From the NCBI GenBank assembly GCA_026419015.1, contig JAOAAF010000003.1, positions 1 through 60,043 of the forward strand: a stretch of 60,043 bases of DNA. The letters run 5' to 3'. How positions within the stretch are numbered: the first letter of the stretch is position 1; each line of letters starts with the position of its first letter. The DNA comes from Spirochaetota bacterium (lineage in GTDB: Bacteria; Spirochaetota; UBA4802; JAGODF01). Shown here one piece after another: positions 1 to 60,043 of this stretch. The notes below the pieces were generated by a model. It saw nothing but the letters and a program-made list of their open reading frames with translations, did not search any database and was not told the origin of the DNA. Both the position numbers and the translations under genes were made by a program.

Positions 1-848
1 GGAATAAAATTCTCATGCCATTGCTGTTCATCATACTTTTTACGCTCATCGCGCGTGGGCTCATGATGGAAGGCGGCCTTAACGGACTTTCATTTTTCCT
101 GAAACCAGATTTTTCGAAGATTACCATAACATCGGTAATCAGCGCAATGGGCCAAGCCTTTTTTAGCTTAAGTCTTGGGATGGGGGCGATGATCACCTAT
201 GGGAGCTACTTGTCTCCAAATGAAAAAATTCTTAACTCTGCCTTTTACATTGTCGTTTTAGACACGATGGTTGCCATTCTTGCGGGATTGGCAATATTCC
301 CCGCAGTCTTCGCAATGAATATGTCGCCACAAGAGGGGGTTGGCCTAATTTTTCACATCATCCCCGTAGTGTTCGGAAACATGCCCTATGGATATATCTT
401 TAGCATACTTTTCTTTATATTGCTTTTTATCGCAGCTCTCACGTCTGGAATTTCGCTTTTAGAAGTCATCACCGCGTACGTCATCGATGAACTTGGATGG
501 AAACGGCGCAACGCGGTAATTGTTTTTGGCACAGTTATTTTTTTAATCGGCATCCCTTCGGCGCTTTCCTTTAACCTTTTAAAAGACTTTCGAATAGTAA
601 GTTCCTTAACTTTTTTCGATTTTATGGATAAACTCACCTCCAATTACATGCTTCCAATCGGTGGATTTCTCATTGCAGTCTTCCTCGGCTGGAAATACGG
701 TCTTGAAAAAACAATTCACGAACTCGATCCCGATACTAAAATCATTTCTCTGAAAGAACTATGGGCTTTCTTTATAAAATTCGTAAGCCCGGTACTCGTA
801 TTAATTTTGTTCCTCATGTTGATTCGCAGCGATGCTGTTGGGGGATAA
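1..848 (+). CDS. Sodium-dependent transporter, NSS/SNF family (5'-truncated)
   Basis: AMGQAFFSLSLGMGAMITYGSY and AGLAIFPAVFA motifs, multiple TM helices. The frame is open from the window start (NKILMP...). Confidence 0.9.
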   Translation, partial: NKILMPLLFIILFTLIARGLMMEGGLNGLSFFLKPDFSKITITSVISAMGQAFFSLSLGMGAMITYGSYLSPNEKILNSAFYIVVLDTMVAILAGLAIFPAVFAMNMSPQEGVGLIFHIIPVVFGNMPYGYIFSILFFILLFIAALTSGISLLEVITAYVIDELGWKRRNAVIVFGTVIFLIGIPSALSFNLLKDFRIVSSLTFFDFMDKLTSNYMLPIGGFLIAVFLGWKYGLEKTIHELDPDTKIISLKELWAFFIKFVSPVLVLILFLMLIRSDAVGG

Positions 849-884
849 AAATAAAAAAATTTCGCACCACCTTCAATTCACTTT

Positions 885-1124
885 ATGAATACAAAAATCG
901 AAAACTGGAAACATGCCACGTGCCCGGGATTGAATAACATCAAAACTCCACAGCTTTTCGTGGTGGAGTGCCCATCATGCGGCGAAAATGTGGAGATTTT
1001 TTCAGATGAAATAAAAGCCCCCTGCCCGCGGTGTAGTCAATCCGTCCATCGCCACCTTTCGACGTGTGCGCACTGGTGCGCTCATGGACGCGAATGCATC
1101 GATTCGACGACGAGCAAAGAATAA
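885..1124 (+). CDS. Small Cys-rich zinc-ribbon protein
   Basis: CPG...CPSCGENVEIFSDE...CPRC...CAHWCAHGREC; 8 Cys in 79 aa. Confidence 0.75.
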   Translation: MNTKIENWKHATCPGLNNIKTPQLFVVECPSCGENVEIFSDEIKAPCPRCSQSVHRHLSTCAHWCAHGRECIDSTTSKE

Positions 1125-1133
1125 CGAAATTCG

Positions 1134-1271
1134 TTACCTCTTTGGACAACGATCAATGCACGCGTTTTGATCTATATGCCGTATTTGAACATCGTAAAGG
1201 AAATTACAGACGACCGAATCTCGATAATGCGCCATATAAAAGGGGCATTTTTTGCAATACTGCAATGTCAT
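1134..1271 (-). CDS. 45-aa Cys-rich small protein (MTLQYCKKCPFY...CIDRCPKR)
   Basis: GGGAGG Shine-Dalgarno 7 nt before the ATG at 1271 and a sigma-28-like promoter upstream. The listed ORF start at 1361 is probably too long. Confidence 0.6.
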   Translation of the reverse strand: MTLQYCKKCPFYMAHYRDSVVCNFLYDVQIRHIDQNACIDRCPKR

Positions 1272-1326
1272 AACACTTCCTCCCTGAATAATCGCTTTCA
1301 TCCGTGAACGATCAATGCCGTCAAAT

Positions 1327-1354
1327 ATATCGGTATTTTTTTCGTAAAACTCAA
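1327..1354 (-). promoter_or_regulatory. Putative sigma-28 (FliA) promoter for the 45-aa ORF
   Basis: TTGAG-N15-ACCGATAT on the minus strand. Confidence 0.5.
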
Positions 1355-1386
1355 GCACCATTTCGCCTAATCGAGCGAAAATCTTA

Positions 1387-1415
1387 TTGACGATTGTAAC
1401 CGCAATTATTAGCTT
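1387..1415 (+). promoter_or_regulatory. Putative sigma-70 promoter of the PAS-GGDEF-EAL gene
   Basis: TTGACG-N17-TAGCTT about 60 nt before the ATG at 1477. Confidence 0.5.
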
Positions 1416-1476
1416 ATTAAAGGGGTGAAAAGTACAAAAAATTTTTTCTGTAATATTATTTTTTCACCTAACACGA

Positions 1477-4400
1477 ATGGATGTAAATTCTCAAAAATCA
1501 CCTGTCACCCTCGTGGAGGGATTTTTTCACGTCGATTCGCGTGGGTTGTGCACATACGTGAGCCCCTCGCTTGCAAAACTATTTCACAAAGATCCTAAAG
1601 AGATAATTGGAAAAGAAATTTTCGATTTTTTTAAAAATACGTTTTTCTCCGAAGTACCGTTCCCGTCGGATGATGTGTTACGATCAACCAAGCCTATCAT
1701 GTGCACAATTTATTATCCACAATCTTCAGATTCAACTTTACGCCGTTTTGAACTTTCCATCGCAAAAGATGAAGAAGGCCTGTTTCGTGGCACATTGAAA
1801 GAAATAACGGCTGGCGATATGCGCCACAACGAAAACAACACCCAAAACGAACAATGGTATCGCGATGTAGTGGAACATGGAAACGACATTATTTACCGAA
1901 TAAATGACAAAGGCAATTTTCTCTATATAAATCCATGCGGCATCGAAAAGCTCGGCTACAGCTTTGAAGAATTTACAAAATTAAATCTTAAAGATGTCGT
2001 GCCACAAGAATTTTACCGCGACATTCTACATTTTTTCGAAAATCAGATCACATCTCGTAATAAGTGTGCATATTTTGAATCGCCCTTCATCAAAAAAGAT
2101 GGAAGAAGAATTCATATGTGGCAGTCCTCAATTCTCAACAAAAACGCAAACGGTGCATATGAATTCTCAGTAGTTGGTCGAGATATTACTGAAATAAAAT
2201 CGCTTCAAGAAGCTTTGGTACAGACTGAAGAAAAATACCGGGCAATACTGGACAACATGCGAGAAGGTTACTACCAAACAGACTTGAAAGGAAAAATCGT
2301 CTATGTCAATCAAGCGTTATTAAACCTCACTGGATATACTGCCAATGAGATGATTGGCGAAAGCTATAAGAAGTTTTTTAGTAAAGAAACTGCAGAGAAA
2401 ATTTTTAATCTTTTTCACGAAGTATATACTTCCACTAACCCAAACGAATTCAGCGACTGGGAATTAATTGCGAAAGATGGAACAAAGAAATCCATTGCCG
2501 CTTCTATTGAATTGATGATAAACCAAGAAGGCGAAAAAATTGGATTTTGGGGAATGATTTTTGACCTCACGGACAAAAAGCGCTTCATCAACGCTCTCAT
2601 TGATAGCGAACGCCGATTGCGCGATTTAGTTGAACATCTTCCAGAAATCGTATTCGAACTCGATTCCCAAGGAAACATCCTTTACGTTAACAACAGAACA
2701 GTCGAAGTGCTTGGGTATGAGCGCGAAGAGCTTCTCGGCACTAATGCGCTTAACATTGTTATTCCCGAACAGCGCGATCGCGCCATTCGCGGGTTACAGA
2801 ACACCCTTGCGGGAAAAAAATATACAGCCCAAAACTACATTTTCCAAGGGAAACACCGCCAGATTCCAATTCATTTGTACACCACACCCATGATCGAATC
2901 GGACATTGTCGTTGGCTTGCGCGGCATTGCAATCGATATTACCAATATTCTCGAAGCGGAAAAGCATCTAAAAGAAAGCCACGAAAAATTTCGCACGATG
3001 ATAGAAAACAGTTCCGAAATCATTTCCATCATCGATGAGAATGGAATTATCCAGTTCGAAAGCCAATCGATCACGCGCATCCTTGGCTATGAGATAGATG
3101 AGAGAATTGGCACAAATGCATTGGAATTTATTCACGAAGACGATCGATCTTATATCGAAAACATTTTGCAAAAGAGCGCACAACTGAATCATTCTGAAAT
3201 TGCGCGGTTTGAATATCGCTATCGACATAAAAATGGCCAGTGGCGATATTTGGAATCTACCGCTACGAACCTTTTATGCAATCCACTTATTAATGGGATT
3301 TTGCTCAACACGCGCGATATCACAGAAAAGAAAATTGCTGAAAAGGCAATGGAACAACGAGAAAAAAAATACTCTACGCTCTATAATAACGCATTGGTAG
3401 CAATGCTCACAATCGATGCCCAAACACACTGCATTTTACAGACAAATGACCTTGGCTTTTCCTTCTTTGATTTTCGCAATCGAAATGACATAATAGGTCA
3501 AAACTTTTTTGATTTTTTTGAACATCAACGCGATGCCTTTTTATTTTTACAGCGGTTAAGAAATGATGGCGCAGTATCCAATTTTGAAACGAGCTTTATT
3601 TCAAAACGCGGCATAAGAAAATGGGCAGAGATATCGGCAAAGCTTCCCGCTGAAAATAACGACATCGATATGGTCATCATTGACATTTCCCGCCGCAAAG
3701 AAACCGAAGAAATGCTCACCAGTTATATTTTTTACGACCAACTCACAAAACTTCCAAATCGCGACATGTTCATCAATAAGCTAAAAACCGAAATCATAAA
3801 ATCAAATCGCAGAGATCGCCGAAAATTTTTCGCAGTAATGTGCGTGGGATTGGATAGATTTAAAAATATCAACGAAATGCATGGCGCAACAATAGGTGAC
3901 CATTTGCTCCAAAAAATCGCAGAAAAGCTTAAAACATCGTTTCGCGAAGATGACCTCGTTGCCCGACTCGATGGCGATAAATTCATCATTTTATTTTCGG
4001 AAATCGGTTCTCCTGAAAGAGTCGCAGAACTTGTACAGAAAACTTATGCAATTTTTGCCGATCCCTTCATTGTCGATGGGCACGTGTTTATGATTACCAT
4101 CAGCATTGGCGTAAGCATCTTCCCCACCGATGGAGTTCGCGAAGACGTTCTCATGCGCAATGCAGAACGGGCAATGTATCAAGCAAAACAAAAAGGGAGA
4201 AACACGTATTGCCTCTACGATGAAAAGCTCAATGCAGAAATCATGAAACAAATGCGAATCGAAGAAGAGCTTCGACACGCGATATTGCGAAATGAATTCC
4301 TCGCGTTTTATCAGCCACAGGTTCGCCAAGATGGTTTTATAATCGGGATGGAAGCGCTCGTGCGATGGAATTCTCCGCAACGGGGAATGATTTCGCCAAG

Positions 4401-5007
4401 CGAATTTATACCCATTGCCGAAAAAACGGGAATGATTGAACAGATTGGGAATCTTATTTTGTACGAATCGTGCATGCAAAACGCGCGATGGCAAGCGATG
4501 GGCTATCGAAAAGTTCGCGTCGCGGTGAACCTTTCGGCTGTTCAGTTTAACAAACCCGACATTGTGTCGCACATCGCGCACGTGCTTTGCGATACTCGCC
4601 TTGACCCAAAATGTCTTGAATTGGAAATCACCGAAAGCGGGATCATCCAAAACGAAGCCGAAAGCATAGAAAAGTTACGGGAACTTAAAAACTTAGGCGT
4701 TTCTATTTCAATCGACGATTTCGGCACTGGATATTCATCCCTTTCAAAACTGCGCGATTTTCCAATCGAAACGCTAAAGATTGACAAAACGTTTATTGAC
4801 AAAATTCCTGCCGATAAAAAATCTTCAACAATCGCGCGGACGATTATTGATCTGTCGCACAATCTCGGCTTTAAAGTAATCGCCGAAGGAGTTGAAACAA
4901 AAGAGCAATTTTCTTTTCTTTTACAAAACCATTGCGACTTATTCCAAGGATATTATTTCTCAAAACCCCTTCCCGCGAAGGATTTTGAAGAGAAAATTAA
5001 ATTGTAA
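1477..5007 (+). CDS. Six-PAS / degenerate GGDEF / EAL c-di-GMP phosphodiesterase
   Basis: Six PAS-like repeats. The GGDEF site reads DGDKF. EAL motifs are intact (EALVRW, LEITES, DDFGTGYSS, LKID, AEGVE, QGY). Confidence 0.92.
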   Translation: MDVNSQKSPVTLVEGFFHVDSRGLCTYVSPSLAKLFHKDPKEIIGKEIFDFFKNTFFSEVPFPSDDVLRSTKPIMCTIYYPQSSDSTLRRFELSIAKDEEGLFRGTLKEITAGDMRHNENNTQNEQWYRDVVEHGNDIIYRINDKGNFLYINPCGIEKLGYSFEEFTKLNLKDVVPQEFYRDILHFFENQITSRNKCAYFESPFIKKDGRRIHMWQSSILNKNANGAYEFSVVGRDITEIKSLQEALVQTEEKYRAILDNMREGYYQTDLKGKIVYVNQALLNLTGYTANEMIGESYKKFFSKETAEKIFNLFHEVYTSTNPNEFSDWELIAKDGTKKSIAASIELMINQEGEKIGFWGMIFDLTDKKRFINALIDSERRLRDLVEHLPEIVFELDSQGNILYVNNRTVEVLGYEREELLGTNALNIVIPEQRDRAIRGLQNTLAGKKYTAQNYIFQGKHRQIPIHLYTTPMIESDIVVGLRGIAIDITNILEAEKHLKESHEKFRTMIENSSEIISIIDENGIIQFESQSITRILGYEIDERIGTNALEFIHEDDRSYIENILQKSAQLNHSEIARFEYRYRHKNGQWRYLESTATNLLCNPLINGILLNTRDITEKKIAEKAMEQREKKYSTLYNNALVAMLTIDAQTHCILQTNDLGFSFFDFRNRNDIIGQNFFDFFEHQRDAFLFLQRLRNDGAVSNFETSFISKRGIRKWAEISAKLPAENNDIDMVIIDISRRKETEEMLTSYIFYDQLTKLPNRDMFINKLKTEIIKSNRRDRRKFFAVMCVGLDRFKNINEMHGATIGDHLLQKIAEKLKTSFREDDLVARLDGDKFIILFSEIGSPERVAELVQKTYAIFADPFIVDGHVFMITISIGVSIFPTDGVREDVLMRNAERAMYQAKQKGRNTYCLYDEKLNAEIMKQMRIEEELRHAILRNEFLAFYQPQVRQDGFIIGMEALVRWNSPQRGMISPSEFIPIAEKTGMIEQIGNLILYESCMQNARWQAMGYRKVRVAVNLSAVQFNKPDIVSHIAHVLCDTRLDPKCLELEITESGIIQNEAESIEKLRELKNLGVSISIDDFGTGYSSLSKLRDFPIETLKIDKTFIDKIPADKKSSTIARTIIDLSHNLGFKVIAEGVETKEQFSFLLQNHCDLFQGYYFSKPLPAKDFEEKIKL

Positions 5008-5010
5008 AAG

Positions 5011-5508
5011 CTATTTATTTTCAATCATCATTCTATTGCGAACAGAATACAATTTCTGCTTAATATTTTCACCTGTTATTTCATAAATCAGCTTGCAATT
5101 GCCTTCACCATCGTATTCCATTTCAATTACTTTTCCCGCCGAAATGTGCTGCCCCAATTCCTGCGTTACTCTTTTTTTAATTTCACTTCGGGGAATATGC
5201 GCAACATCGCGCGCGATGGTGGTAATAAATTCTTCATAAATTATGTAGTGCGCCATAAGGATCGCCGCTTGCAAAGCCTGAGTTTTGCGTTCAGAAAGAT
5301 CGCCTGCCTTATATTTTGCGGCTCCTGCAGCGCGTACGCGAAACTCATTGTCGGAAATCCACCCAATCTGCGAACGTGGGGGTAACTTGCGCTCATCGCG
5401 CGCCCAGTTGCAAGCGATAAGCAAAAGCAAAATCCCAAGTAATAAAGCTTTTAATAGCGCAAATGCCCGTCGTTTTTCCCGCTTACCTGCGTATCGTTGA
5501 AATTCCAT
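5011..5508 (-). CDS. Lipoprotein, LPP20/LipL21-like fold (tentative)
   Basis: Signal peptide with LLIAC lipobox. Start is probably MEFQR at 5508 (the listed ORF extends to 5577). Paralogous to 7217..7582. Confidence 0.7.
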   Translation of the reverse strand: MEFQRYAGKREKRRAFALLKALLLGILLLLIACNWARDERKLPPRSQIGWISDNEFRVRAAGAAKYKAGDLSERKTQALQAAILMAHYIIYEEFITTIARDVAHIPRSEIKKRVTQELGQHISAGKVIEMEYDGEGNCKLIYEITGENIKQKLYSVRNRMMIENK

Positions 5509-6559
5509 AAACCGGTAACGGCGTGAGATGTCGCTTTTCATTCGTTGTAATCGAGTATATGTACAATCCATTTTCATTTTGATCAGTGCTGGCTAAACCA
5601 ATGACTAATTTATCATTATCGTAAATATCCAACATTGCCTTGCCTAAAGACGAATTGAAGCTTACTCTATACGGCATGAAGGACGAATTTCCCAATCCAT
5701 CCGATTGATATTTTAACAATTTAATACTGCCGGAGTGAGTGCCGATTGCAAAAATCGAAGTGGCATCCATTATTGCATAATCGAATATAGTGCCATCGCT
5801 GTAAGCGTAGGTGTTCGAATTATCACACAACTTCGAAGAGTTCCCTAACCAAAATTGGGCATCCACACGGTCATAAAAAATCGGAAAAAATCCACTCTCA
5901 ACATCACGCGCGATTATTAAATTGCCATTTAGATCGTACAATCGATATTGATAGGTTCCACCCGAAATTTGCTCAACCATATATGAACCATCTCTTTTTG
6001 AAGAAGCGAAAATAGCCACATTAACAGTTCCAGTTTGCCTCATATATTGCCAGGGTGGATTTTGAGACGCTTCAAATCGATATAACTTATTGCCACTCGT
6101 CATCAACACAGGGAAGCCATTTTCATTGGCAAATCCTTGAAACGACGTAGAAAAGTCATACACGATATTCATTCCTTCTCGAATGGCATATACGTAATTC
6201 TTATAGGCATAGTTATCATATTTCGTTACAAAGACCCATCCGGTCTTATCGAGATACACGGTCCCGTTGCATTCACCCTCATATACCTGCATGGAACGAA
6301 AAATCATTTTGTCATCGCACAACAACACCTTCGTATTTTTTACCGCTTCCCCCTCAACGACAATCGCTGCGATCGTATAACTCATGCTCCCAGTGCCGTT
6401 TTTATTATTTTCATCAGCCCTCTCATAAGCAGTTTTTGCGGGATTATACAACTCTTCCCGGCAGCGAGCATTTACCGCCAAAAGGCTTATTATGCTTACT
6501 ATTGCAATAAAAACTCGCCATACGGTATGATGAGCACAAAATTGCAATCTCCCTCTCAT
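5483..6559 (-). CDS. Exported, probably lipid-anchored, beta-rich hypothetical protein
   Basis: 358-aa ORF with a hydrophobic N-terminal segment followed by Cys; rich in Tyr/Gly/Asn beta-strand patterns. Confidence 0.7.
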   Translation of the reverse strand: MRGRLQFCAHHTVWRVFIAIVSIISLLAVNARCREELYNPAKTAYERADENNKNGTGSMSYTIAAIVVEGEAVKNTKVLLCDDKMIFRSMQVYEGECNGTVYLDKTGWVFVTKYDNYAYKNYVYAIREGMNIVYDFSTSFQGFANENGFPVLMTSGNKLYRFEASQNPPWQYMRQTGTVNVAIFASSKRDGSYMVEQISGGTYQYRLYDLNGNLIIARDVESGFFPIFYDRVDAQFWLGNSSKLCDNSNTYAYSDGTIFDYAIMDATSIFAIGTHSGSIKLLKYQSDGLGNSSFMPYRVSFNSSLGKAMLDIYDNDKLVIGLASTDQNENGLYIYSITTNEKRHLTPLPVYGISTIRR

Positions 6560-6662
6560 ACTACCACCTCACAAAGAAGGCCTATTCTTCCATTGTACAG
6601 AATTTTTAAACTTTCCTATCATCTATTTAATATTTCTTTTCTTTAAAGAAGTGTAATTTTTT

Positions 6663-7220
6663 TCAAAGCCCCAACTCATTTGAAATTTCGCGCATCGCAT
6701 CAAGCGCCAGTTCAACAAACTCTGGCAATGAAAATCCAATCTTTTCGCATTCCATGATGACATCGCGGTTTACTCCTCGCGCAAATGCCTTTTCCTTCAT
6801 CCGCTTAATCACTGAAGATGGTTTTACGCTGGCAATTTTTTTGTCGGGATACACCAAAGTTGTGGCCACAATCAAGCCGGTAAGAGTTTCTGCAGCGGCA
6901 AGCGCATGGTGAAATTTTTTGTGGCGCGATTCACCGGGATGTGCCTGCTCGTTATGCAATCGAATCGCTTCGATTATTTCCTCACTCACCCCTGCATCCA
7001 TAAGTATTTTTACCGCTTCTTTGGTATGAACAGAAAGATCCGAATTGGTAATTTCCACATCGATATCGTGCAAAAGCCCTGCCAGTGCCCAGCTCTCTTC
7101 GTCCTCGCCCAATTTTTTTGCAAGCGCGCGCATTACCGCTTCTGTGGCAACGCAATGTTTGACCATGTTTTCGTTTTTCACGTAGGTTTTTAGCAACTCA
7201 AGCGCTTGTGTTCTTTTCAA
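6663..7220 (-). CDS. HD-superfamily (HDIG-type) metal-dependent phosphohydrolase
   Basis: KHCVATE...GLLHDID...LHNE...ETLTGLIVA...KEKAFARGVNR. Confidence 0.88.
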   Translation of the reverse strand: MKRTQALELLKTYVKNENMVKHCVATEAVMRALAKKLGEDEESWALAGLLHDIDVEITNSDLSVHTKEAVKILMDAGVSEEIIEAIRLHNEQAHPGESRHKKFHHALAAAETLTGLIVATTLVYPDKKIASVKPSSVIKRMKEKAFARGVNRDVIMECEKIGFSLPEFVELALDAMREISNELGL

Positions 7221-7582
7221 CGCTTTTTACTCTCCGATTTTCGAAGCCTTTTGCGTAAATTCTTTTTCTCGATTACATAATATACAATTGCATACTCATC
7301 GAACACGTCAAATTTTTTTACAAGGCCATTTCTTACCGGATCCACTGTTTCGTTGAAAATTTCTTTGGCAATCATTTGCGCGTTTAAAAGCGCAGCTTCC
7401 TTGGCAGTTTCGCGTTTCGATATACCGCTTGTGCCTGCTTTTGGAAATCCTTTGCATACAATGAAATACTTATTGTTCCCCTGAAATCCCTGTCGGATTA
7501 CCACGTGGTGCTTTGTTACCTCTCCCATCTGTGCAATTGCGACAATGAACAAAAAGATGGTTGGAATGGCTAAGTTCCCCAT
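7217..7582 (-). CDS. Secreted protein, paralog of 5011..5508
   Basis: N-terminal hydrophobic signal, AKEAALLNAQ motif, AAAGGGG RBS. Confidence 0.72.
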   Translation of the reverse strand: MGNLAIPTIFLFIVAIAQMGEVTKHHVVIRQGFQGNNKYFIVCKGFPKAGTSGISKRETAKEAALLNAQMIAKEIFNETVDPVRNGLVKKFDVFDEYAIVYYVIEKKNLRKRLRKSESKKR

Positions 7583-7727
7583 ATTGCCCCTTTAACACAT
7601 TTTAAGTTCGGCACGATACTAAATTATCTATTTCAACTGATTTTGCGATTCGCTGCCAATCGCTTTTGCACAACGCAAAGCGCATTAAAGTGTTCAAAAT
7701 ACAGCCTTTCGACAAAGTTACGTTGAC

Positions 7728-8090
7728 TTACATTTTTAAAGCTTTTCGCATTTTTTGAGCAAATTCCTGTTCGTTAAGCGGAAATGTAAAATATTCATCT
7801 GCACCGCGTTCGTAGGCATCGATAAACGGAAGTGGGTGTTTTATTACTGAAATTGCAACCACCGGTATTTGTTCCATTCCATGAATTTTTCGTACTTTCT
7901 CAATTACCAGCAAACCATCGAGCGATTCTGAATAAATCACGACAATCACTGCTCGCACATTCCCACCGCCAAGCCGTTGCAAAAATTCCCGCTCGTCTCG
8001 AAAAATCTCACACCGCTCGTTAAAAGAATCCAACGAACGATGCAATGCAACATCATGCTCGCGAACTTCGTTTAGTATTACAAATGCCAT
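7728..8090 (-). CDS. Stand-alone pseudo-receiver (CheY-like) protein
   Basis: Receiver pattern (LDG...IPVVAIS...GADEY.T.P) but the phospho-acceptor Asp and the conserved Lys are absent. Confidence 0.8.
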   Translation of the reverse strand: MAFVILNEVREHDVALHRSLDSFNERCEIFRDEREFLQRLGGGNVRAVIVVIYSESLDGLLVIEKVRKIHGMEQIPVVAISVIKHPLPFIDAYERGADEYFTFPLNEQEFAQKMRKALKM

Positions 8091-8093
8091 CTG

Positions 8094-9386
8094 TCAGTTC
8101 TTTTCCATGTACAGTTTTCGAAGCATTGCGTTCATCCTCGGGCTTTCAATAACGCGAACAATCTTTCGAAAGTTGTCCGATCGAAGGTCTATCTGGATGC
8201 GGCTTTTCTTTCTATTAAGCGTTGCATCGTAAAACACTTCCACCCGTGGGGTAAGTGGTCTTCCTCTAAAAATCTCGATGATGCGCGCAAACTCATACGA
8301 AATCGGTGTGCGCTGATCTTTTCCCACAATTCTTCCCCCCGATTCGATCATCACAAAATTTCCTTCTTCCAAAAAATCCCTACCTCTGTTCAACGAAAGG
8401 GAAAGCGCTTTCAAGAAAAGGTGCACATCCGATACCGAAAAATAATAGTTGGAAGTGTTAAGGATGTAACGAAGCGCCGTGCGGGGCTCATTTCCCTGCC
8501 GCCACGGAGTTGTAGTGGTAAGCGCATCGTACATATCGCAAATCCCTAAGATGCGGACTTCTTCAGGAAGTTTGAAATAAAATTCTCTGCTTGCGCCATC
8601 GCGCTCCTTGCGATTTGGATATCCATAGATGACAAATTTCCGATGATGAAAAAGTGCCCCGTATTTAATTAAATCGCTTATCTTTTTTTGTGGGGAATAC
8701 TTTTCAACATCCGCCAAAATTCGATACCCCTCGCGGGTGTGTTCCAACATTATCTTCATTTCTTCTTTGGAAAGCGGGCCAGGTTTGTCGACAATCTCTT
8801 TCGGGATGCGAAGCTTCCCAATATCGTGCAAGTACCCCGCAATTGACATCGTTCGAATGCGGTCAGCATTGTACGAAGTTTTGTACTGGTAAACCATCGC
8901 CAAAAGGCCCACATTCACCGAGTGAACATAGGTATAGTAATCAAAATTGCTAATATCTTTCAAAAGGGAAAGCACTCCTCCATAGCGATCTTCGCTTTTG
9001 AGATTGCTTAAAAGTTCTACCATATCGCGGTGGGTGTTAAGGTATTGTTCGTATGTCATTGTCCCCGTTTGTCGAACATTTGCATATGTTGCCGCAGTAT
9101 TTTCGGCTAAGCTTTTAATTCTATCCTGCGAAAATATTTCATAATCATAATTGCCAACTTTTTCAGATATGCGCGGGATGAAAAACCGAATACCCTGCTT
9201 TGATTTCTCTGCGATTTCTTCTTTGGTGATCGATTTACCAGCGTGAAAAATGATGTTTTCGTTTTGGTCGTAAATATTAAACGTGAGAATTTTCTCCCCG
9301 CTGAGCTTCTCAAAAAATGAATGGGAAATCTCTTCGTAGCGCGAAAGGTCGATTGCAATTTCGTTTTTCCCGGCAAAATCTTCCAT
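8094..9386 (-). CDS. HD-GYP domain protein (variant motifs)
   Basis: YTYVHSVNV, LHDIGK, HHRKFVIYGYP, CDMYDALT. Confidence 0.88.
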   Translation of the reverse strand: MEDFAGKNEIAIDLSRYEEISHSFFEKLSGEKILTFNIYDQNENIIFHAGKSITKEEIAEKSKQGIRFFIPRISEKVGNYDYEIFSQDRIKSLAENTAATYANVRQTGTMTYEQYLNTHRDMVELLSNLKSEDRYGGVLSLLKDISNFDYYTYVHSVNVGLLAMVYQYKTSYNADRIRTMSIAGYLHDIGKLRIPKEIVDKPGPLSKEEMKIMLEHTREGYRILADVEKYSPQKKISDLIKYGALFHHRKFVIYGYPNRKERDGASREFYFKLPEEVRILGICDMYDALTTTTPWRQGNEPRTALRYILNTSNYYFSVSDVHLFLKALSLSLNRGRDFLEEGNFVMIESGGRIVGKDQRTPISYEFARIIEIFRGRPLTPRVEVFYDATLNRKKSRIQIDLRSDNFRKIVRVIESPRMNAMLRKLYMEKN

Positions 9387-9395
9387 AAAAAACCA

Positions 9396-10298
9396 TCATT
9401 CGCCTAAAAATATCTTTTCAAAAAACGATTCCATGCTCTTTACCGATGGATTTTTCACTACTTGTTCCCATATTGAATTCATGGATAATAAAAAGTGATT
9501 CGAATTTTCGGACATCAGCGCCGGAACACCCTCACGCAAACTTTTATGAAAAAGAGTTGGATCGTTATACACAAATCCTGCAAAAAATATTTTCACTCCA
9601 ATTCCAAACTGAGCAAGCGTTTTTTCGAGACTACTAAACGCTTGGTATGCTTCCTGATATCCCGTTGCCATATTTACGCAAATATCAATGGGTCGCCTCT
9701 TGTTTTCCAATGCCATGAATTTTATGACCTTGTAGGCATCCAGCAATGAAGTGGATACCGGATTTATTACGAGCAATGTGTAATCCGAAAACATAATTTG
9801 ACGCATAATTATTTTATTAAGCCCAGCCCCAGTGTCAACCACAATCCATTCGTAATGTTCTTCCAACTTATTGAGTTCGCTTAATATTTTTTCATTCGCC
9901 GTCACTTCGATTTCGTTAATTCGCTTTTCATCGCCCCCAAACGAGATGAGATCGACGCCATACTGCGTATGCACAATATAATGCGGCAACGAAGAAGGAT
10001 CCTCTAAAAAACGATCTAAACATGGCGAAAGCTTCTCTCCCAGCATCAAATGCGCATTGGAAAGATGATAATCAGCATCGAACAAAAGCACCTTATTTGC
10101 GGAAAACGTTGATGCCGAATTCATCCCTATCCGTTTTGCCATCGCTACTGCAAGATTTACAGAAATAAACGTTTTGCCCGTTCCCCCTTTCCCACCGCTA
10201 ACCGTGAGAACTTTTGAACGCTTTCGTCTCCGTGCTGGCATATCGAATTTCCATTTATATAAAATTTTGTACAATTTATCTTTGAACAACGACTGCAT
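9396..10298 (-). CDS. MinD/FlhG(FleN)-family ATPase
   Basis: Deviant Walker A GGKGGTGKT, DAD...SN, DTGAG, and a C-terminal amphipathic SMESFFEKIF. Alternative start at 10241. Confidence 0.88.
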   Translation of the reverse strand: MQSLFKDKLYKILYKWKFDMPARRRKRSKVLTVSGGKGGTGKTFISVNLAVAMAKRIGMNSASTFSANKVLLFDADYHLSNAHLMLGEKLSPCLDRFLEDPSSLPHYIVHTQYGVDLISFGGDEKRINEIEVTANEKILSELNKLEEHYEWIVVDTGAGLNKIIMRQIMFSDYTLLVINPVSTSLLDAYKVIKFMALENKRRPIDICVNMATGYQEAYQAFSSLEKTLAQFGIGVKIFFAGFVYNDPTLFHKSLREGVPALMSENSNHFLLSMNSIWEQVVKNPSVKSMESFFEKIFLGE

Positions 10299-11832
10299 CC
10301 TGGGCAGTTAAACCCGAGAAATGCAAAAGGTTAATAACTTCACAAAAAACTTCAAAAATATCGGGATCAAAAAGATACGATTCCCTTTTTAACACTTCCA
10401 ATGCAACCTCAGGAGTTGCTTGCTCGCGAAACGGCTTGCGAGAAGTCAATGCAGCAAAGCTGTCGCACAATCCAATTATACGCGCATATAACGGAATTGC
10501 CAATCCCGATAGCCGCGCTGGATATCCATTTCCATTATATCGTTCGTGATGAGCGCGAATACCTTCAACAACTGCTGAAGGTAGATTCATTACTTCAGCT
10601 ACTTCTGCCGAATACTGTGGGTGCATAAGAATCTTCGCCATCTCATCTTTTGTAAGCTGCGCCTTTTTATTCAATATGGCATCGGGAATGCGAATAAAAC
10701 CAACGTTTTGCAGAAGCGCCGCCAATTCGAGTTCTTTCATTTGGAATTTCGTCAATCCAAGCCGAAGTCCAATTTCGCGTGCAAGCAACCGTACTTTTCG
10801 AGAATGATCCCACTCGTACTTTGACTGCAACAACAGCAAATATCCCTCAGCATATCTTTCAACCGGTTCCAAAAGGGTGGTGCTTTCTTCGTTTTCATCT
10901 CGCAAAATTTCACCTGGGGATTTCATCATCTCGAGCAACAAGCGCGATTTTTTGCTTATTGTCTCATTTTGATCCAACGCAAGCAAATTGAGCGCCTTCT
11001 TGAGAGACGCTGAAGGATTTTGAGAAATGAGCTTTTTCGCATTCTGGAGTAAAAGAAGTTTTTCATCATCGCTGCGTGAGCCCAATCGCTCTACGACTTT
11101 CTTAGCCACTTCTTCTGCCGCATCTACGTGGACTGGCGGTGGCGGAATTTTTCGCATACGCGAACGGAAAAACAAAAGAATTAATATCAAAACTAAAGAA
11201 ATACCTGCCGCCACCCCAATCAAAACAAACGAGAACGGAGATAAACGAAAGAAACCCTTCAGGCTTCCTTCCGCATTCAAAGCTTTTTGCTGAGATTTGA
11301 GTTCCACATACAATTTTGAAAGTTTTTCATCGATTCTATTCATTTTCTCAGCAAGCACAGCAGTTTTACGCAAATCGGCACGAGCAGTTTTTGTTTCCTG
11401 CACCTCACTCACCTCGCGCTTTGGCATCGCTTTTTCTGCAACAATCTCTTTTTTTGGCTCTCGATTTTCATTCGCGATCGCTTTTTCTGATTTGGAAAGT
11501 TGCGACACGGTCGATTCGCTTTTCGCAGCAAGCGTTTTTTGCTCTCCCTCTTTTGGCGGCTCTATCGCGGTGAGCGGTGATCCCTTATCGGTTAAATTTT
11601 TTAGATCGTGTTCTTTTTTCATTTTCCAAAACCACTTCGACGCTTCGGGATGATTGGGATTCATCTTCATTGCCTGCTTGAATAAATCGTACGCAGTTTT
11701 TAAATTTCCTGAATTGTAATTCGCAACTCCGCGTGCAACTACCTCATCCACCGAATTTGTTTGTGAATATCCTAACGCAACGATAAGCATTACCCACGCA
11801 ATCAAATAAGAAAATCGTTTCATACTCGTCAC
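10276..11832 (-). CDS. Signal peptide - TPR - linker/coiled coil - TM - degenerate HD-GYP protein
   Basis: TPR-like GVANYNSGNLKTAYDLFKQAMKMNPNHPEA, one TM helix, HHERYNGNGYP present, HD replaced by QN. Likely ATG at 11823. Confidence 0.85.
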   Translation of the reverse strand: MTSMKRFSYLIAWVMLIVALGYSQTNSVDEVVARGVANYNSGNLKTAYDLFKQAMKMNPNHPEASKWFWKMKKEHDLKNLTDKGSPLTAIEPPKEGEQKTLAAKSESTVSQLSKSEKAIANENREPKKEIVAEKAMPKREVSEVQETKTARADLRKTAVLAEKMNRIDEKLSKLYVELKSQQKALNAEGSLKGFFRLSPFSFVLIGVAAGISLVLILILLFFRSRMRKIPPPPVHVDAAEEVAKKVVERLGSRSDDEKLLLLQNAKKLISQNPSASLKKALNLLALDQNETISKKSRLLLEMMKSPGEILRDENEESTTLLEPVERYAEGYLLLLQSKYEWDHSRKVRLLAREIGLRLGLTKFQMKELELAALLQNVGFIRIPDAILNKKAQLTKDEMAKILMHPQYSAEVAEVMNLPSAVVEGIRAHHERYNGNGYPARLSGLAIPLYARIIGLCDSFAALTSRKPFREQATPEVALEVLKRESYLFDPDIFEVFCEVINLLHFSGLTAQDAVVVQR

Positions 11833-11844
11833 CCCTTAAAAATA

Positions 11845-13527
11845 TTAATAGGCTTTTACCACCCCGTGGCCAAATCGCGCGACGGGCATTGCAGCAACCG
11901 AACTCCAATTTGAACTAGGAAGCGAAACCAAATCGATTTTATAGCATGCTGCTACCCCACCACTCGAATGCGATGTAGCTCCGCCAAAGACATACAAATA
12001 ATCGCCAGATACAATTGCCGCGGCGAAGCCAATTGACAATGGATATTGATTTGTAAAAGCTGTCCACGCAGCCGGTGCGACGAATGGATACACCAAATAC
12101 CCCGCATAATTCAGAGAGGTGCTTGTTGTTGCACCTTGAAATACGTAATTGCCTGTGGTACCAGTTATTGCTGAAAACCCTCCCACTGTGACCATCATCG
12201 CCGGATATCCCTGCTTTCGAAATAGCGCCACAACCTGTCCGGTGCGATTCGACGGCAGAGCAACTTCCGTAACGCCAGTTGAAAGCTGCGTCAGAGAAAT
12301 AATAAATGCATCAACTACATTGGTAAGCGTTGCTGCAGCTGTTCTGCCACCCATAAAATAGCACGATCCTTCCAGCACAACCCCATATCGCTCAGAGCTG
12401 GCAGGCACTACGGCTGTAGGCGAACTCCAACTGTTGCTTGCAATATCGTATATCTGATTCCCTGCGGATGATGCCCATGCGGCTGTAGCATTCCCCGTTG
12501 TTCCTGCTAAAATGTAAATCTTATTGTTAAATAAAAATTCCCCAACATTTGCCCGTGCTGTAAAACCAGCACTTGACCCAGAAGACCAGCTATTGGTTTG
12601 TACATCATAAATTTGAACCGAATTGCTCACCGTGCCATCAGAGCGAAAACCGCCGATTACGTATATTTTCCCATTCGTTGCAGTAACCGAAGCAAAACTC
12701 ACTGGCACATACGTGCCGCTTGCATCTTTCGCAATGTTTGGATACCATGTATCGGTTACGGGATCGTAAAGATCGATCTGCGAAACTACCGTAGAAATTG
12801 CCGTTCCGCTTAAGCCCCCAAGTAGCCAAAACCCTCTTTGCTTTTGCGATCGCGTTGGAGATGGTTCTGTGATAGTAAATTGCTGTTCGGGTGTTACGGC
12901 GTTTCCAATTTTATCATGGTAATTTCGCACCCGATAGTAATACGTTGTGTTCGACGACAACCCGCTTATTGAAATGCTGTGATTCTGAGTTGGCGTAGTT
13001 GTTGGCACCGTGGCATGAGTGTAATTCCCCGGTGAGGTGCCATATTCGAGCGAATGCGTGGTCGCTACATTGGTCTGCCATGTTATCGTGCCTGAGCTTA
13101 AATCGGCATTGGGAGTAAACGTCAAATTCGAAACCGTAATTGTCAGCGACTCGGCTTGAAAAATACTGAAGGATACCTCCCCGCTTGCTTTGACTTCATT
13201 AGTATTTGGCGATTCGACAAATACCTTTGCATAGTAGGTAACGTTCGGCGTTAAATTGTTCACGGTTATCGTGTGGGTTGTTGCTGGTAGCGGACTTTTA
13301 TCCGTGCGATGTACGTAATTCCCGCTTTCAATTCCATAAACCGCATATGCGACTGTGGGAATATTCGTCGTAAAACGAAGCGTTGCAGAATCCACGCTTG
13401 TTTCCGTGAGCACATCAGAAACGAACAAGTTCTCAAGGTTATCAATAAGAGCCTCTTCAAACATCGCGCTACACGAAATTAATCCAATGGTTAAAAGTAA
13501 CATGGGTATAAAACAAAAAATTCTCAT
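11845..13527 (-). CDS. Lipoprotein with two FN3-like domains and a Kelch beta-propeller
   Basis: LISC lipobox; LTPNVTYY and LSSNTTYYYRV FN3 signatures; KIYVIGG...YD...W Kelch repeats. Confidence 0.88.
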   Translation of the reverse strand: MRIFCFIPMLLLTIGLISCSAMFEEALIDNLENLFVSDVLTETSVDSATLRFTTNIPTVAYAVYGIESGNYVHRTDKSPLPATTHTITVNNLTPNVTYYAKVFVESPNTNEVKASGEVSFSIFQAESLTITVSNLTFTPNADLSSGTITWQTNVATTHSLEYGTSPGNYTHATVPTTTPTQNHSISISGLSSNTTYYYRVRNYHDKIGNAVTPEQQFTITEPSPTRSQKQRGFWLLGGLSGTAISTVVSQIDLYDPVTDTWYPNIAKDASGTYVPVSFASVTATNGKIYVIGGFRSDGTVSNSVQIYDVQTNSWSSGSSAGFTARANVGEFLFNNKIYILAGTTGNATAAWASSAGNQIYDIASNSWSSPTAVVPASSERYGVVLEGSCYFMGGRTAAATLTNVVDAFIISLTQLSTGVTEVALPSNRTGQVVALFRKQGYPAMMVTVGGFSAITGTTGNYVFQGATTSTSLNYAGYLVYPFVAPAAWTAFTNQYPLSIGFAAAIVSGDYLYVFGGATSHSSGGVAACYKIDLVSLPSSNWSSVAAMPVARFGHGVVKAY

Positions 13528-13542
13528 CGCTTGCCACCTCCT

Positions 13543-14433
13543 TTAAAAACCATAATAAATGCCAAAACCAACTGCCATCGTCTGGAAATGGCGTTTGCGC
13601 TGAAATACAACGCAATAAGTTGGACTAAGGCGAAATGAAATTCCTCGGTACAGATGCACATCAACTCCCGCAGAAGCGCTCATTTCAGTATCGATCCCGC
13701 TTACCCGAGTGCTTTTTACAAAGTTTCGCTCATCGTTAATGTGGATATACGATGGTCCAATTGCCAACTGCACAAAGGGAGTAATCCTTTCAGAAAATGG
13801 AAACAGGTAGTGAAAATCGTGATATGAATACGTGACGGTTGGTTTTAGCGAAATATTCACATAGCGGACATCTTCGCTCGGCACATACCCCATATTGCGA
13901 TAGGAAAAATCTAACCCAAACGAAATGCCGCGTACCAATGGGAAATTTTTTTCTCCGTATGCCGAAAGTGCATACGAAGAATCGAAATCGTTGCGAAATT
14001 CACCAATTACCCGATAGTAGGTAATCATCATTCCAATCTTCGCATCGAATCCATAATATTTTGTCGTGAGCGTTTCATCCGAAATTTTCTCAATCAAATC
14101 AGGTACAATTGTAATGTTTCCAAGTTGTAAATTGAGCAAAATTCCAATTTCCTCATCGTAATCTTCAAACTTTCCCTGCAATACCGTGCCATCACGAAGA
14201 TATACTGAGACAGAAATTTTCTTTAGATCCGCAGCACCCTTTGATGTTTTTAAAATTTCCGATGAAGAATAGATTTTCTCCTTGCCGAACGATTCCACAA
14301 CCACCTTTTCTCGCTCAACGCTTACAATCTTTCCGAGAAGAATTTTCCCATCCAGCAAGGTAAGCGAATCGTACGAATACAATGGCATAGACATAAAAAA
14401 GCATACAATACTACTGACTATTTTCATTTTCAT
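13543..14433 (-). CDS. Outer-membrane beta-barrel with duplicated N-terminal beta domain
   Basis: Signal peptide, two LxDGxxLxGK repeats, amphipathic strands, terminal GIYYGF (C-terminal Phe, BAM-type signal). Confidence 0.8.
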   Translation of the reverse strand: MKMKIVSSIVCFFMSMPLYSYDSLTLLDGKILLGKIVSVEREKVVVESFGKEKIYSSSEILKTSKGAADLKKISVSVYLRDGTVLQGKFEDYDEEIGILLNLQLGNITIVPDLIEKISDETLTTKYYGFDAKIGMMITYYRVIGEFRNDFDSSYALSAYGEKNFPLVRGISFGLDFSYRNMGYVPSEDVRYVNISLKPTVTYSYHDFHYLFPFSERITPFVQLAIGPSYIHINDERNFVKSTRVSGIDTEMSASAGVDVHLYRGISFRLSPTYCVVFQRKRHFQTMAVGFGIYYGF

Positions 14434-14764
14434 AAAAACTCCTCACGGCGTATTTAGTATTTCTTCTATACTTCATCTCAACGAAAACATTTTAGGTTCA
14501 AAATGGACCAAAAATTTAACGATGAAAAATATATAAATATCGTTCATACTAACCCAAAATGTTGTAAAACCCCCTTCCATCTATCATAATGAAGTGAAGC
14601 AGATTATAAATCTGGTTAATAATATTTAAAATACCACTGGACTTTTACTTTTCATTTTTTTTTACAAATTTTATAAAAATTATTAACACAATTCATATTG
14701 TGTTAGATATTTATTATTAATGCTTATTTTATAAAATTCGTTGAGGAAATTGTGAGATTATGTG

Positions 14765-15838
14765 TTATGGCTCTTCTGTACTGCTTACTAACTTATAAAT
14801 TTCCCAGAGAGAATAAAACAGCGTCAATAGCAAGGGCCCAAGCAATATGCCTGCCAATCCAAATGCTTTGATGCTCCCAATCAGCAGAAAGAAAAAGATT
14901 AGAGGGTGAAAATTGAGCGTTTTCCCAAAAATTGCTGGTTTAAGTATATTTTCTAAAATTAAATACCATGCCATGCTCCATGTTGCAACAAAGGCAGCAC
15001 TCCCATAGCTTCCTTTTATTATGAGAAATACAGTGGCCGGAATCCAAATAAACATCGTCCCTATTACCGGGATAAGTGACATTATTGCGCCAATCGATGC
15101 CCACAAAAGGACTCCTGAGATTTTTACAATAAAAAATCCTATTCCAAGGCAAATTCCTTGAAGTGCCATAATCACAATATTCCCTACCAGTAACACTTTC
15201 ACCACTTCTTTAAGCCGCTTCACTACATCTTTTTCCACATCATCGGGAAATGGAAGGATGCGGTAGAAAGGTTCCTCAAGTTTGTACCCATCCTTAAAAA
15301 GAAAAAAAAGGATAAGAAGCATGAATACAAAATTCATTGCAAAATTAATTGAAAATCCTACCACAAGCGTCACATTCGTAAAAATCGACATCGCTGTCTG
15401 CTCGAGGAATGCCAGCACTTTTGACAAAATTTCTCCTCGATTTACTTGAAACTGTTCGTATAACCAGCCAACCACCGCATTATTGCCAATCCACTCCGCC
15501 AACTTTGCCCGCACAATCTCATCTTGGATGTACTTATAAAATTCAAATGCCTGTTTAGCAATCCCTAAAAGCAACAGCAGCACTGGGAAAAACACCACCG
15601 CGCAAAGTCCCAACAGCATAAGAAAACTTGCCAAAGAGTCGAGCCGCACAGCTTTTTTCAATTTATCGTACCATGTGCGGAGTGCAATATAAATTATAAG
15701 CGCAAACAAAAATGGCCAGAAATAGTAACGGAATATAAATAAAAGACCAGCAATGACCGTTCCCAGCAATAAATAAAAAAGGCGCAACAATGTGCGGTTT
15801 TCTCTGATCGCTGCGTACGATTTTTTGCTTTCAACCAT
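14765..15838 (-). CDS. AI-2E family transporter
   Basis: FFLFKDG, SLIPVIG, ENILKP, HPL...FGLAGILLGP motifs. Confidence 0.92.
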   Translation of the reverse strand: MVESKKSYAAIRENRTLLRLFYLLLGTVIAGLLFIFRYYFWPFLFALIIYIALRTWYDKLKKAVRLDSLASFLMLLGLCAVVFFPVLLLLLGIAKQAFEFYKYIQDEIVRAKLAEWIGNNAVVGWLYEQFQVNRGEILSKVLAFLEQTAMSIFTNVTLVVGFSINFAMNFVFMLLILFFLFKDGYKLEEPFYRILPFPDDVEKDVVKRLKEVVKVLLVGNIVIMALQGICLGIGFFIVKISGVLLWASIGAIMSLIPVIGTMFIWIPATVFLIIKGSYGSAAFVATWSMAWYLILENILKPAIFGKTLNFHPLIFFFLLIGSIKAFGLAGILLGPLLLTLFYSLWEIYKLVSSTEEP

Positions 15839-15875
15839 ACTGCCTTATAAAAATTTTAAAAATACATCCCTCGTA

Positions 15876-16040
15876 TTAGCGCGTGAGATAGTTCGTTAAA
15901 TCAGTGGCAATTTTCTGAATCGCATGGTCGAGGTACTCGTTATCTGCCATGCGCTTTTTATATTCTTCGATCGTAAGTTTATCCCTGCCAACCCGACGTT
16001 CTTGTATCTCACGATCATCCTTGCTCATGAGATTTTCCAT
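15876..16040 (-). CDS. 54-aa small protein, FlgM C-terminal-like (absent from the ORF track)
   Basis: Manually translated: MENLMSKDDREIQERRVGRDKLTIEEYKKRMADNEYLDHAIQKIATDLTNYLTR. GAGGGG RBS 7 nt upstream. Confidence 0.75.
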   Translation of the reverse strand: MENLMSKDDREIQERRVGRDKLTIEEYKKRMADNEYLDHAIQKIATDLTNYLTR

Positions 16041-16106
16041 AAGTTTTCCCCTCACAAATAGGGGGCCCCTCCCCTCCCTGGGCGGGTTTGCTCGCCCCTG
16101 TTTAAT

Positions 16107-16134
16107 TGTTCGGATTTTTTTAAGGTTGACTTAA
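16107..16134 (-). promoter_or_regulatory. Putative sigma-28 promoter for the 54-aa ORF
   Basis: TTAAG-N15-TCCGAACA. Confidence 0.45.
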
Positions 16135-16163
16135 CGAAACTTTATGCAATCGACGAAAAAAAT

Positions 16164-16520
16164 TTAGCGGAAAATATCTTCAACCCACTCGCAGTTGTCA
16201 TTGTGGATTGCTAAAAGATCAAATCTGAAAATCAAATTCGGATTCTTTTTTAAATCGGGGTTTAGCCTTAAAAAAGCCTCCGCAACCACTTTTAGTTTTT
16301 TTATCTTTGAAGGGCTAATTGCATACAACGCGCCACCGTAAAGATCCGTTCGACGGTTTTTTACTTCAACAAATACAATTAAATTGCCTTTTCGCACAAT
16401 GAGGTCGATCTCGCCTGTTCTTCCAAAACGAAAATTTTTTGAAAGAATTTCAAAACCCTTATTTTCAAAAAAACGGCATGCGAGAACTTCGCCCTTTGTC
16501 CCCAATTCCCTTGCGTTCAT
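16164..16520 (-). CDS. yraN: YraN (UPF0102) family endonuclease-like protein
   Basis: GEIDLI...FVEVK...RFD motifs. Confidence 0.92.
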   Translation of the reverse strand: MNARELGTKGEVLACRFFENKGFEILSKNFRFGRTGEIDLIVRKGNLIVFVEVKNRRTDLYGGALYAISPSKIKKLKVVAEAFLRLNPDLKKNPNLIFRFDLLAIHNDNCEWVEDIFR

Positions 16521-16529
16521 CTTCCCCTT

Positions 16530-17714
16530 TCAAAGTACATCGAGAAAACTAATTCCAGCTTCCTCCTCATCGAGAGCTTTTACAATATACAACGAAATTT
16601 CTTCTAAAAGATTTATGATTTTTGTCTCCCGAATTCGAGTACCCTTCGCGTCAAACACCAATTTAACAATTGGCCGAAGCGGTTTTTGCGGAATCGAGCC
16701 AATGACAATCCCAACGCTTTGATCGTTAAGGCGCACCATTGATCCGATGGGATACACTGACATGCGCGAAAGAAAAACCTTTAGGATCACTGGATCGAAG
16801 CGGTTCACCCCACTTGAGAGCAAATTCTTCATCGCATGATAAAAATACTGCCGTTTCCGATATGCCCTATTCGTAATTTGGGCTTCGTAGCTATCTGCAA
16901 TTGCCGCAATCTTTGCGGCTTCATCAATCTGATGGCCCTTTAACCCGCGAGGATACCCCCGCCCGTCATACGATTCGTGATGCTGGAGCGAAACAATCGC
17001 AACGCGTTCGCTCACACTCCCAAGCTGTTTGATCACGCGATATCCATGCAACGGATGCGTTTTGATGAGATTAAACTCCTGTTCGGTTAAATTCGACTGT
17101 TTGTGAATAATGTAAGGAGGGATTTTTAACATCCCCGCGTCGATGAGCAATGTCCCCAATCCGAGATCTCGAAGCTTTTCAGGAGAGTACTTAAGCGAAA
17201 TTCCAATAATGAGTGCATAATATGTCACATTCACCGAATGAACCACCAAATAGTTTTTCCCTTCATCGAGCCCAAACAAAAAGATAAACGAGTTAGGACT
17301 TTCGCCAAGAATTTTTATAATATCGTTGAGTACCGCAGAAAGGCCATCGATGGAAAATTTTTCATTTGCTTTAATCGCATTGTGCACGCGTTCCACTTCA
17401 AGGCATGCCCGCCGATGAATTTCGATAAACTCCTTCCGCTTTTTTAAAAGCGTTTCGTAATCGCGCATGATGGTGCGAACATCCATCCCACCAGTGGAGA
17501 CTCTCTGTTCGAGCTTAAGGTCAGCTTCGGTAGCAATCATGTCCCCTGCAGTTTCCACATATCGCACGCCCAAACTCTGCAACTTTCGGATATCGCTTTC
17601 TTTAATGGTAATATTCGAATCCACGAGTATATTATTGCTATCGATGTAAACCGGTCGGTTAAACCGCATGCCCGGCTTTAACTCATCTACGCTTAATTTT
17701 CTCATTTGTGCCAT
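16530..17714 (-). CDS. HD-GYP domain protein (HD replaced by ID)
   Basis: ELKPGM N-terminus, HSVNV, LLIDAGM, HHESYDGRGYPRGL, YPIGSMV. Confidence 0.9.
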   Translation of the reverse strand: MAQMRKLSVDELKPGMRFNRPVYIDSNNILVDSNITIKESDIRKLQSLGVRYVETAGDMIATEADLKLEQRVSTGGMDVRTIMRDYETLLKKRKEFIEIHRRACLEVERVHNAIKANEKFSIDGLSAVLNDIIKILGESPNSFIFLFGLDEGKNYLVVHSVNVTYYALIIGISLKYSPEKLRDLGLGTLLIDAGMLKIPPYIIHKQSNLTEQEFNLIKTHPLHGYRVIKQLGSVSERVAIVSLQHHESYDGRGYPRGLKGHQIDEAAKIAAIADSYEAQITNRAYRKRQYFYHAMKNLLSSGVNRFDPVILKVFLSRMSVYPIGSMVRLNDQSVGIVIGSIPQKPLRPIVKLVFDAKGTRIRETKIINLLEEISLYIVKALDEEEAGISFLDVL

Positions 17715-17753
17715 TCGCGTTCCTTCTTTAAACTCTTCTTTTTCTCACCACAA

Positions 17754-18059
17754 TCAAAACGTGGCATCGAGTTTATTTTTTAGCTTTTCATTTATCCAAT
17801 AACAATATCCAAACACTTCTGCTACTGCTTTAAAAAGATTTTCGGGAATTTTTTCTCCCACTTTTAGCAAAGAAAGCGCTTCTGCCAAATCGGCATCTTC
17901 ATATAATGGCACGTTGTGCATTCGCGCAATTTCGATTATCTTTTCTGCTAATTTCCCCTGTGCCGATGCAATTACCGAAGGTGCTTCGCTTCCATCGTAT
18001 TCAAGCGCAACTGCCTTTTTTGTGCCCTTTCTCATCTGCTTACGCCTGAACATCGACAC
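17754..18059 (-). CDS. FlhB/EscU C-terminal-like (FlhX/YlqH-type) protein
   Basis: KAVALEY...APSVIA..QGKLAEKIIEIA..HNVP...IPENLFKAVAEV. Confidence 0.9.
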   Translation of the reverse strand: MSMFRRKQMRKGTKKAVALEYDGSEAPSVIASAQGKLAEKIIEIARMHNVPLYEDADLAEALSLLKVGEKIPENLFKAVAEVFGYCYWINEKLKNKLDATF

Positions 18060-19104
18060 TCATCTGTTCCCAGGCCTCATTTATTTCGCGTTCGAGCGTT
18101 GCCCGCGCATCAGCTTCCCAATATACCGCAACGTGGGACTCGCATTTTACTGCGCGTTTGAGCCTTGTTTGCAAATCATACAAATTCCGCTTAAGAATTT
18201 CAACACTTTTCTCATTCTTACATACAATTGAAAGATGTATTATTCCCTCAATCTCTTTGCCAAACACTTCCACATGCCCCAGCTGCGACAAATCGAAGGC
18301 ACAGGCAATCATTCCATCCTTTGCAATTACCAAAAGATTCCGGTATTTCCCCTCATCGTAGATGGGAATAACGTATTCCGCATCATCCTTCGAAAACAGC
18401 CATCGCACGAAGCATGCATACGATTCTCTTAATTCCTCATCCCACTCAATGGATGCAAGGATGCTTTCTAAAAAAAGAGTCCCATCTCTCATATTCATTT
18501 CATCGGAATTCATTACAGTGTCAGATGAATCGACACTGCTCCCAAACCTACCAATCGCGCCAAGCACTGCGCCTAAAAATGGAAGAATGTTGCCCTTTGC
18601 AAGAATAAGCATGTTTTTTACTTTATCAACATCGCTTTTCAATATCCTCTTTTTCAACAAACCATTCAACAAAGCTGTCAATGCACCATCGAGATTCCCC
18701 GAAGGTATGCCCATAACGAGTTTAAAAAGTTGATATAGAGAAACGGATCCATGCGAACGCGATCGGAGATGAATGAGGTTTTTATGCATCCCGTATGCGT
18801 GTGCGACAAAAAAAGGCAGAATCTTAAAATTCGAAACTGAGGCGCCCTCATGATCCATCAGCTTAAAGACAAAGGTGTATTTTTGCTTTGAGGTGAGTAA
18901 AAGGTTTACGCGTTCGCTTTGAGGGAATTCACTTAAAAATTTCGCGATGATCTTCGTTCCCGCAATATCAATAAGGGCTTTATTTTCGTCTAATCGGCTG
19001 ACGATGCGGGCAACAATCTTTGCACCCGGGGTAAGATTACTGAGGATACGATTATTATTTTTCGTAGAAGAGACAACAATCTCGGCGTTTCGGTTAATTT
19101 TCAC
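18040..19104 (-). CDS. Putative FliK-like hook-length control protein
   Basis: C-terminal FDLSQLGHVEV...SVDVQA pattern and position just upstream of the FlhB_C-like gene. GTG start at 19104 follows GAGGA. Confidence 0.6.
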   Translation of the reverse strand: MKINRNAEIVVSSTKNNNRILSNLTPGAKIVARIVSRLDENKALIDIAGTKIIAKFLSEFPQSERVNLLLTSKQKYTFVFKLMDHEGASVSNFKILPFFVAHAYGMHKNLIHLRSRSHGSVSLYQLFKLVMGIPSGNLDGALTALLNGLLKKRILKSDVDKVKNMLILAKGNILPFLGAVLGAIGRFGSSVDSSDTVMNSDEMNMRDGTLFLESILASIEWDEELRESYACFVRWLFSKDDAEYVIPIYDEGKYRNLLVIAKDGMIACAFDLSQLGHVEVFGKEIEGIIHLSIVCKNEKSVEILKRNLYDLQTRLKRAVKCESHVAVYWEADARATLEREINEAWEQMSVDVQA

Positions 19105-19374
19105 AAGCCATTCCTCTTGAATTTGATTACTAACAAGTGAAATGTATTTCCAATTTACAAGACACAACGAAGCTTCCAATAACGCTTATGTGTTCTTGTT
19201 TTCCTTCCGACATATATATTCCTTTTTTTGCACACAACGTGGTTTTTTCAATACAACTTTTCAATGAACGTTTTAAAAAAATGTCAATCAAAATAAGAAG
19301 CGCAACATGTGGTTTTTCACAATTTACCGGATATTATTTTTTTATCTTAAATAAGGTTAATTCGTCAATGCACA

Positions 19375-19410
19375 AATAAAAAACCGCTCCTTGCGGAGCG
19401 GTTTTTTATT
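19375..19410. terminator. Intrinsic terminator after groEL (bidirectional form)
   Basis: Perfect 16-bp inverted repeat aataaaaaaccgctcc-ttgc-ggagcggttttttatt. Confidence 0.9.
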
Positions 19411-19426
19411 TTCAAACCAACAGCGA

Positions 19427-21058
<1,632 letters not shown>

Positions 21059-21081
21059 TTATCCTCTCTTTAATTTAAAAT

Positions 21082-21369
21082 TTATTTTTCGATAACTGCC
21101 AGAATATCGCTTTCGCGTACAATAAGATATTCCTTATTGTCGTACTTTACCTCGGTGCCCGCATACTTTCCGTATAGCACCACATCGCCCACTTTCACAT
21201 CGAGAGGAATAAGTTTCCCATCCTCGTAACGGCCATTTCCCACAGCGATGACCTTCCCTTGCTGGGGCTTTTCCTTAGCCGTATCGGGAATAAAAAGAGA
21301 ACCCTGTTTTTGAACTTCTTCCTCAATAACCTCTATGAGGACACGATCGCCTAATGGTCTTATAGCCAC
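21082..21369 (-). CDS. groS: Co-chaperonin GroES
   Basis: [18 protein letters not shown]; AAAGGAGG RBS and GTG start. Confidence 0.99.
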
Positions 21370-21463
21370 GGTACGCCTCCTTTAGTTTTAAAATATAATG
21401 TGCCGCTGAGATAAAATATTTTCAGCGGAATGAATAGTTGCACTGAAATTTTTGGATGCATTG

Positions 21464-21489
21464 TTAGCACTCAATCAAGTGAGTGCTAA
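21464..21489. promoter_or_regulatory. CIRCE element (HrcA operator), 8-nt spacer
   Basis: TTAGCACTC-AATCAAGT-GAGTGCTAA upstream of groES. Confidence 0.88.
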
Positions 21490-21501
21490 TAGAGTAATAC
21501 T

Positions 21502-21529
21502 AATATACTGCTTTTTACGAGAGAAGCAA
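21502..21529 (-). promoter_or_regulatory. Putative sigma-70 promoter of groES-groEL
   Basis: TTGCTT-N16-TATATT immediately upstream of the CIRCE. Confidence 0.5.
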
Positions 21530-21740
21530 GCCCAAAAATTTTAAAATAAACCAAATAAAAACAAAATAACAATAAATAATTAAAAATATGAAACATAAAT
21601 GCTATTTTTTCTTTTTGTTTAATAAATACGTTAAGCGAATAATTTTTTTGACAAATTTTCAAAACGACCATTATATTATGTCTCATTAACTTAACGCGCA
21701 ATTTCCATTTCGCATTTAAAAAAATTTCTTTTTTTATCCA

Positions 21741-21769
21741 TTGACGAATAATCAGTATTATGATATTTT
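21741..21769 (+). promoter_or_regulatory. Putative sigma-70 promoter of the LVIVD lipoprotein gene
   Basis: TTGACG-N17-TATTTT with a TGn extension. Confidence 0.45.
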
Positions 21770-21805
21770 AAAAGCTATAAAATACCGTTTAATTCATAAT
21801 GATAT

Positions 21806-24412
21806 TTGAAAAGGACTAAAAATATGTCCTGTCATAATTTATGTACAAAAAATTCTTTTTGGATCATCATTGGATATCTAATATTCTCTTTCACTTGTTC
21901 CGATACCTTTATCGATGATTATCGCAGCGAGCTGCTGGCTAAACGCGCCGAAGGTGCACATTTTTCGCTATTCACGGGGACAACAATCATAAGCTTTACC
22001 GAAAACGGAGCGCCGGGGCTTTTTAAAGCAAAACTCACTGCACCGCCAGAAGCAAACGTGGTGCTCGACTTTACCAAATCCAATCAGTTTTGTACCACTT
22101 ACGGCATCGATGAGGTAATCGAATTTACTCCTTCTGCAATTGTCTTTACTCCCGAAAACTACAGCGAAGAACAGGAAGTGCAAGTCACCGTAAAAAACGA
22201 CATGCTCGTGTATGGTACTCGCAGCCATCAAATTAAATTGCCACCCCTTGAAAGCACCGATCCACTATACAATGGCATCGAAACGCCAACCGTCTACATT
22301 ACCATTTTCGAAGACGACGTACTGCCTGCCGCATATCCAATTATGCCTTACAACAACCAAAAAGATTTTGAAGAGTATAAAGATATTATTATACAATTCA
22401 ATAAAGAAATTGATGAAAAGACTGTGAATGAGCAAACTATATTCATCACAAATCAATTTGGGGAGCAAATTGTTGGATACTTGTGGATGGGAAACGATCG
22501 CAAAAGCGTATTTTTTTCTCCAAAAAATCGCCTGGCAAATGGCTGCGCCCATACCGTAACCCTTACAACTGCTATCAAGGATGTGTATGGCAATGCGCTT
22601 GAATCCAATTTTAGTTGGAACTTCACTGTTAGACTCACACCAATTGCGGTTGATGGAAGCTATACAACTTCTATCGATGCCCGTGCAATAACATCATCCG
22701 ATAATTACGCGTATGTTGCAGACTATTCAAATGGGCTTCGCATATTTGACATTTCAAATCCCCAAAATCCTAACAATATCGGAAACTATAAACACTCAGA
22801 AGGCTATTGCTACGACGTGAGCGTCAAAGACAATTACGCCTACCTTGCTTACGGCTCTGGTGGCTTAGTTATTGTTGATATTACCAATAAATCCAGTCCC
22901 CAATATAAAGTCAAATATAAAGAAAGTTCTGGAACAGCTTACAATGTCCACATCGCCGAAAACTACGCATATGTTGGTTATGGATCATCAGGACTTGTGA
23001 TTGTGGACATTTCTAATCCTTTAAATCCCCAAAAAAAAGGCAAGTACGATACCCCAGGAGTAAGTAGGGGAGTTTTTGTGAAAGATGCATTTGCGTATGT
23101 TGCCGACAGTTCTGCAGGTTTGCAGATTATTGATATATCGAACCCAGCAAATCCCCAACTCATAAAAACCTACGATACACCGGGAACTGCATTTGACGTT
23201 GCAGTGTTGAACAATCTCGCCTTCATTGCAGATGGAAGCAATGGGCTGGTCGTCCTCGATATACGCGACCCACAAAATCCACTATTAAAAGAAAAATATG
23301 AGGTCAGAGGAGAGGCAAAGAGCGTTATCCTCGATGGATCAACAGTATATGTCGCTGATGGGCAAAATGGATTTTTCGCAATAGATTACGCATATCAAAA
23401 TGCACCTTTTCGATCAATCCAATATTACGACACCCCCCAAAAAGCATACGACATTGCGATAAATAAAAACTATATTTATCTTGCAAACAGTTCAAGCGGT
23501 TTTCAAATTTTCCACAAAGATCTTCCCGATGCAATCTACTGCACAAGCGTGTACTCAAAAGACGCGCAAACAGCCTTCATTCATGGAACTCATGCATATG
23601 TAGCAAATCTCAGCAAAGGATTAGTAATACTCGATATTTCCAATCCTTTTTTCCCAAACCTGCTCGCAACCTACGACACGCCGGGCAGTGTTTTCGATGT
23701 TGCCGTTTCAAATGGCTATGCCTACCTCGCCGACGATGCTTGTGGATTGCGCATTGCAAATATCAAAAATCCCGCCACTCCTGCAACCGTTGCATCGTAC
23801 GATACCGACGGCAATGCATACGGAATTACAATCAGCTTTCCGTATGCCTTTGTGGCTGATGGCTCCAAAGGAGTCGTTATTTTAAATGTTTCAAATCCAT
23901 CAGATCCACAACTGATTACGAAATACGATACAGATAGTACTTCGTATAATGTTGCGCTTTATAACAATTATGCAATTGTCGCTGACCATACTTCGGGCAT
24001 GCTGATTTTGGATATCTCCACAATTTCAAACCCATCGTTAAAAACAAAAATAGATACCAAAGGCTATGCATACGATGTCGAAGTAGCAGGCAAATACGCA
24101 TATTTAGCAGATGGTCCAAATGGGCTTCTCGTATATGACCTTACAAATCCCGAAAATCCTCAAGAAGTATATTCCGAAGATACCGCTGGCAATGCTCAAG
24201 ATATTTCAATATCGGGAACAAAACTACTGGTAGCCGACTACACCGGTGGAGTTCTCCTTTTCAACATATCCAACCCCTCCTCACCGTCAAAACTTATTGC
24301 GCTTACCCGAAGCGGAATACAATGCGTGGGTGTAACTGCTTCCAAAAATTATGTGTATGCAGTCGATTCCAGTTTTGGAATCCATATATTCAAGCATTTT
24401 TATGGCGAATAA
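21806..24412 (+). CDS. Surface lipoprotein with Ig-like (Big_5-type) domains and 14 LVIVD repeats
   Basis: FSFTC lipobox; FTPENYSEEQ.V and IIIQFNKEID...IKDVYGNAL...WNFT Ig domains; repeated YAYVAD..GL.I.DISNP..P. Start may be 21824. Confidence 0.9.
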   Translation: MKRTKNMSCHNLCTKNSFWIIIGYLIFSFTCSDTFIDDYRSELLAKRAEGAHFSLFTGTTIISFTENGAPGLFKAKLTAPPEANVVLDFTKSNQFCTTYGIDEVIEFTPSAIVFTPENYSEEQEVQVTVKNDMLVYGTRSHQIKLPPLESTDPLYNGIETPTVYITIFEDDVLPAAYPIMPYNNQKDFEEYKDIIIQFNKEIDEKTVNEQTIFITNQFGEQIVGYLWMGNDRKSVFFSPKNRLANGCAHTVTLTTAIKDVYGNALESNFSWNFTVRLTPIAVDGSYTTSIDARAITSSDNYAYVADYSNGLRIFDISNPQNPNNIGNYKHSEGYCYDVSVKDNYAYLAYGSGGLVIVDITNKSSPQYKVKYKESSGTAYNVHIAENYAYVGYGSSGLVIVDISNPLNPQKKGKYDTPGVSRGVFVKDAFAYVADSSAGLQIIDISNPANPQLIKTYDTPGTAFDVAVLNNLAFIADGSNGLVVLDIRDPQNPLLKEKYEVRGEAKSVILDGSTVYVADGQNGFFAIDYAYQNAPFRSIQYYDTPQKAYDIAINKNYIYLANSSSGFQIFHKDLPDAIYCTSVYSKDAQTAFIHGTHAYVANLSKGLVILDISNPFFPNLLATYDTPGSVFDVAVSNGYAYLADDACGLRIANIKNPATPATVASYDTDGNAYGITISFPYAFVADGSKGVVILNVSNPSDPQLITKYDTDSTSYNVALYNNYAIVADHTSGMLILDISTISNPSLKTKIDTKGYAYDVEVAGKYAYLADGPNGLLVYDLTNPENPQEVYSEDTAGNAQDISISGTKLLVADYTGGVLLFNISNPSSPSKLIALTRSGIQCVGVTASKNYVYAVDSSFGIHIFKHFYGE
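22664..24409 (+). repeat. 14 degenerate LVIVD coding repeats of about 42 aa
   Basis: Counted manually in the translation. Confidence 0.85.
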
Positions 24413-24429
24413 GTTATTATTGGGTTATT

Positions 24430-24912
24430 TTATTCCATCTGAATGGCAAAATCGCCGCTTTTTCCACCCGTTTTGGATATCACGCGCACATCGCTAATTG
24501 CCATTGTTTTGTCCACTGCTTTGCACATATCGTATACTGTAAGGGCAGCAATGGTCACAGCAACAAGCGCTTCCATCTCTGCGCCAGTTTTCCCTTCGAG
24601 GCGTACTTCTGATGAAATCATTACCCTCCGATGCTCGTCGTCAATCTCAAAACGCACATCGACAAAATGCAATTGTAGCGGATGGCACATGGGGATAAGC
24701 TCGTGCGCCTTTTTTGCTCCCATAATACCCGCTATGCGCGCAACTTCGAACACATTTCCTTTGGGAATTAGTCTTTCGCGAATAAGCCGAATAGTTTCTT
24801 CCTTCATTGAGACATACCCAATAGCCTTTGCAGTTCGCAATGTTACTGGCTTTTGTGAAACATCGACCATTCGCGAGCATCCCTGCTCATCGTAATGAGT
24901 AAATTTTTCCAT
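24430..24912 (-). CDS. moaC: Cyclic pyranopterin monophosphate synthase MoaC
   Basis: MVDVSQK, ARIAGIMGAKK, LIPMCHP, EMEAL, YDMCKAVD. Confidence 0.97.
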   Translation of the reverse strand: MEKFTHYDEQGCSRMVDVSQKPVTLRTAKAIGYVSMKEETIRLIRERLIPKGNVFEVARIAGIMGAKKAHELIPMCHPLQLHFVDVRFEIDDEHRRVMISSEVRLEGKTGAEMEALVAVTIAALTVYDMCKAVDKTMAISDVRVISKTGGKSGDFAIQME

Positions 24913-24918
24913 CGATAT

Positions 24919-25659
24919 TCAATATCGCCTATCTTGAATAAACTGGATGATAAAGCTTACAAAACCCGAAACAATATATATTCCGATAAAAATGAAAATT
25001 GACCACTTGCGAAAAACAACGATGACCGCGATGAAAAATAAAATCAAAAGCACGATGCGAATTCCAGAAAAATATTTTGCAATGGTTGTCTGCGGCTTGC
25101 TGAATCGTATGGTTGATACCATCAGGAATGCAGTAACGATAAATGCAATGATCAATGCAATCTTTTTCCATCCGAATCGAAATGCCATCACAGGGAAAAA
25201 CACTGGCACGAGCGCTACTATTATCCCTGCCGCTGGGGAAGGAAGCCCACTGAAGGAATCGGGTTCGTGCGAAACATTAAACCGCGCAAGCCGATATGCT
25301 GCGCAAAGTGGGAAAATTGCAGCAATCGCCACCCCCACATCGAACTCATATCCGACAAAAGCGACGTTCATCCCAGAAAAAAAAGCTTTATATGCTAAAA
25401 AGCCCGGCGCAACGCCGAATGCCACACAATCAGCAAGCGAATCCAATTCCCCACCAAGGCGGCTTGTGACTTTAAGTGCCCGAGCAGTGGGACCATCGAG
25501 CCCATCAAAAAGCGCTGCACCCAAAATTAATATACCTGCGAAAAAAAATGGTTGAGAGTTACTTATGCTCCCCATACTCGAAAAGACAAGGGATATAAAG
25601 CCAAGCAACATATTCCCCAATGTTAGGGAATTTGGTATCCATGCTAAATTTAGTTTCAT
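24919..25659 (-). CDS. pssA: CDP-diacylglycerol--serine O-phosphatidyltransferase
   Basis: IPNSLTLGN, DGLDGPTAR...GGELDSLAD, RLARFN, FSGLPSP. Confidence 0.9.
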   Translation of the reverse strand: MKLNLAWIPNSLTLGNMLLGFISLVFSSMGSISNSQPFFFAGILILGAALFDGLDGPTARALKVTSRLGGELDSLADCVAFGVAPGFLAYKAFFSGMNVAFVGYEFDVGVAIAAIFPLCAAYRLARFNVSHEPDSFSGLPSPAAGIIVALVPVFFPVMAFRFGWKKIALIIAFIVTAFLMVSTIRFSKPQTTIAKYFSGIRIVLLILFFIAVIVVFRKWSIFIFIGIYIVSGFVSFIIQFIQDRRY

Positions 25660-25790
25660 CCCACACCTACTTTTTTCTCAAGTGCAATCTCTACGTTGGT
25701 CTAAATTGCTCTAAAAGAATTGGCAATGTCAATCATAAAAAAATCTATACCGTATAATGCTTATGCAAAAATAAAATTTAATTAAAAAAA

Positions 25791-26891
25791 TTATAAAGTC
25801 GTGCGGAGCAATTGTTTTTCTCTATGGCGTTCCAATGCAAGTTCAATGAGTCGCGTCAGCAAGTCCCCATACGAAACATTTGATGCTTCCCAAAGCTTTG
25901 GATACATGCTAATGGTCGTAAATCCCGGTAGAGTATTTATTTCATTAATGAAATATCGATTTGTCCCCTTTTCCAGGAAAAAATCCACACGTGCCATACC
26001 GGCACAGCAAAGCGCTCTATATGCTCGCAATGCGGCAGCGCGAATTTCCTGACTTAACTCGTGTGAAACTTCTGCAGGAATTTTAAGAGAAGCCCCATGC
26101 GGATCAATGTATTTTGCTTCGTATGAATAAAACTCATGATGTGGAACAACTTCACCAAGCACAGATACCTGAGGATTTCTATTTCCTAATACAGCACATT
26201 CAATTTCCCTACAATCGATTGCCTTTTCCACAATAACTTTCACGGAAAACTGCATTGCCGATTCGATGGCGAAAACAAGTTCGTTCTGATTTTTCGCTTT
26301 TCTCACTCCCACTGAAGAACCTGAATTTGCGGGCTTCACGAAAAGAGGAAAACCAAACTCATTGGCGATGGTCGAAAGGAGCGCGTCTTTTCGTTCGTTC
26401 CAATCTTCGGGAAATATTGTTTTCCAAGGAACTACCGAAAGACCCGCATCGCGCAGCAAGCGCTTTGCAATATCTTTATCCATCCCAATCGCCGAACCAG
26501 CCACATCAGCTCCAACATATGGAACACCGGCAAGTTCCAATAGCCCCTGAAGTGTCCCATCCTCACAATATGTCCCATGAACAACAGGGAAAACTATATC
26601 AACAAAAATCGTTCGACCGCTCTCCCGCTCGATAAGTTCCATCCCTTTCGTTTTGCCCGCATGATTTACCAACCATTTCCCAGTTTTGCGTAACGCCAAT
26701 ACTTTTCCAAAATGAGGATGATCAACGATTTCGGGATGATTCTGTACATGCCAACTTCCATCCCTATCGATTCCTATCGCGATAACGGAGTATTTCTTTT
26801 CATCTAAATTTGCAACCACTGAAGCCGCAGAACACAAGGAGACGTCGTGTTCACCAGATTTTCCCCCATACAATACGCCAACTGCGAGCAT
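25791..26891 (-). CDS. ddl: D-alanine--D-alanine ligase
   Basis: GGKSGEHDVSL, HGTYCEDGTLQG, GSSVG, FYSYEAKY, EINTLPGFT. Confidence 0.97.
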   Translation of the reverse strand: MLAVGVLYGGKSGEHDVSLCSAASVVANLDEKKYSVIAIGIDRDGSWHVQNHPEIVDHPHFGKVLALRKTGKWLVNHAGKTKGMELIERESGRTIFVDIVFPVVHGTYCEDGTLQGLLELAGVPYVGADVAGSAIGMDKDIAKRLLRDAGLSVVPWKTIFPEDWNERKDALLSTIANEFGFPLFVKPANSGSSVGVRKAKNQNELVFAIESAMQFSVKVIVEKAIDCREIECAVLGNRNPQVSVLGEVVPHHEFYSYEAKYIDPHGASLKIPAEVSHELSQEIRAAALRAYRALCCAGMARVDFFLEKGTNRYFINEINTLPGFTTISMYPKLWEASNVSYGDLLTRLIELALERHREKQLLRTTL

Positions 26892-26895
26892 TACT

Positions 26896-27375
26896 TTACG
26901 CTGCCGATTCGATAAACTCTTGATGAATGACGCGTTGCGCTAATTCGGCATATTTGCCATCAATGCAACACGATATTCCTATTTCAGAAGTTGAAATCAT
27001 CTCGATGTTAATATTGTTATCCGCCAATACCTTAAACATGCGCCCCGCAACGCCATAAGATGAGAGCATCCCCACGCCAACTGCCGAAACGATAGCAATA
27101 TTTTCCTTTGCCTCAATTGCCGAACCACCTAATTCATCTTTTAGTTTCTCTGTAAGCTCCAACGCTCTTTGTAAATCTTTCTTTAATACTGTAAACGAGA
27201 TGGAAGCTTTCCCATCATGGCCTGTCGATTGAACGATCATATTAATATAAATTTTGGCCTCACCCATCTTACCAAAAAGCTTCGCCGCAACACCAGGTTT
27301 GTCCTCTAAATTCCAAATAGTAATTTTCGCTTCATCGGTTTTTGCGGTTACCCCGCTTACCACAAATTTTTCCAT
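26896..27375 (-). CDS. Aspartate kinase beta subunit from an in-frame internal start
   Basis: AAAGGAGGAG-ATG-ATG inside lysC at the start of the ACT region. Confidence 0.7.
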
Positions 27376-28113
27376 CATCTCCTCCTTTGGCATTACAATT
27401 GTTCCTTCTTCGTAATTGAAGCTGGAACGTACAGTAATTTTAATATTATACTTTTTCGCAAATTCTACCGAACGCGAATGAAGAACACCCGCTCCCAACC
27501 GCGCAAGCTCGAGCATTTCATCATAGCTAATCTCTCGCAATTTTCTGGCTGCTGGAACAACTCGTGGATCCGCAGTAAACACGCCATCTACATCGGTATA
27601 AATTTCACAATCGCGCGTCTTCAGTACCGCCGCAAGCGCCACCGCTGTCGTATCGGATCCACCCCTTCCCAATGTTGTAATGTTTTCTTCTTCATCAATA
27701 CCCTGAAATCCAGCAACGATAACCACTTTCCCTTCATTCAGCGATTTGAGAATTCGATCCGTTGCGATGCTCTCGATTTTTGCCTCTGAAAAATTTCCAT
27801 CGGTCATCACGCGCACCTGTGAACCTGTATATGAAATTGCATCCACCCCTTTTTCGTGTAACGCCATTGCTAAAAGTGCTATCGATACCTGCTCTCCTGT
27901 TGAAAGAAGCATATCCATTTCGCGCTTGCTCGGCGATTTTGAAATCTGCTTTGCAAGCTCAATGAGCTGATCGGTAGTCTTTCCCATTGCCGAAACAACA
28001 ACGACCAACGAGTATCCTTTATTCACATACGACTTAATCCGATCAGCAACTGCCATGATGCGCTCAGGTGTTCCTACACTGGTTCCACCATATTTTTGAA
28101 CTAAAATATTCAT
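26896..28113 (-). CDS. lysC: Aspartate kinase (alpha subunit)
   Basis: [21 protein letters not shown], two ACT domains. Confidence 0.97.
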
Positions 28114-28418
28114 CGCACCACACCCTTCATAATAATTTTATTAAAATAATTACTTTTAATGTAAAAATCACCCATTATTTAGTTTAAAAAATTTTCGATT
28201 ATCAATGAACGTTCAAAAATCTTAAACCGCTTATCGCAATGATATTTGCATCAACATATCCCGCATTTTCAATGACAGCCATCGCAACCTTAAATTTTTG
28301 TCAATGATAAACTTTGAACGAAATTCTTACAAATTTGTAAAAAATTAAAAAAATTTTTTCATTTTTGCAATCTTCATTCGTATTATTATATGAACGTACT
28401 CAAATGGAGGTCATATTT

Positions 28419-28901
28419 ATGAAAAAAATCGATACTACCTATGTAATGAGAACCGATGTGATTGAATTCCTTTTGAATGCTCAAGAAAAAACATGCGTAT
28501 GTAAAGAAGTTCTCATTATACGCGCTATTCAACATATGCTCAAAAATCACAAAAAATATTTATCCAATGAAGGTCGAATAAAATACCAAGATCGCATCAA
28601 CAAGCAGACGGGGCTGCCTATATCAAAAAAAAGAGTTAAAGTTCGTTTTCTCCAAAAGGAATACAATTATTTTCAAGATATGCGGAAATTTTTTGGTCGT
28701 TCAATTTCATTGATAATCGCTATTGCAGTATTCGAATATCTTGAAAATGTGGTTAAGATGATTTTAAGGAATAAGCTTAATCCATTTGAGGATAATTATC
28801 CATATCATGGATATGCGTGGGTTGAAAAAAGAATTGAAAATATTACATATTTTAAAATTTGGTGGGGAATTCCTGAAAATTTAGAATTACTCGTTACCTA
28901 A
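28419..28901 (+). CDS. Spirochaete hypothetical protein, DUF1564/ribbon-helix-helix-like (tentative)
   Basis: GGAGG RBS before MKKIDTT; KYQ...EYNYFQDMRKFFGRSISLIIA...DNY...WWGIP pattern; AT-rich. Confidence 0.6.
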   Translation: MKKIDTTYVMRTDVIEFLLNAQEKTCVCKEVLIIRAIQHMLKNHKKYLSNEGRIKYQDRINKQTGLPISKKRVKVRFLQKEYNYFQDMRKFFGRSISLIIAIAVFEYLENVVKMILRNKLNPFEDNYPYHGYAWVEKRIENITYFKIWWGIPENLELLVT

Positions 28902-28953
28902 AATCAATAAATTTTATTTATTTCCACAACAAAATTTATTCCAAAAAACTACG

Positions 28954-28976
28954 AAAAGGGAAAGTATTGCCCTTTC
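28954..28976 (-). terminator. Putative terminator between convergent genes
   Basis: gaaaggg-caatacttt-ccctttt hairpin followed by a T-rich tract on the minus strand. Confidence 0.45.
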
Positions 28977-28982
28977 ATCGCT

Positions 28983-30314
28983 TCACGGACCACTAATTGT
29001 TTTCCCCGCATCGGATTCATTCACTCTCACGGTGCCAAGGTATGTGTAAGTTGTTGGCAACTCACCTCTCGGTGATGTGCCTCGATATATATTGTACGTC
29101 TTTCCTACAGGAGCATTTGTTATTGAATAATTCGAATCCGATTTATATGTAACAAGTGGTGGTATTTTAAAATTTCCTACTTTTTGTTCGTACTCATCCC
29201 ATTTATCATCGTAAATTCCCGCCTCCAAACATCCTGTAATAAATGAGTTTAATTCAAATCGATATTTTTCAAATTGTATATAATAATCAAGCAATGCATA
29301 AGGATCACCCATATTTAGTACAATGGGCGGTTTGGGTTGATAACATGCACCAGTTGCATCGGGACGTTGTGGTGGGGTAAGGATATAATTTGCGATATTA
29401 TCGATCCCATCTTCAATGGCAACAATATAATCGCCAACATTCCCACCCGAACCGCTAATTGTCGCAGTCATCCCTACAACATAACTTCGTGCGACTGCGA
29501 TAAGATTCCCCCCCATCACAATGTCATCTGCGCGCACATCGCGCAACCAATCTGATAGAGCCCAAAAATGCAAAACCTTGTATATTCCTGACGACGTATC
29601 ATCAAATTCATAAAATTTCATAAAATTTTTGATCACAAACCGTATTTCCAAAACAGTCTCAGGATAATCCCGGTTAAACACAAAACCACCAGGGGGGAAA
29701 TAAACGCGTAATGGAAATATTCGAAGCACATCTTTATAGTTTGTGCGAAGATAATCCCAATAGGTAAGATATTGCATCTGATTAAAATCAACACCAGTCA
29801 CTTTTTTCTCACGAAATATTGTTTGCGGATCATCCTGTTGTTCCCACGAAAGCGTTGAATAATTGAATGCCCATTGGGTTGCCATGTCAAAAATCATTTT
29901 GCGAATATATACCAACACAGAAGTGTATTGATAATGCGAATATGGGTCATCGCATGGAAATTCAACTCCTGTTCCATCAAAAAACGCTTCAGAATCGAGC
30001 AAGGGGATTGCATATGTTTCTCGGTAAAACGCAAATTTATCTGCATCGCCACTTCCCTCAAGCCTCATCTCGGCAATATCGAGCATAAATTGCGTGGGAA
30101 ATTCGATGGAATCAGTGGTTAGATCATCAATGGAATCATCGCGCAACGACGATGAGTTTGACAAGTCCCATGGCCGAGGATTATTGGATTCAAATGTGCC
30201 TTTAATTATCACTCGCAAACGGCTGTTTGCCATTTCCGTGAAAACGGGATAATCGCTGCACGCTACAAAAATAACAAAATTGCATAAAAGTAATAAACTC
30301 AATATTTTTTCCAT
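28983..30314 (-). CDS. Surface lipoprotein (resembles a Leptospira LIC11270-type protein, from memory)
   Basis: FVAC lipobox; VIIKGTFESNNP; lies in a truA-DUF2225 neighbourhood. Confidence 0.75.
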   Translation of the reverse strand: MEKILSLLLLCNFVIFVACSDYPVFTEMANSRLRVIIKGTFESNNPRPWDLSNSSSLRDDSIDDLTTDSIEFPTQFMLDIAEMRLEGSGDADKFAFYRETYAIPLLDSEAFFDGTGVEFPCDDPYSHYQYTSVLVYIRKMIFDMATQWAFNYSTLSWEQQDDPQTIFREKKVTGVDFNQMQYLTYWDYLRTNYKDVLRIFPLRVYFPPGGFVFNRDYPETVLEIRFVIKNFMKFYEFDDTSSGIYKVLHFWALSDWLRDVRADDIVMGGNLIAVARSYVVGMTATISGSGGNVGDYIVAIEDGIDNIANYILTPPQRPDATGACYQPKPPIVLNMGDPYALLDYYIQFEKYRFELNSFITGCLEAGIYDDKWDEYEQKVGNFKIPPLVTYKSDSNYSITNAPVGKTYNIYRGTSPRGELPTTYTYLGTVRVNESDAGKTISGP

Positions 30315-30320
30315 CGCAAT

Positions 30321-30884
30321 CTATTCTCCAATATTAAAAAAGACAGTTATTCCTGCATTCACAATATGCCCATTTCTCGAGGCGCGTTCGATATACTGTT
30401 CATATATCAACAAATAATCGATACGCAGACCTATATTAAACACGCGTCCCGCTGGAAATGAGGTTTCAAAGCCACACATAAAAAGAGGTTCCCATGCCGT
30501 TACATCATCGGGGCGAAAATACAATCGAGCACCACCTCCCCCTATCTTCAGCTGAAATGCAAGTGGCATGTTTATTGGTAATCGATAAATAAAGCTGCCG
30601 TAGATGGGAATCAACGTAAGTTCATTTACGCTTTGCGAGCGAAAAAACTGATATGAAGAATCCAATCCAAATTTTATCCCGCGTATGAAAGAATTTGTCC
30701 GCATAAAAAGCCCACCGCCTAAATACGTATCTAAATTTTCATCTGTGGTATAAACTGGAGTAACCGTTCCAAACCACAAACCGAACTGCGGCTTTTCAAA
30801 CGGATCGCTTCTCCTTGTACGCGCAACTGCTGTGCTCGTTATCGCAAATACCAAAAAAACAATACCGAGTATACTTCTTCGCAT
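30321..30884 (-). CDS. Small outer-membrane beta-barrel protein
   Basis: Signal peptide, about 8 amphipathic strands, NAGITVFFNI near the C-terminus. Confidence 0.75.
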   Translation of the reverse strand: MRRSILGIVFLVFAITSTAVARTRRSDPFEKPQFGLWFGTVTPVYTTDENLDTYLGGGLFMRTNSFIRGIKFGLDSSYQFFRSQSVNELTLIPIYGSFIYRLPINMPLAFQLKIGGGGARLYFRPDDVTAWEPLFMCGFETSFPAGRVFNIGLRIDYLLIYEQYIERASRNGHIVNAGITVFFNIGE

Positions 30885-30922
30885 AATGCTTCCATAGAAA
30901 AAATTTTATTGTATAAGAAGCA

Positions 30923-30952
30923 AATTTAAATTTTTCTCGATTTTCATGTCAA
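30923..30952 (-). promoter_or_regulatory. Putative sigma-70 promoter for the barrel-lipoprotein pair
   Basis: TTGACA-N18-TAAATT. Confidence 0.5.
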
Positions 30953-30979
30953 TAAAATAAGCATTTTTTATATAGCGGG

Positions 30980-31783
30980 TTAAAATGCTTTTTCCATACT
31001 CTCTAAAGGGGGATCAAAAAATATTCTGTTCAAATAAAGCCCTTTTGCAACAATGGTTGGTCCTGAATACGTTCTATTGCGCCGATTAAGTATTTCAAGA
31101 ATCTCTTCTGGTTTTGCATTTGTGCGATGCATGTGCAACATTGTGCCCACAATAATTCGCACCATGTTATGAAGAAACGCATTCCCTTTTATTCGAAACC
31201 GCACAATCTCATTATCGCGCCTAACTTCAATCTCGCTTATTTTTCTTATAGTGTTTTTCGTTGAAGTTGAACGTTTGCAAAAAGATGCAAAATCCTTTTC
31301 GCCTACTAAATACTGTGCAACAGTATTGAGATATTCTGCATCCAACGGAGTCGAAATCCACATTGCTCTGTTTACCATGAACGGAGATCGCTGTGGGTTA
31401 TTATAAACCAAATACAAATATTCGCGTTCAATTGCACTAAATCGCGCATGAAAGGTAAAAGGTACATTAAATGCATTTAATACTGAAATATCCTCTGCAA
31501 GAATCCCGTTTAATCCAATGCATAGTCTTTGAAGTGAGATTTCCGATGTAGTAACAAAATGAACAACTTGGCCTAACGCATGAACACCCGAGTCTGTTCT
31601 TCCCGATGCAATAACGGAAACATTTTCTCGTAAAAGTATACGAAGCGCTTTTTCCAATTCGCTCTGAACTGTCCGTCCCTCTTTCTGCTTTTGCCACCCG
31701 ATAAAATTTGTGCCATCATATTGCAAAAGCAATGCTATTTTTCGAGCATTTCTGCTTGTTGCGATTGATTGCCTCCTGTCCAT
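30980..31783 (-). CDS. truA: tRNA pseudouridine(38-40) synthase
   Basis: YDGTNFIGWQKQ, GRTDSGVHA, FHARFSA, FLHNMVR. Confidence 0.97.
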   Translation of the reverse strand: MDRRQSIATSRNARKIALLLQYDGTNFIGWQKQKEGRTVQSELEKALRILLRENVSVIASGRTDSGVHALGQVVHFVTTSEISLQRLCIGLNGILAEDISVLNAFNVPFTFHARFSAIEREYLYLVYNNPQRSPFMVNRAMWISTPLDAEYLNTVAQYLVGEKDFASFCKRSTSTKNTIRKISEIEVRRDNEIVRFRIKGNAFLHNMVRIIVGTMLHMHRTNAKPEEILEILNRRNRTYSGPTIVAKGLYLNRIFFDPPLESMEKAF

Positions 31784-32640
31784 TCCCCAAGCATCTGATT
31801 CATTTTATCATAAAGATCCCTCGTCATATCAAGCAATGCACTTGGCTTTGTTTTAGAAGATTTTCCACTTCCGAATAGCCTGCTTAAAAAACGCTTTGTT
31901 TTCTCAAAATTTTCAATACGCTTCGCTAAATTTGGTTCTCGCGCTCCCACCTTCATGGTCAGAATCGCAACCATGTACAATATTCCTTCATAACCCCAGT
32001 TTTTATCAATATCGGGACCTAAATGCCCTGCCGCTTCGACAGGCTCTTTGCCCGTTTGAACTAACTCAAGTACTTCTTGATAGTACTCATACGCCTTTTG
32101 ATAGAAGAAATCTGAAATTTTATCATAGGGCTTATTGGGGTATTGTTTTGCTAAATCGCTAAAAAGCCATGCAGCGCGAATCGAGCACACAGCTTTTTTA
32201 AACGTTGGTGCAAGATTTTTTCGACGAAAAGAATAGCAGTCGACCGCCAAAAGATATGAGGCAGCCCCAAGCGTAAGATCTCTATCTTTTCTGAAATCGA
32301 GATCCCCAAAAAATTTTTTTATCGACGCAATGCGAGCTTGTGTTGTTCTTTGAATTTTTTCAATTTCTTCAGGCGTAATGTCCAGGAAATCCTTTGGATA
32401 TGCTGCATACAAACAGTGGGGACATACTTGCAAAAAATACGCAAGAGGATAGATTACCCCCCACTTTTCATTTTTTTCATAAAGTCGCCGAAGTTCATCC
32501 GTAAGTTTCCCTGCAATTAACCGCCCACTTCCTGTAAGCATTTCTTCTTTATAATGCTCAAAACCACAAGCGGGGCATTTTGTTGGATTTTTTTGGCGAT
32601 ACGATATTTTCCGCTGCGAAGTTTCTTTCGAGGTATCCAT
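31735..32640 (-). CDS. DUF2225 family protein
   Basis: CPAC...GRLIAGKLTDELRRLY...VCPHCLYA...RAAW. Confidence 0.82.
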   Translation of the reverse strand: MDTSKETSQRKISYRQKNPTKCPACGFEHYKEEMLTGSGRLIAGKLTDELRRLYEKNEKWGVIYPLAYFLQVCPHCLYAAYPKDFLDITPEEIEKIQRTTQARIASIKKFFGDLDFRKDRDLTLGAASYLLAVDCYSFRRKNLAPTFKKAVCSIRAAWLFSDLAKQYPNKPYDKISDFFYQKAYEYYQEVLELVQTGKEPVEAAGHLGPDIDKNWGYEGILYMVAILTMKVGAREPNLAKRIENFEKTKRFLSRLFGSGKSSKTKPSALLDMTRDLYDKMNQMLGEWTGGNQSQQAEMLEK

Positions 32641-32717
32641 AAAAAAACATCACCCTCACATAAATATTTTACCTTGCAGTAACATTGCAAGCAGTTTATG
32701 ATGAACCGTTATTAGAC

Positions 32718-32746
32718 ATAATACAATATATTTCACAATTCTTCAA
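32718..32746 (-). promoter_or_regulatory. Putative sigma-70 promoter of DUF2225-truA
   Basis: TTGAAG-N17-TATTAT. Confidence 0.45.
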
Positions 32747-32825
32747 TAAAGATTTATAGAAAAACTTGAAAAAAACAAAATATCCATATAATTGTGAACT
32801 TTTTGGAAATCCCAACTACGAATAC

Positions 32826-32853
32826 TAAAGATGGTTGTTAAAAATGCCGATAC
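32826..32853 (+). promoter_or_regulatory. Sigma-28 (FliA/SigD) promoter
   Basis: TAAAG-N15-GCCGATAC, a near-consensus match, about 22-30 nt before the start codon. Confidence 0.72.
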
Positions 32854-32875
32854 TAATTAAAAATTCTTTCATAGA

Positions 32876-33793
32876 GTGAAAGTCATGAAGAAATTGCTGA
32901 TAATCGTAATATTATCTATCTGTGCTCTACTTATTCGCACTCACGGAGCATTTGCATTATCCACTGCTGCCAAATCGCTCGAAGAATATACCTATTTGAT
33001 GAATTGCTTACGGGATGTTCGCGTGATGATAGAAAATTTTGCATCAGAAGAACAGAAAAAAAAATATGAAGAAATTGCAAGCGATTTTAAGGATGCCTCA
33101 GTCTCATTCTATGGCCACAATTTTACTTTTTTTGATAAAGATGCAAAGAAGCATCGGCGCAAATTTTATCTCGTAAAACTCAAATTATCGGAGTTACTGG
33201 ATGGTTTGGCTCAATCCTACATTTCGCGTTCAAAAGAAATTTTACATGGGGTATCAAAGGATTCATTTAATATTCTCATAAAATTCGACAAAGGTGGATA
33301 TCGAAAATATTTCACCAAACCGCACGATCCTGTTTCGCTCGTCCAAGGTGAAAAGATTTACAAATCAGAAGAATATCATTTGTATTACGACAAAAGCACC
33401 ATCGAACGATATCTCAATAAAGGATATAAAACTTTGCAAGATGCACAAAATATCTACAATCATCCCGATATGGAAGTCGTAAAAGCAAAAAAAGAAAAAA
33501 ATGATTACGATTTACATTACATGGTGGAAAGCTTTCTTGCAGTCATAAAAAACTGCCGCGAAGCAAAACAATATGGCATTGAAATTTACAAAATTATACG
33601 AAAAAATAACATCTATGCAATTCAGAAAAAATATGAAAATTATAATATACCAATTACCAGTCCAGAACCTATTTTCGATGTGCGTATTCCAGAAAACTAT
33701 AAAATCGATGCAAACGATAATCTACAACTCATCCATTCAATTGAGCTAAAAAAACTTCCGCCCGATTTTCCAAAATCAATAAGTGTGGAATAA
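32876..33793 (+). CDS. Secreted alpha-helical hypothetical protein
   Basis: Signal peptide ending AFA; 305 aa; ATG at 32885 is an alternative start. Confidence 0.8.
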   Translation: MKVMKKLLIIVILSICALLIRTHGAFALSTAAKSLEEYTYLMNCLRDVRVMIENFASEEQKKKYEEIASDFKDASVSFYGHNFTFFDKDAKKHRRKFYLVKLKLSELLDGLAQSYISRSKEILHGVSKDSFNILIKFDKGGYRKYFTKPHDPVSLVQGEKIYKSEEYHLYYDKSTIERYLNKGYKTLQDAQNIYNHPDMEVVKAKKEKNDYDLHYMVESFLAVIKNCREAKQYGIEIYKIIRKNNIYAIQKKYENYNIPITSPEPIFDVRIPENYKIDANDNLQLIHSIELKKLPPDFPKSISVE

Positions 33794-33797
33794 ACGG

Positions 33798-34238
33798 TTA
33801 TCCCTTTTCCCCCTTACTTTGTTTTTCTTTTTTCTTTGGCACAGGAGGTTGGCGATCCACAAGTTCAATAAGTGCCATTTCTGCAGCATCGCCTTCGCGT
33901 CGTTTCGAGAGTAAATAGACCCTTGTGTAACCGCCATTTCTTTCCTTATAGCGGGGTGCAATATCATCAAAAAGCTTTTTTACCACATCTCGATTATGAA
34001 TATACCTCATCACCTGTCGTTTATTGTGAAGCTTCTTGGCAACATCGTTTTCAGATAAAAACAGATTTCTTTTTGCACGCGTTATTAACCGTTCGGAAAA
34101 CCTCTTTAACTCTTTTGCCTTTTGTTTGGTGGTAATTATCCTTTCATGCTCAAAAAGAGCAGTGGCAAGATTCGAAAAAAGCGCTCGTCTATGTTCCCTT
34201 GTTCTGCCAAGTTGCTTTACGCTATTTTTATGCCTCAT
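33798..34238 (-). CDS. rplQ: 50S ribosomal protein L17
   Basis: MRHK...LGRT.EHR, RNGGYTR. Confidence 0.98.
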   Translation of the reverse strand: MRHKNSVKQLGRTREHRRALFSNLATALFEHERIITTKQKAKELKRFSERLITRAKRNLFLSENDVAKKLHNKRQVMRYIHNRDVVKKLFDDIAPRYKERNGGYTRVYLLSKRREGDAAEMALIELVDRQPPVPKKKEKQSKGEKG

Positions 34239-34284
34239 ACCCAATTCCTCATCGAAAACAAAATTAATATAAATCGATAGCGGA

Positions 34285-35250
34285 CTATCCTTTTAAGCCC
34301 AAGCTAAGATGGAGCTCTTCAAGTTTTCCCTTTATTTCCTTTGCGACCATTTCACTAAAATGCTTTGATTTCTTCAATTCCTCTTCTGTCTTCTGGACCA
34401 GTTCGCTAAGATACGAAATATCAAGGCTTTTCAGCGTATTGTACGAACGAACGGAAAGTTCCAATTCATCAATGGATTTTGCAAGGAGCAATTTTAACTT
34501 TTCTGCGTTTTCATCAACTGTTTCCTCTTCTTCTTCCATGCGCTCCTCAAAATTGATAAAAATAGTCATGTGTTCTTTAATAATTTTCGCAGCCTGTGCT
34601 AACGCATCTTCGGGAGCAATCGTTCCATCAGTCCAAATTTCAATAATAAGCTTGTCATAATCAGTGCGTTGTCCAACGCGCGTATCTTCAACGCGAATAT
34701 TAACCTTTTGCACTGGTGAAAAAATCGCATCGATTGGAATAACACCTACCACCTCTGTGTTGTCCTTATTCAATTCAGCAGGTACATATCCGCGACCCCG
34801 CTGAATCTCCACCTCCATATCGATTTTACCTGACTCATTGAGCGTTGCAATCTTTAAATCTGGATTTGCGATTTCAATATCGGGATCAATATTGAAATCA
34901 GCTCCCGTTAACTCGCCAGGCCCTTTTTTTACTATGTGGAGTACTTTCTGAATTTCACCATGATATTTTATCCGAAGCTTTTTTAAGTTTAGTATTATCT
35001 TCGTAACATCTTCGTATACGCCATCAATCGTACAAAATTCATGTGGGACACCTTCGATTTTAATTGCAGTAATTGCAGCACCTTCAATGGATGAAAGCAG
35101 CACTCGCCGCAAAGAATTTCCAATTGTAAGGCCATATCCCTTTTCGAACGGCTCAGCAATAAATCTTCCATAAAATTTATTCACTTCATCGTGTTCAAAA
35201 ACTATTTTCGTTGGTCGTTTAAAACCTTTCAAAAGGTTTCTGGGCACCAT
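34285..35250 (-). CDS. rpoA: RNA polymerase alpha subunit
   Basis: EPFEKGYGLTIGNSLRRVLLSSIEG, LELSVRSYN; GGAGG before the ATG at 35250. Confidence 0.98.
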   Translation of the reverse strand: MVPRNLLKGFKRPTKIVFEHDEVNKFYGRFIAEPFEKGYGLTIGNSLRRVLLSSIEGAAITAIKIEGVPHEFCTIDGVYEDVTKIILNLKKLRIKYHGEIQKVLHIVKKGPGELTGADFNIDPDIEIANPDLKIATLNESGKIDMEVEIQRGRGYVPAELNKDNTEVVGVIPIDAIFSPVQKVNIRVEDTRVGQRTDYDKLIIEIWTDGTIAPEDALAQAAKIIKEHMTIFINFEERMEEEEETVDENAEKLKLLLAKSIDELELSVRSYNTLKSLDISYLSELVQKTEEELKKSKHFSEMVAKEIKGKLEELHLSLGLKG

Positions 35251-35349
35251 TATTGCCTCCATAATTTTTGCTAACTATATTTCATTTTCAAAAAAAGAAA
35301 AACCACCACTTTTCAGTATTCTCGTTGATACTTTAAATTCGGCAGCGGG

Positions 35350-35979
35350 TTATTTCGAATAGAGCTCTACAACCAACTGCTCGTTAAACGTTGATGGCAC
35401 ATCGCTACGCTCAGGAAGCCGAATGATTTTACCTTTCTTGTTTTCAAAATCGATCTCAATCCATGGTGGCACAGAACTAACTGCTTTAGACAGTTTAATT
35501 GCACCTTCCAAAATCGGGTTGTTTTTAAACTTATCTCGTATTTCTACTACATCGTTCACTGATATTCGATACGATGGAATATCGACAATTTTACCATTTA
35601 CAAGCACATGGCGATGTTGAACGAATTGACGTGCCTGCATCCGAGAAGAGGCAAAACCCATTCGATATACTACATTATCAAGACGACGTTCCAATAAGCT
35701 AATCATCTGTGCACCCGTAATGCCTTTCGCGCGCGATGCATCTTCAAAAATTCGACGAAACTGCTTTTCCAACAAACCATACATGCGCTTAATCTTTTGT
35801 TTTTCGCGCAACTGAATTCCATAATCTGACAGTTTGCTTCGCCGTTTTCTTGGAGGTCCGGGCGGATATTTTCTTTTCTTCACAGAACATTTATCGGTAA
35901 GGCACCGTTGACCTTTTAAAAATAACTGTTGCATTTCACGCCTGCACAGCTTACACGATGGCCCTGTATATTTTCCCAT
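35350..35979 (-). CDS. rpsD: 30S ribosomal protein S4 (Cys/Zn type)
   Basis: [28 protein letters not shown]. Confidence 0.99.
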
Positions 35980-35994
35980 ATATACCTCGCTCTG

Positions 35995-36381
35995 TTATAC
36001 CCTTCTTCGTTTTGGCGGCCTACACCCATTATGCGGGATAGGCGTTACATCTTTAATCTTCGTAATCGTTAACCCTGCCTGCGCCAATGATCGAATTGCA
36101 GCTTCCCTACCAATACCAGGTCCTTTGACATGAACTTCTACGCTTTGTAAGCCTGCCTGGTCGATTGCTTTCTGGGCTGCTGCTTTCGCCGCCATCTGAG
36201 CAGCGAAAGGAGTCGATTTTCGCGAACCGCGAAAGCCTTCAGCGCCCGCAGATGCCCATGCAATAACGTTTCCTTGCATATCAGTCAGGGTAATTATGGT
36301 ATTATTATAAGTTGCTTGAATATAGGCCCTTCCCGTCGGAATGACCTTTTTTTCGCGTTTTTTCGTCTTTTTTTGCTTCAC
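35995..36381 (-). CDS. rpsK: 30S ribosomal protein S11
   Basis: [27 protein letters not shown]. Confidence 0.99.
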
Positions 36382-36478
36382 ACAATTACTCCTCTTCCTT
36401 ATTTACTCATTGATTATTTTCTTAATGATGCCCGTATATGAAATCTCAATTGCCGTTCACTTTAAAATTCATTCCCAT

Positions 36479-36859
36479 TTATTTATTCCCTTTCTTTTTC
36501 GCACCGATTTGTGCCTTTCTGTGCCCTTTTCTCGTGCGCGCATTATTTTTGGTATTTTGGCCTCTCACCGGTAATCCCCGCCGATGGCGAATTCCTCTGT
36601 AGCACCCGATATCCATAAGGCGCTTTATGTTCATCGCAACTTCCGTGCGCAAATCTCCTTCTACCTTGTAATTCTTTTCAATCACGCGGCGAATTTCGCT
36701 TATTTCATCATCGGTCAAATCTTTTACACGCTTATCGGGATTTACTTTTGTTTCTGTTAAAATTTTTTTCGATGTAGTCAAACCAATCCCATAGATATAC
36801 GTTAACGCGACCTCGATGCGTTTGTTACTCGGCAAATCTACTCCCGCTATACGAGCCAT
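36479..36859 (-). CDS. rpsM: 30S ribosomal protein S13
   Basis: [25 protein letters not shown]. Confidence 0.99.
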
Positions 36860-36880
36860 GCTCTTTCTCCTTAAAAAAAA

Positions 36881-37012
36881 TTATTTGCTCACAGTTCTTT
36901 TTTTTTGGCGCTGCTTGTGCCTTGGATTTGAACAAATAACGCGCACCACACCATGTCGTTTAATTACTTTGCAATCGCTGCAAATCCTTTTCACTGAAAC
37001 TCGTACCTTCAT
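36881..37012 (-). CDS. rpmJ: 50S ribosomal protein L36 (absent from the ORF track)
   Basis: Manual translation [43 protein letters not shown]. Confidence 0.97.
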
Positions 37013-37108
37013 ACTTTGAATCTCCTCGCTAATTAACACACCAAATTTTCTTCACCGCATCTATCAATTAAATTTCAATCGTTTACACTGCTTTTAATAC
37101 ATAAAAAA

Positions 37109-37327
37109 TTATTTTGCACGATATATAATTCTCCCACGATTTAAATCATACGGAGATAATTCAACGGTCACTCTGTCGCCAGGCAAAATGCGTATATAAT
37201 GCATACGCATTTTCCCCGAAATATGGGCCAATACCACATGGTTGTTATCAAGTTTTACGCGAAACATCGCATTGGGCAATGTTTCGGTCACAACACCTTC
37301 AACTTCGATAGGTTCTTCTTTTGACAT
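37109..37327 (-). CDS. infA: Translation initiation factor IF-1
   Basis: [24 protein letters not shown]. Confidence 0.99.
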
Positions 37328-37373
37328 ATTCGCCTTTCTAATCCAAAATTATTAAAATATTGCACATACTTCA

Positions 37374-38144
37374 TCACTCTATTGCAGTTAATATTTTGGC
37401 TTTCCCATTCATCACTGCAACAGTATGTTCAAAATGAGCCGAAAGGCTTCCATCCGCTGTCACGGCAGTCCACCCATCTTTCAAAATGCGGACTTCAAAT
37501 GAGCCAGCATTCACCATCGGTTCTATCGCAAAAACCATCCCCTCTGCAATCCGTGGTCCCATTCCCGGTTCACCAAAATTTGGTATGGATGGTTCCTCAT
37601 GCAATGATAACCCAATTCCATGACCTACAAATTCTCGCACTGCCGAAAATCCATACATGGCAGCATGAACTTCAATTGCATGTGAAATATCCGAAATCCT
37701 GTTTCCAATAACTACTTGTTCAATACCTTTCATTAAAGCTTCTTCTGTTGCTCGCAGAAGAGTTTCCGCTTGGCGGCTCACATTTCCCACTTTATACGTT
37801 CTGGCAACATCGCCGTAATACCCATCGCAATAAACGCCAACATCTATTCCTACGATATCCCCTCGACGAAGTTTTACCTTTTTCGAAGGGATCCCGTGTA
37901 CCACAACATCATTAATAGAAGTACACAGCGTTGCTGGATATCCCCGATATCCGAGAAACGCTGCTTTTGCATTTTGGGCAGCTATAAACTCACTCGCAAT
38001 TTTGTCAAGCTCGAAGGTACTTATGCCTTCGCAGATATACGGTTCGAGTACCTTCAACACACCTACTGCGATTTGACATGCACGAAAAATTTTCTCTATC
38101 TGCTCCTCTCGATAAATATAAATGCCCAAATCCACATAATCCAA
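37374..38144 (-). CDS. map: Methionine aminopeptidase type I
   Basis: VVHGIP, GHGIG..LHEEP, AIEPM, SAHFEHT. Confidence 0.98.
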   Translation of the reverse strand: MDYVDLGIYIYREEQIEKIFRACQIAVGVLKVLEPYICEGISTFELDKIASEFIAAQNAKAAFLGYRGYPATLCTSINDVVVHGIPSKKVKLRRGDIVGIDVGVYCDGYYGDVARTYKVGNVSRQAETLLRATEEALMKGIEQVVIGNRISDISHAIEVHAAMYGFSAVREFVGHGIGLSLHEEPSIPNFGEPGMGPRIAEGMVFAIEPMVNAGSFEVRILKDGWTAVTADGSLSAHFEHTVAVMNGKAKILTAIE

Positions 38145-38148
38145 TCAT

Positions 38149-39498
38149 TTAACGGCGCCCTTTAATGCGGCCCTTTTTAAAAAATCCATCATAATGGCGC
38201 ATAAGCAGTTGCGACTCAATTTGCTTCAATGTATCGAGCGCAACACCAACGATTATTAAAAGCGATGTTCCTCCAAAAAGATATGCCATCTCATGAGATA
38301 CGGACGGCCACATATTTATTATCAAATCTGGTACTATTGCAATCCCCGCAAGAAAAATTGAACCCGGTAATGTAATTCTGTTCAATATCCGCATGATATA
38401 ATCAGACGTATTTTTTCCTGGCCTTATTCCTGGTATAAATCCCCCATATTTTTTCAAATTCTCCGCAATATCAACGGGATTAAATTGTATCGCAGTATAA
38501 AAATAACAAAAGAAAATAATCAATGCACTATACAATATAATATAAACCACGTGCCCCGGCTGAAGCCACGTTTGCAAATATACAAAAAACTGGTATCCCC
38601 TTCCTTCAGCCCCACCAAATATATTTGAAATAATGCTCCCAATTTGCGTTGGAAATAAAATTACTGACGAAGCAAAAATGATTGGTATAACCCCCGCCGC
38701 ATTCACGCGGAGTGGAAGCGCTTGCGATGTCATCTGGACCATGCGCCTCCCTACAATCCTTTTCCCATATTGAACGGGAATTTTTCTTACTCCCAACGTG
38801 AGCACAATGGACGCTGCAACTACCAAAATAAACAAGAAAATTAAAATAATAAAAAGAATAGGCTCCTCGACTCCCACAACCGTTTGATAAATCGCTGCGG
38901 GAACGCGAACTACAATTCCTGCAAAAATAATTAGCGAAATTCCATTCCCAATTCCCTTTTCGGTTATCTGATCTCCCAGCCACATGAGAACCATTGTCCC
39001 AGTCGTTATCGACACAACAGCCATAATTGTAAACCATACCGTTCTATCGCTTGGTACCACATTCGGCATGCTTTTCATCCAAAAGGTAAGCCCAAACGAT
39101 TGTGCGGCACACAATACTACTGTTGCATATCGCGTATATTGGTTTATTTTCTTTGTGCCTTCTGGACCTTCCTTCGAAAGCCTCTCTAAAGAAGGGATTA
39201 CTACTGTTAAAAGCTGCATAATAATCGAAGCTGAAATATACGGCATAATACCCAAAGCAAAAATTGTGAATCGCTTCAACGCACCGCCGGCAAAAAGATC
39301 AAAAAAATCGACAAAACCTCTTCCCGCTCCCGCGCTTGCCTGTGCAGCGCGATTAAAATATTCAATTAATGCTTCACCGTTAATTCCCGGTACTGGAATG
39401 TGAGCACCAACGCGATATATTACAAGGATAAACATCGTAAATAATATGCGCTTTCTAAGCTCCGGTATTTTAAATATGTTTATAATAATATTGGCCAT
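38149..39498 (-). CDS. secY: Preprotein translocase SecY
   Basis: ALGIMPYISASII, GIGNGISLIIF, FIPGIRPG, GGTSLLI. Confidence 0.99.
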   Translation of the reverse strand: MANIIINIFKIPELRKRILFTMFILVIYRVGAHIPVPGINGEALIEYFNRAAQASAGAGRGFVDFFDLFAGGALKRFTIFALGIMPYISASIIMQLLTVVIPSLERLSKEGPEGTKKINQYTRYATVVLCAAQSFGLTFWMKSMPNVVPSDRTVWFTIMAVVSITTGTMVLMWLGDQITEKGIGNGISLIIFAGIVVRVPAAIYQTVVGVEEPILFIILIFLFILVVAASIVLTLGVRKIPVQYGKRIVGRRMVQMTSQALPLRVNAAGVIPIIFASSVILFPTQIGSIISNIFGGAEGRGYQFFVYLQTWLQPGHVVYIILYSALIIFFCYFYTAIQFNPVDIAENLKKYGGFIPGIRPGKNTSDYIMRILNRITLPGSIFLAGIAIVPDLIINMWPSVSHEMAYLFGGTSLLIIVGVALDTLKQIESQLLMRHYDGFFKKGRIKGRR

Positions 39499-39509
39499 TT
39501 GCTCACCAA

Positions 39510-39977
39510 TTACGCAGTTTTATCCTGAATTTTACGAGCTTTCTTTCTCAGTACGGCACTGCCACCTACCTTTTTTATTTTCTCAATCGCGCTCTTCGAA
39601 AAGGCATCAGCGACAACGGTACACGCTGTGGTAATTTCACCAACTCCTAATATCTTTATTTTTTTATCCTCTTTTTTCACTAACCCATGGGCGCGCATCA
39701 CCGATGGGGTAATTTCCGCAACTCCGAGCTTCGCAATCCGGTCAAGATTTACTATTTGATATTCTTCTTTCATGAAATTATTAAAGCCACGTTTTGGCAA
39801 TCGCCGTTGAATCGGCATTTGCCCCCCTTCAAACCATGGCCTTCGCTTACTGCCAGATCTGCTCAATTGCCCTTTTTGACCGCGCGTGGAAGTTTTCCCC
39901 ATGCCGCTTCCTGGTCCGCGACCTACTCTCTTTCGCGTTTTGTGCGATGTCGGTTTTTTTAGCACATACGTTTCCAT
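39510..39977 (-). CDS. rplO: 50S ribosomal protein L15
   Basis: RVGRGPGSG.GKT, FEGGQMP. Confidence 0.99.
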   Translation of the reverse strand: METYVLKKPTSHKTRKRVGRGPGSGMGKTSTRGQKGQLSRSGSKRRPWFEGGQMPIQRRLPKRGFNNFMKEEYQIVNLDRIAKLGVAEITPSVMRAHGLVKKEDKKIKILGVGEITTACTVVADAFSKSAIEKIKKVGGSAVLRKKARKIQDKTA

Positions 39978-39992
39978 ATACTCACCGATCTT

Positions 39993-40181
39993 TTACTCGT
40001 CGATTTCGATAACTTTTACCATATGCGATACGCGCGCAATCATGCCACGTATCACTGGATTATCATCATGAACGCGTTCTGCATTCATTTTGCGCAACCC
40101 AAGCGCCCGCATTGTCGCGCGCAATTTTGGTTTCGCCCCTATTGTGCTTTTTATCTGCTTCACTTTAAGCTTCTTTGCCAT
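39993..40181 (-). CDS. rpmD: 50S ribosomal protein L30
   Basis: KSTIG...ALGLRK...IRGMI. Confidence 0.97.
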
Positions 40182-40698
40182 ACGCACCCCACAACTTCTT
40201 TATGGTCACTTCCCTCATTTCCGCAGCTTCGCTTAAATTTCTGAGTTGAAGTAATCCCTTCATCGTCGCTTTCACGACATTTTGTGGATTTCTCGAACCA
40301 ATCGTTTTTGCTAAAATATCCGCAATACCTGCACGCTCTAATACTGCACGTACCGCACCGCCTGCAATCAGTCCAGTGCCTGGCGTTGCTGGTTTTAAAA
40401 TCACTTTCGATGTTTTAAATTTCCCAACTATCTCGTGCGGTATGGTATGTTTGTTGATGCTTATTTTGTACAAATTCTTTTTCGCGCTTTCTACACTCTT
40501 TCGAATAGCATCGGGAACTTCATTCGCTTTTCCAAATCCAATGCCCACATGCCCTTGCCCATCGCCAACAACTGAGAGCGCATTGAATGAAAATCTTCGT
40601 CCACCTTTCACAACTTTCGCTACTCGATTAATAGCAATAACTTTCTCGGTTAATTCAAGCCCTTCAGGACTTACATGTTTCTTTTTAATATTCATCAT
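40165..40698 (-). CDS. rpsE: 30S ribosomal protein S5
   Basis: [16 protein letters not shown]; start uncertain (40695-40719). Confidence 0.98.
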
Positions 40699-40715
40699 CA
40701 ATACTGCTCCTGTTT

Positions 40716-41078
40716 TCAAAATTCAAGGCCAGCTTCTCGCGCTGCTTCAGCAAACGATTTTACTTTCCCATGATATAAATTTCCATTGCGATCGAACACT
40801 ACTTTTTTTATTCCCTTTTCTAATGCCCGTTTCGCTAATATCTTCCCCAATTCCTTAGCCGCTTCAATATTCTTTTTTCCGCGCAATGGGAAATCTTTTT
40901 CCATCGTCGTTGCATACACTAACGTGTGACCTTTTAAATCATCAATTACTTGAACAGTAAGATGTTTATTCGATTTCGAAAAACAGAGCCGTGGCCTCTC
41001 GGGGCTTGTGATTAGTTTTCGTTTTACTCGCATTCTCCTTCGGAATGCTCGTGCTTTTATTTTCGCAAGTTTATTCAT
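40716..41078 (-). CDS. rplR: 50S ribosomal protein L18
   Basis: RPRL, VVFDRNG..YHGKV, REAGLEF. Confidence 0.98.
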
Positions 41079-41623
41079 TATTTTTTACCCGTCTTTCCAG
41101 CTTTTCTTCTTATTTTTTCTTCCGCATACCGAATCCCCTTACCTTTATAAGGTTCTGGGGGTTTAAGTTTGCGGATATTTGCTGCAACCTGACCAACTTT
41201 TTGTTTGTTGATTCCTTTCACCTTTAATTTTGTTGGCTCAAGCACTTCAACAGTAATGCCTTCCGGTGGTGAAAAAAGCACGCTGTGCGAAAACCCCAAC
41301 TGAAATACTACATCATTTTTCTGCTGTTGAGCCCTATAGCCAACCCCAACGATTTCAAGATTCTTTTCAAAGCCATTTGTGACACCCATTATCATATTGG
41401 CAATTAGCGCACGGTGTAGGCCATGAGCGGCGCGAATGCGCTTGTCATTCACATCGCCAACAGCTTCGACCAAAAGTGTATTTCCCTCTTTTTTTAGGGT
41501 CACACAATCCATAAGCTCAATAGAATCGGACCCTAATTTACCTTTTACGGTAACTTTTCTTCCATCAATTTCTACATTTACTCCATCAGGAAGAATTATT
41601 GGTTTTTTCCCTATTCGTGACAT
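41078..41623 (-). CDS. rplF: 50S ribosomal protein L6
   Basis: MSRIGKKPI, PEPYKGKGIRY. Confidence 0.99.
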   Translation of the reverse strand: MSRIGKKPIILPDGVNVEIDGRKVTVKGKLGSDSIELMDCVTLKKEGNTLLVEAVGDVNDKRIRAAHGLHRALIANMIMGVTNGFEKNLEIVGVGYRAQQQKNDVVFQLGFSHSVLFSPPEGITVEVLEPTKLKVKGINKQKVGQVAANIRKLKPPEPYKGKGIRYAEEKIRRKAGKTGKK

Positions 41624-41640
41624 TGCACAATTAATCCTTT

Positions 41641-42042
41641 TTACAATATTTCACAAATAACTTCGCCACCCACATTTAATTTTTTTGCAGTTTTATTCGT
41701 AATTATCCCCCTCGATGTCGAGAGAATGCGAATCCCCACATTATTATATACTGGTCGAATGTCTTTTGCTTTTACATATATTCTTCTTCCAGGCGAACTA
41801 ATTCTTCGCATCTTCATAATTGCGGGCGTATTATCGGCGTTGTATTTAAAATAAACCCGCAAAATCTTTTGCTTATTATCATCAATCAATTTGTAATTCT
41901 TAATAAAACCTTCGTCTTTTAATATTCTCGCAATTGCAAGTTTCATTTTTGATGATGGAATATCAGCTTTTAAATGATTAGCTTTCATCGCATTGCGCAT
42001 CCGCGTTAACATATCAGCAATTGGATCGCTCACTCTACTCAT
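41641..42042 (-). CDS. rpsH: 30S ribosomal protein S8
   Basis: DPIADMLTRMRNA, STSRGI, GGEV. Confidence 0.98.
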   Translation of the reverse strand: MSRVSDPIADMLTRMRNAMKANHLKADIPSSKMKLAIARILKDEGFIKNYKLIDDNKQKILRVYFKYNADNTPAIMKMRRISSPGRRIYVKAKDIRPVYNNVGIRILSTSRGIITNKTAKKLNVGGEVICEIL

Positions 42043-42069
42043 TCTATGCTCCACTTATTTAAAATAATA

Positions 42070-42255
42070 TTACCATGAAGATTTAATCACACCGGGAATT
42101 TTTCCCTCATTCGCTAATTTTCGAAAACATATTCGGCACATTTCAAAACGGCGCAAATACCCCCTTGGCCTGCCACAAAGCTTGCACCGGTTGTGGTGAC
42201 GCACTCGAAATTTCGGGGGCTTTTTGCTTTTCGCAATCATTGATGTTCTTGCCAT
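42070..42255 (-). CDS. rpsN: 30S ribosomal protein S14 (type Z, 61 aa)
   Basis: RCKLCGRPR...CRICFR...PGVIKSSW. Confidence 0.98.
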
Positions 42256-42259
42256 TATG

Positions 42260-42808
42260 TTAACCCTCTTCCCTAAACGGCATTTTAAACTCTTCAAGAA
42301 GCGCTTTTGCTTCCTCTTTGGTTTTCGCAGTAGTAACGATAGTGATATTCATGCCGTGAATTCGTTCCACTTTATCGAAATCAATCTCTGGAAATATTAT
42401 TTGCTCCTTAATGGAAAAATTATAATTCCCAAAATTATCAAATGCTTTAGGGGAAAGCCCTTTAAAGTCCCTTACGCGCGGAAGGGATATATTAATAAGC
42501 CTATCTAAAAATTCATACATCCTATCCCTTCGCAAGGTAACGCGACAACCCACTTCATATCCTTCGCGAATTTTAAAGTTCGAAATAGCCTTTTTTGCAT
42601 ACGTCTTTACGGCACGCTGTCCAGTAATAAGAGTCAATTCCTCCACCGCAGCATTCAGCGCGTTCACATTCGCATGCCCATCGCCCATCCCCACATTAAG
42701 CACAATTTTTTCCAATCGCGGCACTTGCATAATCGATTTATATTTGAAACGTTCAAAAAGCCGCTTTTGAATTCTTTTATTGTATTCTTCTCTCAACCTG
42801 CTGGCCAT
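42260..42808 (-). CDS. rplE: 50S ribosomal protein L5
   Basis: [19 protein letters not shown]. Confidence 0.99.
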
Positions 42809-42822
42809 CGCAAAACCCTCAA

Positions 42823-43143
42823 TTAAATTTCCTTATTGCATTTTTTACACTTTCGTATCTTTTTATCACCAGTAATTTCAAAACCTACACGAACCCCTTT
42901 TTTGCACTTATCGCAAAAAAGCATCACATTTGATATATGAATTGGATACTCAAGCGTGATAACACCGCCCTTTGGTGCATCCTGGCTAGGGCGCACAAAT
43001 TTTTTCTTCTTGTTTACCCCTTCGACAACTACTCTCCCTTTCTTTGAATCGATATGAAGAACTTTGCCTCTTTTCCCTTTGTCCTTCCCAGTAATTACCA
43101 CTACCGTATCGTTTTTCTTAATTTTTTTACAAACTCCTTGCAT
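42823..43143 (-). CDS. rplX: 50S ribosomal protein L24 (with CxxC pairs)
   Basis: [24 protein letters not shown]...CKKC. Confidence 0.98.
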
Positions 43144-43179
43144 TGCGCATTCCCTCTTCACACATTGTATTGCTCTTTT

Positions 43180-43572
43180 CTACAATACCTCTGGAGCTAG
43201 CGACACAATTTTCATAAAATTCCGATCGCGAAGTTCCCTGGCTACTGGGCCGAAAATTCGCGTACCGCGCGGTTCCCCTTTATTATCAATGATTGCAACA
43301 GCATTATCATCAAAACGAATATACGTACCATCTTTTCTTCTAACCGCGCGTTTTGCGCGAACAATCACTGCTCGCAACACTGCTTTCCCATGAACTTTTT
43401 TCCCCGTTGAATCTTTCAATCCATACGAAGGGTGAGCATCCTTTACTGCTACAATAATTACATCGCCTACTGTTGCGTACCGCCTTCGCGTTCCACCCAA
43501 AATTTTTATACATTGAACTTTTTTCACACCGCTGTTGTCTGCGACATCGAGCATCGTTTCTACCTGAATCAT
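43180..43572 (-). CDS. rplN: 50S ribosomal protein L14
   Basis: VADNSG, IRFDDNA, SLAPEVL; carries an internal insertion. Confidence 0.99.
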
Positions 43573-43581
43573 ATCGCACCT

Positions 43582-43851
43582 CTATTTCGCTTTCTGTACG
43601 ATTTCCAATAACCTAAAGCGCTTTTCCTTTGAAAGCGGTCTTGTTTCAACAATCCGAACTACATCGCCAATGCTGCACTGGCTTTTTTCATCGTGCGCCT
43701 TTACTTTCTTATGAATCTTCACAGATTTTTTGTACAATGGATGCAACTTCATCTGTTCAAGGCGCACCACAATTGTTTTATCCATTTTATTGCTCACCAC
43801 AACTCCTGTGAGAACTTTCTTCGCCTTTTTCACTTCTTTTGCATTTTCCAT
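43582..43851 (-). CDS. rpsQ: 30S ribosomal protein S17
   Basis: [21 protein letters not shown]. Confidence 0.99.
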
Positions 43852-43875
43852 ACATTCACCACAATTACCGATATA

Positions 43876-44085
43876 TTACGTTCGCTTGGGAGTTCTTATT
43901 CCCAACTTGTATTCATTTTTTAAGGTAAGTATCCGTGCAATATTCCTCTTTAGTTGTTTGATCTTTTGCGGGTTATCCAATTTGCTGGTCACCGCTTTAA
44001 ACCGCTCTTTGCGCAATTCTTCCTTACTTTCCCTAAGTATCCGATTGAGTTCCTCTATTCCCATTTCATCAAACTTACCTTTCAT
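43876..44085 (-). CDS. rpmC: 50S ribosomal protein L29
   Basis: LDNP..IKQLKRNIARILT; position in the operon. Confidence 0.96.
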   Translation of the reverse strand: MKGKFDEMGIEELNRILRESKEELRKERFKAVTSKLDNPQKIKQLKRNIARILTLKNEYKLGIRTPKRT

Positions 44086-44143
44086 TTTTCATGCCCCAAA
44101 ATTTAAAAAATCTTTACTTGTAACGCATCTTCCCTTTGTACAT

Positions 44144-44560
44144 CTACCGATGATCCTGAATCGTAATGACCTTCGTCTTCACAGGTAATTTGCTCGAAGC
44201 TAATTGCAGGGCCTCTTTTGCTAACGCATAATCTACACCTGCAATTTCAAAAAGTATTCTTCCCGGTTTCACCCGAGCTTCCCAACCTTCTGGATTTCCT
44301 TTCCCTTTCCCCATGCGCGTTTCAGCTGGTTTTTTCGTGAAAGGATAATCGGGGAAAATGCGAATCCATAACTTCCCACCTCTTTTCAATTTTCGATTTA
44401 TCGCAACGCGGGCAGCTTCTATTTGCTTACTGGAAATTCTCCCTGGTTCCAACGATTTCAATGCGTGCTCACCAAAAGCAATTGATGAACCTCGATATGC
44501 TTTTCCTTTTAATCGCCCCCGTTGAACTTTGCGATACTTTGTTCGTTTTGGCATTAACAT
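44144..44560 (-). CDS. rplP: 50S ribosomal protein L16
   Basis: [19 protein letters not shown]. Confidence 0.99.
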
Positions 44561-44571
44561 AACGCTAACCC

Positions 44572-45258
44572 CTATTTCTCACGCGAACGCCTGCGCGGTT
44601 GATATTTGCTCTCTTCGCTTTCCTCATCTTTAGAAAGAACTTCTCCGTTATAAACCCATACCTTAATTCCAATAACGCCAAACGTCGTCAACGCTTCTGC
44701 CGTACCATAGTCAATATCCGCACGAAGTGTGTGAAGCGGAATGCGCCCTTCTTTATACGATTCCGAACGCGCTATTTCAGCTCCGTTTAGTCGTCCTGAT
44801 ACGGCAATTTTTACCCCCAATGCACCTGCACGAATTGCGCCGGCAATCCCTTGCTTTACTGCTCTGCGATAAGGGAATCGCGCTTCCAGTTGCGATGCAA
44901 TTTGCTCTGCGATGAGCTTTGCATTTTTCTCAGGTTTCTTAATTTCAACTATGTTAATATACACATTCTTCGACGCTATCTTTTGTATATCCGCTTTTAG
45001 TTTTTCAATATCAACACCTTTTCTCCCAATTAAAAGACCTGGTCGCGCAGCATGAATGTTCACATTTATACGGTCGTGAAGCCGCTCTATTATTACATTC
45101 CCAATTCCCGCGCTCTTATGCGCTTTGTTTATAAAATTGCGTATTGCAAGATCTTCATGTAAATACTTGGCGTAATTTTTTTTATCCTCGTACCAAATTG
45201 AATCCCAGGTTTGTATTACGCCAATTCTAAAGCCTATTGGATTAACCTTTTGACCCAT
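44572..45258 (-). CDS. rpsC: 30S ribosomal protein S3
   Basis: [22 protein letters not shown]. Confidence 0.99.
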
Positions 45259-45285
45259 CTGACTGTCCTTTTCCCATTGGTAATC

Positions 45286-45630
45286 TTAACTCTCATCAGA
45301 CAACACAATAGTAATTGTGCTCGTCCGTTTTCGAATGCGCGTTGCTCTTCCTCGCGCTCTCGCTCGAAAACGCTTCAATGTTGGACCTACATCAACAGTA
45401 ATCTTTTTAATATACAAATCCTTTTCCAAAATATCTGGATTTTGATATTTTGCATTCGCACCTGCTGAATAAAGAACCTTTAAAATTAATTTCGATGCTT
45501 TCCGCGGTATTGCTTTTAAAATATCAACTGCTTCTGGAAATGAATATCCCTTTATTTCATTTGCAACAATTCTCGCTTTCGATGCAGAAATTCGATTATA
45601 TTTTGAAATCGAAAAAGATTCCATATTCAT
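45286..45630 (-). CDS. rplV: 50S ribosomal protein L22
   Basis: RISASKARIV, GPTLKRFRARARGRA. Confidence 0.98.
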   Translation of the reverse strand: MNMESFSISKYNRISASKARIVANEIKGYSFPEAVDILKAIPRKASKLILKVLYSAGANAKYQNPDILEKDLYIKKITVDVGPTLKRFRARARGRATRIRKRTSTITIVLSDES

Positions 45631-45636
45631 TAACCT

Positions 45637-45924
45637 CTATTTGCTTTTCTTTGCAATTTTATCATCCTTACTCGTATGACCACGATATGTCCGCGTCGGT
45701 GCAAACTCGCCTAATTTGTGCCCAACCATATTTTCTGTCACATACACAGGGATAAAATTTTTTCCATTGTGTACCATAATCGTGTGCCCAATCATTTCCG
45801 GAAATATTGTCGAACGCCTCGACCACGTCTTTATCGATTTTTTGGTATTTGACGAATTCATCTCTTCAATCTTTTTAAAAAGATTCATATCGATATATGG
45901 ACCTTTTTTTATCGACCGTGACAT
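45637..45924 (-). CDS. rpsS: 30S ribosomal protein S19
   Basis: [17 protein letters not shown]. Confidence 0.99.
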
Positions 45925-45926
45925 AC

Positions 45927-46751
45927 TTATTTCCTTCTCTTTATAATCATTTTATTGCTATACTTCCTCTTTTTTCGCGTTTTATATCCCTTCGTTGGAA
46001 CACCCGTCGGTGAGACAGGATGACGCCCTCCTGACGTTTTCCCTTCCCCTCCACCCAAGGGATGATCAATTGGATTCATCGCAACCCCACGAACCTTTGG
46101 CCTTTTTCGCAACCAACGAGATCTTCCTGCTTTGCCAATTGTTACATTAATGTGATCCTTATTCCCAACTTCACCAATACATGCATAGCATTCCTTATGA
46201 ATTTTTCGTATTTCACCCGATGGCAATTTTACAAGGCAGTAATCGCCTTCCTTCGCAGTAATTTGAGCAGTTGCCCCCGCAGAACGCACTAGTTGTCCAC
46301 CCTTTCCTCTCGTCAATTCAATGTTATATATATTTGTCCCCGTAGGGATTTTCTTCAGTGGGAGTGCATTGCCCACCTTAATTTCGACATCTTCGCCCGA
46401 GATCACCGTATCGCCTACTTTTATCGAATCCGGCGTAATGATATAGCGTTTTTCACCATCTCTGTATGTCACCAATGAAATATTTGCAGAACGATTTGGA
46501 TCGTATTCTATGCTCGTAATTACACCTTCAATACCGTACTTGTCGCGCTTAAAATCAATGATCCGATACTTGCGCTTATGCCCACCACCTTTTCTGCGAA
46601 CAGAAATCTGGCCTTTATAACCGCGCCCGGCATACTGCTTTTGACCTTTCGTAAGCGGTTTATATGGCTTTTCTTCAGTTAACTCATCAAATGCCAAAAC
46701 GGTTTTAAACCGAAGAGTTGATGTTACTGGTCTAAACTTTTTCAAACCCAT
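45927..46751 (-). CDS. rplB: 50S ribosomal protein L2
   Basis: [25 protein letters not shown]. Confidence 0.99.
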
Positions 46752-46823
46752 GTCCGTGCCTTTGGATTCATCATAAATTTCATAATTTGAAAACTCTCAT
46801 TGCCCGTTGCAAAATTTATTCCC

Positions 46824-47108
46824 CTATTGCCCTTCAAAAAGCTCAATTTTATCGCCTTCTTTCAATGTCACAATCGCCTTCTTCCACGATGAAGTATATC
46901 CGTAGTTATATCGTACTCGCTTTCTACGACCGCGTACATTTATAATATTAACGCATACCGGCTCAACATTAAATATCTCTTTAATCGCTCGTTTCACTAT
47001 CTTTTTATTCGCTTTTTTTGATACTCGAAAGACATACTTCCCAATTTTAGCAAGGGCAGTGCTCTTTTCAGATATTACCGGTTTTATAATCACATCATTA
47101 AAATCCAT
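46824..47108 (-). CDS. rplW: 50S ribosomal protein L23
   Basis: PVISEKS, WKKAIVTL. Confidence 0.98.
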   Translation of the reverse strand: MDFNDVIIKPVISEKSTALAKIGKYVFRVSKKANKKIVKRAIKEIFNVEPVCVNIINVRGRRKRVRYNYGYTSSWKKAIVTLKEGDKIELFEGQ

Positions 47109-47111
47109 CGT

Positions 47112-47735
47112 TTAACCCCTCGCGTACTTCTCGTTAATTTTCTTCAATGCACTTTCGGTAATCACCACTGTCGGAGAATAAAAGATGTCACGTCCTGAAA
47201 GCCTATTCACATTATTAAATAAAAACCACGGGATATTCCGAATCGCGCGTTTAAGCTTTATATCTTCGGTATCAGCAATTAAGATCCCTTTCTTAATGTT
47301 CAGCGCTTTCCCGATCTTTGCAATCTCTTTTGTTTTGCCTTCAACAAGCGAAAAATCTTCTACTACTTTAATTGAATTAATTTTTGCCTTAATTGTGAAC
47401 AACGATCGATATGCTTCTTGTTTCATCTTCTTTGGAAGATCAATCCGATAATCCCTTGGCTTCGGACCAAAAACGGTGCCACCTCCTTTCCACTGTGGGG
47501 CGCGGATACTTCCTTGGCGAGCTCGTCCCGTGCCCTTCTGCCGCCAAGGTTTTATCCCACCTCCGCGGACATCCGAACGCTCTTTCGTACAATGAGTCCC
47601 CTGTCGCTGGTTGGCATTCGCGGCTTTAATGAGTTCGTAAACAAGAACATCGTTGATTTTCGAATTGAACACGCTTTCGTCCAATTCAACTGTGCCCTTC
47701 ACCGTTCCATCAATTGCATATTTATTAACAACCAT
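47112..47735 (-). CDS. rplD: 50S ribosomal protein L4
   Basis: [15 protein letters not shown]. Confidence 0.99.
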
Positions 47736-47745
47736 GATACCAACC

Positions 47746-48375
47746 CTATTTTGCTCGTACTGTAATGATCGAGTTAACTGTACCCGGGATTGCGCCAGAA
47801 ATTAATACAACATTTTTATCTTTAAACACCTTCATCACTTTCAAATTTTTTACAGTAACAGTTTTATTCCCATGGCGCCCGGGCATCCTTTTCCCTTTCC
47901 ACACTTCAGCAGGAAATGTACATGCACCAATAGAACCTGGTGCCCTGTGGAATGTTGAACCATGAGTTGCGCGCCCACCGCCGAATCCATGTCTTTTAAT
48001 CACCCCTTGAAATCCGCGACCCTTTGAAATCCCCGTTACATCAACAATATCATTTTCTTGAAAAATATCGCACCTAATTACACTCCCCACATCCAATGAT
48101 TCATCAAAAAGATCGATTTCCCTTACCACTTTCATTGGAGCAAGATTTCTCTTTTTAAATTCAACAATTTGTGGCTTCGCTAAGCGATGCTCTTTTGTTG
48201 GAAGAAAACCCACTTTAAGCGCAGCATATCCATCTTTTTGTGGGGTCTTCTTTTGAATTACCGTACACGGCCCTAGCTCACAAATTGTGACCGGTATGAC
48301 GGTACCATCATCTGCAATTATTTGCATCATCCCTTTTTTTCTTCCAATGAGTGCTCGTTTATTCGACTTTTTCAT
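47746..48375 (-). CDS. rplC: 50S ribosomal protein L3
   Basis: SKGRGFQGVIKRH, HRAPGSIG. Confidence 0.99.
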   Translation of the reverse strand: MKKSNKRALIGRKKGMMQIIADDGTVIPVTICELGPCTVIQKKTPQKDGYAALKVGFLPTKEHRLAKPQIVEFKKRNLAPMKVVREIDLFDESLDVGSVIRCDIFQENDIVDVTGISKGRGFQGVIKRHGFGGGRATHGSTFHRAPGSIGACTFPAEVWKGKRMPGRHGNKTVTVKNLKVMKVFKDKNVVLISGAIPGTVNSIITVRAK

Positions 48376-48468
48376 CCTAATATCCCAACCTTACATAATA
48401 ACACATATCCGGTTTACTCTCTGTATCGAACCGGTCTATACAATTATTACAATTTGTAATCAGAAAAT

Positions 48469-48786
48469 TTACGACTTGATGTCGACTGATATACCGGCGG
48501 GCAGTTCGAGTTTCATAAGCGCTTCGATAGTGTCTTCATTTGGATTGATGATATCGATAAGCCGCTTATGCGTTCGTATCTCAAACTGTTCTCGCGATTT
48601 CTTATTCACATGGGGTGATCGCAAAACGCAGAACCTCTCAATTTTAGTTGGGAGAGGAACTGGCCCTGCGACAGTCGCCCCACTTCGATTTGTCGTCGCA
48701 ACAATTTTCGCCGCCGACTGATCCAAAAGTTTTGCATCAAAAGATCGCAATTTCACTCTAATCCGTTGTGTCGATATCCCAGCCAC
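48469..48786 (-). CDS. rpsJ: 30S ribosomal protein S10
   Basis: [21 protein letters not shown]. Confidence 0.99.
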
Positions 48787-48891
48787 TTTCTTCCCTTATT
48801 AAAAATAATTTCAACTTTATAAATGATTCTTTTCAAATCTTATGTGCAAATCGATTTCTCTTCTTTTCAAAAAGCAAGATTATAAATTTAT

Positions 48892-48929
48892 TATGGCAGT
48901 TGCCAGACTTTGAGCCTGGCAACTCCATA
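48892..48929 (-). terminator. Stable hairpin downstream of tuf (terminator or stabiliser)
   Basis: AGTTGCCAGGC-TCAAA-GTCTGGCAACT stem; the U-tract is poor. Confidence 0.5.
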
Positions 48930-48947
48930 TGAACATTGCTTCCTTTT

Positions 48948-50162
48948 TTATTCTAAAATCTTCGTCACAACACCGGCACCGACAGTTCTTCCGCCTTCTC
49001 GTATTGCAAAACGCAGACTTTCTTCCATTGCAATTTCCGTAATAAGCTCAACCGTGAGCTTTACATTATCGCCCGGCATTACCATTTCAACACCTGCTGG
49101 GAGCACAATTCGTCCGGTAACATCCGTAGTTCGGAAATAAAACTGCGGTCGATAGTTGCTAAAAAATGGAGTATGCCGGCCCCCTTCTTCTTTCGAGAGA
49201 ACGTACACTTCGCATTCGAACTTCTTGTGCGGCGTAATTGATCCAGGTTTCGCCAAAACCTGTCCCCGCTCTACTTCATCTTTTCCAATACCGCGCAAGA
49301 GACAGCCAACATTGTCGCCAGCAAGTCCCTCGTCAAGAATTTTTCTAAACATTTCAACACCCGTACATACTGTCTTTTTGGTTTCCCCAAAACCGACAAT
49401 TTCAACTTCATCTCCCGTACGAATCACACCCCGTTCAATTCTCCCCGTCGTAACAGTACCACGTCCAGTAATCGAGAACACGTCCTCAATTGGCATCAAA
49501 AATGGTTTATCGATTGCACGCTTTGGCTCTGGAATATACTCATCGAGGGTATTCGCCAGCTTGATGATACTTCCACACCATTCGCATTCCTCTTTCCCAC
49601 ACGCACATTCCATCGCTTTTAGGGCAGAACCTGGAATTATTGGCACTTCATCTCCAGGAAATTCATATTTCGAAAGCAATTCTCTAATTTCCATTTCCAC
49701 AAGCTCAATCATTTCTGATCTCTCAGACGGATCAAGCATATCAACCTTATTTAAAAACACTACGATATATGGCACATTCACTTGGCGCGCCAACAAAACG
49801 TGCTCCTTCGTTTGAGGCATTGGCCCATCTGTCGCTGCAACGACTAAAATCGCAGCATCCATCTGTGCTGCACCGGTAATCATGTTCTTAATATAGTCAG
49901 CGTGCCCCGGACAATCAACATGTGCATAATGCCGCTTCTTCGTTTCATATTCTTGATGGGATGTGGCAATTGTAATACCTCGTGCTTTTTCTTCTGGTGC
50001 ATTATCTATCTGATCAAATTCAACAGGCTTGTTATGACCACCGACATATTTTGTTAGAACTTTTGTAATAGCCGATGTTAATGTTGTCTTTCCGTGGTCA
50101 ATATGCCCAATCGTCCCCACGTTGACATGCGGTTTACTTCGATCAAATTTTTCCTTTGCCAT
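48948..50162 (-). CDS. tuf: Elongation factor Tu
   Basis: [21 protein letters not shown]. Confidence 0.99.
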
Positions 50163-50341
50163 CTGTAATCTCCTTATAAATGTAATTCATAAATTTCTTA
50201 TCTTCGATCACTCCTGAATACCACCCTCACTCTTCCTTTTATATTGTTTCCAGGAAGATCGGCAAATCCTTTTGATTTTGCGATGCGAAGTTGAATTAAA
50301 TTTTACCCAGTTTTTCTGTCAATGAATTAATCCAAAAAATT

Positions 50342-52429
50342 TTAAAAAATTCTACCCGTCATTCGCGCAACGAGATTTTCCATTACCGCTGGCGGTACTA
50401 AGTCGTAATGGCTAAATTGCAAAGTCTGCGAGGCACGCCCTTGGCTAAGCGAGCGCAGTGCAGTCGCATAACCAAAAAGTTCTGAAAGGGGTGCAAGAGC
50501 ATGTATTTTACGCAAATGCCCTTCCATTTCTATCCCCTCAATCTTTCCTCTTCTTGCATTAATATCGTTTATTATATCCCCCATATATTCTTCAGGGGTA
50601 ACTACCTCAATTTTCATAATTGGTTCCATAAGCGTTGGGTGAGCGTTTTGCGCTGCTATCTTAAACGCATAATTTGCTGCAATTCGATACGCAATTTCTA
50701 TAGATTGCCCGTCAACAAACCGCGCATCGACCACCTTGGCTTTGATATCTACCATTTTATATCCTGCGATCACCCCACTTTCCATTGAATCTTTCACTCC
50801 ATCTTCTATTGCCGCAATACAACTTTTGGGAAACATATCATCGAGAAGTGCGCTTTCAAATACAAATCCACTTCCTGGCTTTAATGGTTCAAGTTCCAAT
50901 ACCACATGTCCATATTGGTCCTTGCCTGCAATTTGTTTTGAATATTCATATTCAGCGGTTGCCGTCTGCGTAATTGTTTCTTTGTAGGCAACTTGCGGTT
51001 TTCCTACGTTAACTTTTACGTTAAATTCTCGTACCAATCGATCCACAATGATTTCAAGATGAAGCTCACCCATCCCAGAAATAATGCTTTGCCCGGTGTC
51101 GGGATCTTGTTTTAAACGAAATGTCGGATCTTCTTCTTCAAGGCGCACTAATGCTGTTACAAGCTTTTCTTGATCTGCCTTAGTTTTCGGTTCAATGGCA
51201 ACTGAAATCACTGGTTCTGGGAATTCCATTTTTTCAAGAAGCAATGGGGCGCTTTCATCTGTTAACGTATCTCCCGTCCGTGCCGTTTTTAAACCGACCA
51301 ACGCAACAATATCGCCTGTATAGACCTCATCAACGTCTTCACGATCATTTGCATGCATTTGTAAAATTCTCCCAACGCGTTCCCTTTTATTCTTCGATAC
51401 ATTGAGCACGGTATCGCCGGTTTTGATATGTCCGCTGTACACGCGAATGTAAGATAATTTCCCGACATACGGATCAGCGCGAAGCTTAAACACCAATGCA
51501 CAAAACGGTTCTTTATCGCTTGCCTCTCTCGCGATTAATTTCTCATAATCTTTCGGATCATGTCCAATTATGGTTGGCATATCTTTCGGAGATGGCAAAT
51601 ACTCCACGATCGCATCGAGCAATGGCTGAACGCCTTTGTTTTTAAGCGCACTTCCACACAATACTGGAAAAAGCGTTAAGGCAATTGTCAATTTTCGGAT
51701 ACTTCTGCGCAATTCTTCTTCTGTTATCTCGATTCCCTCAAGATACTTTTCGGTAAGAGCATCATCGTGCTCAGCCAACAATGCGATCATGTTTTCCCGG
51801 GCACTTTTACTGAGATCGACCATTTCGTGTGGGATTTCAACTTCATCAAAGATTTCACCCGTTCCTTCATGCCATCGATATCCCTTCATTCGTATCAAAT
51901 CGATTACCCCAACAAAACTATCTTCCTTTCCCCACGGGAGTTGGATCACAAGCGGCATAGCTTGCAGTTTTTTTCGAATTGTCTCAACCGCATATTCAAA
52001 ATCTGCCCCAATTCTATCCATCTTGTTAATAAAACATATCCGCGGGACCCCATATCGATTTGCCTGACGCCATACAGTCTCCGATTGCGGCTCAACGCCA
52101 TGCACGCCATCAAACACAGCAATTGCAGAATCGAGAACTCGTAAACTGCGCTCAACTTCCACAGTAAAATCAACGTGCCCTGGGGTATCGATGATATTTA
52201 TCCGAGTGTGTTTCCAATAACAGGTGGTTGCCGCAGCAGTAATGGTGATGCCTCGCTCTTTTTCTTGTTCCATCCAATCCATTTCTGTATTGCCTTCATG
52301 GACCTCTCCGATTTTATGCGTTTTCCCAGTATAATACAATATCCGCTCTGTCAGCGTAGTTTTCCCCGCATCGATATGCGCCATGATGCCAATATTGCGC
52401 GTTCTCTGTAACGGTAACTCCCTTCCCAT
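50342..52429 (-). CDS. fusA: Elongation factor G, divergent domain IV (EF-G2-like)
   Basis: [31 protein letters not shown]; the domain IV tip motifs are altered. Confidence 0.95.
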
Positions 52430-52463
52430 TATGGATACCACCTTTTACACACCATAAATAACA

Positions 52464-52491
52464 GAATACCAGGGCATACACCCTGGTATTC
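52464..52491 (-). terminator. Hairpin (terminator or attenuator) between rpsG and fusA
   Basis: Perfect 11-bp stem gaataccaggg/ccctggtattc followed by TGTTATTT on the minus strand. Confidence 0.62.
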
Positions 52492-52512
52492 ATAACCGAA
52501 CTCTCAAGTTCA

Positions 52513-52995
<483 letters not shown>

Positions 52996-53009
52996 TTATT
53001 TGTTAAAAT

Positions 53010-53384
53010 TTACGCTTTCGGTTTCTTTGAACCATATTTTGATCTTCCTTTCCTTCTCCCTTCAACACCCATTGCATCCAGCGCACCTCTCACAATATGA
53101 TACCGAACCCCAGGAAGATCCTTCACTCTTCCTCCTCGCACAAGGACAGCTGAGTGCTCCTGAAGGTTATGACCCACACCTGGAATATACGCGGTAACTT
53201 CTATGCCATTTGTAAGGCGCACCCGCGCAACTTTTCGAAGCGCTGAATTTGGTTTCTTCGGCGTTACAGTCGATACCCTCGTGCATACCCCCCGCCGTTG
53301 TGGACAACGCGTAAGTGCGGGAGATTTGGTCTTCACTTTTTTCCGCTGCCGACCTTTTCGAATTAACTGACTGATTGTTGGCAT
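53010..53384 (-). CDS. rpsL: 30S ribosomal protein S12
   Basis: [21 protein letters not shown]. Confidence 0.99.
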
Positions 53385-53664
53385 TTGAACACCTTTCGCC
53401 TTATAATATTTTGAGCATCATGCCCATAAATTAACGTTGCTCTTCGTAGAGAAAAAAAACTTGCTTTTCGTCTTCACACATCGCAATGCAGTTTGCTCGT
53501 GCGATAATCGCTTCTTTTTTATGATTTTTTGCTGATGAGCGTAATTGTTTTCATCAGCATTGAAACTCATCGAGCTCCATTCTGCAAGTAGAAAAAACCA
53601 GTTCCCTCACCACTGCTATTTTGTCAAGGATTTTCCCTCCCGCGAAACGCATTCATAAACACAG

Positions 53665-56600
53665 TTAATCGCTTTTTGCGCTCTCTCCTTCTTTATGGTC
53701 CGAAGCATCACCGCTCACAGGAATTGGGCTTATTGGTTCGAGATCTCCTGAAACTTCTTTAAATACATTAATTTTTCTGTAGTTTCTCACTCCTGTGCCA
53801 GCTGGGATAAGATGCCCAATGATTACATTTTCTTTCAACCCTTTGAGATAATCAATTTTCCCGCGGATTGCCGCATCGGTAAGAACTCTCGTAGTTTCTT
53901 GGAACGATGCCGCAGAGATAAACGACTCAGTATTCAATGCAGCTTTTGTAATTCCCATAAGCACAGTTTGCGCTGTGGCAGGTTTTCCACCTTCTTTCAT
54001 AACTCTCTCATTTTCATCGACAAATGCAAATCGATCAACAATTTGCTCGACAACAAAATTCGTATCGCCGGGATCAGTAATCTTAACCTTCCGAAGCATT
54101 TGGCGCACAATAATCTCAATGTGTTTGTCGTTGATATTTACTCCCTGCAAGCGATACACTTCCTGAATCTCATCCACTAAAAACTTTTGGAGCTCTCGTG
54201 GCCCTTTAATTCGCAAAATATCGTGGGGATCTTCTGGGCCATCATCAATTTTTTCGCCCTTATTTATCCAATCGCGATCTTGCACGCGGAGAAATTTCGA
54301 TGCCGGAATCGCGTATTCTTTCTCTTCACCATTTTCCCCTTGGATTATTATTTTCCGCTTATTTTTAATCGTCTCACCAATTCTCACCCACCCATCAATT
54401 TCAGCAAGAGTTGCAGCATCTTTCGGGGAGCGCGCTTCAAACAGTTCAGCCACTCTTGGAAGACCGCCCGTAATATCTTTTACTTTCTCAATCTGGCGCG
54501 GAATCTTTGCAAGAATAGTCCCTGCTTCGACCTTTTCGCCATCTTCTACCATGAGATGAGCTCCCTTCGGAAGGAGATATATTGTTGGTTCGCTTGAATT
54601 ATTCGAATAAATCTCAATATGCGGTTGCAATCGCTCAATTTTATATTCTACAATTACTCGCTTTGGGACATTCGATTGCGGATCGATTTCTTCTCGCAGG
54701 CTTTTGTTGAGCTCTATATCGACAAATTTCACTTCTCCCGAAACTTCAGTAATTATTGGTTCGAGCCACGGGTCGAATGTTGCAAGCACTTCATTTCTTT
54801 CGTAAAATCTTCCCTCTTTACAGAGCACTTCAGTCCCAACGTTAATTGGATGCGAATGCTCATCGCCTAAAATGTAAATTTTTTTCTTTTCGAACTTTAC
54901 TATCCCCGCCTTTTTCGTGACGTACTCTTCACCATTCTCACCTCTTGCAACCACGGCCCCTTCAAAAACCTTGCTTCCCTCTCCAACCACAAGCTTCGTT
55001 TCGCCTTTGTAAGGAATTTCACTAATCACCCGTTGAACTTTCAAATATCCCCTTCTTACTGCAATCGCATGCTTTTCACCAGTTTCGCTGTCTATTTTAA
55101 TCGTTTTTGCAGTTATCTCTTTCACATAGACGGGATAGTTGAAAGAAATTTCACTTTGCTCAACAGTGCGTGCTGCGACCCCTCCAATGTGGAATGTGCG
55201 CATTGTCAGCTGCGTGCCAGGTTGACCAATTGACTGAGCAGCAATTATTCCGACTGCTTCGCCAATTTCAACTGGCCTTCCCGTTGCAAGGTTACGTCCA
55301 TAGCATTTTGCACACACGCCATGCCGCGCATCGCACGTGAGTACGGATCGAATTTCTATTGAGTCGAGATTTATCTGATTAATTTTTTCTGCAATATCTT
55401 CAGTGATGATTTCATCAGCAGCACAAATGAGCTCACCTGTTACAGGATGCATGAGATCATACAAAAGGGTTCTGCCAAGCACTCTGTTGCCAAGCGGTTC
55501 TATTATTTCATCTCCTTCTTTAATGGGATGAATATCAATTCCCATCGTGGTACCGCAGTCTTCCATCGTAATCACCACATCCTGCGCAATATCAACGAGA
55601 CGGCGAGTGAGATACCCCGCATCGGCTGTTTTCAATGCAGTATCGGCTAATCCCTTCCGCGCTCCATTTGTCGAGATAAAATATTCCTGAACGGTAAGCC
55701 CTTCGCGGAAATTCGTTTTTATTGGGACATCGATGATTTCCCCGCTTGGTTTTGCCATTAACCCTCTCATACCCGCAAGCTGTCGAATTTGCTGCTTGCT
55801 TCCGCGCGCACCCGATTGTGCCATTACATAAATAGGATTAAATCCACCTTGATCTTTCGCAAGCTCATCCATCATCATCTCCGCGATCACCTCATTTGCG
55901 CTCGTCCAAATATCGATTATTTTATTGTACCGCTCTTCGTTTGTGATATATCCGCTCTTATAATCTTCCTCAATCTTCTTTACTTTCGCATCGCACTCTT
56001 CAACTACCTTCTGTTTGCCTTCTGGCACGATGATGTCTGCAAAAGAAATTGTCGGCGCAAAATAGGTCGCATATTTGAAACCTGCTTCTTTAATATCATC
56101 GAGAATACGGACCGTAACGTAAGAACCAAATCCCTTGTAAATATCCGCAATAATCTTTGATAGCTTTTTGTCACTCACCGTATGATTGATGAATTGATAT
56201 CCTTCTGGGAAGATGTTATTAAAAATTAATCTGCCAGGAGTTGTCTCAATAAACTCACCAACTTTGAGTTCACGGATTTCCACATCACCATTGGATTTTT
56301 CGCATACCATTTTTCCATTATATTTCAATGCCATCTTCTCATCCACCAAAAATCGTATCTTACTTCGCATTTTTATTCTCTTATAATCCAAATCGCGTTC
56401 CACATCGAAATCTCGATCGTAATATTTAATTTGTTTTTCGTCGGTACTCTCATCGAACATCGATGTTAAATAATAAATTCCCAACACGATATCCTGTGTA
56501 GGAGTTACAATCGGTTCCCCATTTGCGGGAGAGAGAAGATTATTTGCAGAAAGCATAAGCGTCCAGCATTCCAATTGCGCTTTTGGCGAAAGGGGAACAT

Positions 56601-58002
56601 GCACCGCCATTTGATCTCCATCGAAATCTGCATTATATGCATGGCACACAAGCGGATGCAATTTTATTGCTTTTCCTTCCACAAGCACAGGCTCAAATGC
56701 CTGTATTCCAAGCCGATGGAGCGTAGGAGCTCGATTGAGCAACACGGGATGTTCGGCAATTACTTCTTCCAATACTTCCCACACTTCAGGCCGTTCATTT
56801 TCCACCATCTTTTTTGCCGACTTAATATTTTGTACATAATCCTTATCAACAAGGCGTTTCTGGATAAACGGTTTAAAAAGCTCAATTGCCATTTTTTTCG
56901 GCAATCCGCATTGGTACAGCTTCAATTCAGGGCCAATGACGATCACCGAACGACCCGAATAATCAACGCGTTTCCCTAATAGATTTTGGCGAAAACGCCC
57001 TTGCTTCCCCTTTAACATATCCGAAAGCGATTTAAGCGGTCGATTCCCTTTCCCTTTCACCGCACGTTTTCGCCTGCTATTGTCGAACAACGCATCAACC
57101 GCTTCCTGCAACATGCGCTTTTCGTTGCGAACGATGATTTCAGGTGCACGGAGTCCTAAAAGGCGTTTCAATCGATTATTTCTATTTATTACCCTTCTGT
57201 ACAAATCATTAAGATCTGATGTTGCAAATCTTCCGCCATCGAGTTGTACCATAGGCCTAAGATCGGGCGGGATGACTGGGATAACATCGAGTATCATCCA
57301 TTCAGGGCGATTTCCTGAATCCCGAAATGCCTCAATTGTTTCCAACCGTTTAATGAGCTTGCGATCAACTGTCTTTTTGTTTTCCTTCGCCATCTGCTGG
57401 TGGATTTTTTCCCGTAAGGCTCTTGCTTCTTCATCCAAATCAATTTTCGATAACAGCTCTTTAATTGCCGCAGCACCCATTTCAGCACGAAATGTATCGC
57501 CGTATTTTTCGTAATAGTAGTTATATTTCTCTTCATCGATGATGTCGCCGCGTTCAAGGTTCTCATCCTCGGCAACAGCTTCGCCTGGATCGATGACCAC
57601 GTATTTCTCATAATACAAAATCTGCTTAATCTCGTTTACAGTCATATCCAACAAAAGACCAATCCTCGAAGGCACAGAACGATAATACCAAATATGCGCT
57701 ACCGGTGCGGCAAGTTCAATATGACCCCCGCGCTCTCGTCGAACTTTATAGTGAGTTACTTCAACTCCGCAGCGATCGCATACAACACCTTTATAACGAA
57801 CTGACTTAAATTTCCCACAATAACATTCCCATTCTTTTGTGGTTCCAAAAATCTTTTCACAGAAAAGGCCATCCCTTTCCGGTTTTAGCGTACGGTAGTT
57901 TATCGTTTCGGGTTTTTTCACTTCTCCATATGACCATGCGCGGATCATTTCGGGAGAAGCTAATCTAATTTGAATTGAACTGAAATCGTTAAAATCTCTC
58001 AT
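53665..58002 (-). CDS. rpoC: RNA polymerase beta' subunit
   Basis: [28 protein letters not shown]. Confidence 0.99.
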
Positions 58003-58088
58003 TACCCTCAACCTTCTCAATTAGAATTTGGTATTTAATTACCTAAAAATTTAATCTTAATGTTAAAAAATAGTTTACACATTTCTAT

Positions 58089-60043
58089 TTACACATTCTG
58101 AAGTTTATCGAGCATAATGCGCTTCTTTGGCTTGCTATAACCTTCGCTCCATTCTGAGATATTTATCTCATTGCCTTGCTCATCGTAAATTCGCACATCG
58201 AGCGCAAGACCGCGAAGCTCTTGTACAAGAACATTGAAAGATTCTGGAATTCCAGGTGCAGTCGAGGTGTGTCCTTTGACAATCGCTTCGTATATTCGTG
58301 CCCGTCCAAGCATGTCATCGGATTTCACCGTGAGGAGTTCTTGCAATGTATAGGCAGCGCCATATGCCTCAAGTGCCCACACTTCCATCTCGCCCAATCG
58401 CTGACCACCAAATTGGGCCTTTCCTCCCAATGGTTGCTGAGTGACCAATGAATATGGACCAGTTGAACGCGCATGAATTTTATCATCAACCATGTGAGCG
58501 AGTTTTAGCATATATGCTTTCCCGCACATTACCTTGTTTTCAAACTTTTCTCCTGTCCTCCCATCATACAAATCGATTTTAGAATCTTCTGGCAAACCCG
58601 CTTTTTTCAAAAGTTCAATCACATCTTTTTCAGTTGCACCATCAAAAATTGGCGTTTCCGCAATGATCTGTAACTTATCCGCTGCCCAGCCGAGTTCAGC
58701 CTCTAACAGTTGTCCCAAGTTCATGCGCGATGGCACCGACAGTGGATTAAACACAATATCCACCGGCGTACCATCAGGTAAAAACGGCATATCGTATTCG
58801 GGCAACACGCGAGAAATAACACCTTTGTTTCCATGGCGCCCAGCCATCTTATCGCCAACAGATATTTTGCGTTTGGTGGCGATGTAGACCTTCACAAGCT
58901 CTTCAACGCCTGGCGCCAATTCATCTCCCTTTTCCCGCGAAAATCTGCGAACATCAATAACAATCCCTTCAACGCCGTTTGGTACGCGCAAAGAAGTATC
59001 ACGAACTTCATGCGCTTTTTCTCCAAATATCGAATGCAATAGTTTATATTCTGGAGTTAAATCCTGTTCACCTTTTGGAGTGACTTTGCCAACAAGGATG
59101 TCGTCAGGTTTCACAAAAGCACCTATTCGCACAATCCCTTCAGCATCGAGATCGCGAAAAGCTTTTTCGCTCAAGTTTGGAATATCGCGGGTAATTGTCT
59201 CCCTCCCAAGCTTCGTTTCGCGCGCTTCAACTTCAAACTGTTCGATGTGTATTGAAGTAAACACATCCTCTTTTACCAGTCGTTCAGAAATCAGAATAGC
59301 ATCTTCGAAATTGTATCCCATCCACGGCATTAAGGCAACCAATACATTCCTACCGAGCGCAAGCCTCCCCATACTCGTTGCAGGCCCATCCGCAAGGATA
59401 TCCCCAATTTTTACTTTATCCCCTTCTTTCACCACGGGCCTTTGGTTAAAACATGTCCCCTGGTTCGTGCGCTTGAATTTCAAAAGTTCATACTCATCAA
59501 TTTCTCCACTTGCGGTTTTTACTTTAATTCTTTTCGCATCGGCATAGATTACTTCACCGGCTCTCTTCGCAACCACCAAGACACCCGAATCGTAGGCAGC
59601 AAATTTTTCAATCCCAGTTCCCACAAGCGGTATTTCTTCTTCGATAAGGGGCACAGCCTGCCGCTGCATGTTTGAGCCCATTAAAGCACGGTTAGCATCA
59701 TCGTGTTCCAAGAATGGGATTAAACTTGTCGACACAGAAAAGATCTGCGATGGGGATACGTCCATGTATCGCACTTCCGTCGGACGCACAGAAGAGTAAT
59801 TCCCCTTATGGCGACAAATGATACGCTCTTTTTCAACAAAATAGCCGTTTTCATCCAGCGGCTCATTTGCCTGTGCAATATATTCGTTTTCTTCTTCATC
59901 GGCTGTAAGATATTCAATGGTTTCGGTAACGATGCCCTTCGCTTTGTCTACGCGCCGGTACGGAGCTTCGATGAAGCCGTACTCGTTTATTTTTCCGTAT
60001 GTTGTCAGTGAGCCGATCAGTCCGATGTTCGGACCTTCAGGAG
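58089..60043 (-). CDS. rpoB: RNA polymerase beta subunit (5' part lies beyond the window)
   Basis: Frame open to the window end ([12 protein letters not shown]); [38 protein letters not shown]. Confidence 0.99.

Follow-up and report, generated by a model that had tools for sequence, protein, structure and literature searches.

A six-gene array in a Spirochaetota genome combines a candidate envelope-spanning module, containing a degenerate HD-GYP protein and a MinD/FlhG-like ATPase, with a separable HD-GYP and receiver pair

Gene content of the array

ORF calling on the window (the whole 60,043-nt stretch of DNA analyzed here) confirmed six genes, g1 to g6, all on the minus strand (Table 1). 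With longest-ORF starts, the gaps from g1 to g6 were 15, 12, −23, 9, and 3 nt, reproducing those of the initial annotation. The starts of g3 and g4 are probably later, at the ATG at 11823 for g3 (based on a 515-aa entry in the sequence collection) and at M20, position 10241, for g4 (based on an alignment of orthologs and a 281-aa entry in the collection). A 515-aa g3 would leave a gap of ∼21 nt after g2, and a g4 beginning at M20 would make the g3/g4 junction a gap of ∼34 nt rather than a 23-nt overlap. The array is bounded, much as first described, by an AT-rich upstream region (GC minimum, 0.23) and a 145-nt downstream gap. GAGGAG precedes the ATG of g1 at 14433, and a TTTAAA-16-TATAAT site lies upstream at 14630 to 14603; such sites were at least as frequent in shuffled sequence, and neither promoter-like nor terminator-like sites exceeded their shuffled frequency. 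No Rfam family was found in the upstream region, and thus no riboswitch. A Pfam-type profile search matched no histidine kinase family in the six genes or their flanks (5011 to 17714), in line with the initial description of a cluster lacking a kinase; three ORFs in these flanks had no Pfam match.

Table 1. Features of the array and their positions in the window
Feature	Module	Positions	Strand	Description
Upstream region		14434..14764	−	331 nt, AT-rich; likely promoter region of the array
g1	A	13543..14433	−	296 aa; two small SH3-like beta domains and C-terminal 8-stranded outer membrane barrel (predicted)
g2	A	11845..13527	−	560 aa; predicted lipoprotein, two FN3-like domains and Kelch beta-propeller
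g3	A	10276..11832	−	518 aa, GTG start; predicted transmembrane protein, non-catalytic HD-GYP
g4	A	9396..10298	−	300 aa; MinD/FlhG-like deviant-Walker-A ATPase
g5	B	8094..9386	−	430 aa; three-domain HD-GYP phosphodiesterase (predicted)
g6	B	7728..8090	−	120 aa; single-domain receiver-like protein

The first two genes encode predicted envelope proteins. The match of g1 to Pfam OMP_b-brl was below the cutoff (21.8 bits; cutoff, 28.7), but an AlphaFold2 (AF2) model (pLDDT, 95) has two small beta domains followed by a barrel of 8 long strands spanning residues 131 to 295, and Foldseek matched this model to OmpA, NspA, OmpX, and Ail (TM-score by target, 0.6 to 0.8), which bears out its assignment as an outer membrane barrel. 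The protein is predicted to be secreted, the C-terminal residue of the barrel is Phe, and there were weak NCBIfam matches to LA_3334 (34 bits versus 200) and Lepto_7_Nterm (28 versus 43). The proposal that g2 is an FN3/Kelch lipoprotein also held, with strong Kelch matches (Kelch_1 E value, 5.8e-23), two stretches matching the FN3-like Pur_ac_phosph_N (53 bits), and a lipobox Cys kept in 6 of 6 orthologs. The suggested order of locations, from outer membrane through lipoprotein and inner membrane to cytoplasm, fits the locations predicted from domain, lipobox, and AF2 evidence.

The third protein, g3, is predicted to consist of an N-terminal hydrophobic segment, a periplasmic tetratricopeptide repeat (TPR)-like hairpin, a charged stalk, a transmembrane helix (at about residues 200 to 222), and a cytoplasmic HD-GYP domain (Pfam HD_5, 117.8 bits). 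It had been annotated as a TPR/transmembrane protein with a dead HD-GYP domain; the HD-GYP part of this stands, while the TPR match was subthreshold (19.2 bits; cutoff, 27). The HD pair has become QN and the following K has become F, and having lost the HD metal ligands the domain is, judged from its sequence, catalytically dead. Across all g3 orthologs the HD position is QN, EN, KD, or RD, with its His missing in 11 of 11, and the Lys is always Phe, an observation that counts against nucleotide binding. GYP and H428 are invariant. The residues aligned to M646, R650, Y652, and R653 of DvhD, a c-di-GMP receptor discussed below (PDB 9rbz; E value of the match, 3.4e-17), are L, K, F, and R; the nucleotide-contact motif reads R-P-Y-R in two other genera and K-P-F-R in the source genus, a change that is conservative but also counts against nucleotide binding. 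The most conserved part of the protein is the periplasmic hairpin, as residues 35 to 82 (48 residues) carry 17 of the 43 invariant columns.

The assignment of g4 as an FlhG/MinD ATPase was borne out by its intact KGGTGKT Walker A and DTGAG motifs and by MinD/ParA-type profile matches (Pfam AAA_31, CbiA, ParA, and CBP_BcsQ). The GKGGTGK, DAD, DTGAG, and FF motifs are invariant across 29 of 29 sequences, and the amphipathic C-terminal helix (ESFFEKIF) is conserved. The orthogroup comprises 30 protein clusters at ≥46% identity among 5.8 billion, with the next match at 31%. Several of these orthologs are labeled FlhG by JGI. A canonical flhA-flhF-flhG-fliA operon sits elsewhere in the genome, on contig C131, and g4 is, by sequence, an extra paralog that exists alongside the genuine FlhG encoded next to flhF.

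All three signaling domains of the array had been described as deviating from their catalytic consensus, which applies to g3 and g6 but not to g5. The g5 protein scored 59.5 bits against HD_5 and retains 7 of 8 PmGH metal ligands, K225, and the GYP motif (alignment to 4mcw); the sole changed ligand is E185, now Y, and HHE has become HHR. In a 22-sequence alignment, H155, H187, D188, K191, H216, and D284 are invariant, and H247 and H248 are present in at least 90% of sequences. An AF2 model (pLDDT, 84.9) shows three domains, with an alpha/beta fold at the N terminus, an HD-GYP whose HD is intact in the middle, and a beta-barrel plus helix at the C terminus; its Foldseek matches include PmGH, Bd1817, and PA4781. 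Thus, g5 is probably an active, bimetal-type HD-GYP phosphodiesterase. For g6, the match to Response_reg was below the cutoff (22.1 bits; cutoff, 30.2), and the best solved structure was PleD, mainly its second receiver-like domain. With the phosphoacceptor Asp replaced by V and the conserved Lys by F, g6 of the source genus is, on its residues, a pseudoreceiver. The Asp is kept in 7 of 12 orthologs outside this genus, and members of the g6 family are therefore probably phosphorylated by a kinase whose gene lies outside the cluster.

Two modules joined in the source genus

We divided the array into module A (g1 to g4) and module B (g5 and g6). The order of module A was retained in all 9 genomes with a g4 ortholog, which are not all of one lineage; at two of these loci, the contig runs out at g2. 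Module A is rare and module B commoner: g4 orthologs occurred in 7 of the 122 genomes of the order and at 8 of 43 loci in a contig scan, 6 of these 8 being duplicates of loci already found. Among 41 genomes, 12 had a g5 ortholog and 6 a g4 ortholog; 5 had both, 7 only module B, and 1 only module A. In total, module A occurred without a g5 ortholog (absence judged at an E value of ≤1e-30) in four genomes. A g6-like ORF directly follows g5 at 13 of 13 loci, in three families.

The initial annotation took the six genes for one candidate operon and proposed a gene-neighborhood search for their co-occurrence. Comparison of neighborhoods recovered full synteny in two of three congeners; in the third, and in another genus of the family, modules A and B lie on different contigs with other genes at each boundary. 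Adjacency is limited to this genome and those two congeners. The spacing between g4 and g5 is 9 nt in this genome, compared with 2 nt in both congeners whose modules are adjacent. We conclude from synteny that the array consists of two separable cassettes, separately inherited and joined in the source genus, where they are almost certainly cotranscribed, as far as gene spacing can tell. Because the modules are independent in most genomes, their adjacency may carry no functional meaning.

These distributions bear on the idea that the array encodes a single trans-envelope relay of six proteins that uses no kinase, in which a signal at the cell surface would be received by the barrel and lipoprotein, handed on by the TPR protein, and delivered to the ATPase, g5, and the pseudoreceiver g6. 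The co-orientation of the genes at gaps of at most 34 nt, here and in two congeners, would suit such a relay, as would the outside-to-inside run of predicted locations and the lack of a kinase in the cluster. However, module A occurs without B and B without A in the genomes counted above, the two can be separated onto different contigs, g5 keeps its catalytic residues, and the Asp retained by many g6 orthologs points to a kinase outside the cluster. The separability of the modules and the apparent competence of g5 mean that a single outside-in relay of six proteins is not what the comparative data point to, and we consider it distinctly unlikely. For g1 to g4 alone, the trans-envelope idea is reasonable.

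It could be argued that even module A is held together only by coregulation, with g1 and g2 as ordinary envelope proteins (for instance, a carbohydrate-binding Kelch lipoprotein and a barrel) sharing a promoter with an unrelated cytoplasmic pair, g3 and g4. In keeping with this, g1 is one of a larger set of paralogs (80 representatives among 1.84 billion proteins, compared to only 30 clusters for g4) that weakly resembles Leptospira-specific NCBIfam families, and the FN3 content of g2 varies from two domains here to one in one ortholog and none in four others. Yet g1 to g4 remain linked and collinear in each of the 9 genomes whereas none of their neighbors is constant, the flanks being unrelated housekeeping genes that differ between genomes. 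The conservation of the g3 hairpin further argues for a conserved periplasmic partner, and we regard coregulation alone as very unlikely.

A proposed role for the two cassettes

Our preferred reading, to which we give a probability of about 0.45, is that of two cassettes: an envelope-spanning module A, in which g3 would be a non-hydrolyzing cyclic-dinucleotide receptor and g4 its ATPase partner, and a module B acting as a local phosphodiesterase. The analysis itself shows the anatomy of the genes, their folds, the state of their motifs, and the split of synteny into two modules; we infer nucleotide binding by g3, all protein contacts, and the direction and output of signaling. By analogy with the HD-to-SQ domain of DvhD, g3 would bind a cyclic dinucleotide, most likely c-di-GMP, without hydrolyzing it. 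Its periplasmic hairpin, carried on the long charged stalk, would contact g2, the SH3-like domains of g1, or both. The g4 protein would be the partner bound to the membrane on its cytoplasmic side and would use ATP to assemble or position the complex, and module B, beginning 9 nt after g4, would locally deplete the nucleotide read by g3.

Alternatively, module A may sense no nucleotide and be a positioning or landmark system in which the dead HD-GYP is only a docking scaffold for g4, which would place the outer membrane and lipoprotein complex at a particular site in the cell. Such a role would be consistent with the loss of the HD His and the following Lys in all g3 orthologs and with an intact MinD/FlhG-type g4 whose C-terminal FF helix is invariant. 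The nearest non-orthologous relative of g4 in the contig scan (30% identity, at locus L038) occupies the expected place of flhG in what, by ORF sizes alone, appears to be a flagellar export operon. Moreover, similar divergent HD-GYP proteins of Leptospira that lack key residues were judged unlikely to bind c-di-GMP (PMC12943098), so that loss of catalysis in an HD-GYP does not by itself imply a receptor. On the other hand, g3 has kept GYP, its HH pair, and the R/K-x-Y/F-R/K motif over two orders, which would be surprising if the domain were a scaffold and nothing more, and DvhD, itself an HD-less HD-GYP, binds c-di-GMP tightly (Kd, about 99 nM) without hydrolysis, with inside-out signaling proposed (PMC13090378). 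We therefore consider the scaffold role unlikely and retain the receptor reading of g3 as the better candidate.

Comparison with known systems

No named system with the content of the six-gene array was found in the literature searched, as the initial annotation had supposed. For module B, the HD-GYP is central in both g5 and a nearby 394-aa paralog, preceded by an N-terminal domain and followed by a C-terminal beta-barrel and helix that carry no annotation. This C-terminal part fits the published description of HD-GYP proteins encoded by LIC genes, a likeness by description only; the words MinD, FlhG, Kelch, and receiver do not occur in the same paper, which mentions no partner receiver gene and no MinD or Kelch neighbors. 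Pfam DUF3391 had no match in g5 and a weak one in the paralog (18 bits versus 27.8).

Among characterized proteins, a close counterpart of g3 is DvhD, which is LapD-like and serves as the c-di-GMP receptor in the Dvh adhesin system of Desulfovibrio vulgaris (PDB 9rbz and 9rc0; PMC13090378). Each is an inner membrane protein that has a domain in the periplasm and, in the cytoplasm, an HD-GYP whose HD is replaced (SQ in DvhD, QN in g3). The periplasmic domain of DvhD is a dCache, and the protein also contains a PAS domain and has lost the HH pair, whereas g3 carries its TPR-like hairpin on a charged stalk, lacks PAS, and retains HH. Dvh and Lap systems also comprise a protease in the periplasm, a giant adhesin, and type I secretion machinery, none of which is encoded in or beside module A, and the Dvh system as described in the sections consulted has no MinD-like ATPase. 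At every locus examined, no adhesin, protease, polysaccharide synthase, or flagellar gene was found in or beside module A, a point against our preferred reading.

The signature lysine of Walker A, the DTGAG motif, and an amphipathic helix at the C terminus are features that g4 shares with FlhG/FleN and MinD, which are deviant-Walker-A SIMIBI ATPases. FleN pairs with FleQ, a c-di-GMP receptor. Unlike these ATPases, g4 does not adjoin flhF, minC, or minE and forms a separate small orthogroup, with identity dropping from 46% to 31% at its edge. It is only 23 to 24% identical to the genome's own flhF-linked FlhG, and it scores far below the cutoffs of MinD equivalog models (for minD_arch, 78 bits versus 202).

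A further parallel is the BcsQ-BcsE pair of enterobacterial cellulose secretion, in which BcsE contacts BcsQ. For g4, the Pfam CBP_BcsQ match was above the cutoff (29.3 bits versus 21.3) and the NCBIfam BcsQ match below it (37.5 bits versus 157.85); no cellulose synthase or other glycosyltransferase was found in the six genes or flanks (5011 to 17714). The degenerate domain is REC or GGDEF in the BcsE system, in contrast to HD-GYP in module A. The BcsQ-BcsE pair resembles module A in joining a MinD-family ATPase to a c-di-GMP-binding protein of degenerate signaling domains (binding that is putative for g3), and the cellulose secretion system spans the envelope with TPR and outer membrane barrel parts, as module A would.

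Gene layout and conservation of two modules

The six genes on the minus strand of the window encode an outer membrane (OM) barrel (g1), a Kelch lipoprotein (g2), a membrane protein with a predicted degenerate HD-GYP domain (g3), a MinD/FlhG-like ATPase (g4), an HD-GYP protein (g5), and a receiver-like protein (g6). The ORF listing of the window recovered all six at the positions given in the initial annotation (see the table). The intergenic gaps proposed there (15, 12, -23, 9, and 3 nt) were reproduced with the longest ORFs, but g3 and g4 probably do not overlap, given the probable M20 start of g4. In the ortholog alignment, all six other g4 sequences started near M20 of the window's ORF, and the protein collection held the window's own g4 product at 281 aa and g3 at 515 aa. 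The true starts of both genes are probably downstream of the longest-ORF starts. With g4 starting near M20, the g3/g4 junction would be a gap of about +34 nt with no overlap. The array was bounded by a 331-nt upstream spacer (GC minimum, 0.23) and a 145-nt downstream gap. A scan of the region for promoter-like and terminator-like sites gave matches no better than chance, no Rfam family was found within 7000-15200, and the sequence 3' of g6 folded no better than shuffles (z, 0.33).

Features of the array, its surroundings, and related loci
Feature	Sequence	Coordinates	Strand	Remarks
g1	window	13543-14433	-	296 aa
g2	window	11845-13527	-	560 aa; two FN3-like domains before the Kelch propeller
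g3	window	10276-11832	-	518 aa; GTG start
g4	window	9396-10298	-	300 aa
g5	window	8094-9386	-	430 aa
g6	window	7728-8090	-	120 aa
185-aa protein	window	6663-7220	-	HD 38.6 bits, HDOD 25 bits; just 3' of the array
AI-2E transporter gene	window	14765-15838		between 394-aa HD-GYP gene and g1
UPF0102	window	16164-16520		between 394-aa HD-GYP gene and g1
394-aa HD-GYP protein	window	16530-17714	-	third HD-GYP protein; HD_5 95 bits, weak DUF3391
g2 of congener G001	locus L013	10863-12062	-	one in-frame stop; ORFs of 142 and 254 aa
g2 ortholog	locus L037	5206-6627		one FN3-like domain before the Kelch propeller
flagellar operon	contig C131 of the window's own genome (L153)	13249-20123		flhB-flhA-flhF-flhG-fliA, canonical order

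We searched 41 related genomes with g5, g4, and g3, fetched the regions, and mapped the six proteins and their flanks. Full-length g5 orthologs (43 to 83% identity) were found in 12 of the 41 genomes and g4 orthologs in 6, the same 6 that carried g3. The order g1-g2-g3-g4 (module A) was kept in the window, in the congeners G001 and G003, in G005, G010, and G093, and in locus L037; in the congener G002 and in locus L036, a contig end fell within g2 and was followed by g2-g3-g4. Thus, all nine genomes agreed on the order of module A, and none spoke against it. Its flanks varied by genome (acetyl-CoA synthetase, aldose epimerase, oxidoreductase, RNase III, ClpB, RibB, and nitronate monooxygenase). 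A g6-like ORF followed g5 in 13 of 13 loci from families f1, f5, and f7, making g5-g6 a second unit (module B).

Adjacency of the two modules was limited to the window, G001, and G003, and none of ten g5-g6 loci outside the window's genus had module A nearby. In G002, the direct neighbor of g5-g6 was the AI-2E transporter gene, which in the window stands ahead of g1; unrelated genes came after g2-g3-g4, which lay on a different contig. In G010, from another genus of the family, module A sat between the AI-2E transporter gene and a monooxygenase gene, with g5 on another contig. Module B occurred without module A in seven genomes, and four module A genomes, G005 and G093 (both 94% complete), G122, and G123, had no g5 ortholog at an E value of ≤1e-30. 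The initial annotation was right for the most part. Its proposal that the six genes form one signaling unit is not supported by the neighborhood comparison, which shows two cassettes fused at the level of the genus. Genes packed as tightly as one operon in a single genome can conceal two modules that are independent of each other.

Of the 122 genomes of the order, 7 carried a g4 ortholog: 6 of the 11 genomes in family f1 (window's own genome counted) and 1 of the 64 in family f4. A scan of 185,579 species genomes with g4 yielded 43 confirmed loci, 8 of which had 47 to 76% identity; one of these is a short contig that was binned as Caldithrix, and the others were recorded as MAGs of spirochetes, of Leptospira-like bacteria, or of Turneriella. 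The next g4-like locus, L038 (30% identity), lay where flhG is expected in an apparent flagellar export operon, judged by ORF sizes alone. Among 5.8 billion protein clusters, 30 matched g4 at 46 to 100% identity, followed by one at 31%, and among the matches listed for JGI metagenome contigs there was no ortholog, the best identity being 32%. Module A is rare and was found in uncultured lineages only.

Other HD-type genes lie around the array. In the 394-aa HD-GYP protein, which was 87 to 88% identical in three congeners, the HD dyad reads ID and the next Lys is Met, so this protein looks degenerate too. The 185-aa HD/HDOD gene brings the HD-type genes to four within about 11 kb. The flank downstream of the array (5011-7582) was not conserved in congeners.

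Products of module A

The g1 protein scored 21.8 bits against Pfam OMP_b-brl, under the cutoff of 28.7, and matched two Leptospira-specific NCBIfam families weakly (LA_3334, 34 bits with a cutoff of 200; Lepto_7_Nterm, 28 with a cutoff of 43). In the AF2 model built from a 55-sequence alignment (pLDDT, 95), a signal helix is followed by a pair of small all-beta domains (residues 23-64 and 74-118) and then by eight long strands, which span residues 131 to 295; the last residue is Phe. Foldseek grouped this barrel with OmpA, NspA, OmpX, and Ail (E values of 5e-8 to 1e-5 for the first three). As modeled, g1 has the 8-stranded OM beta-barrel fold of the OmpA/OmpX type. The g1 family is larger, with 80 representatives at an E value of ≤0.001.

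Pfam gave strong Kelch matches in g2 along with two FN3-like Pur_ac_phosph_N stretches, and the lipobox Cys was kept in 6 of 6 orthologs. FN3-like domains were absent from the four orthologs other than those of the window and L037, and by this comparison of aligned proteins they are accessory. Their variable count suggests that a spacer or binding domain has been gained or lost as a module. The split of g2 in the G001 congener could mean either that the gene is a pseudogene or that it was sequenced wrongly; g1, g3, and g4 are intact there.

The g3 protein begins with a hydrophobic segment and a TPR-like hairpin that fell under threshold (TPR_2, 19.2 bits versus 27), followed by a long charged stretch, a transmembrane helix, the sequence RSRMRK, and an HD_5 domain scoring 117.8 bits (gathering score, 27.2). 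Of the 43 invariant columns in the g3 alignment, 17 fell within the 48 residues of the periplasmic hairpin, and the hairpin is therefore the best-conserved part of g3. In the HD-GYP protein PmGH (4mcw), section 16 of PMC12943098 lists H221, D222, and K225 among the metal-center residues. Aligned to V-cGAP3 and DvhD, g3 has QN in place of the HD dyad and Phe in place of the next Lys. The His of the dyad was missing in all 11 g3 orthologs (QN, EN, KD, or RD), each with Phe for Lys, and g3 thus lacks the HD dyad and following Lys of the metal center. The HHExxDGxGYP motif is present (AHHERYNGNGYP); G436, Y437, P438, and H428 were invariant among orthologs, and H429 was kept in at least 90%. PMC13090378 names M646, R650, Y652, and R653 as canonical-site contacts of DvhD; these positions align to L, K, F, and R in g3 of the window and to R-P-Y-R in g3 of G005 and G010. 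A complex prediction of g3 residues 225-518 with g4, based on alignments, spoke neither for nor against a contact (score, 0.01 against a mark of 0.32, in a run without controls).

By Pfam and NCBIfam, g4 is a ParA/MinD P-loop ATPase. Its GKGGTGK, DAD, and DTGAG motifs were invariant in 29 of 29 sequences, so that g4 carries a deviant Walker A motif with the signature Lys, a Walker A' motif, and a Walker B motif. The C-terminal ESFFEKIF was conserved in the same 29 sequences, with FF invariant, and is a candidate amphipathic membrane-targeting helix. Identity as a true MinD was rejected, since the NCBIfam scores (TIGR01968, 58.9 with a cutoff of 212.9; TIGR01969, 78.4 with a cutoff of 201.75) are far under the MinD equivalog cutoffs and there is no minC or minE neighbor. 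Identity as a true FlhG was likewise rejected: flhF is absent beside g4, and the flhF-linked flhG sits on C131, its product only 23% identical to g4. Because that flagellar operon has its own flhG, g4 is an extra MinD/FlhG-type paralog.

Products of module B

The initial annotation's domain calls hold for the genes overall, but its view that g5 is catalytically degenerate does not. Aligned to PmGH, g5 has H155, H187, D188, K191, H216, H247, H248, and D284 in place, so that 7 of the 8 PmGH ligands and the K225 position are kept, plus GYP. The changes are Tyr at the E185 position and HHR for HHE; E185 is a third-metal ligand, according to the section of PMC12943098 (section 16) from which the ligand list was taken. 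The AF2 model of g5 (pLDDT, 84.9) places an HD-GYP core between an N-terminal alpha/beta domain and a C-terminal part (344-427) made of a beta-barrel and a helix. Foldseek matches to whole g5 were confined to the HD-GYP core, and ESM Atlas searches with the g5 C-terminal domain and with g3, whose scores together fell within 0.82-0.88, gave no informative family. A known anti-phage defense system was rejected, as PADLOC returned only weak Cas3-HD matches on g5 (21.5 and 18.3 bits).

The g6 protein scored 22.1 bits against the PF00072 receiver (gathering score, 30.2), and its best solved relative was PleD, chiefly the second, nonphosphorylated receiver-like domain. At the Asp53 position g6 has Val, and Phe stands in place of the conserved Lys. 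With one misframed ORF left out, the phospho-acceptor position was Asp in 7 of 12 orthologs and V, A, or S in 5, including all four of the window's genus; the conserved Lys was missing in all 12. Outside that genus (loci L016-L024), the Asp was mostly kept and the Lys always missing, and loss of the Asp runs through the genus in which module A has become joined to module B.

Proposed mechanism and comparison with known systems

Beside the gene anatomy, folds, motif states, and two-module structure established here, we place an inferred mechanism, which is our leading reading although at somewhat less than even odds. By analogy with DvhD, g3 would be a nonhydrolyzing c-di-GMP receptor. PMC13090378 describes DvhD of Desulfovibrio vulgaris as an inner-membrane protein whose HD-GYP domain, with HD changed to SQ, binds c-di-GMP (Kd, about 99 nM) without hydrolyzing it, and it proposes an inside-out signal to the periplasm, like that of LapD. 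Divergent Leptospira HD-GYP proteins were judged unlikely to bind c-di-GMP in section 16 of PMC12943098. The stalked hairpin of g3 may meet g2, the periplasmic domains of g1, or both, and g4 could act as the membrane-bound ATPase partner of g3 for assembly or positioning. In the window's genus, the putatively co-transcribed g5 phosphodiesterase might trim the local nucleotide pool.

A further-reaching reading, which we consider unlikely (probability of about 0.2), makes module A an undescribed trans-envelope cyclic-dinucleotide system. In it, a dead HD-GYP receptor would read c-di-GMP on the cytoplasmic side and, with a dedicated MinD-like ATPase, switch or position a complex of Kelch lipoprotein and OmpA-like barrel in the outer membrane, via a periplasm-spanning stalk that ends in the conserved TPR-like hairpin. 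If so, a surface property would be controlled from the inside out with neither protease nor adhesin involved, and an HD-GYP receptor would for the first time be seen to work with a SIMIBI ATPase. DvhD (2026) is the one structural precedent that we met for noncatalytic HD-GYP receivers, and a second, unrelated receptor architecture would show the breadth of HD-GYP recruitment as a second-messenger sensor. Conserved in a cassette of four genes that includes a MinD-type ATPase and outer-membrane partners, such an architecture would also tie nucleotide sensing to ATPase-driven spatial organization of the spirochete envelope. The practical reach is limited because the cassette is rare and confined to uncultured lineages.

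That the gene content matches no named system, as initially annotated, was borne out: literature searches on HD-GYP proteins of Leptospira, on degenerate HD-GYP domains, and on HD-GYP together with FlhG or with Kelch lipoproteins yielded no description of the four-gene combination. Module A is a rare, conserved, undescribed gene combination. No LapG/DvhG-type protease, giant adhesin, or type I secretion gene was found in the six genes, the flanks (5011-17714), or the sequences on either side of module A at five further loci, and a Lap/Dvh inside-out adhesin control system was rejected because module A is missing these genes. The Bcs cellulose secretion system was rejected as well, with no BcsA/BcsB or other glycosyltransferase match in the six genes or the 5011-17714 flanks and an NCBIfam BcsQ score of 37.5 versus 157.85; no locus had an output gene beside module A. 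Contacts between such ATPases and a partner protein are familiar from FleQ-FleN and BcsE-BcsQ. Among known systems, the nearest parallel to the way module A would work is a receptor of the Lap/Dvh type combined with an ATPase partnership like that of FleN or BcsQ.
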